This document shows positions 1 through 36,399 of a stretch of DNA of 36,399 bases, in pieces (within the stretch, counting starts at the first letter, position 1; every line of letters begins with the position of its first letter). The notes below the pieces were generated by a model that saw only the letters and a list, made by a program, of their open reading frames with translations, was not told the DNA's origin and did not search any database. Location of the stretch: the IMG/VR virus record IMGVR_UViG_3300025339_000010, positions 1-36,399 of that record; one strand, 5' to 3'. The DNA is from a virus (lineage: Duplodnaviria > Caudoviricetes). Both the position numbers and the translations under genes were made by a program.

Positions 1-2
1 AT

Positions 3-197
3 TTGCTAGAGGAAACAGATTATCAAGGAAATGTTGTTTGGAAAATTATGTCATGGACTGAACCTAAATTAGATTGGCTTAATGATTTAAAAACTAAAAA
101 ACATAATTTAACGATTACAGAACTTGTGGCTGGCAATATTAAACATATTGATGGAGTAAAAAAATATGATTCATCTAAATTTGTGGTGGGTTTATAA
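3..197 (+). CDS. Hypothetical phage protein, 5'-truncated at the window edge
   Basis: Open frame from the window start; may continue the ORF that starts at 36271. Confidence 0.6.
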   Translation: MLEETDYQGNVVWKIMSWTEPKLDWLNDLKTKKHNLTITELVAGNIKHIDGVKKYDSSKFVVGL

Positions 198-285
198 ATT
201 AATTGGCTTTTTGCTTTGGATTGTTATAGCATTAGTTTTGGGCATGGTTCTTTTTTATCTTATAGAGGATTATTTAGATGACTAA
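166..285 (+). CDS. Small single-TM membrane protein (39 aa, MIHLNLWWVYKLIGFLLWIVIALVLGMVLFYLIEDYLDD)
   Basis: Read manually (below the ORF-track cutoff); GGAG upstream; long hydrophobic stretch; fills the gap between neighbours. Confidence 0.5.
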   Translation: MIHLNLWWVYKLIGFLLWIVIALVLGMVLFYLIEDYLDD

Positions 286-592
286 ATTAATCGCATTATT
301 AACAGCATTATTAATCGCACCATCAGCTATGGCTCATGGATACTATGGTGGTTATCATGGCGGATATGGCAGTCATTATTATCATGGCGGTGGCGGTTAT
401 GCAGCTCCACTTATTGGTGGGATGGTTGTAGGCGGTGTAGTAGGTTATGCATTAGCGCATCCAGCAACATCAGTTACTCCACCACCGATTGTTATTTACC
501 ATGATATTCCAGTTGGTTATCATCAAGAGCTTATTAAAGATGCTAACTGCAATTGTTTTAGAAATGTCATTTTGCCAGACTACAGACCATGA
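278..592 (+). CDS. Secreted/periplasmic Gly-Tyr-His-rich protein
   Basis: Signal peptide ending in A-M-A; GYYGGYHGG repeats; glycine-zipper-like GGMVVGGVVG; Pro-rich segment; C-terminal CNC; GAGG RBS. Confidence 0.7.
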   Translation: MTKLIALLTALLIAPSAMAHGYYGGYHGGYGSHYYHGGGGYAAPLIGGMVVGGVVGYALAHPATSVTPPPIVIYHDIPVGYHQELIKDANCNCFRNVILPDYRP

Positions 593-690
593 AATTAATA
601 GATTGGTGTATTAGGGTTTTAGTTGCAGGCGGTCTGATTGGATTTTTAATTGGACTATTTACAATCATAGATTTAATGTTGATAAGATGA
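589..690 (+). CDS. Small membrane protein (33 aa, MKLIDWCIRVLVAGGLIGFLIGLFTIIDLMLIR)
   Basis: ATGA overlaps with both the upstream and downstream genes; one hydrophobic helix. Confidence 0.55.
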   Translation: MKLIDWCIRVLVAGGLIGFLIGLFTIIDLMLIR

Positions 691-860
691 ATACATTTAG
701 ATATTTGGTCATCGATGATTTTGGCGATGCAATCAGAAAGTTTATGACAAAGCATGAAGCTATGTTTTATGTTTTAAATAAGCCACAACATAAGATTAAA
801 AAATTAGATGTGCCAAAAATTAATATATTTGATTTAATCAAGGATGAACCATTATTTTAA
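687..860 (+). CDS. Hypothetical protein (57 aa, MNTFRYLVIDDFGDAIRKF...)
   Basis: ATGA-coupled; fills the gap before 869. Confidence 0.6.
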   Translation: MNTFRYLVIDDFGDAIRKFMTKHEAMFYVLNKPQHKIKKLDVPKINIFDLIKDEPLF

Positions 861-868
861 GGAAACTT

Positions 869-1291
869 ATGACACCACAAGACAAAATAGCATTTAAGCA
901 AGTTATGGATACAGTCACAGCTTTATATCAAAAACCACAACTCGATATAGATACATTAAGAGTTTGGTTTGGAAAGCTAGAAAAGTTTGAGTTTAATATA
1001 GTGACTAAAGCTTTTGATAAATGGGTTGATAATAATAAATTCATGCCCACTGTATTTGACATTCTACAACTCTGCCGGGAAAAGCCAATAGAGTTTGTTC
1101 AATTAAAAGCTCCCACATTAACAAAACAACAAAATCATCAATATTCGCATGAGGTTCTTAAATTCATGGCTGAACAACAAACTAATAAACCAAAAGATAT
1201 GAGAGCGTGGGCAAAACGCATTATTGCTAATCCTAAAAACTATCCAACTATATCTTTAAAGTTTGCAAAGGAAGCTCTCAATGCAAATTAA
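869..1291 (+). CDS. Replicative helicase loader/inhibitor-like protein (G39P/lambda P-like)
   Basis: Pattern 'Y..P.....LRVWF..L..F....V..AF..W.....FMPTV.DI...C' typical of phage helicase-loader domains; AAGGA RBS. Confidence 0.6.
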   Translation: MTPQDKIAFKQVMDTVTALYQKPQLDIDTLRVWFGKLEKFEFNIVTKAFDKWVDNNKFMPTVFDILQLCREKPIEFVQLKAPTLTKQQNHQYSHEVLKFMAEQQTNKPKDMRAWAKRIIANPKNYPTISLKFAKEALNAN

Positions 1292-1529
1292 ATGGAAAAA
1301 GATTAGCGAATGGGCTATTGAATGTGGTCAAATCAATGTTACAAAAGCAAAAGTAATGGATACTGAAAAGTTTGTTGTTTGGAATCAAGGAAAGCTCGTT
1401 CAAATATATAAGACATCAAAGGAAGCTAAAGATTATGCAATTTCACTTATCGAAACAATCAATGCCAACGCTGATACTGGAATTAAATCGGTTACTAGAA
1501 AAAAATCAACTATTACTGATTACAATTAA
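1281..1529 (+). CDS. Hypothetical phage protein
   Basis: ORF track gives 1263..1529; the ATG at 1281 with upstream AAGGA is the more likely start. Confidence 0.55.
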   Translation: MQIKWKKISEWAIECGQINVTKAKVMDTEKFVVWNQGKLVQIYKTSKEAKDYAISLIETINANADTGIKSVTRKKSTITDYN

Positions 1530-1788
1530 ATCAAATGATGTCCGTTCTAAAGATCAAAACAAGCGGCTTTGGGGTTATCTTTATAAGTCTGTCGGTGATT
1601 TTCTTGGGTATTCAAGCATGGAAATACATTATTTGTGCGGTGCTATGTTTCTTACATCCGATATAACCATTCATGGTAAAACTATTCAACACACTAAAAG
1701 CACAACTGATTTAACTGTTTCTGAAATGGCAAACTATATGACGCAAATTGAAGCGTATTTTGCACAATTTGGATGGTCAGGTGAATGA
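1435..1788 (+). CDS. ninB: NinB/Orf-family recombination protein
   Basis: RS.DQN.RLW and C-terminal STTDLTV.EM..Y...IEAY motifs; likely start ATG 1435. Confidence 0.75.
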   Translation: MQFHLSKQSMPTLILELNRLLEKNQLLLITIKSNDVRSKDQNKRLWGYLYKSVGDFLGYSSMEIHYLCGAMFLTSDITIHGKTIQHTKSTTDLTVSEMANYMTQIEAYFAQFGWSGE

Positions 1789-2309
1789 TCACAATTCCAT
1801 TAGATCAAAATATAATTTATTACTGTCGTGGTTTATTAAAAAATAATAATTTTGGTCAGCGTGGCATAGCTGATGGAAACCAATCCGAACAGTTGCGAGG
1901 TATAGTTGGTCAATGCATGGTTATGGATTTGCTTGGTTTAGCATTAATAGAAGCTGATGGATTTGATAAAGGCATTGATTTTACATTTAATGGCAAAACC
2001 TATGATGTTAAAACAATGGGCAGAACTGTTGATCCGGAAGATTACTATGTAAACAATCTTATTGGTCATCAAATAAATTACAAAGTTGATCGTTATATAT
2101 TTTGCAGTTTAAACAAAATTAACATGAATTTAACTATATGCGGATGGATTGATAAAAATAAATTTGCAGAAAAAGCAAATTTTTATCCATTAGGAATGGA
2201 AAGAACACGCTCTGATGGCACTTCTTTTAAAACTAAAGCTGATCTATATGAAATTCCTAATAATCTTTTAAATCAAATCAATTCAATTAATGATCTAATT
2301 ACATTATGA
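1785..2309 (+). CDS. Putative PD-(D/E)XK nuclease-fold protein
   Basis: G..GQ...D.GIDF....KTYDVKT catalytic-like motif; ATGA overlaps at both ends. Confidence 0.5.
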   Translation: MITIPLDQNIIYYCRGLLKNNNFGQRGIADGNQSEQLRGIVGQCMVMDLLGLALIEADGFDKGIDFTFNGKTYDVKTMGRTVDPEDYYVNNLIGHQINYKVDRYIFCSLNKINMNLTICGWIDKNKFAEKANFYPLGMERTRSDGTSFKTKADLYEIPNNLLNQINSINDLITL

Positions 2310-2596
2310 CTAAAGACGAAAGAAAGCATTATGACAAACTGGTTCAAATTGGGTGCATTGTTTGTAGGAATCTTGGTTTTGGTTATTCAGCTCCACATAT
2401 TCATCACATTAGGCATGGGGCTGGATTGGCTATGCGTAGCCATTGGAGTATGGCTATCCCTTTATGTCCAAATCATCATCAAAATGGTGGTTATGGAGTG
2501 GCACTTCATTCAGGGCAAAAGACATTTGAAGCAAAATATGGATCGGAAGTAGATTTATTGCAACAAACTTTAGACTTGCTAAATAAGAAAGGATAA
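2306..2596 (+). CDS. Ref-like (RecA-dependent) HNH/zinc-finger nuclease
   Basis: GCIVC...HIHHIR.G.G...IPLC.NHH...LH.G...FE..YG motif set. Confidence 0.75.
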   Translation: MTKDERKHYDKLVQIGCIVCRNLGFGYSAPHIHHIRHGAGLAMRSHWSMAIPLCPNHHQNGGYGVALHSGQKTFEAKYGSEVDLLQQTLDLLNKKG

Positions 2597-2598
2597 GT

Positions 2599-2658
2599 AT
2601 GGTAGAATTTATGATAATTGCCATTTGCATTTTTATGGCTTTACAGGCTTTTAAATAA
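2599..2658 (+). CDS. Tiny hydrophobic peptide (19 aa, MVEFMIIAICIFMALQAFK)
   Basis: AAAGGA RBS upstream; exactly fills the intergenic gap. Confidence 0.35.
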   Translation: MVEFMIIAICIFMALQAFK

Positions 2659-2667
2659 GGATCAAAT

Positions 2668-3096
2668 ATGGACAAAAAGGTATATTCAATTAAAGAAGCT
2701 AAACAGGATTTAGGCACAAAGCCAACGATTGGTGAATTTTGCTTAACTATGCTTCATCAAGGCACTAATTCACACATTATTCATTTACAAACTAAATCCA
2801 GAACTGAACACAAAATCTTGCAAAAGTTTTATCGTAGAGTTGTGGAAAAAGCAGACGATATTATAGAAATGTGGCAAGGCGTAAATGCTCCACAAATTAT
2901 TGAATATCCTGATAAATGGATTCCGCCTTTAAAAAATGGTTTAGATGACATTATGCGATTCAGAAAATATATGGAAGATAATCGAGATGTATTAGGTGAT
3001 GATTCTGGATTACAAAACCAAATGGATGACATGATGGAATTAATTAATGCCATTGTTTATAAAGAATCAAGATTTGTTGAAAAGAAAGGTCCATAA
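2668..3096 (+). CDS. Ferritin/Dps-like four-helix protein (DUF5856-like)
   Basis: H.IHLQTKS..EHK.L..FY......D.I.E..QG ... LQN..D....LIN...YK pattern. Confidence 0.65.
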   Translation: MDKKVYSIKEAKQDLGTKPTIGEFCLTMLHQGTNSHIIHLQTKSRTEHKILQKFYRRVVEKADDIIEMWQGVNAPQIIEYPDKWIPPLKNGLDDIMRFRKYMEDNRDVLGDDSGLQNQMDDMMELINAIVYKESRFVEKKGP

Positions 3097-3296
3097 TGCA
3101 AGATAAAACATTAAAAGAAGCAGTCCAATATATTGCTAATATATATAAATCAGTTGAGCAAGAAGCTAAATCATGGAAGTTTAATCAAAGTGATCTTGAT
3201 GCTGAATTAAAGAAAACCAATCCAATGACAGTTGAATATGGTATTTTAATGATGATCAAACAAAGCGTAGATGCCAAGAACGCCACAAAACACTAA
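3096..3296 (+). CDS. Hypothetical protein
   Basis: TAATG coupling to the upstream gene. Confidence 0.55.
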   Translation: MQDKTLKEAVQYIANIYKSVEQEAKSWKFNQSDLDAELKKTNPMTVEYGILMMIKQSVDAKNATKH

Positions 3297-3708
3297 ATGT
3301 CGTGAATTAGGATGCATGAATCCTAAAACTAATAGATCAACATTTTGTGAACAACATGGTGGTGGCGCAACTGAAAAGATTAAACAAAATAGTAAGCTAT
3401 ATTCAACATCCTATTGGAAACAAGTTAGATTACAACAATTAAGCGCACAACCATTATGTGCTTGTTGTTTGTTAAAAGGTAAAGTAGTTCAAGCAACAGT
3501 TGTGGACCATATATTTCCACATAAACAAGATTCGGATAAATTTAAAGTGAATAATTTTCAAAGTTTATGCCCATCTTGTCATACAAATAAAACATTAGAA
3601 GAAAATAATGGAAAATATCTTTATTACTCACCTAATGGAATAATTACTTATACCGAAGCAGACTATGGCAAAACTATTGACCAAACAGAATTTACGAAAG
3701 ATTTATAA
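3271..3708 (+). CDS. HNH endonuclease (HK97 gp74-like, packaging-associated)
   Basis: N-terminal C...GC...FCEQH; PLCACC...VVDHI.PH...NFQSLC.SCHT.KT. Confidence 0.85.
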   Translation: MPRTPQNTKCRELGCMNPKTNRSTFCEQHGGGATEKIKQNSKLYSTSYWKQVRLQQLSAQPLCACCLLKGKVVQATVVDHIFPHKQDSDKFKVNNFQSLCPSCHTNKTLEENNGKYLYYSPNGIITYTEADYGKTIDQTEFTKDL

Positions 3709-4006
3709 ATTATTTTGCACTTTACCGCCATTCAATGAATACAAAATGCCACAACCACAAAAAGTCCAATTCGGAATCATTGATACTAATGATGTATTGG
3801 GTTATTTTCATTTTGAACCTTACAGGATTGAAATTGATGTAGCTAATGACAGTTGGCTGAAACTATCGGAAACTATGTTGCATGAAATGGTGCATTTATG
3901 TAGATGTCATAATGGTCATAATGATTTTACTGAACATAATGCCAAATTTGACATATATGCAAAAAGGATTTGTTCGTTATATAATTTTAATTTAGAGGAG
4001 TTTTAA
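3665..4006 (+). CDS. SprT-like zinc metalloprotease domain protein
   Basis: TMLHEMVH (HExxH) followed by H...F. Confidence 0.7.
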   Translation: MAKLLTKQNLRKIYKLFCTLPPFNEYKMPQPQKVQFGIIDTNDVLGYFHFEPYRIEIDVANDSWLKLSETMLHEMVHLCRCHNGHNDFTEHNAKFDIYAKRICSLYNFNLEEF

Positions 4007-4007
4007 A

Positions 4008-4226
4008 ATGAAAGAAAAATTAAAGCAATTAGGCGATTTTTTATTAGAAGTTGCATTATTTGGTTTTAGAGTATTTTTATCTGTTTCATTTGCGCTTGTG
4101 AATGAATTAGTTGTTGTTTTAACCAAATTAGACACATTAATCAATAAAGAAATTACAAAAGTTGATGTTCAAGTTGCAAAGCCAGTTCAAGCAACACCAG
4201 CTCCAACAGGATTGACAATCAATTGA
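4008..4226 (+). CDS. Hypothetical (possibly membrane-associated) protein
   Basis: GAGGAG RBS; hydrophobic central helix. Confidence 0.6.
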   Translation: MKEKLKQLGDFLLEVALFGFRVFLSVSFALVNELVVVLTKLDTLINKEITKVDVQVAKPVQATPAPTGLTIN

Positions 4227-4738
4227 ATTGGTTAATACAAATTGCTCCAACTATTGCATCAGCATTAGGTGGACCATTAGCTGGAATTGCCGTAACTGCA
4301 TTATGCAAAGCAATGAATTTGAATGAACATGAAGTTCAAGGCATTATTCAAACTGGAAAATTGACATCAGATCAAATTGAGCAAATTAAGTTGGCTGAAA
4401 TTGAATTAAAACGCCAACAACAAGAATTAGGTCTTGATTTTGAAAAATTGATTGTTGCGGATAGTGTTTCTGCTCGAAATATGGAAATTGTTACAAAATC
4501 TCATATTCCTGCAATTTTGGCATCAATTACAACAATTGGATTTTTTGGTATTTTAATTTTATTGTTTTTTAATAAAGTTGATCCAGCTAATAATGCTTTG
4601 ATGATTATGTTAGGTTCATTAGGAACTGCATGGACTGGCGTTATATCGTTTTATTTTGGTTCATCTCATGGCAGTCAAATGAAAGATCAAATGCTTTATA
4701 ATTCAAAACCAGTAAATCCAAATGAACAAATAGGATAA
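4223..4738 (+). CDS. Holin (3TM-holin-like)
   Basis: IAPTIASALGGPLAG N-terminus, D..SAR..E, two C-terminal TM helices ending in FYFGSS.GS..KD; directly precedes the endolysin. Confidence 0.75.
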   Translation: MNWLIQIAPTIASALGGPLAGIAVTALCKAMNLNEHEVQGIIQTGKLTSDQIEQIKLAEIELKRQQQELGLDFEKLIVADSVSARNMEIVTKSHIPAILASITTIGFFGILILLFFNKVDPANNALMIMLGSLGTAWTGVISFYFGSSHGSQMKDQMLYNSKPVNPNEQIG

Positions 4739-4740
4739 AA

Positions 4741-5178
4741 ATGCAAATATCACAACATTTTACATTAGAAGAATTAACATTTAGCGAAATTGCACTACGA
4801 AACAATATTGATAACACACCAGACAATATTATTATTGGAAATTTAACTCGTTTGGCTAATTTGCTTGAACAAGTTAGAACATTAATTGGCAAACCAATTC
4901 GAGTTAATTCAGCATATCGTAGTTTAATTGTAAATAAATTAGTCGGTGGACAATCTAATTCGCAACATTGTTTAGGTTGTGCCGCCGATATTCGTATTGA
5001 TGGAATGACACCAGATCAAATCATTAAAGTCATAATGGATAGCAATATTCAATATGATCAAATCATTCGTGAGTTTGATTCATGGGTTCACATATCAATA
5101 CCTAATGGCGAAGGTTATGTGCCAAGACACAATGCTTACATTATTGACAAGAATGGAACAAGACCTTATCTCGCATAA
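4741..5178 (+). CDS. Endolysin, peptidase M15A (Zn D-Ala-D-Ala-type)
   Basis: HFTLEELT.S, SAYRS...N..VGG..NSQH..GCAADI, WVHIS. Confidence 0.9.
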   Translation: MQISQHFTLEELTFSEIALRNNIDNTPDNIIIGNLTRLANLLEQVRTLIGKPIRVNSAYRSLIVNKLVGGQSNSQHCLGCAADIRIDGMTPDQIIKVIMDSNIQYDQIIREFDSWVHISIPNGEGYVPRHNAYIIDKNGTRPYLA

Positions 5179-5480
5179 TGCGAAAACTTTTACTAGGACA
5201 AGACATGAATCGAACCGACATCTTGCGTAATGCAACCGAAATCATAAACCATGATAGGCAATCTACACATGGCAATCCAGAAGATAGCTTTGCCAATATA
5301 GCTAACTTGTGGTCAGCTTATCTTGATAAAACAATCAGCACACAACAAGTTGCAATAATGATGATCTTATTGAAAGTGGCACGAACAAAAAATGGCAACA
5401 ATCACATTGATAACTTTATTGACATTGCTGGATACTCTGCATTGGCTGGCGAAATAGGATTGCGTAATGATGGCGAATAA
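5178..5480 (+). CDS. DUF6378-like phage protein
   Basis: IL..A..II..DR...HGNP..SF..IA.LWS.YL...VA.MM.LLKVAR....H.DN..D.AGY; alternative start at 5205. Confidence 0.8.
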   Translation: MRKLLLGQDMNRTDILRNATEIINHDRQSTHGNPEDSFANIANLWSAYLDKTISTQQVAIMMILLKVARTKNGNNHIDNFIDIAGYSALAGEIGLRNDGE

Positions 5481-5558
5481 TAACTCAGAATTTCTTTGTT
5501 TTGCAAACGAGCAGGCGGGGACACAAATTTCTGCATTTGAAGTTTGTGAGGGGGGTGT

Positions 5559-6038
5559 ATGACACAAGCACGCAACAAACTACCACCAGAGCTTCACATT
5601 GTGCATGGCACGCAAGGAAAAAACATGGGAACAACCTTGCCTGAAAAAATTAAGCAAAGGATTCCCAAAGCGTATTGGCTTACCAACCCTTCCGCATGGA
5701 ACGAGGATCGGTTCATCGAGGAAACTGCTGAATATCTTTACGCAGTTTATGGCATAGGTTCTGAACAAGACCAACATACTCTTTCATTCCTAGCAACTCA
5801 AATTACTTTGTATATTCAATGTTTGGTCAATGTAAAAGAAAATGGCATTGTTACTGAATACAATAATGGTAAGACACTTGGTCCAAGTCCATATATGGCT
5901 TTAATGGATAAGCTCTTGCAACGCATCATTGTTTTAATGAACGAACTTGGATTAACGCCTAGAGGTCGATTAGCTAAAACTTCTACAGACGATTCTAGTC
6001 TTGGCGATTTGATGGCTGGTCCAGATAACTTTAAATGA
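5559..6038 (+). CDS. terS: Terminase small subunit (P27 family)
   Basis: C-terminal ELGLTP..R motif; sits immediately before terL. Confidence 0.85.
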   Translation: MTQARNKLPPELHIVHGTQGKNMGTTLPEKIKQRIPKAYWLTNPSAWNEDRFIEETAEYLYAVYGIGSEQDQHTLSFLATQITLYIQCLVNVKENGIVTEYNNGKTLGPSPYMALMDKLLQRIIVLMNELGLTPRGRLAKTSTDDSSLGDLMAGPDNFK

Positions 6039-7696
6039 ACGATTGGCAAGATGGAATCCAATATGCCATTGATGTAACAAAAGGTAATATTGAAGTATGT
6101 AATAATGTGAAGCTGGCTTGTCAGCGTTTTTTGGACTTCATGGAAAACAAACAATGGGAATACGAATTTGTCGTGCCTTATGTTCGACATTTTTTAAGAT
6201 TCCTAGATGTTCTCAAACACACCAAAGGACCTGATGCTGGTAAGCCAATCACTTTAGAACCATTCCAACTTATGTTGGTTTGTGCTATTTACGGATTCCG
6301 CCACAAAAAAGATCACACCAAACGAATGACAACAGATGTCATTGTGTTTATTCCTAGAAAAGCTGGTAAATCTACTTTAACTGCGGTTATTGCTTTATAT
6401 GAATTAATCTATGGTGAAGCTGGTGCTGAAGTATTTACTTTGGCTACCAATCGTGAACAAGCATCTATTGTTTTTGATGCGGCTTATGGAATGATTCAAG
6501 CCATGCCACAAACTGCCCAGAACTGGTTTAATTTAAGTAAATACCATATTGGCAAAGCTGGAGATTCACAGTCAATGTTTAGAGCATTATCTAGGGACAA
6601 TAAAAAGTCAGGTGATGGTAAGAACGCCAGTTGCGCCATTATTGATGAAGCGGCGCAGATTGTTGATCGTAACTCTATTGAGGTTATTCATTCTGGAATG
6701 GTGGCTCGTAAAAATCCATTAAGGATTTATATAACGACTGCATCATTTACTAAAGACACCAAGTTCTATGAAGATATGACGGCTTACGAATCCATGCTTC
6801 ATGGTGAAGCTCCAGACAATCCACATTGGTTTGGTCTTTTATATGGACTTGATCCACAGGATGACTGGCGAGATGCTAGAACATGGCGAAAATGTAATCC
6901 TATGCATGGCATATCTATTTATCAATCTGCCATTGAGGAAAGAGCGGCTCAAGCGGCTTTAAAACCAGCTTCATTAAATGAGTTCTTATGTAAGACACTT
7001 AATGTTTATGTATCTGCTAATACGGCATGGATTGATCGTCAGTATTGGGATGATTCTATAGACAAACCTAAAGATAGCCCGGAATCAGTTTTTATTGGTT
7101 TTGACTTGGCGGCAACTAGGGACTTAAATGCAGTCTGCACTTTGAAAAGATATGCAGATGATGATTACTTTGCAGAGTTTAAATTCTTTTTACCTGAAGA
7201 TGCAATGGAGTTGATTCCAACTCATTATCGTGGTATATTTGAGCAAGCGGTTCAATCTGGCATATTGCACATAACCGAAGGCAATGTGATGGATGATCGA
7301 GAGATTTCCGAATATATCAAAAACCAATGTTCTTTATATGATGTTAAAGAAGTTGGCTATGATGCTTACAATGCGGCAAGTTTAATTGCACGATTACACG
7401 ATCATGGCATACCAGTTAAAAAGGTTGGTCAAGGAATGGCAGTTTTAAGTAACCCATCCAAACATACTGAAAAACTGATTATGCAACATTCTATAAAACA
7501 TGAAGGAAACCCATTTATTGGTTGGCAACTTGGAAACTGCGAAGTTTACGAAGATGTCAATGGCAATATCAAGGTAAGAAAGAATGAAGCAGATAAGTCT
7601 GCGAAGGTTGATGGCATTATTGCGCTTATAATTGCAATGCATTGTTCACTTGATAATCCGATTGGATCAGATTCATACGGATTTAGAAGTTTTTAA
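6035..7696 (+). CDS. terL: Terminase large subunit
   Basis: Walker A PRKAGKS, Walker B AIIDEA, ITTA coupling motif, nuclease GFDLA..RDL and KVDGIIA. Confidence 0.97.
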   Translation: MNDWQDGIQYAIDVTKGNIEVCNNVKLACQRFLDFMENKQWEYEFVVPYVRHFLRFLDVLKHTKGPDAGKPITLEPFQLMLVCAIYGFRHKKDHTKRMTTDVIVFIPRKAGKSTLTAVIALYELIYGEAGAEVFTLATNREQASIVFDAAYGMIQAMPQTAQNWFNLSKYHIGKAGDSQSMFRALSRDNKKSGDGKNASCAIIDEAAQIVDRNSIEVIHSGMVARKNPLRIYITTASFTKDTKFYEDMTAYESMLHGEAPDNPHWFGLLYGLDPQDDWRDARTWRKCNPMHGISIYQSAIEERAAQAALKPASLNEFLCKTLNVYVSANTAWIDRQYWDDSIDKPKDSPESVFIGFDLAATRDLNAVCTLKRYADDDYFAEFKFFLPEDAMELIPTHYRGIFEQAVQSGILHITEGNVMDDREISEYIKNQCSLYDVKEVGYDAYNAASLIARLHDHGIPVKKVGQGMAVLSNPSKHTEKLIMQHSIKHEGNPFIGWQLGNCEVYEDVNGNIKVRKNEADKSAKVDGIIALIIAMHCSLDNPIGSDSYGFRSF

Positions 7697-7705
7697 AGGA
7701 AAAAT

Positions 7706-9136
7706 ATGGCAATATTTGATATATTCAACAGAAAAGGTAAGGGTTCAAAAGAATCCAATACACTTTTTGGTCAAACTGCATTAGGTAACAATGTATTAAG
7801 AAACATATCTAATGCCAAACAAATCCCAGTTTCAAACCAACTTTTATATGTAACAACATCATCTGTAACGGAATCAGGTCGAATTGTAGATATGTCGGTG
7901 TTAAGCCGCAATTCTACAGTTATGAGTTGCGTAGGCGTTAAAGCTCGTGCATTAGCTCAACTTCCAATTAAGATTATGGCTTATAACGATAAAGGTTTAT
8001 TGGTTGATGCACTTTTAGATGAATCTGTTGGTCCAAGAGATCAGATTAAAGCAAAACAAGTTGCAAGTTTATTAATGCAACCAAATAACTTTCAATCATC
8101 ATACGAATACTGGTATCAATTTGTAATGTGGTTAGATTTAGCTGGTGAAGTATTTACTGCTTTATGGCGTAAAGACCAACAAAATATGGCTTTAACTCCA
8201 TTGGAAATGTATATATTAGATTCAACTTTAATCACCGCTCAATTAACTCCAACTCGTTATCCACAATATAGATTATCTACTTCTACATATGGATTTAATA
8301 AAGAAGCTCCATTAGAATATTGGCAAGTGATTCATTTAAAAGAAGCGGCTTGGCAAGGTTCAGCCGGCTTCAATAAAGGCACATTAGCCGTAGAATTAAT
8401 TGGTTTAGATCAAGACATTGATAACTATGCCAACTTTGTAATGATGAATGGTGCTAAACCTTCTGGAATGTTTACAACAACTCAAGTTATTCCAGATGTT
8501 AAATACAAAGAGATTGCCGCAAGACTAAAAGAAGCATGGGCTTCAATGACTGGCTCAAGATCAACTGATCAAAGCAAGCCCGGTCAATCAATCTTGCTTG
8601 ATAATGGTATGACATATACTCCAATTCATATGCTTACACTTCAAGATGCTGAAGCGGCTCAATTGAAGATGCAAACTATGAAACGAATTTGTGGATTGTT
8701 TGGTGTTCCGCCAGCTTTAATTGGAATGGATAGTGGTAAGTTCAATAACACACAAACATTGTTAGATGAATTTTATAAATCTACAATGAATCCATTGATT
8801 ACTAATATTGAACAAAAATTTAAGACAAGTTTGTTAGCTGGATACCCAAATCTATGCATTAAATTCCAGACACAAGATTTTCTTAAAGGCGCACCAATTG
8901 ATCAAATGAATTTTGCCGTTGCTGGTATATCTGCTGGTATAATGACACCTAATGAAGCTCGTGAATATTTAGGTTACGAGAACAAAGAAGGTGGCGATGA
9001 ATTACAAGCTACTAAACCACAAGGAATTACAGTAGGCGGCGCACCAAAAGACATAACCGGATCATCACCACAAGATACAGGCGGTGGCGGAAATACATCT
9101 TCTGTTGGTAAAACTGGCAGAGCTGGTAAAGCATAA
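7706..9136 (+). CDS. Portal protein (HK97 family)
   Basis: V.SCV...A..LAQLP, L..PN, NGAKPSG, ICGLFGVPP.LIG, GIMTPNEAR..LG. Confidence 0.95.
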   Translation: MAIFDIFNRKGKGSKESNTLFGQTALGNNVLRNISNAKQIPVSNQLLYVTTSSVTESGRIVDMSVLSRNSTVMSCVGVKARALAQLPIKIMAYNDKGLLVDALLDESVGPRDQIKAKQVASLLMQPNNFQSSYEYWYQFVMWLDLAGEVFTALWRKDQQNMALTPLEMYILDSTLITAQLTPTRYPQYRLSTSTYGFNKEAPLEYWQVIHLKEAAWQGSAGFNKGTLAVELIGLDQDIDNYANFVMMNGAKPSGMFTTTQVIPDVKYKEIAARLKEAWASMTGSRSTDQSKPGQSILLDNGMTYTPIHMLTLQDAEAAQLKMQTMKRICGLFGVPPALIGMDSGKFNNTQTLLDEFYKSTMNPLITNIEQKFKTSLLAGYPNLCIKFQTQDFLKGAPIDQMNFAVAGISAGIMTPNEAREYLGYENKEGGDELQATKPQGITVGGAPKDITGSSPQDTGGGGNTSSVGKTGRAGKA

Positions 9137-9246
9137 TGACACTAGAAGATTTGCTTAAATTATTAACCCAATCGGCTAACAAACGCAAAAAGAAACCGAT
9201 TGAAACCAACGGAATGAAAAATAAGGGAGTGCCAATCAATGACTAA
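9136..9246 (+). CDS. Small basic protein (36 aa, MTLEDLLKLLTQSANKRKKKPIETNGMKNKGVPIND)
   Basis: TAATG-coupled to the portal stop; overlaps the protease start. Confidence 0.4.
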   Translation: MTLEDLLKLLTQSANKRKKKPIETNGMKNKGVPIND

Positions 9247-10051
9247 AGAATTATCGAAAAAATTTTCTAAATACTTCTTTGAATCAAAAGTAGCTTTAGG
9301 TATAGCTACTGATGAATCACAAGAAATGTGCGGAAATATAGAAGCCATGCTAACTACATGGGGTGCAAGAGAAGGTGCAGATGGTCGTAAATTCAATTAT
9401 CAGCCAGAACCATTTAAGGCATGGGCTGATGAATTTGCTAAATCTGGCAAACCATTACCTATGTATTTCCAACACAATGATATGTCGTTTCCAGTTGGCG
9501 AATGGACATCATTTGAATTTGATGACACAGGAATGTTAGGTAAAGGCAAACTTTTTACTAACACAACTGCTGGTAAAGACCTTTATACAATTATGAAAGA
9601 ATCACCAGCAATGGTTGGTGGTGTTTCAGTAGGTGCATGGGCTGATGAATACCAAATGGTTGATGAAGAAGGTTCACCATTAGATACATCTGATGATGAT
9701 TATGAAAGTGGATATTTCCAAATCACTAAAGGTGGTTTAAAAGAAGTATCAATAGTAATGCAACCTAATAACCCAATGGCTGAAGTTAAAAAGCTAGAAT
9801 TTTTTAGAGAAGATGGAACTGCTAATCTTAAACATATCGAGAAAGCATTGCGTGAAGCTGGGCTTTCAAAGAAAGATGCTACATCCGCATCTAGCAAGTT
9901 CAATGAAATTCTTAAAATTCGTGATGAAGTTAAGAAACAAGTTGAAACCGCTCCAAGTCAAAGTGAGTTTGATGCGGATGACGAAAAGGCGATATTGGAA
10001 GCTCTCAAAGAGCGTTCATTATTAAAGAAATTAGACAAACGACTTAAATAA
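9239..10051 (+). CDS. Prohead maturation protease (HK97 family)
   Basis: PMYFQH, PVGEW, GVSVG, LKEVSIV..P.N..A; C-terminal EKALREAGLSK..A. Confidence 0.92.
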   Translation: MTKELSKKFSKYFFESKVALGIATDESQEMCGNIEAMLTTWGAREGADGRKFNYQPEPFKAWADEFAKSGKPLPMYFQHNDMSFPVGEWTSFEFDDTGMLGKGKLFTNTTAGKDLYTIMKESPAMVGGVSVGAWADEYQMVDEEGSPLDTSDDDYESGYFQITKGGLKEVSIVMQPNNPMAEVKKLEFFREDGTANLKHIEKALREAGLSKKDATSASSKFNEILKIRDEVKKQVETAPSQSEFDADDEKAILEALKERSLLKKLDKRLK

Positions 10052-10060
10052 GGAAAAATT

Positions 10061-11422
10061 ATGTCAGATAAAATTATTCAAAAGCTAGACGCAATTGAAG
10101 AAAAAACTTTAGCTCGTCAAGAAGAAATCATCAAGTCAGTAGATGAAAAACTTGAAGCTACAGTTGCTTCATTTGATGAAAAGGTGCAAGCACTTGAAGC
10201 GAAAGTTGCTTCAGTTCAAGCTCCAGCAATCGTTAAGATTGAAAAAACTGTTCGTGGTGATGTTAATAAAATGGTTAAAGAACAATTAGCCAGCTTTATT
10301 AAAACAAACGGCAGATTTGAAAAAGAAATCAAAATGTTTGAAGATGCTTCACAATATGATGCATACATCAAGGAAAGTTCTGGTTTAACTGGTTCTGGTG
10401 CTGGTGTCGGTGGTAGAACATTCTACGATCCAGTATTCCATCCACTTCGTTTAATCAACCCAATGCGTGGTGTATCTCGTTCTGTTGCAACTGATGGTTC
10501 AACATATCAATTCCGTGCTAAAGTTGGTAACGCTGGTGCTATGTGGGGTTATCCAATCAACAACAATACTTCTGCTGGTTCTGGTGTTCCTAACCCAACT
10601 ACAGAAAACACAAACATTTGGCAATTAACACTTCAAGACATCAATACACAGTTCCCAATCAGAACTGCGGCTCTTGATGACATCGATGGTTTAGAATCAA
10701 ATGTTGTTGATGATATGTTAGCTGAATTTAGCCAACAAGAAGGCTTATCAATGATTCAAAACAATGACCAAGCTGATCCAGCTACTGTATCTTATGGTGG
10801 TTCAAATGGCTTGCGTGGTTTAAATCAATATGCTGGTGCTAATGCATCTTACACAGGCGGCACATTTACTACTGCGGCTTTCGGTTCATCAGGCACAGGC
10901 TCAACAAGTGGTTTACATTCATTAAGCACATACGATCAATTAACATCAAACGGCGATAATGTAGTTGCTAATGCAGTTACTTATGCTGATATTGTTAATT
11001 TCATCTATAGCTTGCCACAACAATATTGGACACCTAATGCTAAATTTGTTATCAACCCAATCATGCTTTCAGCAATTCGTGGTTTAACAGATTTACAAGG
11101 CAGACCAATCTACATTGATGGTTTAGCTCGTGAAGATGGTATCGTTGGTTCTTTACTTGGCTTTGATGTTGTAGTTAATAAATATGTTGATTTACCAACA
11201 GGAACTACTGCATCTGTAGGCACAGAAAGCAAATATCCAATGTATTTTGCAGACTGGTCAAGATTCCATACTATCGTTGATCGTTTAAATATGATCTTGC
11301 GTAGATATGATCAAACTTTACCGGGCTACATTACATTCTATGGTGAAAAACGACTATGCACTTCAGTTGTTGATCCATTTGCTGGTGTTCGTTATCGTTC
11401 TACTGCAACTGCTACTAACTAA
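10061..11422 (+). CDS. Major capsid protein (HK97 fold) with N-terminal coiled-coil delta domain
   Basis: Follows the protease; helical N-terminus; NPMRGVS, LPQQY...A.FVINP, D..GRPI, LLGFDVVVN, PG.I.FY.EKR. Confidence 0.93.
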   Translation: MSDKIIQKLDAIEEKTLARQEEIIKSVDEKLEATVASFDEKVQALEAKVASVQAPAIVKIEKTVRGDVNKMVKEQLASFIKTNGRFEKEIKMFEDASQYDAYIKESSGLTGSGAGVGGRTFYDPVFHPLRLINPMRGVSRSVATDGSTYQFRAKVGNAGAMWGYPINNNTSAGSGVPNPTTENTNIWQLTLQDINTQFPIRTAALDDIDGLESNVVDDMLAEFSQQEGLSMIQNNDQADPATVSYGGSNGLRGLNQYAGANASYTGGTFTTAAFGSSGTGSTSGLHSLSTYDQLTSNGDNVVANAVTYADIVNFIYSLPQQYWTPNAKFVINPIMLSAIRGLTDLQGRPIYIDGLAREDGIVGSLLGFDVVVNKYVDLPTGTTASVGTESKYPMYFADWSRFHTIVDRLNMILRRYDQTLPGYITFYGEKRLCTSVVDPFAGVRYRSTATATN

Positions 11423-11440
11423 TAGCAGTTTTAATGAAGG

Positions 11441-11471
11441 AATAGGCGGTTTAATCGCCGCCTATTTTTTT
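11441..11471 (+). terminator. Rho-independent terminator between the two capsid genes
   Basis: AATAGGCGGT-ttaatc-GCCGCCTATT stem followed by a T run. Confidence 0.85.
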
Positions 11472-11490
11472 AACTAATTAGGAAAAAATT

Positions 11491-12564
11491 ATGAAAGCAT
11501 CTAAAAAAGTTTTAGAAGGTATAAAACAAGCTATACTCGAAGGCGAATCAAAAGTTAGCTTTAGAGAAGATAAAAAATCTAAAAAAGATGCACAAGAATC
11601 TGAACAAATTAACGAAGCATCTAACATTACTGGTTCAGGTAGCGGCGTTGGTGGTAAGGTAATATTTGATGAAGCATTTGCGGCACTTCGTTATGCCAAT
11701 CCTTTCCGTATGGGAAGCCGAGAAATTATTGTTAATGGTTCTGATGCTCAATTCGTAGCAAAAGTTGGTAATGCGGCAAATTCAACTAATCCATTTGGAT
11801 ATACAGTTGTGCCTAATAGTGGTTCACCAAATATTGCTACATCTATCTGGCAATTGCCAGTTCGTGTTTTATCAGCAGTTTTGCCAGTTCGTAGTGCAGT
11901 TTTAACTGATGTTAATGCATTAGAAGAAGCTCTTGTTAATGACTTAATGCTTGAATTTAGTCAGTTAGAAGGTCAATCTATGGCTTTAAATAACGATCAA
12001 TCTGGTTCATCAACAACTGCTTATGGTGCAACTTCTGGTTTAAGAGGTTTACCAACTTACAATACTGGTTCTACTGCATCATTTGGTTCAAGTGGAACTG
12101 CAAGCACTAATGGTATTCATACAATTGCTACAGTAACTCATAGCACAACTGCAATTGATTATGATTCATTAGCAGATATGGCTTCAGCTTTACCAGCTCA
12201 ATATTGGGCATTACCTACAACTGCTTGGCATATTCATCCATCACTTATTTTAGAATTGCGTGTTCTTAAAGATACAGTTGGTATGCCAGTTTATTTAGAA
12301 GTTGGTAATTCAAATGGCGGTGCAGTTGCTAATTTATTTGGTTTCCCTGTGATCCCAAATCCATATTTAGCCGCTCCCGGAACTGGTAACATTTCATGCG
12401 TATTAGCAAATTGGGATCGTTTTATGACCATTGGCGATACAGAGGAAATGACATTTAAGATGTTTGAACAAACTCAACCGGGCTTTATAAATATCTATGC
12501 CGAAAAGCGTATGGTATCCACAATTCGTGATCCATTTGCTGGCGTATTCTTGAAAGGCGTATAA
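11491..12564 (+). CDS. Second HK97-fold capsid protein (paralogue of 10061..11422)
   Basis: Colinear similarity to MCP1: TGSGSGVGG, NPFR, AKVGNA, IWQL, EFSQLEG.SM..NNDQ, GLRGL, LPAQYW, QTQPGFI.IYAEKR, DPFAGV. Confidence 0.9.
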   Translation: MKASKKVLEGIKQAILEGESKVSFREDKKSKKDAQESEQINEASNITGSGSGVGGKVIFDEAFAALRYANPFRMGSREIIVNGSDAQFVAKVGNAANSTNPFGYTVVPNSGSPNIATSIWQLPVRVLSAVLPVRSAVLTDVNALEEALVNDLMLEFSQLEGQSMALNNDQSGSSTTAYGATSGLRGLPTYNTGSTASFGSSGTASTNGIHTIATVTHSTTAIDYDSLADMASALPAQYWALPTTAWHIHPSLILELRVLKDTVGMPVYLEVGNSNGGAVANLFGFPVIPNPYLAAPGTGNISCVLANWDRFMTIGDTEEMTFKMFEQTQPGFINIYAEKRMVSTIRDPFAGVFLKGV

Positions 12565-13241
12565 TGACAACTGCTACCACTAGCGATATTCTTGCTTATG
12601 GTGGAGTGTTTCTTGCGCCAACAAGAAATCCTTTTAACTATGAGAAAATTGAACAAGTAGGAAGGGATTTATCAACAAGCTGGCTTACATTGACGGAAAT
12701 CACCAATCAATTAAATTTGTTTGGTGATGACAGTCAAGATTCATATTTAAGTGATCTTGAATTAGCAGTTAGGATGCATATTGAGGATTATTTGGGCTTA
12801 CCAATATTCCCAATTACATTTCAAACTTATTACGCAACAAGTTCTTTATATGGCAGTCCAATTTGCCTAGATTTACCAGAAGTTTCACAAGGTGCTGGAA
12901 ATACTGTAGTTAATTCAGTTAGTTTTTTTGATGATGCACAAACGCCTGTTTTAACGCCTGTTAGTTCATCTAATGGCAATTGGTATTACGATCCTACTGG
13001 TAATAAAGTTGTTTTAGCAAGTTTACCAACTAACTTTAATCAAAATATGACTGCTCCATTAGTCGTTAATTTTACTGTTAAACCAAGTTTCTTATCTCAA
13101 TATCCAGTCATTAAACAAGCTGGATTGTTATTATTAACGCATTTATATAACAACAGATCAGAAACAACAGTTGGTAGATTGGCAGAACTTCCTATAGGAA
13201 TTGATGCTTTATTAAGACCTTACAAACCATTGGTGATGTAA
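12564..13241 (+). CDS. Head-tail connector (HK97 gp6-like)
   Basis: D..QDSYL..L..A....IEDYLG; IKQA.LLLL.HLY.NR....LP.GI..LL.PYK. Confidence 0.85.
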   Translation: MTTATTSDILAYGGVFLAPTRNPFNYEKIEQVGRDLSTSWLTLTEITNQLNLFGDDSQDSYLSDLELAVRMHIEDYLGLPIFPITFQTYYATSSLYGSPICLDLPEVSQGAGNTVVNSVSFFDDAQTPVLTPVSSSNGNWYYDPTGNKVVLASLPTNFNQNMTAPLVVNFTVKPSFLSQYPVIKQAGLLLLTHLYNNRSETTVGRLAELPIGIDALLRPYKPLVM

Positions 13242-13586
13242 ATGGCTATTTCACGCTATGAAAATGTTACTGTTAATACTTTATCATTTACAACAGACGC
13301 ATTTGGCGAAAGCACAGTTGTAATAACACCTAAATTTACAAGCAGACCTTTAGTTCAGGATGTTAAAAATAGCTTGCAAATTACTGGCGATACTCGTATT
13401 TACCAAGACTTAAATAGATTTGTTTTTAACTATACGCCTTATGTGCGAGATATAGTAATTAACTCAAGCGGATATTCAATCACTTGGCGTAACCAAGATT
13501 GGCGAATAACTGATGCTATTGAAGCTAATGATAAGATGAGTGTTACTTTCTTATGTTATAGAAACGATCCAACAACAAAGGTTTAA
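13242..13586 (+). CDS. Head-closure/head-tail adaptor protein
   Basis: Position, size and a beta-rich sequence with D.FGE and I.WR...W.I. Confidence 0.65.
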   Translation: MAISRYENVTVNTLSFTTDAFGESTVVITPKFTSRPLVQDVKNSLQITGDTRIYQDLNRFVFNYTPYVRDIVINSSGYSITWRNQDWRITDAIEANDKMSVTFLCYRNDPTTKV

Positions 13587-13587
13587 T

Positions 13588-14001
13588 ATGGGACAGAATA
13601 GTATTGTTCAGTATGCTGAAGCCATACAAACTCAATTATCGAGTATAATAAGTCCTGTTCCTGTGTATTCTAATTTCAACCGAAATTATGCTACACAGTC
13701 GAAATTTGTAACATGGCATTTAAGAAATGTTCATCAGCCGGTTTATACTGGTGGCAACCAAAATGTTAAAGGCATTGATAGACCGGTATTCCAGATGAGT
13801 GTATTCTCAACTAATATGGGCGATGGAATGACAATAGCTAATACTATTATTCAATCATTACATGGCTATACTGGTCAGTTTGGCGGATCAGGCGGTTTTT
13901 GGATTTCAAAAGCCGATGTAATAATGTTGCATCATACATACGATAATACCAATGCGCTCCATTCAGTCATATTGGATTGCACACTAGATATACCAACATA
14001 A
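13588..14001 (+). CDS. Tail terminator/completion protein (DUF3168-like)
   Basis: Position before the tail tube gene; FQ.SVFS...A..I...LHGY; likely start ATG 13588. Confidence 0.65.
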   Translation: MGQNSIVQYAEAIQTQLSSIISPVPVYSNFNRNYATQSKFVTWHLRNVHQPVYTGGNQNVKGIDRPVFQMSVFSTNMGDGMTIANTIIQSLHGYTGQFGGSGGFWISKADVIMLHHTYDNTNALHSVILDCTLDIPT

Positions 14002-14035
14002 GATTTTTTAATTTTTTAAAACGGAGTAAATTATT

Positions 14036-14530
14036 ATGGCATTACCTAATAAAGTCTTACCGGGATTTAGCGCAACCCTTTATGCACAACCCGGAGCTAC
14101 ACCAACACCATTAACAGTTGCTAACTTATCTGATGAAACATCAGTTTCAGCTATTGCTATTTCAGCTAACCAAATTCATGTAGAAGCTATCCCTTACTTT
14201 GGTCAAGATGATGCTTCAGCTTCATTCGGTGTTGCTGGTGCAAGACAATCAGATATTATCCCAACTCAATCAAAGCCAACATCAATGACTATCATTGCGG
14301 CTTGGAATCCATCTGATACTGGTCTTTTATTAATTCGTGGCGATGCTTACAATGGCACAATTGACAGAACATTTGTTATCTCTGCTACTGATGGCACAAA
14401 CATTGTGAACTATGCTTTCAATGGTCGTGTATCTGAATTTAAGATTGATCCATCACCAACTGCTGAAGCTAAATGTTCATTTACGATTCATCCAAGAGGT
14501 AATCAATACGGCTGGTCAAATAATACATAA
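14036..14530 (+). CDS. Major tail (tube) protein
   Basis: GGAG RBS; beta-rich; F.GRVSEF.I......EAK.SFTI typical of tube proteins. Confidence 0.7.
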   Translation: MALPNKVLPGFSATLYAQPGATPTPLTVANLSDETSVSAIAISANQIHVEAIPYFGQDDASASFGVAGARQSDIIPTQSKPTSMTIIAAWNPSDTGLLLIRGDAYNGTIDRTFVISATDGTNIVNYAFNGRVSEFKIDPSPTAEAKCSFTIHPRGNQYGWSNNT

Positions 14531-14548
14531 TTTATAAAGATAAATAAA

Positions 14549-14776
14549 ATGACAACAACAATAAGATCAAATGATGATTTATTAAGTTATCTAGTAAGCC
14601 AAGCCAATTCAGGTCAAAAGAATTGGTTTGGTTTTGCTCAACAAAGATTAACTGGTATTAATTTAGCACATGAAATTGCAAAAAATCATGCTGATAAACT
14701 ATCGCCTGAAGAAATAGTTGATTATGTTGTCAAGCTAAATAATGCGATATATCAAAAAATAATTAAGGCAGATTAA
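14549..14776 (+). CDS. Hypothetical protein in the tail module
   Basis: 75-aa ORF with TAATG coupling to the next gene. Confidence 0.65.
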   Translation: MTTTIRSNDDLLSYLVSQANSGQKNWFGFAQQRLTGINLAHEIAKNHADKLSPEEIVDYVVKLNNAIYQKIIKAD

Positions 14777-15330
14777 TGTCATCTACAAAGTTTCAAGTTA
14801 CTGGACTTTCAGAAACTTTAGCAGTATTTGATGAATTAAAAGATCAAATAGGCGATTCAAAAGCTAGAAGCTCTGTTCTTATTCCAGCAACTAAAGAAGC
14901 TATGAAACCAGTATTATCAATGGCAAAATCATTAGTGCCTATTGATACTGGTATGCTTGAAAATTCTTTAGGCATAACTGCAAGACGACCAGACGGAAAA
15001 GATAAAAGATCAAAATATGTTAGCCCAAAAGATGCGGTTATTGCATTGGTTCAAACTAAATCAATACCAAAAAATTTAAAAACAAAAGCATCTGAATTTG
15101 TTAAAAACATTTCAGATAAGCACCAAAGAAAAATGGCTACAAAAGAGTTTTACGAATCACAAGGCATATTCTATGATGCCAGAGCTATTGCAATGGAATT
15201 TGGAACGGCTACAGTTAGTCCACATCCATTTATGAGAGTTTCATTGGAAAGCCAAGCTCAACAAGTTTCAGAATCATTGGGCAGAATATTAGCTCAAAGA
15301 ATAGAAAGTTATAAAGCAAAAAATCTATAA
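14776..15330 (+). CDS. HK97 gp10-like tail component
   Basis: V.GL.E....F..L, AK.LVP.DTG.L..S, EFGT....PHPFMR. Confidence 0.85.
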   Translation: MSSTKFQVTGLSETLAVFDELKDQIGDSKARSSVLIPATKEAMKPVLSMAKSLVPIDTGMLENSLGITARRPDGKDKRSKYVSPKDAVIALVQTKSIPKNLKTKASEFVKNISDKHQRKMATKEFYESQGIFYDARAIAMEFGTATVSPHPFMRVSLESQAQQVSESLGRILAQRIESYKAKNL

Positions 15331-15347
15331 TATTATAAGGAAAAAAT

Positions 15348-15815
15348 ATGAGTAAATTAGCAAGTGCTTTAGGTAGCAAATACGAACAAAATAAATTATC
15401 TATTTTAACTAGATCATTTGAATTAGGAAATCATACATTTAAAGTTAGAGTTCCTAGTGTTGGTGAAATTGAAGAAATTTATAATTATTTTAAAAATCCT
15501 GATGAAGCGGTTACGGAACAAATTTATCAAGAGCTTATTGCTAATTTAGTTATTGATCCAGAAGATAAAGTTGAAAAAACAGATAACGATACAATCGTTG
15601 AAGGCAGATCAATGCGAGAAGCCGCTAAAAATAAAAACATTATGCAATATAGAATTGTAAGATATATTCAAATGTTAGTGCCAGAAACAGGCAGTTTAGA
15701 TGATCTTACTTATGCAGATGTTGAATCTGAATTTCCATTAGCTATTCAACTTACTTTAATTGACAAGATTAACGAAGTTATTTCGCCTGATTATAAAGAT
15801 ATTAAGTCAAAGTAA
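15348..15815 (+). CDS. Tail assembly chaperone (lambda G-like)
   Basis: First of two ORFs directly upstream of the tape measure gene. Confidence 0.65.
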   Translation: MSKLASALGSKYEQNKLSILTRSFELGNHTFKVRVPSVGEIEEIYNYFKNPDEAVTEQIYQELIANLVIDPEDKVEKTDNDTIVEGRSMREAAKNKNIMQYRIVRYIQMLVPETGSLDDLTYADVESEFPLAIQLTLIDKINEVISPDYKDIKSK

Positions 15816-16153
15816 CCGGCTCATTAAGAACGCAAGTTCGCTCCGCAATGATTTTTAATGGGCATACACCACAAGACATAAGCGCAATAGATGAAGCTAC
15901 AATGAACGAGATAATCGTTATGTATGCTGATGGTGTTATAGGTAATAACGGAGTAATAAGAACACTAGGAAGTCTTACTGCTGGGGTATTTAATTATATG
16001 CGGTCAAACAATGCACCGCCTTATAGTTTAAAATCCATTATAGATACTATATATCCTTATATATATCGTGAACCAGAAGTTGATCCAAGCGATGCCTTGT
16101 TAGTCTTTATGAGCCAATCACCTAACTTTAGTATGGACAAGTTTAAAAGGTAA
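15806..16153 (+). CDS. Tail assembly chaperone C-terminal extension (lambda T-like), probably reached by a -1 frameshift
   Basis: The -1 frame is open from 15806 through ATG 15848 to 16153; no clear RBS before 15848. Confidence 0.6.
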   Translation, partial: VKVTGSLRTQVRSAMIFNGHTPQDISAIDEATMNEIIVMYADGVIGNNGVIRTLGSLTAGVFNYMRSNNAPPYSLKSIIDTIYPYIYREPEVDPSDALLVFMSQSPNFSMDKFKR

Positions 16154-16156
16154 ATC

Positions 16157-18070
16157 ATGGCAATTATTTCAAGATTATCGGTTTTATTAGGATTAGATGC
16201 TGGTGAATTTAATTCTAATTTAGGTAAAGCTCAAGAAGGTCTTAAAGGGTTTAATGCATCCGCATTAATTACAGAAGCCGCTATTGCTGGTCTTGGAGCG
16301 GCATTTTTTGAATTTTCCAAAAGTGCAATTGAATTTGCAGATCAAATGGCGCAAGTTGCCAAAACCAATGATGTTGCAGTTCACACAGTATTAGCTCTTA
16401 ATGAAGCATTTATGCTTAATGGCGGATCATCAGAATCAGCCGGCAAAGCTATGTCTGCTTTTAGTAAAACTGTTGAACAGGCTTATCAAGGCAATGATAA
16501 ATTAAGAAAATTATTTAATGATATTGGCGTTTCAGACAAGATGCTTGCTGAAATGGATACTCCAAAAATACTTGAGCAAGTTCTTAAAGGATTACAAAAT
16601 ACAGAACCAGCTTTAAAACGCAATGGTGAAGCTATGCAATTCTTTGCTAGAGCAGTTCGTGGCATTGATATTAAAGGCGTTGCTAAAGATTATGAAGAAT
16701 TTAAAGACAAATTTACTGGTTCAGATGAAGCATTTTTAAAAGTTAAAGTTGGTGTTGATGCTTTATCTCAATCTTGGACTGATCTTAAAACTGTATTTAT
16801 TACAGATTTTGGTCCAGCGATTGAAAAAGCACTTCACGCTATGGCTGAACTTGTATTTATCATTTCAGATGGTATTGATGCAACTAAAGCATTATTAAGT
16901 GGCAGTCTTAAAGACTTTAATAAAGTTTATGAAGAACGAGATAAATGGGAAGTTAAATATAAAGAGCATTTAAAAGAAGAAGCTGATCTTGCTAAAAAAG
17001 TAACTAGCGCACAAAATCCCGGTGGCAATTTACCATTAAGCGAACAACAACAAAAATCAACTGAAGAATTACAAAAGCAAGTATTAGCTTGGCAAGAGCA
17101 AATTAAAGATATAGGTTTAGTTAGGTCTGAAGCTCAAAAATTAGCCGCTCAAGAACAAGAAGGCGGAAAGTATGCTAAAGCATCTGCTGATGAAAAAATA
17201 AAAGCATTGCAAGTAGCAATGGATTTGGATAAAGCTCATCAAGATCAATATGCTAAAGATCAATCAAAAATTATTGATTTTGATATTGCTAGATTGCAAA
17301 AAGAAGCACAAATAGCAGATCAAGGAAGTTTACAACAAAAATATTTATTGGAACAATTTGATGCTCAAGCAAAATTAAATACAGAGCTTCAAAAAGGATT
17401 AATTAGTCAAGAACAATATACTGAATTATTAAATAAAAACTTTGATTTAATTGATCAACAAAAACAAACATTAGCCGCACAACAAACATTTAGTGCTGGA
17501 TGGAATAAGGCTTATAACGATTTTATTGAACAATCTCAAAATGCGGCGGCTTTGGGTAAGGAAGCATTTGATACTTTAATGAGTAATATGAATAGTGCTT
17601 TAGATAATTTTGTTAAAACAGGAAAATTACATTTTAAAGATTTAGTGGGTTCTATTATTGAAGGTCTTATTAAAATTCAATTACAAGCTCAATTATCTGG
17701 TTTATTTAATATGTTAGGAAATTCTTTAGGATTTGGTAGTTCAAGCTCTGGCGGATTTTCTGGTGGCATTACTAATTTAGCTCAATTTATGCCTAAAGCT
17801 GATGGTGGTCCTATATCTGCTGGATCGCCTTATCTTGTTGGTGAGAATGGTCCAGAGCTTATGATTCCCGGTCAATCAGGTGCAATTATTCCAAATAACT
17901 CTTTAAGTTCATCTATGGGAAGTCAGCCACAAATCGTTTATAATGGTCCATATATTGCCAATATGAGTGCTATAGATACACAAACTTCTGTTCAATTCTT
18001 GGCTAAAAATAAGACTGCGGTTTGGGCGGCAAATCAATCTGCTCAACAATCATTACCACAATCGAGATAA
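16157..18070 (+). CDS. Tail tape measure protein
   Basis: Long helical Ala-rich protein; lambda-like C-terminus (GW..A..DF, FVKTGKL.FKDL..SII) and ADGG...G.PYLVGENGPEL. Confidence 0.93.
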   Translation: MAIISRLSVLLGLDAGEFNSNLGKAQEGLKGFNASALITEAAIAGLGAAFFEFSKSAIEFADQMAQVAKTNDVAVHTVLALNEAFMLNGGSSESAGKAMSAFSKTVEQAYQGNDKLRKLFNDIGVSDKMLAEMDTPKILEQVLKGLQNTEPALKRNGEAMQFFARAVRGIDIKGVAKDYEEFKDKFTGSDEAFLKVKVGVDALSQSWTDLKTVFITDFGPAIEKALHAMAELVFIISDGIDATKALLSGSLKDFNKVYEERDKWEVKYKEHLKEEADLAKKVTSAQNPGGNLPLSEQQQKSTEELQKQVLAWQEQIKDIGLVRSEAQKLAAQEQEGGKYAKASADEKIKALQVAMDLDKAHQDQYAKDQSKIIDFDIARLQKEAQIADQGSLQQKYLLEQFDAQAKLNTELQKGLISQEQYTELLNKNFDLIDQQKQTLAAQQTFSAGWNKAYNDFIEQSQNAAALGKEAFDTLMSNMNSALDNFVKTGKLHFKDLVGSIIEGLIKIQLQAQLSGLFNMLGNSLGFGSSSSGGFSGGITNLAQFMPKADGGPISAGSPYLVGENGPELMIPGQSGAIIPNNSLSSSMGSQPQIVYNGPYIANMSAIDTQTSVQFLAKNKTAVWAANQSAQQSLPQSR

Positions 18071-18073
18071 TAA

Positions 18074-18760
18074 ATGGCAAATCTTAATCAAATATTAGCT
18101 ATATCAGAACAAGTAACGATTAACGATCAAAAGTTTGTTGGACAAGTTGTTTCTCGAAATCAAAGAATATCTACATCTGAAATTCTTACAGTTCAACCAT
18201 TTGCATTTGATATGAAACCAATGAATTGGCTTTTATATTCTCAAAATAGATCATTGTTATCAGCATTACGAGTTGCGGATCGTTCTACTGAACAATATCT
18301 TAATTTTGGCACAACTGGCTGGCTTAATTATATTGCTTATCAAGGTGATCTTACACCAACTCAAATTAGTGATGCTCAATGGCAAACATCTTCTGCTAAT
18401 AAAAATCTTGTATTAGGTAACTTTGATTCTGGAATTAATCCTTTATCTTATGTGGTTCGCACAGGCGATTTTTGTCAAGTGGATCGTTATGCTTATATTG
18501 CAACGGCAGATGTATTAAGAGGTTCTGGATCAACTGTAACTATCCCAGTTCATCGTAATTTAATCAATCCTTTAGTAAGTCCAGAAAATGCAGTTATAGG
18601 TCAATATGGAACAACTGTATCAATGGGTGGATCAACTTATACCGGAGTTACTTTTCCAATTATCTTACAACAATATCCAACTTATACATTAGTTCCAATG
18701 ACAAATGATTCTTTCATTGCATGGAGTTCTACATTTAAGGCTTTTGAATCAGTATTATGA
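18074..18760 (+). CDS. Distal tail/minor tail protein
   Basis: Position right after TMP; beta-rich. Confidence 0.55.
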   Translation: MANLNQILAISEQVTINDQKFVGQVVSRNQRISTSEILTVQPFAFDMKPMNWLLYSQNRSLLSALRVADRSTEQYLNFGTTGWLNYIAYQGDLTPTQISDAQWQTSSANKNLVLGNFDSGINPLSYVVRTGDFCQVDRYAYIATADVLRGSGSTVTIPVHRNLINPLVSPENAVIGQYGTTVSMGGSTYTGVTFPIILQQYPTYTLVPMTNDSFIAWSSTFKAFESVL

Positions 18761-19365
18761 ACAATATAACACCAGTCGAAAACACTAATATTATAAGAAT
18801 GGCAGATTTTGTGAGGGTAACCACACCTTCTGCTACTTATCGTTTTGCAACAACTCCCTATGTTATTACAGTTCCAGCAGTAGATTCTCAACCATTTGAT
18901 GCATTAGGCACATTAGTATCTATTGGCGATGCTCAAAGAGATATTAAATCAACTGCTAATCAAACATCTATTACTTTAGTGGGATTAGATACTGCATTAT
19001 TAGGATGGGTATTATCTCAACAAGGTAAAGGTTCTATGATTGAAATGTGGCATGGATTTTTTAATGCTGATGGAACTTTAATTACTTCTGGTGGAGCTGG
19101 TGGTCTTTATAAATTTTTTACTGGATATATAAGCAATTATCAAATTGGTGAACAATGGAGTGAATTAACAAGATCATATATTGGAACAATAACTGCTATT
19201 GCGGCTAATACACAAACCATTTTAGCCAATCGTTTATCTGGTCGATATACTAATGACAATTCATGGGAATATTGGAATCCGGGCGATAGCTCTATGAATA
19301 GAGTTGCATTTATTCAAACTATTAATTACGCATTTGGATCAACTACACAAAATAATAAACAATGA
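18757..19365 (+). CDS. Minor tail (hub-like) protein
   Basis: ATGA-coupled; C-terminal RYTND.S.....PGD.....V pattern of tail-tip proteins. Confidence 0.55.
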   Translation: MNNITPVENTNIIRMADFVRVTTPSATYRFATTPYVITVPAVDSQPFDALGTLVSIGDAQRDIKSTANQTSITLVGLDTALLGWVLSQQGKGSMIEMWHGFFNADGTLITSGGAGGLYKFFTGYISNYQIGEQWSELTRSYIGTITAIAANTQTILANRLSGRYTNDNSWEYWNPGDSSMNRVAFIQTINYAFGSTTQNNKQ

Positions 19366-19787
19366 TTCGATTTGCTAATAAATACGACAATGAAAAGATA
19401 ATAGATTTAATAAAAGAATTTGCTAGTAAAATAGATACGCCATTAGCCAGCAATCCTTTAACATGGTCAAAAACACATTGCGAATCTATATTGACTATGA
19501 TTTATGCTGGATTGGGTTTTGTATTAATTGATGAGGAACAAACAGGAATATTAGTTGCAGTTAAATCTAAATATTTTTGGAATAACAATATTATTCAATT
19601 ACAAGAAGTTATGCTTCATGGTAAAACAAATATAGTTATAGCAAGATTAATTAAAGAATATATTAAAGTTAGTAAAGATATGCTTAATAAAGGTGAAATA
19701 AATCAAGCAGTTATAGCATCTTTTGTGGATGTAAATTTATCTAAATTAGGATTAAAACATTTGGAAAATAAGTGGGAAATTAAATAA
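19362..19787 (+). CDS. GNAT-fold-like protein in the tail tip module
   Basis: MIRFA...D...I..LI N-terminus, G.LVA....FW, C-terminal LG.K..E..W; acetyl-CoA motif A not obvious. Confidence 0.45.
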   Translation: MIRFANKYDNEKIIDLIKEFASKIDTPLASNPLTWSKTHCESILTMIYAGLGFVLIDEEQTGILVAVKSKYFWNNNIIQLQEVMLHGKTNIVIARLIKEYIKVSKDMLNKGEINQAVIASFVDVNLSKLGLKHLENKWEIK

Positions 19788-22700
19788 TGTCATTTGTAAT
19801 TGTTCCTGTATTAGCTCCTATTATTGGTGAACTTGCCGCCAATATTGTTGCATTTGCAATAAGTATGGTTGCATCATCAATCATATCTTCTATTTTTGCG
19901 CCTAAACAACCCGGACTTCCTAACCTTCCTAATCCCGGCAATCCACAACAAGTTCCGCCAGCCGGTAACAATCTTTTACCAGTTGTTTATGGTGAAGCGT
20001 ATGTAGGTGGCATTATTACTGATTTATCTATTACATCAGACAATCAAGATATTTATTGGGTATTAGCTTTATCTGAAGTAACCAATACCGAAACCGGTGG
20101 AACGCCAGATACCATAACTTTTGGTAATATTTATTGGGGCGGTAGAAAAGTTATATTTGGTGGAACTGCAACTCCAACAATTTCTTCTGTTGGAACTGTT
20201 ACTTCATGGTCATCATCCACACCAAATGAAATAACAATGTCAAGTTCAATTGCTACATCTTTACAAATTGGCGATATATTACAATTTGGACCAACAACAT
20301 CTTCTACTCGATATACTGTTTCTTTAGTCAATCAAATTGATGCGACAAATTATTTAATTGCTTTTACTGCAAGTTTAGTCGGTGTATCTGCTGGTAATAC
20401 TGTATATGAATATTATTTCCCATCTAATACTAATGCTTCTAATGTAACTGGATTATTAGATGAATCAACTGGTAATGTTCAAGATGTTACTGGTTATATG
20501 GACATTTATCTTTACAAAAATGGTTCAAATAATCCTGTAAATACAACTCAAAGTGCTATATCTGTGATGCAAGCATCTGGACTTGTTTATAAATGGGATG
20601 CTGGCAAACAAATGAGTAATTGTGCATTTGCTATTGTTCATCTTAAATATAATTCAAGTTTAAATTTAGTTGGGTTAGCACAAACTAGATTTCAACTTAC
20701 TAATTCAAGATCATCACCGGGAGATTGTTTCCTAGACTTTTTTACAAGCAAAAGATATGGTGCGGCATTGCCTGTATCTCAAGTTGATACCAATTCTTTA
20801 ATTGCTCTTAATGCTTACTCAAATCAAAGTTTTAGTTTTACTGGATTTGATACCTATACTTATACACAACCAAGATTTGTATTTAATGGAGTTCTTGATC
20901 CTTCAATTAAAATATTAGATAACCTTCAAAACATGGCGGCTTGTTGTGATTGTTTAGTTAGATACAATGAAATATTAGGTCTTTGGGGTGTTATTGTTCA
21001 AACACCAAGTTATTCAGTTGCTATGGATATTAATAATAGCAATATTATTTCATCTATTAGCGTTACACCAATTGATTTAACTAATACATTTAATGTAGCT
21101 CAATGCCAATATCCAGATGGATCAAATCAAAATTCATTTGCTTCAGTTACATTTAATTTAGCTACTATTGATCCTAGCTTATTATTTCCAAACGAACCAG
21201 TTAATCAACAAACTATTAATCTTTACTTTACTAACAATAATGTAACTGTTCAATATCTTGCTAATCGATTCTTAAAATCATGTCGAGAAGATTTACAAGT
21301 TCAAGTTGATGTTAATTTTGTAGGTATTCAATTAGAAGCTGGCGATATAGTTACTGTAACTAATGCCAATTATGGATGGGCGGCTAAATTATTTAGAGTA
21401 TCTAAAGTTGTTGAAAAATTTGGTGCTGATGGTGAAGTAACTGCAACTTTAAGTTTAATGGAATATAATCCAGCAGTTTATAATGATGTAAGCATTACTC
21501 AATTTACACCAGCTCCAAATTCTGGTCTTGGTAATCCATCTTCATTTAGTGCATTATCAGCACCAACAATTGTTTCATCTCAACCAACTGCGGTTAATCC
21601 TTCATTTGGTGTAAGCGTTACAACACCAACAACAGGCATTGTTCAATATGCTGAAATATGGTATTCAGCTTATCCAACGCCTACTGCAAGCCAATATATA
21701 TTTGCTGGCACAACTTCTATTCAACCGGCTGGAAATCCATTTACTGCTGGAGCGGCAATTCCTACAGTTACATTAACTGGTATTCCTTCTGGTAATTGGT
21801 ATTTCTTTAGTAGAATGGTAAATAGTCTTGCCAAGAGTGCATATAGCCCAGCTTCAACTATATTTAATTGGCGACCAACTACATTTCAATATACTCAAAA
21901 ATATTTATCTATAGCCTATGCTGATGATACATCTGGAACTAATTTTAGCTTACATCCAGTAGGCAGACTTTATTATGGACTTGCTAATCAAGCAACAAAT
22001 GTTCCTAGCACAACGCCATCTGATTACACTTGGTATTTAGCTAATCCTACTTTTGGAACTGGAACAGGCGGATTACCACTTAAATATGTAGCTTATATTA
22101 ATCGCACAGGAAGATTATTTAGCTTTACTACTGATTCTGCTGGTTATGCGGCTGGAACTGCTCAATTTGTGCCTACAACATCAAGTCTTTATGATTTTAC
22201 TTTATGGTCTGCATTACCTGATGGCGTAAATATTATTGACTTGGATCAAAAAACAGGACAAACCATTGCTACAGGCACAACATCAACTGGAGCTGGTGAA
22301 GTATCTGTTATTAATACTCAAGATGGTCAAGTAGTTGCGGCACTTCAACAATTCCTAGATTTTGGTGGTCCATCAACATTTACTGCTTCAACAGTAGCAT
22401 CTTTAACTATTGATGTTTATGGTCGAGTGGTAGGCTTTACTCAAATTGATGAGTTCTTTATGACTATTGCTCAATTTACTGCAACTGCAAGTCAAACAGT
22501 CTTTTCAGTTACAAGAGATGCAACTTATATTAAAGGTCAATGTTTAGTATTCCAAAATGGTATTTTATTGGAAACTTCAGATTACACCGATACAAATGGA
22601 TCAACTGGAACAGTTACTTTAGCAGTTGGTGTTCCGGTAGGAACTAATATTACTATTATTTCAATGAGAGCTATATCAAGCGCAATATTTTATGATAATA

Positions 22701-23377
22701 CTCATATTACTGTAGGATCAATTGCTTCTAATGTAGTTACTTGGAATACTGCTTCAATGCCTTATAACGCTATTAATATTGGCGATCAATTAGCATTTGC
22801 CAATACAGGAAGCCCAACCCTTTATACAGTTACAAACATTAATTATACAACTGCTCAAATAACATTTAGTTCTGCGGTAACTGGTGTTTCTGCTGGTGCG
22901 CCAATTTATACTTATAGAGCCGCATCATCAAGCTATCCAGTATTTACTCGATATAGTCAAACAGTAACTAACGCATCATCCTATACGCCTACTTTATGGA
23001 ACTTTGATTCTGGATATGAATTACCATTTATTAATGGTTCAGCTATGAACGCTTATGATTATAATTTAGCTGGCAATACTTATTATTCAACGCCTGATCT
23101 TATGAATGGAACTTTAGATATTATTCAATTTACTGGAAATAATGTAACTACACCTACAGGAAACTATACAAATGTGGTAGCATATACAGTTACAGGACAA
23201 TTGAGTTATACATTTACATCAATTGCCAACGCATTTAATTTATTTATGAATGGTGCTTTATTGGTAAATGGCACAGATTATACTTCAACAACTAGTAACT
23301 ATAATCTAACCAATTATCCAACTAATAACACAACAATTTTACAACAACAAACATTCGCTCGGTATGGAGCGGCATAA
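19787..23377 (+). CDS. Central tail tip / host-specificity protein (lambda J-like)
   Basis: LPVVYG, LEAGDIV.VT...YGW..K.FRV, EYNP.VY, FN3-like segments, fibre-type VDVYGRV-like motif; 1196 aa, Thr/Ser-rich. Confidence 0.85.
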   Translation: MSFVIVPVLAPIIGELAANIVAFAISMVASSIISSIFAPKQPGLPNLPNPGNPQQVPPAGNNLLPVVYGEAYVGGIITDLSITSDNQDIYWVLALSEVTNTETGGTPDTITFGNIYWGGRKVIFGGTATPTISSVGTVTSWSSSTPNEITMSSSIATSLQIGDILQFGPTTSSTRYTVSLVNQIDATNYLIAFTASLVGVSAGNTVYEYYFPSNTNASNVTGLLDESTGNVQDVTGYMDIYLYKNGSNNPVNTTQSAISVMQASGLVYKWDAGKQMSNCAFAIVHLKYNSSLNLVGLAQTRFQLTNSRSSPGDCFLDFFTSKRYGAALPVSQVDTNSLIALNAYSNQSFSFTGFDTYTYTQPRFVFNGVLDPSIKILDNLQNMAACCDCLVRYNEILGLWGVIVQTPSYSVAMDINNSNIISSISVTPIDLTNTFNVAQCQYPDGSNQNSFASVTFNLATIDPSLLFPNEPVNQQTINLYFTNNNVTVQYLANRFLKSCREDLQVQVDVNFVGIQLEAGDIVTVTNANYGWAAKLFRVSKVVEKFGADGEVTATLSLMEYNPAVYNDVSITQFTPAPNSGLGNPSSFSALSAPTIVSSQPTAVNPSFGVSVTTPTTGIVQYAEIWYSAYPTPTASQYIFAGTTSIQPAGNPFTAGAAIPTVTLTGIPSGNWYFFSRMVNSLAKSAYSPASTIFNWRPTTFQYTQKYLSIAYADDTSGTNFSLHPVGRLYYGLANQATNVPSTTPSDYTWYLANPTFGTGTGGLPLKYVAYINRTGRLFSFTTDSAGYAAGTAQFVPTTSSLYDFTLWSALPDGVNIIDLDQKTGQTIATGTTSTGAGEVSVINTQDGQVVAALQQFLDFGGPSTFTASTVASLTIDVYGRVVGFTQIDEFFMTIAQFTATASQTVFSVTRDATYIKGQCLVFQNGILLETSDYTDTNGSTGTVTLAVGVPVGTNITIISMRAISSAIFYDNTHITVGSIASNVVTWNTASMPYNAINIGDQLAFANTGSPTLYTVTNINYTTAQITFSSAVTGVSAGAPIYTYRAASSSYPVFTRYSQTVTNASSYTPTLWNFDSGYELPFINGSAMNAYDYNLAGNTYYSTPDLMNGTLDIIQFTGNNVTTPTGNYTNVVAYTVTGQLSYTFTSIANAFNLFMNGALLVNGTDYTSTTSNYNLTNYPTNNTTILQQQTFARYGAA

Positions 23378-23386
23378 GGGGAAAAG

Positions 23387-24181
23387 ATGTCAAATGCCTT
23401 TAATTTAAGTCAATTAGCTAATAATGTTAATTCATCAGGGCAAGTTGCTAATACTGGACTTCAAAATAATTCGGTTACAGTTTCGGCTGGAACAGGATTA
23501 TCTGGTGGCGGATCAGTAGCTTTAGGTGGCACAACTACTTTAACCAATGCTGGTGTTACTTCAATTGTAGCTGGTTCTAATGTAACTATATCAGGATCAA
23601 CTGGTGCAGTAACAGTTAATGCGGCGGCTGGTGGCTTTAGTAATATGCAGGTATTTACTTCACCAGGCACATTTACAACTCCATCTAGCACTACTAAAAT
23701 TAAAGTCACAGTTGTGGGTGGTGGTGGTGGCGGTTCGTCAGGATCTAGTCCTGGCATAAGTACCGTAGGTCAAGGAGGAACTGGAGGTGGCGGTGGCGGT
23801 GCAGCAATTTATGTGGGTCCTGTAGCGGCTTCTTCTCCTTTTGCAGTGACTGTGGGAGCAGCAGGTCCCACTAGTAGTGGTACAGGTGGTACTTCATCTT
23901 TTGCAGCTTTAGCTTCAGCAACTGGAGGGTCTAATGGCTCTGGAGGAGCAGGTAGTGCTGGAACTCTACAAATAAAAGGCAATGCTGGAGCATTAGGTGG
24001 CACAGGAACACCAGGATCACCAGGAACACCAGGTAATGGTGGGATTGGTGGGGGATCAATTTTTGGTGGTGGTGGAGCTACTTCATCAACAGGTGGTGCT
24101 TATGGTGGAGGCGGTGGAGGCACGCCTACTGGTGGTACTGGAGCTGCAGGCTTTGCAGGCGTTGTAATCGTAGAATATTAA
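23387..24181 (+). CDS. Glycine-rich tail fibre/adhesin
   Basis: V.AGTGLSGGG fibre repeat, then FT..GTFT.P.....KVTVVGGGGGG...G.AGVVIVEY polyglycine domain. Confidence 0.8.
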   Translation: MSNAFNLSQLANNVNSSGQVANTGLQNNSVTVSAGTGLSGGGSVALGGTTTLTNAGVTSIVAGSNVTISGSTGAVTVNAAAGGFSNMQVFTSPGTFTTPSSTTKIKVTVVGGGGGGSSGSSPGISTVGQGGTGGGGGGAAIYVGPVAASSPFAVTVGAAGPTSSGTGGTSSFAALASATGGSNGSGGAGSAGTLQIKGNAGALGGTGTPGSPGTPGNGGIGGGSIFGGGGATSSTGGAYGGGGGGTPTGGTGAAGFAGVVIVEY

Positions 24182-24201
24182 TTTAATAGAAGGAGACATA
24201 A

Positions 24202-24423
24202 ATGTCAAAACAAGCATTAATTAGCCCTAACGAGCCTAGAGAATCAGGTTATCGTGTGGCTCAAGTAGAACCAGATGGTCAAACATTTGAAGTGGGTGCA
24301 CCATTATTCTGGACATCATGTGCAGATGATGTAGTAGCAGATCAATTTTGGTATGATCCAAGCGATCAATTAATTAAACCATTTCCAATTGAGGTTACAG
24401 ATTCACCAGCAGAATTAACATAA
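24202..24423 (+). CDS. Small fibre-associated protein (chaperone-like)
   Basis: AAGGAG RBS; FEV..PLFW..C.DDV....FWYD; follows the fibre gene. Confidence 0.65.
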   Translation: MSKQALISPNEPRESGYRVAQVEPDGQTFEVGAPLFWTSCADDVVADQFWYDPSDQLIKPFPIEVTDSPAELT

Positions 24424-24432
24424 GGATAAGAT

Positions 24433-25578
24433 ATGAATACAATACAAGAGTTTCAAAATAAAGGCTATGTTCACTTAAAATCATTTTTGCCTGAACATAC
24501 TTGTAAAGAATTAACTGATGAATTAAATAGATTAGTTAAAGAACAAAAAACAGTTAATGATGAACAATGTCCTAAATCTCAAGCAGTGCATGGTGCTGAA
24601 GCTTTTGATAGATTATTGGAACATTGTTTACCTTATTTTGAACAAGCATCAGGCTTAAAACTTTATCCTACTTATTCTTATGCTCGCCTTTATAATCAAC
24701 AAGGTGAGGAATTAAAAAATCATAGAGATAGACCAGCTTGCGAAATATCAGCCACAATTACTTTAGGTTTTGAAGGTAATGTATGGTCTATTTACATGGG
24801 TGATGATGAAGCCAAAACAGTCAATGTAAATAAAATTGATATGGCTATTGGCGATGCAGTCATGTATCGAGGAATGGATAAATGGCATTGGCGCAAACCT
24901 TATTTTGAAGGACAATGGCAAGCTCAAGTATTCTTGCATTATGTGGATGCTAATGGACCGCATAAAGAATGGAAGTATGATAAGCGAGAATCATTAGGTA
25001 TTAATAAAACTGAACAAACTAATCAACAATTTGATGTAGCTTATGTAATTAAAAAAGGTGTTTCAAATAATTTTTGCGATAACTTAATTAAAGAATATTC
25101 CAAAGATGAAACTGAAAAAGAACAACCTTTTATTGGTGAAGGTCGAGATTTAAAAAAGAATATAAATCTTGATATTAGGAATGTGTTAAGAGTAATACTT
25201 CCACAAAATCAAGGTATAGGTGCAACACTTACTTCATGCGGATTAAATCTTAATCATCAATTTTGGCAATACAATATTACTCATTCAAATCAAACTGAAT
25301 TTTTAATGTATGATGTCAATGGTAAATATGAAGCCCATGTGGATACATTTCATCAATTAAGCAATGAAACAAGAAAATTAACTTGTTTAGCTATTCTTAA
25401 TGATGACTTTGAAGGTGGTAAGTTTTATATTATGAATAGCCATGAAAAGATATATCCGCCACAAGAAAAAGGCGATATTATTGTATTTCCATCATTTATG
25501 GTGCATGGTGTAGAACCAGTAACAAAGGGCAAAAGATTTACAGTAGTAACATGGTTAGTAGGTCCATATTTTAAATAA
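24433..25578 (+). CDS. Two-domain 2OG-Fe(II) oxygenase (prolyl-4-hydroxylase/PKHD-like)
   Basis: Domain 1: PTYSYARLY, HRDRP.CEIS, HWR. Domain 2: Y.AHVD, RKLT, FEGG.F, FPSF..HGVEPVT.G.R...VTW. Confidence 0.9.
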   Translation: MNTIQEFQNKGYVHLKSFLPEHTCKELTDELNRLVKEQKTVNDEQCPKSQAVHGAEAFDRLLEHCLPYFEQASGLKLYPTYSYARLYNQQGEELKNHRDRPACEISATITLGFEGNVWSIYMGDDEAKTVNVNKIDMAIGDAVMYRGMDKWHWRKPYFEGQWQAQVFLHYVDANGPHKEWKYDKRESLGINKTEQTNQQFDVAYVIKKGVSNNFCDNLIKEYSKDETEKEQPFIGEGRDLKKNINLDIRNVLRVILPQNQGIGATLTSCGLNLNHQFWQYNITHSNQTEFLMYDVNGKYEAHVDTFHQLSNETRKLTCLAILNDDFEGGKFYIMNSHEKIYPPQEKGDIIVFPSFMVHGVEPVTKGKRFTVVTWLVGPYFK

Positions 25579-25580
25579 TA

Positions 25581-25589
25581 TGGTAAAAT
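25581..25589 (+). promoter_or_regulatory. Possible extended -10 promoter (TGGTAAAAT) for the downstream fibre/glycosyltransferase operon
   Basis: TGn-TAAAAT in an 86-bp intergenic gap. Confidence 0.35.
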
Positions 25590-25664
25590 AATTCATCTAT
25601 AAGATAAGACCATTCGCATTGCGTCAGAGAGATGCTTGCGTCATTAACCTTGTAAGGAAAAATT

Positions 25665-26147
25665 ATGGCTATCTTCAATAAAAACACACTTCAACAAGTG
25701 TCTGGTTTTGATAATGAAATCATTGCTGGTGAACTTGTTTATAATCAAAAAACTTTTTGGAATTTAGCATTTGCATCTGCTGGCGCTCCAGTTGATTTAA
25801 CTGGCGTAACCATAGATGCACAAATTGTAAGACGAGCAGTAACTAACATTCAAGATACTCGTTATGGTCTTACATTTGATATTGCAGACTATTCTGATCC
25901 ACAACCTAGTCCAGTTTCACTTTCAATTACAAACCGAAATAATGCGGCTGGCACATTTACATTAGTCATTGATGAATCAGCTTGGGATGTTATTTCAAGC
26001 GATCCAGAACTTGATATTAATGCTCAAGACTGCGTAGGATTCTCTGGTCGAATTAAAATTAGTTTCCCAGCAACAGGATCAACACCAGCTCAAGATTCAA
26101 TTATCTTTTTACTATTCTTGGTTCGTTCTGATGGCGTGGTAAATTAA
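25665..26147 (+). CDS. Putative virion structural protein (Ig-like/BppU-like)
   Basis: AAGGA RBS; PVDLTG.TI.AQI.R...G.FTL.I pattern seen in baseplate/fibre attachment domains. Confidence 0.5.
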   Translation: MAIFNKNTLQQVSGFDNEIIAGELVYNQKTFWNLAFASAGAPVDLTGVTIDAQIVRRAVTNIQDTRYGLTFDIADYSDPQPSPVSLSITNRNNAAGTFTLVIDESAWDVISSDPELDINAQDCVGFSGRIKISFPATGSTPAQDSIIFLLFLVRSDGVVN

Positions 26148-26149
26148 TC

Positions 26150-29047
26150 ATGGCTACATTGTCGATTACACAAGGTGCTACGACAGACATAGCCGTAACT
26201 GTCAATCAAACTTCAGTTGATGTTATTCAAGGCAATAATATTAATGTTGAAGTTATCCCAAATCAAACTTTAGATGTAACTCTTGATCGTGGCTTATATG
26301 GTCCATCAGGATTTTCTGGCTATTCAGGCTATAGTGGTTATTCAGGTTTTGGCTTTTCTGGTTATAGCGGTCAATCAGGCTATTCTGGATATTCTGGCTA
26401 CTCCGGAAGTGGCGTTAGCGGATACTCTGGATATAGCGGTTCTGGTGTAAGTGGCTATTCTGGCTATTCTGGCATAAGCGGATATTCTGGCGCACAAGGC
26501 ACATCTGGCTTTAGCGGCATATCAGGTTTTAGCGGCATATCTGGATATTCAGGAATTAGCGGATATAGCGGATTTTCAGGAATAAGTGGCTATTCAGGAT
26601 ATAGTGGTTCAGGTGTATCTGGTTATAGTGGCTTTTCTGGAATTTCAGGTTATTCTGGTGATAGCGGCACATCTGGCTTTAGCGGTATTTCAGGATTTAG
26701 CGGTATTTCAGGATTTAGTGGTGATAGTGGCATAAGTGGTTGGTCTGGTATATCAGGATTTTCAGGATATAGTGGTATTTCAGGTTGGTCAGGATTTTCT
26801 GGTGAATCTGGTTACTCTGGTTTTTCAGGAATTTCAGGATTTTCTGGTGATTCAGGAATATCTGGTTGGTCAGGCATTAGCGGATATAGCGGATATAGCG
26901 GTGATAGCGGAATATCTGGCTATTCTGGTTTTTCTGGCTTTAGTGGTCAGCAAGGCACATCAATTAATATTATTGGCACAGTTGCAACTCCAGCAGATTT
27001 ACCATCAACAGGAAGTCAAAATGATGCATACATAGTTTCATCTAATGGTGATCTTTATGTATGGGAAGGTTCATCTTGGGTTAATGTAGGTCAAATTGTA
27101 GGACCATCAGGTGCAAGTGGTTTATCAGGTTTTAGCGGGTATTCAGGCATATCTGGATTTAGTGGATTTAGTGGCATATCTGGTTATAGTGGTATTGATG
27201 GTCAATCAGGCTTTAGTGGAATTAGTGGTTTTTCTGGAATATCTGGATATAGTGGATATTCAGGCATTAGTGGATTTTCTGGTGATTCAGGTATAAGTGG
27301 TTATAGCGGATATTCAGGCGCAATAGGCGCATCTGGTATTAGTGGATTTTCAGGATGGAGTGGTTATAGTGGACAAGTTGGCGCATCAGGCATTAGTGGC
27401 TATTCTGGTTATAGTGGCACAAACGGCACAAATGGTGCAAGCGGAATATCAGGATATAGTGGCTATTCAGGAAGTGGCATAAGCGGATATTCAGGTTACT
27501 CTGGATTTTCTGGTAGTGGCATATCAGGTTATAGTGGTTATTCAGGAATCAATGGTGCATCAGGTTATAGCGGTATAAGCGGATATAGTGGATTTTCTGG
27601 TAGCGGAGTTTCTGGCTATTCTGGTTACTCTGGCTTTTCAGGTTCAGGCATAAGTGGATACTCTGGTTATTCCGGTTCAGGTATATCTGGTTATAGTGGC
27701 TTTAGTGGAATTAGTGGTTATAGCGGATTTTCTGGTTCTGGTATTAGTGGTTATTCTGGTTACTCTGGTTCTGGTATTTCAGGCTATTCTGGTTACTCCG
27801 GTTCTGGCACATCTGGTTATAGCGGTTATAGTGGCGCACAAGGCACATCAGGTTATTCAGGATATTCTGGTGCAACTGGAGCTACTGGAGCTGGTGGAGC
27901 TTTAGGTTATTATGGTTCATTTTATGACACAACTAATCAAACTGCATCAAGCACAACAGTTGCTTATGTAGTCAATATTGGATCAACATTTGAAGATAAT
28001 GGCGTATCAATCACTTCAGGCAATAGAATTACTTTTGCTTATGCTGGAACATATAATATTCAATATTCAATTCAATTTGCTAATAGTGATGCTAATGGCG
28101 ATAATGTTGATGTATGGTTAAGAAAAAATGGATCAGATGTTGCTGATAGTAATTCAATATATAATGTGCCGGGAACTTCACATGGTGGTGCTGGAGCTTT
28201 AATTGCCGCAATAAATTATGTATTAACAGTTGCGGCTGGTGATTATTTACAATTAGTTTATGCAGTATCTTCAACAACAATATCAATTGCTACAACTTCA
28301 GCACAAACAGGACCAACTGTTCCTGTAACTCCTGGTGTTATTGTTACTGCTTCTCAAGTCATGTATGGTCAATCAGGATATAGTGGATATTCTGGTTATT
28401 CAGGTATATCAGGCTATTCTGGCATATCAGGTTATAGTGGCTCTGGCATTAGCGGTTATTCTGGATATAGCGGATCAGGCGTGTCAGGATATTCTGGTTA
28501 TTCTGGTGCGGTAGGTGCATCTGGCATATCTGGCTATAGCGGATATTCTGGCGCAGTAGGAACATCAGGTTATTCTGGATATAGTGGAAGTGGTATTAGT
28601 GGTTATTCAGGTTACTCTGGTTCAGGAATTAGCGGATATAGTGGTTACTCTGGTGCAGTAGGAACATCCGGCTATAGTGGCTATTCAGGAATTTCAGGCA
28701 CGAATGGCACAAATGGTGCATCAGGTATATCTGGTTATTCTGGTTATTCCGGCTCTGGTATAAGTGGATATTCAGGCTATTCAGGATCAGGAATTTCAGG
28801 CTATTCTGGATACTCTGGTTATAGTGGAACTGCGGCTAAAGTAATGACTTATGATTCATTTACTTCAACTGCTTCTCAAACAACATTTTCAACATCTTTA
28901 AGTTATACTTCTGGTAATATAGAAGTATTTTTACAAGGTGTAAGAATGTTAAATGGAACTGATGTTACAGTTACATCAGGAACTTCAATTGTATTTGCAG
29001 TTGCATTATCGGCTGGACAATCAGTAACGGCAGTATATCCACATTAA
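26150..29047 (+). CDS. Collagen-like fibre protein with (Gly-X-Ser)n repeats and an internal C1q/BclA-like domain
   Basis: Hundreds of residues of SGY/SGF/SGI triplets in three blocks; insert DLP......DAYIV...LYVW; YGSFYD.T.Q...ITF..AGTYNIQYSIQF domain; C-terminal ASQTTF....Y..G.IEVFL.GV. Confidence 0.85.
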   Translation: MATLSITQGATTDIAVTVNQTSVDVIQGNNINVEVIPNQTLDVTLDRGLYGPSGFSGYSGYSGYSGFGFSGYSGQSGYSGYSGYSGSGVSGYSGYSGSGVSGYSGYSGISGYSGAQGTSGFSGISGFSGISGYSGISGYSGFSGISGYSGYSGSGVSGYSGFSGISGYSGDSGTSGFSGISGFSGISGFSGDSGISGWSGISGFSGYSGISGWSGFSGESGYSGFSGISGFSGDSGISGWSGISGYSGYSGDSGISGYSGFSGFSGQQGTSINIIGTVATPADLPSTGSQNDAYIVSSNGDLYVWEGSSWVNVGQIVGPSGASGLSGFSGYSGISGFSGFSGISGYSGIDGQSGFSGISGFSGISGYSGYSGISGFSGDSGISGYSGYSGAIGASGISGFSGWSGYSGQVGASGISGYSGYSGTNGTNGASGISGYSGYSGSGISGYSGYSGFSGSGISGYSGYSGINGASGYSGISGYSGFSGSGVSGYSGYSGFSGSGISGYSGYSGSGISGYSGFSGISGYSGFSGSGISGYSGYSGSGISGYSGYSGSGTSGYSGYSGAQGTSGYSGYSGATGATGAGGALGYYGSFYDTTNQTASSTTVAYVVNIGSTFEDNGVSITSGNRITFAYAGTYNIQYSIQFANSDANGDNVDVWLRKNGSDVADSNSIYNVPGTSHGGAGALIAAINYVLTVAAGDYLQLVYAVSSTTISIATTSAQTGPTVPVTPGVIVTASQVMYGQSGYSGYSGYSGISGYSGISGYSGSGISGYSGYSGSGVSGYSGYSGAVGASGISGYSGYSGAVGTSGYSGYSGSGISGYSGYSGSGISGYSGYSGAVGTSGYSGYSGISGTNGTNGASGISGYSGYSGSGISGYSGYSGSGISGYSGYSGYSGTAAKVMTYDSFTSTASQTTFSTSLSYTSGNIEVFLQGVRMLNGTDVTVTSGTSIVFAVALSAGQSVTAVYPH
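26300..28830 (+). repeat. Coding 9-bp-period repeats (Ser-Gly-Tyr/Phe/Ile) in three blocks (~26300-26950, ~27105-27870, ~28370-28830)
   Basis: Directly visible, e.g. TCTGGCTAT/AGCGGATAT/TCAGGTTAT; synonymous codons heavily mixed. Confidence 0.95.
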
Positions 29048-29059
29048 TAAAGGATAAGA

Positions 29060-29686
29060 ATGGATAAGAAAAGATTAGAGTTGGCTTATGCTAAAGAGCA
29101 TGATCCAAACCATTATAGATATTTACTTACTAATAATTATGAGCGAGCAGTTTTTCTAAAAGGCGATCCAGTCTTTCCTAGAGAAACTTCTCGTTATCTT
29201 TGGGCTAATCGAAATCTATTAGGTAAAAAAATTCTTGAAATTGGATGTTCCAATGGTTATGGCGTTCAATTCTTACCAAATGATATTGAATATTTAGGAT
29301 TGGACTACGATCCTATAATAATTGATGTCGCAAACGAACAAGAATGGGGTTTAAACGCATCTTTTGTTCAATCTGATATAAATACTTATCCTTTAGATCA
29401 ATACGACACTATTATTGCTTTTGAGTTTATTGAACATATAGATAATGGTCTTGAAATAGCTCAAAAATTAAAACAACATTGCAAACGATTACTTCTCACA
29501 ACTCCATATAATGAACCCAAAGGCTTTTGGGGTGAACATCATAAACTTCATGGCTTATCCGAAATAAACTTTCCCGGCTTTAAATTTGAATACATTGATG
29601 AAGGTGGTTTTATATCAAAAACTCCAGCTTCAATTAATGAAGGTAATAGATTTAACCTTATGATTATGAGGTGGGATAATGAGTAG
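29060..29686 (+). CDS. Class I SAM-dependent methyltransferase
   Basis: ILEIGCSNGYG motif I, YLGLD, YDTIIAFEFIEHI, LLLTTP. Confidence 0.9.
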   Translation: MDKKRLELAYAKEHDPNHYRYLLTNNYERAVFLKGDPVFPRETSRYLWANRNLLGKKILEIGCSNGYGVQFLPNDIEYLGLDYDPIIIDVANEQEWGLNASFVQSDINTYPLDQYDTIIAFEFIEHIDNGLEIAQKLKQHCKRLLLTTPYNEPKGFWGEHHKLHGLSEINFPGFKFEYIDEGGFISKTPASINEGNRFNLMIMRWDNE

Positions 29687-30647
29687 CATTTTATGTTCAA
29701 TATCAACTCGTGGTCGTTATCATACGACTTTGCCAGTAGTCCTAGAAGCAATCATAAATCAAACCAAAAAACCAGACAAACTTATTATCTTTGATGACAA
29801 TGATCAAACAGAAGATATGCGAGAAGTCTTATTCTATAAATACTATTTCCAAAGATTAGATATAAAAGGCATTAAATGGGAATGGCAATTTGCGGCTAAA
29901 AAAGGTCAGCACCATAACCATCAAATAGCTAATATGATGGGCTATGATTTTGTATGGCGTGTAGATGATGATGCGATTCCAGAACCTAATGTTTTAGAAA
30001 CACTATTGTCATATATGAATGATAATGTAGGTGCAGTTGGTGGTGAAATATTAACGCCGCCACATAACCCAATGACTATGTTATCAACTGGCAAAATAGA
30101 AGATATTGATAAAGAGCCAAACATTCAATGGACTACGATTAAAGATGTTAAAGAAGTTGAGCATTTACATTGTTCTTTTTTATATAGAGCTGGTATTCAT
30201 GATTACAATTTAGGACTATCCAGAGTTGCACATAGAGAAGAAACTTTATTTACTTATGGGTTATTTAGAAAAGGCTATAAACTTTTAGTTGTGCCTAATG
30301 CAACAATTTGGCATCTTAAAAATCCTGATGGTGGAATAAGAGCCGAATCAAATACACAACTTTATGAACATGATGAGATGATATTTAGAAACATATTGAA
30401 TTATAAAGATAAAAAAATTGTGGTTCTTGAAGGTGGCATGGGCGATCATATTGTATTTAGTCATGTAATCCCAGACATTACAAATGCAGAAGTCTTTACT
30501 TGCTTTCCAGATATTGTTCCCGGCAGATCAATTTCAGAAGCTAAATCATTGTTTGGCGATATAAGTCAATACAATATTTATAAAAAAATGTGCGATTGGA
30601 AGTGGACTGATAGCCTAGAAAATGCTTATATAAAGTTATATATATGA
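29679..30647 (+). CDS. GT2 glycosyltransferase fused to the N-terminal lobe of a GT9-like enzyme
   Basis: IINQT..PD.LIIFDD, RVDDD (DxD), HREET; C-terminal KKIVVLEGGMGDHIVF. Confidence 0.85.
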   Translation: MSSILCSISTRGRYHTTLPVVLEAIINQTKKPDKLIIFDDNDQTEDMREVLFYKYYFQRLDIKGIKWEWQFAAKKGQHHNHQIANMMGYDFVWRVDDDAIPEPNVLETLLSYMNDNVGAVGGEILTPPHNPMTMLSTGKIEDIDKEPNIQWTTIKDVKEVEHLHCSFLYRAGIHDYNLGLSRVAHREETLFTYGLFRKGYKLLVVPNATIWHLKNPDGGIRAESNTQLYEHDEMIFRNILNYKDKKIVVLEGGMGDHIVFSHVIPDITNAEVFTCFPDIVPGRSISEAKSLFGDISQYNIYKKMCDWKWTDSLENAYIKLYI

Positions 30648-31072
30648 TAATAATTTCGCCATTTGCACAAAAATTACATAATGGAAAAGTAAATCCAAAG
30701 AATTATGGATACTGGAATAATCTTATACCATTGATTAAAGAAGATATTGTTCAAGTAGGTATTAATGGTGAGAACGCATTAGTTCCAGACTTTAGAAAAA
30801 ATTTATCATTAAGTGAGTTGAAAAAATTAATATCTGAATGTAGAATCTGGATTGGATGCGATAGCTTTTTCCAGCATCTTGCATGGGATCAAAAAAAACA
30901 AGGCATTGTATTATGGTCAGTTTCCGATCCATTAATATTTGGACATCCAGAAAATATTAATTTGCTAAAAGACAGAAAAAATTTAGCGGAAAACCAATTT
31001 TTATGGTGGGATTATGTTGAATATGATGCAACTAAATTTGTTACTCCTGATGAAGTAATAAAATGGCTATAA
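30644..31072 (+). CDS. GT9-like (heptosyltransferase-type GT-B) C-terminal lobe
   Basis: IIISPFA...KNY..W..LI, LSLSEL..LI..C..WIGCDS..QHLA, IVLW..SDP..FG, VTPDEVI. Confidence 0.8.
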   Translation: MIIISPFAQKLHNGKVNPKNYGYWNNLIPLIKEDIVQVGINGENALVPDFRKNLSLSELKKLISECRIWIGCDSFFQHLAWDQKKQGIVLWSVSDPLIFGHPENINLLKDRKNLAENQFLWWDYVEYDATKFVTPDEVIKWL

Positions 31073-31242
31073 CCCATGAAGAAATATTCTCTTTTCTACA
31101 AAATAAAACAATCAAAAGCGTTTCAACCGATCCTGATGATAGCGACAGTAATTTGGCTATTTTACTATCTGATGGTTCTATGTTGTATATATACTCTGAT
31201 AATCCTTTTTATATTGGCATTGCGCCTAATATTATTAATTAG
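31063..31242 (+). CDS. Hypothetical protein (59 aa, MAITHEEIFSFLQNKTIKSV...)
   Basis: Read manually; overlaps the GT9 stop; more protein-like than the 31076..31282 ORF. Confidence 0.55.
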   Translation: MAITHEEIFSFLQNKTIKSVSTDPDDSDSNLAILLSDGSMLYIYSDNPFYIGIAPNIIN

Positions 31243-31256
31243 TAGAAAGTTCAAAG

Positions 31257-31427
31257 ATGTTAAAAGCAATAAACGAATTTAATGAGCATACAAAACATAT
31301 GCTGGACTGGGCTTCATTCGCTACAGTTATCGGCACTCTGGCAAAAATACTTCCATCCATTGCCGCCTTGTTTTCAGTTATATATTATCTTTTAAAAATT
31401 TACGACTGGTTTAAAAACAAAAAATAA
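31257..31427 (+). CDS. Small holin-like membrane protein (56 aa)
   Basis: ...TKHMLDWASFATVIGTLAKILPSIAALFSVIYYLLKIYDWFKNKK: two short hydrophobic segments and a basic tail. Confidence 0.5.
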   Translation: MLKAINEFNEHTKHMLDWASFATVIGTLAKILPSIAALFSVIYYLLKIYDWFKNKK

Positions 31428-31434
31428 TTTTAAA

Positions 31435-31797
31435 ATGCCAGTAAAAGATAAAAAGAAAAGAAATGATTATTTAAGAGATTGGAAAGCTAACAATCGAGAA
31501 AAAGATATTTTTCAATTGGCAAAGCATAGAGCAAAAGCAAAAGGCATTGAATTTAATATAGAGTTGTCAGATATAGTCATTCCTGAAATATGCCCAGTTC
31601 TGGGTATTCCTTTAAAAACTACCATAGATGGAAATAGAGATTTAAGCCCTAGTCTTGATCGAATAGATAATACAAAAGGCTACATTAAGGGTAATATTCA
31701 AATTATGTCTTTTAAAGCTAATAATATGAAATGCACCGCTAACAAAGATGAATTAATTAAATTTGCTGAATGGGTAAAGGAAAATTATGGCAAGTAA
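31435..31797 (+). CDS. HNH-type (homing) endonuclease
   Basis: CPVLGI, PSLDRIDN.KGYIKGNIQI.S.KAN.MK. Confidence 0.8.
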   Translation: MPVKDKKKRNDYLRDWKANNREKDIFQLAKHRAKAKGIEFNIELSDIVIPEICPVLGIPLKTTIDGNRDLSPSLDRIDNTKGYIKGNIQIMSFKANNMKCTANKDELIKFAEWVKENYGK

Positions 31798-32005
31798 ATA
31801 TAATGAAGCTGGTAAGGGTTCGACTAACAAGCTCAAACAAAAGAAACTTTATGATGAGAATTATGAACGAATCTGGGGCAATAAAAATAATAAATTATAT
31901 GAAGATAGATATTATGATTCGGATGATGAATCTAATAGTTGGAATGAAGATAGAATTGACATCATTGGTCAGAATGGATCGACTGGTGAGCATTATATTA
32001 AATAA
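31787..32005 (+). CDS. Hypothetical protein
   Basis: AAGGA RBS; GKGS....YDENYERIWG; acidic. Confidence 0.6.
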   Translation: MASKYNEAGKGSTNKLKQKKLYDENYERIWGNKNNKLYEDRYYDSDDESNSWNEDRIDIIGQNGSTGEHYIK

Positions 32006-32120
32006 TGTAAAGTATATTTTACATCCGTTTTCACTCAAGTCATTGATTTATATATAAAGAATGAAAACAATTTGCATGAAACTTTAATAATTAAATCAAA
32101 AAAAGTGATATATATTACAC

Positions 32121-32150
32121 AAAAAAAGGGAGCAATTAAGCTCCCCTTTA
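32121..32150 (-). terminator. Rho-independent terminator for the - strand operon (possibly bidirectional)
   Basis: Minus strand GGGAGC-ttaatt-GCTCCC followed by TTTTTTT; lies between convergent operons. Confidence 0.8.
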
Positions 32151-32253
32151 TCCTACATAAACAAGTCCAAATTTGATAGTTATTTCATGTTGGTGTGAAA
32201 ACTACAAAAATCCCAACTTACTATATCCTTTGATGGTAGTTTGACAAACTGGT

Positions 32254-32325
32254 TTACTTGTTCATTATATACATAGTTACTTCAAAACCAAATCTCATTT
32301 CAGTTGCTGATGGTGTAGTCCACAT
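32254..32325 (-). CDS. pqqA: Pyrroloquinoline quinone precursor peptide PqqA (MWTTPSATEMRFGFEVTMYIMNK)
   Basis: Manual translation; W..P....R.GFEVTMY signature with the ExxxY Glu/Tyr pair; TAAGGAG RBS 8 nt upstream. Confidence 0.95.
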   Translation of the reverse strand: MWTTPSATEMRFGFEVTMYIMNK

Positions 32326-32344
32326 AGTTATATCTCCTTAAAAT

Positions 32345-32366
32345 ATATACATAACATTATGTATAT
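32345..32366. promoter_or_regulatory. Palindrome upstream of pqqA (operator-like)
   Basis: ATATACATAA-ca-TTATGTATAT, a perfect 10-bp inverted repeat. Confidence 0.45.
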
Positions 32367-32412
32367 GTATGTATTTTGTCATTTTGTAAACATATTAACA
32401 TCAGTAAAATCA

Positions 32413-32652
32413 TTAAAATGGGATTGAATCACCAGCACCAGAGCTATGATCTGTTCCAGCTCCATTTTTAGGTGGTAATGGATCACGCATTTGAATCCAA
32501 CCATCAAAATTAACTGGGAGTTGTTCAATTAACAAAGCAGTTCCGCCAGACTTATTAGTCATAGCTACACCAACTTTTGTCCATCTTGCTTTTGTTTCAC
32601 CATCTTTTTGATACTCGCCAGATTTAGCGATTAAATCATGTGTTATTGCCAT
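32413..32652 (-). CDS. Small SSB-like protein
   Basis: Y..DGE.K.RW..VG.A pattern; acidic/aromatic tail DSIPF; follows exo/ERF. Confidence 0.65.
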   Translation of the reverse strand: MAITHDLIAKSGEYQKDGETKARWTKVGVAMTNKSGGTALLIEQLPVNFDGWIQMRDPLPPKNGAGTDHSSGAGDSIPF

Positions 32653-33298
32653 TTGTTAGTTCCTTTAGTTGAGTTAATATCATATCAATTTCGCTATTAA
32701 ATGCGATCACCGCACTTTCAGCTTTTTGTTTCCAATCTTGATCAACCAAGATTCGTGTTGCAAACATCTTTAAATGATCCGGCATTTCAGGATCAAATGA
32801 CACTAGATCACACCATTGGCGTTGAGTGCATACCAACTGCCATTGGACTTGATCGTAATAAGTTTTAATTAAATCTTTACCATTTTCGAGAAGATGCCCT
32901 AAATGATTTTCTGGGCTTGGACATTTAATTTCAAGTAAACCATCAGTTCCAACAAGACCATCTGGACTACAACCAGCCATAGGAATTGTGGGATGATCTA
33001 CAAAAGCTATTTGTTCTACCATTACTTGATATTTATGCTCATAGAAAGCCCTTGCAAGCGGTTCTAACTCAATTCCACGAGCCATTAATGGTGTTTTATA
33101 GGATTGGATGCGTTTGCCTGTTAAACGCTCTCGTATGAGTTCATTCTTATATTTTTTACGAGTTAATGATTCATTACCGGATCGACCTTCGGTAAGCAAA
33201 TCTGAAAAACGACTACCAGACACTTTTCCTAATTTTAATAAAAACCAAGCATCCGAACCTTGCTCGATATTATTTACTTCTGTGTTTAAGTTTGACAT
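32636..33298 (-). CDS. YqaJ/lambda-type exonuclease
   Basis: EQGS..W...LG....S, RG.ELEP.AR, GCSPDGLV, LEIKCP, Y..QVQWQL. Confidence 0.92.
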   Translation of the reverse strand: MSNLNTEVNNIEQGSDAWFLLKLGKVSGSRFSDLLTEGRSGNESLTRKKYKNELIRERLTGKRIQSYKTPLMARGIELEPLARAFYEHKYQVMVEQIAFVDHPTIPMAGCSPDGLVGTDGLLEIKCPSPENHLGHLLENGKDLIKTYYDQVQWQLVCTQRQWCDLVSFDPEMPDHLKMFATRILVDQDWKQKAESAVIAFNSEIDMILTQLKELTNGNNT

Positions 33299-33422
33299 AT
33301 CCTAGTTTCCTTTTTTTAAACTCTTGTTTTATTTGTTTTACTTTCATAGCTCTAATTGTTAAATCCATAAGTTCATAAGGACTTACTTTAAAGTCTATGC
33401 CGTAGAAGTTATTTAGTAACAT
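33270..33422 (-). CDS. Hypothetical small protein (50 aa)
   Basis: Read manually; overlaps both neighbours and fills the gap. Confidence 0.35.
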   Translation of the reverse strand: MLLNNFYGIDFKVSPYELMDLTIRAMKVKQIKQEFKKRKLGYVKLKHRSK

Positions 33423-33963
33423 TGAGCTTTTCCTTCATCTTGTCTTTTTCTTTAATAACCATTTGAGTTAATAATTTGTCATTCTTAACTTCATTAAGAA
33501 CTGCTAGGTAATTCTTTTCTAATTCTGCTAAAGATTTAGATGTTGATATGCGTTTAATAAAATCATCAGCTTTTAAAGATGCGGTTTGACCATCGTCATC
33601 ATCTTGATAAAGACCAATGATTGTAGCTAATGTATAGCGGCGTAAATAAGTTAAAGCTGAACCAAATCCTTGTGCATCTTGTTTAGCTAATGGGCAAGTT
33701 GCAGTATCTTCTATAAATTCACCAGAAGTATGAATAAGGCGAGTTGTGAGATTTAATCTTCCATCATCACTAGGGCTAACAAACTGTAAAAATACAATTC
33801 CAGCATTATTAAGAGCTGGTTTAATAGCATCAATAACTGATGATAATGATGCATATTTGCTCCGAAAATGTGGATTGGTAGATTCTTTAGCCGCAAATGT
33901 AATGTCTTTTTGAGCTTGTAAAAGTGCTGGCGAGATTTGTTTGATTGATTCTGAAGTTATCAT
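33409..33963 (-). CDS. erf: ERF-family ssDNA-annealing recombinase
   Basis: NPHF.SKYA.L, L.H.SGE, Q.FGSALTY.RRY.L....G....DDDG. Confidence 0.92.
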   Translation of the reverse strand: MITSESIKQISPALLQAQKDITFAAKESTNPHFRSKYASLSSVIDAIKPALNNAGIVFLQFVSPSDDGRLNLTTRLIHTSGEFIEDTATCPLAKQDAQGFGSALTYLRRYTLATIIGLYQDDDDGQTASLKADDFIKRISTSKSLAELEKNYLAVLNEVKNDKLLTQMVIKEKDKMKEKLNVTK

Positions 33964-33984
33964 GTCTTGTAGTTTCCTGTAGAG

Positions 33985-34374
33985 TTAAATAATATTTTCT
34001 ATTGTAGCATCATAAATGGCTTTAGCCCATCTACTTGTTTCATGCTTGGTGTAAACATGATAAGCCATTTCAGAGATAACTTTATTAACTTCATCTCTAA
34101 TACGACCTTCTTTGTTATCTTCTGCATCAAACATGATCATGTGAATTTTATTTAATAAAACACAATCACCTTGAAAATCAGAATACAACTCACCAAAGTT
34201 TTTAATTTGGAAAGTTAGATAGTATTCGATAAGCTCAAGAATATTCTTGATTTCATCTGAATCATCAAAAAAATCAGGATCAGGCTGATGTAATGCCTGA
34301 ATATGAATTTTATTTTCAACTGGAATATTATCGTTTGCCATATTGACATCCGTATGTAATTGATTTAACGGCAT
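33985..34374 (-). CDS. Hypothetical early protein
   Basis: ORF within the - strand operon; alternative start at 34341. Confidence 0.6.
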   Translation of the reverse strand: MPLNQLHTDVNMANDNIPVENKIHIQALHQPDPDFFDDSDEIKNILELIEYYLTFQIKNFGELYSDFQGDCVLLNKIHMIMFDAEDNKEGRIRDEVNKVISEMAYHVYTKHETSRWAKAIYDATIENII

Positions 34375-34375
34375 A

Positions 34376-34489
34376 TTACACCACCTTTAACCAATTGTCT
34401 AACATAGGATATAAAACATAGAGCCAGAGGGCAAAATAAGCCCATAATGCGATTGCAAAGATAATTGCTTGTTTAGTTTGTCTTGTCAT
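34376..34489 (-). CDS. Small membrane protein (37 aa, MTRQTKQAIIFAIALWAYFALWLYVLYPMLDNWLKVV)
   Basis: AAGGA RBS; first gene after the leftward promoter; one TM helix. Confidence 0.6.
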   Translation of the reverse strand: MTRQTKQAIIFAIALWAYFALWLYVLYPMLDNWLKVV

Positions 34490-34530
34490 ATCTTTTCCTT
34501 TCGTTTCCGTTTATAAATACTGCAAAACGG

Positions 34531-34559
34531 AATATACTCCAATATTCTATTCATGTAAA
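34531..34559 (-). promoter_or_regulatory. Sigma70-like leftward early promoter
   Basis: Minus strand TTTACA-17 nt-TATATT. Confidence 0.65.
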
Positions 34560-34568
34560 ACTTTTTTT

Positions 34569-34925
34569 ATGCGTAATAATGAACACTTGGCACAGTCTTT
34601 GCTAGTAAAATGGTTTAGGCTTCAATATCCTTATATGGCTAAATGCCTATTTGCCATCCCAAATGGCGGCGCAAGGCACATAGGAACGGCTATAAAGCTC
34701 AAAGCCGAAGGTGTTACTGCTGGGGTATCAGATTTATTTTTAATGATCCCTACGGCTTCTGGAAAACATGGTCTTTTTTTGGAAATGAAAACAGATGTTG
34801 GTAAATTACAACAAAATCAGATTGACTTCCTAAATTTAGCAGAATCAATGGGTTATGAAGCAAAAGTGGCTTATGGGTTCGAGGAAGGTGTTGAAATAAT
34901 AAAAAAATACTTGCAAGAAACATAA
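34569..34925 (+). CDS. VRR-NUC domain nuclease
   Basis: EH..Q...V.WF, FAIPNGG.R, LKAEGV.AGVSDL, LFLEMK...G.L...Q..F. Confidence 0.88.
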   Translation: MRNNEHLAQSLLVKWFRLQYPYMAKCLFAIPNGGARHIGTAIKLKAEGVTAGVSDLFLMIPTASGKHGLFLEMKTDVGKLQQNQIDFLNLAESMGYEAKVAYGFEEGVEIIKKYLQET

Positions 34926-34940
34926 ATTTGGATTTATAGT
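34911..34940 (+). promoter_or_regulatory. Possible sigma70 promoter for the replication initiator
   Basis: TTGCAA-18 nt-TATAGT upstream of the GAGGA RBS. Confidence 0.45.
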
Positions 34941-34974
34941 TCGGAAACGATAAGAAAACTACACGAGGAACTAA

Positions 34975-35613
34975 ATGCATTACTATCCCCACAACATATC
35001 AGACTACAGGGCTGATACAGGACATTTAACATTATTGGAACATGGTTGCTACCATCAATTATTAGATCAATATTACCTAAACGAACAACCGCTACCACTT
35101 GAAGTGGACAAAATTTTTAGATTACTTTCAGCGAGGACAGAAGATGAGAAGATTGCTATTCAAAATGTGCTTAACGATTTCTTTATTAAAACTGAAGTTG
35201 GTTTTATTCAAAGACGAGCTGATGACGAAATTAAGTTTTACCACGACAGAATAGATTTAGCATCTAAAGCTGGTCGTGCAAGTGCCGAAAAGAGAGCTAA
35301 TTCCAACAAGCGTTCAACGGATGTTCAACCAACTAATAACTATAACAAAGAACTAATAACTAATAACTATATAGATATATATACCGATTTCGATTCATTC
35401 TGGGCAGAGTTTCCTAGAAAAATTGGAAAAGAAGCCGCAAGAAAATCTTGGAATAAGATAAGACCTAATTTACAAGATGTTCTTAAAGCATTAGCTTGGC
35501 AAAAACAAAGCAAGCAATGGTTTGAGAAGGGTGGGCAGTTCATTCCTAATCCAGCGACCTATTTGAATCAACATCGCTGGGAAGATGAACCGCCTGAAAG
35601 ATTAACATTCTAG
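34975..35613 (+). CDS. Replication initiator (DUF1376/YdaU N-terminus)
   Basis: YY..NI.DY.ADT.HL..LEHG.Y..LLD.YY; C-terminal F..FW..FPRK.GK..A...W and FIP.PATYLNQ.RWEDE. Confidence 0.85.
   Translation: MHYYPHNISDYRADTGHLTLLEHGCYHQLLDQYYLNEQPLPLEVDKIFRLLSARTEDEKIAIQNVLNDFFIKTEVGFIQRRADDEIKFYHDRIDLASKAGRASAEKRANSNKRSTDVQPTNNYNKELITNNYIDIYTDFDSFWAEFPRKIGKEAARKSWNKIRPNLQDVLKALAWQKQSKQWFEKGGQFIPNPATYLNQHRWEDEPPERLTF
35311..35383 (+). repeat. Iteron-like repeats and AT-rich tract within the initiator gene (candidate origin)
   Basis: GTTCAAC x2; AACTAATAAC-type repeats at 35331 and 35351-35371; then TATATAGATATATATA. Confidence 0.5.
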
Positions 35614-35621
35614 GAGTTTAG

Positions 35622-35978
35622 ATGTTAAATGAACTTATGTGTTTATCAATGATCATGTTCGGTGAAGCAAGAGGTGAGCCAGATATTGGAAAAGTTGCAG
35701 TAGCTTATACTGCGATCAATAGAAAAGCTGATCCCAAATATCCTAAAAATATTTGTGCCGTTATGCAACAAGACAAGCAATATGAGTTTTTAAGCAAGAT
35801 AGGTATGCCAGAGGAATATCAATATAAATATCTTGAGCCAATTGCATCTGCAATACTTCAAGGCAAAATTGATGATCCAACAAGAGGTGCAAAATGGTTT
35901 CATACCAGAAAGATTAAACCTTACTGGATTAAAGGCAAAGAAATTAAATTGGCTTTAGGAAATCACATTTTTTATTAA
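35622..35978 (+). CDS. Cell-wall hydrolase, SleB/Hydrolase_2 family
   Basis: CL....FGEARGE...G.VAVA....NR....YP..IC.V..Q..QY, DPT.GA.WFH, PYW, GNHIFY. Confidence 0.9.
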   Translation: MLNELMCLSMIMFGEARGEPDIGKVAVAYTAINRKADPKYPKNICAVMQQDKQYEFLSKIGMPEEYQYKYLEPIASAILQGKIDDPTRGAKWFHTRKIKPYWIKGKEIKLALGNHIFY

Positions 35979-35995
35979 CAAGACTAGGAAAAGAT

Positions 35996-36274
35996 ATGAC
36001 AACACAAAATACAATGCCAAATTTGGAAACATGGGTGAAACAATTAAATGGGACACTTAATGTTTCCGAAGTGGCTAAAACAAATGGTGCTATGAAAGAA
36101 TCGGATTTTGTAAAAGAATACAGAGTTTACTTAACCATAGAAGGTAAATGTTTAATGACATTGACCAATGGCAAATTTCCGCCTAAAAGAGCAATTCCTA
36201 ATTTAAGATTAACATTTAACGAAACAACTAATCGTTTAATGAGCGCAACAGTTTTGTCTGGGGGTAAAGTATGA
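35996..36274 (+). CDS. Hypothetical protein
   Basis: AGGA RBS; 92-aa ORF. Confidence 0.6.
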   Translation: MTTQNTMPNLETWVKQLNGTLNVSEVAKTNGAMKESDFVKEYRVYLTIEGKCLMTLTNGKFPPKRAIPNLRLTFNETTNRLMSATVLSGGKV

Positions 36275-36399
36275 GCATCAACTCGCATTTAAAAGTTCAC
36301 AAAGCTAATGCGATAAAACACAAAAAAGCTAAAGCTGGATTGGAAACTTTGGTGCATCCAAATTTACCTATGAAATCTTTAAAGCACAAGCCTACAAAA
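36271..36399 (+). CDS. Hypothetical protein, 3'-truncated at the window edge
   Basis: ATGA-coupled start; open to the end of the window. Confidence 0.5.
   Translation, partial: MSINSHLKVHKANAIKHKKAKAGLETLVHPNLPMKSLKHKPTK

Follow-up and report, generated by a model that had tools for sequence, protein, structure and literature searches.

We found that a complete phage genome carries an intact stand-alone pqqA, and that this gene lies behind a 17-bp palindrome which, in Methylophilaceae genomes, is situated before genes of PQQ synthesis and import. It is probable, in our judgement, that the host regulator of PQQ supply switches on the phage pqqA through this box, and that the extra peptide is made into PQQ for methanol dehydrogenase during infection. 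The parts of this mechanism that can be read directly in the sequences are the gene, its conservation, the box, its 21-nt spacing to a predicted -10 hexamer, and the host targets. Methanol oxidisers of the Methylophilaceae are abundant, with Methylopumilus found in lakes and OM43 in coastal seas. PqqE and PqqD cross-link a Glu and a Tyr of PqqA, and the resulting PQQ is the cofactor of methanol dehydrogenase (PMC7678222, PMC9851590). The regulation of PQQ synthesis has been called unclear (PMC9851590), and the box provides a concrete target for this unsolved question.

The phage genome and its orphan pqqA

The window, i.e. the whole stretch of DNA that was analysed, is an entire virus record of 36,399 bases, rated 100% complete by CheckV. 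Terminase, portal, HK97-type capsid, and tape-measure genes were present by Pfam, and no match to an integrase or repressor was found among the ORFs scanned with Pfam and PHROG. Phage P19250A (KX815270) was syntenic with the window, 73% of which aligned at about 70% nucleotide identity, and protein identities reached 81.5% for TerL, 73% for the portal, and 69% for the capsid. By gene order and core-protein similarity, the window is a P19250A-like phage. The host of P19250A is given as freshwater LD28/Methylopumilus (PMC8163748, PMC7678222). The 20 runs listed with the region, six of them flagged as possible source, were all freshwater or lake metagenomes, and no RNA dataset was among the runs listed as containing it. 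Based on the synteny with P19250A and the origin of these runs, a Methylopumilus-like host is likely.

The pqqA coding sequence was located at 32254..32325 on the minus strand by ORF and profile scores. It encodes 23 aa, MWTTPSATEMRFGFEVTMYIMNK, with Glu15 and Tyr19 in the ExxxY arrangement, and a Shine-Dalgarno sequence, TAAGGAG, was read at 32334..32340 (-), 8 nt upstream of the ATG. The peptide scored 41.3 bits with Pfam PqqA PF08042 (cut-off 21.1, E 1.4e-10) and 38.5 bits with NCBIfam TIGR02107 (cut-off 20). The initial annotation, made from the letters alone, had proposed a stand-alone phage PqqA behind a TAAGGAG ribosome-binding site and suggested an HMM search as a check; both profiles scored above their curated cut-offs, and the proposal held. 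The absence of pqqB-E that it had noted was also confirmed, as host PqqB, C, D, E, XoxF, and regulator ORFs gave no tblastn match in the window (E<=0.01). The 36,399-base record contains one copy of pqqA and no complete pqq operon, so that the gene is an orphan, as additional copies in hosts usually are. The peptide is one residue away from a host form, and the gene differed at 6 of 63 bases from the nearest host copy fetched. Since Glu15 and Tyr19 are kept and only one residue separates it from a host form, the phage PqqA should be a substrate that host PqqD, E, B, and C would convert to PQQ. The peptide matched no PHROG family and no PDB sequence.

The gene lies on the same strand as those for an ERF single-strand annealing protein (33409..33963), a YqaJ-type exonuclease of the recombination module (32636..33298; both by Pfam and PHROG), and an SSB-like protein (32413..32652), with a gap of 87 nt from the SSB stop. 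The last of these had no Pfam match and a PHROG of unknown function; it is 62% identical to P19250A gp30 and likely a single-strand DNA-binding protein, judging from its acidic tail ending in IPF and its position. With phage genes on both sides in a genuine phage genome, this gene of host metabolism qualifies by its context as an auxiliary metabolic gene. A chimeric host insertion, which the initial annotation had considered, was not borne out, as independent contigs join pqqA to phage genes: in runs not flagged as possible source, one contig covers 32284-33400, and a second has 32096-32330 linked to 32399-32872. A close variant has other sequence in place of the 68 nt that separate the RBS from the box, and the box, the gene, and both flanks are retained.

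An intrinsic terminator-like hairpin with a T-run follows pqqA at 32124..32149 (-) and was also called on the plus strand. At the predicted 5' end of the transcript, an AT-rich hairpin (32345..32366, -) was weak, being present in the minimum-energy fold and not in the centroid, and the 251-nt fold was not clearly more stable than shuffles (z -1.7). Searches of the window for Rfam families and tRNAs gave no match. The non-coding stretches between viral pqqA genes and their terminators are of several different conserved kinds; that of the window (32150-32253, -), which has no Rfam match, is common to locus L080, and others are found at L058, L081, L088, L106, L122, and L124, and at L002, L025, L032, and L041.

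Other features of the window were observed. Two adjacent genes (10061-11422 and 11491-12564) both match PF05065 (phage capsid family), and both are conserved in P19250A. The region 26150-31072, common to P19250A, encodes a 965-aa Gly-Tyr-Ser repeat protein that matches a collagen Pfam family. Behind it come genes for a methyltransferase, a GT2, and a GT9-like glycosyltransferase, and the set may represent a fibre together with dedicated modification genes. A 2OG-Fe(II) oxygenase gene at 24433-25578 has no match in P19250A and is 69-70% identical in genomes G129 and G130, and 2668-3096 holds a DUF5856 / PHROG 858 'starvation-inducible' gene. P19250A gp31 (L410, 28452-29108), recorded as a diguanylate cyclase/phosphodiesterase, is likely misannotated, since it is 58.7% identical to the YqaJ exonuclease of the window.

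Spread and conservation of viral pqqA

PqqA was compared by tblastn with 50,697 GenBank phage records, and 12 matches were obtained: P19250A, Venkman, MEP301, MEP401, MEP402, four Melnitz records, ctXG6705, and two Acinetobacter contigs, the last two weak (E 0.2). Nine of these records are cultured Methylophilales phages of different genome types, and ctXG6705 is environmental. At the pqqA match, seven records (including one of the four Melnitz) showed either no feature or a hypothetical gene on the opposite strand; P19250A, with pqqA at 91% identity, has no annotation of it. The gene was missed in cultured phages because it is only 72 bases long. No match was found for MEP431-434, HIM624-A, phiMB624-A, Venkman EXVC038S, MG-MtP1, or RSA-MfP1, of which HIM624-A is a partial genome, EXVC038S did not turn up in the collection, and the rest may be absent from it, so the result does not speak for every cultured phage.

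In IMG/VR, we estimated about 1,800 stretches with a strict pattern and about 3,300 with a loose one, extrapolating from 5/64 and 3/64 parts respectively and counting stretches, not species. In a sample from the loose pattern, 120 of 120 viral matches were short intact ORFs, defined by an ATG 1-4 codons upstream of the Trp and a stop within 32 codons, a definition under which broken copies would be missed. Since a loose, degenerate pattern gave this result, the viral matches are not due to chance. In this sample, 85 matches were of the Methylophilaceae type; a set of 120 loci comprised 109 distinct coding sequences. Over 79 distinct viral sequences of that type pN/pS was about 0.08, a value biased low because the search patterns fixed several residues; with all 120 copies intact, it indicates purifying selection in phages. 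The gene context fell into 18 clusters among 80 viral loci with flanks, and one of the 80 had a match of at least 50% to ORFs of the fetched host loci.

The position of pqqA is the same in P19250A and in two relatives (G124 and G127) as in the window. Among 11 near-complete relatives chosen by terminase, only three carried pqqA, which rules out a core gene of the whole terminase lineage. The two relatives with pqqA behind SSB are the nearest to the window and have the lowest GC (0.35-0.36); non-carriers range from 0.37 to 0.46 and may have other hosts.

The initial annotation had called the peptide typical of Methylophilaceae. The pattern EMRFGFEVTMY does match mostly Methylophilaceae among the 80 GTDB loci listed. 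As an identifier of the host, for which the annotation had also taken it, the peptide is insufficient by itself, because MAGs of other Burkholderiales have the same core and viruses also carry further PqqA types; the host assignment comes through the P19250A alignment. Viral forms beyond the Methylophilaceae type (among L415-L654, IMG/VR) include DMRFGFEITMYIANR forms, RLGFE(V/I)TMYFK forms, and EINCY forms, and point to phages of other PQQ-using hosts.

Copies of pqqA in host genomes

The view of the initial annotation that methylotrophs carry several pqqA copies agreed with the genomes: pqqA was present in 121 of 121 genomes of the Methylophilaceae family (581 matches, median 5), four having a single copy. 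Small host genomes (1.2-1.4 Mb) mostly had three copies, and PqqB was single-copy in 30 of 31 host genomes. These counts agree with the 3-12 copies of pqqA versus single pqqB-G reported earlier, and fit an importance of precursor dosage (PMC4109929).

Tandem pqqA pairs about 200 nt apart were seen on two MAG contigs (L175, L184) and in small host genomes (G088, G096, G112, G118). The sequence upstream of viral locus L103 is the same as that of L175, suggesting recent capture or a host fragment in IMG/VR. In Ca. Methylopumilus universalis (G001), L315 1478-7601 contains pqqB with the next three genes (likely pqqCDE), a transporter, and a PqqU-like receptor; this cluster has two boxes and no pqqA, and three pqqA copies are elsewhere in the genome. 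An OxyR-like LysR gene is convergent with an orphan pqqA in 11 host loci (L142, L146, L157, L162, L163, L172, L173, L191, L196, L293, L312).

A 17-bp box upstream of phage pqqA

The palindrome was first picked up from words enriched upstream of host and viral pqqA copies. A matrix was then trained solely on host pqqA upstream regions, 104 of 117 of which had a site (consensus CTMATGAWWWTCATKAG). The -10 hexamers were scored with sigma-70 frequencies, and all start sites are predictions. In the window, the box is a 17-bp imperfect palindrome at 32400..32416 (-), scoring 13.2 bits and identical to the 17-bp box of P19250A; its first four bases overlap the SSB stop codon. The predicted -10 hexamer, CAAAAT, is at 32373..32378 (-), 21 nt after the box, and is CATAAT in G124 and G127. 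No -35 consensus was found at this promoter, and a sigma-70 scan, which returned 14 sites in the window against 14.1 expected, contained no consensus promoter for pqqA. By its matrix match and conserved -10 distance, the window promoter belongs to the class of host PQQ-gene promoters. The initial annotation had described pqqA as the last gene of the recombination operon; the gene does follow SSB on the same strand, but the description is incomplete because a promoter of its own, with an operator of host type, is predicted for pqqA.

With the host-trained matrix, a box above 8 bits was detected before 57 of 105 dereplicated phage pqqA copies, the other 48 scoring below, as compared with 4/220 other viral ORFs, 17/2100 shuffles, and 0/103 downstream stretches. 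Viral boxes were concentrated 80-120 nt upstream of the ATG, and their distance to the -10 hexamer had a mode of 21-22 nt (18 cases), which is the position of the second site in hosts. In an enlarged set, 61 of 111 Methylophilaceae-type viral copies had the box, 46 of the 61 being free of overlap with an RBS or stop codon; the box also preceded 21/42 DMRFGFEITMYIANR-type and 0/4 EINCY-type copies. Since the window box overlaps the SSB stop, relatives were compared, and the box followed SSB in four of four genomes with pqqA there (window, P19250A, G124, G127) and in none of seven without. An artefact of the SSB stop or RBS sequence is largely rejected by the overlap-free cases and by the boxless relatives that lack pqqA.

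Ranked over whole genomes, the pqqA box was the top site in Venkman, MEP301, and ctXG6705 and the second in P19250A; in the window it was tied third to fourth, two matches inside a gene that encodes repeats scoring higher and a site at 3918 scoring the same. The latter (3918-3934, +; 13.2 bits) lies inside an SprT-like gene, 90 nt before a 72-aa ORF at 4008, is outside the top six sites of P19250A, and is possibly due to chance. In Venkman and ctXG6705 the box site includes the RBS of a divergent gene. Box scores were negative within 200 nt of pqqA in MEP401 and MEP402, and in MEP402 a site of 12.3 bits occurs at about 220 nt upstream. The box is likely the host operator, well supported as a sequence, with its binding being a prediction.

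Host genes preceded by the box

In genome-wide pattern searches of host genomes, perfect palindromes were mostly at pqqA, with others before pqqB, a TonB receptor gene, xoxJ, and a cupin gene; a third exact palindrome in G001 sits within a coding sequence. Among orphan pqqA copies of five host genomes, 16 of 18 had a box above 8 bits. The targets were tested in a 31-genome host sample. The box preceded 28 of 28 pqq operons (two of 30 had no callable ORF), a count that is not independent of the training class, because 24 of the 28 have pqqA in front and only four do not. The TonB receptor had PqqU, the PQQ importer, as its best NCBIfam match, with 480-625 bits over the full length; it is called PqqU-like because the model cut-off is 1200. 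The box was found before 20 of 22 PqqU-like genes, one partial locus being excluded, and before 18 of 20 when the discovery genomes were set aside. Of the BtuB-like control receptors, 3/23 had a box, two of the three overlapping the start (2/25 were not callable), and the difference between the receptors was significant (Fisher p ~1e-7).

None of 12 xoxF/mxaF genes had a box above 8 bits within 500 nt, a count made without L277, an ORF picked in error, and without three genes of other quinoproteins. This ruled out the box as a methanol dehydrogenase regulon site, and its link to the enzyme would be through the cofactor only. Upstream regions of xoxF (L262, L266, L269, L273, L274) were seen by eye to have a different, TGTAA-containing direct repeat in common.

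At host promoters, the best -10-like hexamer was 44-45 nt after the box (77 cases), and a weak second box was found at +23 nt. The -35 consensus was absent, as in the phage promoters, and its lack in both classes suggests dependence on an activator.

A candidate regulator

The genes immediately upstream of pqqA encode, in three MAG loci of Burkholderiales, a HisKA_3 sensor and a NarL/LuxR-type regulator. An orthologue of the regulator, 63-71% identical, was present in 31 of 31 Methylophilaceae genomes (in G001 at C1:545657-546289), and a sensor gene adjoins it in eight loci listed of 30. The partner sensor has a LapD/MoxY periplasmic domain (three scanned, two over the cut-off). Based on gene adjacency and co-occurrence, the MoxY-like sensor and NarL-type regulator are a candidate for the box-binding system; the palindrome could be bound by a repressor instead. 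Autoregulation of the candidate regulator was rejected, as no consistent box was present in 30 loci, and OxyR was rejected as the regulator, its gene being convergent with pqqA.

Discussion

In the mechanism that we propose, the box would be the binding site of an activator, the likeliest candidate being the NarL-type response regulator that has the MoxY-domain sensor kinase as its partner. Host promoters would have two sites, centred near -65 and -42, of which the phage would have retained the promoter-proximal one (about -42). The host regulator would then activate the phage promoter when PQQ supply is called for, and the host Pqq enzymes would process the peptide. One PqqA peptide is spent per PQQ and the Pqq enzymes are reusable, so that a 72-bp gene would be the cheapest way to raise the flux, or to replace host pqqA transcripts in a long infection. 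More holo-enzyme would mean more energy and C1 units for progeny, with methanol oxidation sustained. The latent period of MEP401/402 is 17-20 h (PMC10580990). A wider reading, a serious possibility that we place somewhat short of probable, is that one MoxY/NarL-type system controls, through the 17-bp palindrome, a previously undescribed Methylophilaceae PQQ-supply regulon of all pqqA copies, pqqBCDE, and the PqqU-like importer, into which many unrelated lytic phages have plugged the precursor gene with a minimal one-site promoter, its output being set by host PQQ sensing.

Several other explanations were weighed. It is unlikely that pqqA is a PQQ precursor gene read through from the early recombination genes, with the box a relic that came in along with the host gene or a by-product of the SSB stop. 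A terminator scan between SSB and pqqA found none, the left half of the window box is a Phe-stop-stop sequence, and about 45% of phage copies are under the box threshold. However, in six relatives where SSB ends in the same Pro-Phe-stop and pqqA does not follow, no box at that place exceeds 8 bits; the variant with the 68 nt between RBS and box replaced still keeps both box and gene; and Venkman, MEP301, and ctXG6705 have pqqA on the strand opposite to its neighbours and the box as the top site of the genome. We also regard as improbable a use of the extra PQQ other than by methanol dehydrogenase, such as protection from oxidative stress or other quinoproteins. The lack of a box at xoxF or mxaF, the further quinoprotein genes in hosts, the OxyR-like gene adjoining a pqqA copy in the 11 host loci, and the starvation-inducible (PHROG 858) and 2OG-Fe(II) oxygenase genes of the phage would agree with such a use. 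The oxyR gene is convergent with pqqA, however, and has no promoter in common with it; xoxF is likely the main PQQ sink, because in an OM43 isolate no transcript is more abundant (PMC5120137), and Lake Baikal methylotroph phages have methanol dehydrogenase along with PqqA (PMC7678222).

Very little probability is given to a decoy, in which phage DNA soaks up the regulator, or excess peptide ties up PqqD/PqqE, and host PQQ synthesis falls. Replicating phage DNA would multiply the operators, and the boxes are imperfect in phages, where the strong distal site is missing. But the peptide should be a substrate given its conserved Glu15 and Tyr19 and its single difference from a host form, and for a decoy one would expect sites that are strong or repeated and variable in spacing, whereas the phage sites are single and phased to the -10 hexamer. 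Short conserved genes can act as attachment sites, and hosts have several pqqA copies, so pqqA might be an attP copy, neutral captured host DNA, or an assembly chimera. This explanation is largely refuted, and we find it barely credible: no integrase or repressor matched among the scanned ORFs, the 6/63 mismatches to the nearest fetched host copy do not fit a temperate attP, and the shared position of pqqA in P19250A, G124, and G127 and the independent contigs tying it to phage genes argue against neutral DNA or a chimera. Activation of phage pqqA by the host PQQ-supply regulator is the reading we prefer.

Since P19250A, Venkman, MEP301, MEP401/402, and Melnitz are in culture, a guess from metagenomes becomes testable. 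The published OM43 medium contains 1 nM PQQ, which could mask any benefit of the phage gene (PMC9004378). Gene and box together could serve as a host marker for uncultured phages.

Comparison with known systems

The initial annotation had left the novelty of a viral pqqA to be checked, and it is not new: PqqA was reported in the Lake Baikal viral population VP_266 in 2020 (Coutinho et al., PMC7678222) and again among reservoir viral genes in 2026 (PMC13188868), so this type of viral auxiliary gene was already known. Searching the papers on Melnitz, MEP301, MEP401/402, and Venkman gave no pqqA in their main texts, and the sole mention of PQQ there is as a medium additive. Open-access full text yielded no pqqA in cultured phages, no palindrome, and no retention of it by phages, though supplements and subscription papers may hold them.

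As in the window, PqqA of VP_266 is in a phage predicted on Methylophilaceae and was proposed to raise PQQ for methanol oxidation (PMC7678222). VP_266 is T4-like, with methanol dehydrogenase and SAM-cycle genes, whereas the window is a 36-kb P19250A-like genome with pqqA alone, and the available part of that account mentions no promoter or operator. P19250A is said there to encode none of the reported genes, whereas our tblastn detected its pqqA at 91% identity. The Methylophilaceae orphan pqqA genes (PMC4109929; PF08042/TIGR02107) are alike in their near-identical 23-aa stand-alone peptide, RBS, and upstream palindrome. In host orphan promoters, the strong site precedes the -10 hexamer by 44-45 nt and a weak one lies at 21 nt, whereas phage promoters have a shorter leader and mostly a single site, for which 21-22 nt is the most frequent distance. 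The closest phage, P19250A, is syntenic, with TerL at 81.5%, pqqA behind the same gene, and an identical 17-bp box; it differs in having about 70% nucleotide identity over 73% of the window, and in the sequence 3' of pqqA.

Cyanophages carry psbA, phoH, and pstS as auxiliary genes, some of them controlled by Pho boxes. The likeness is that a lytic phage carries a copy of a consumed or fast-turnover part of energy metabolism, and that a host two-component regulator reads phage genes. The cyanophage products are enzymes or transporters, whereas phage PqqA, a ribosomal peptide, is the very substrate from which a cofactor is made, and its regulator is only a candidate. UhpA is known for two-site activation. 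The tandem sites near -65 and -42 and the absence of a -35 consensus at the host box promoters resemble UhpA as well as the MxcQE, MxaY/MxaB, and PedS2/R2 systems. With these three the candidate also has in common a MoxY-type periplasmic sensor, HisKA_3, and a NarL/LuxR regulator (PMC11845868); they control dehydrogenase genes, whereas the box described here lies before genes of PQQ synthesis and import and not before xoxF or mxaF.
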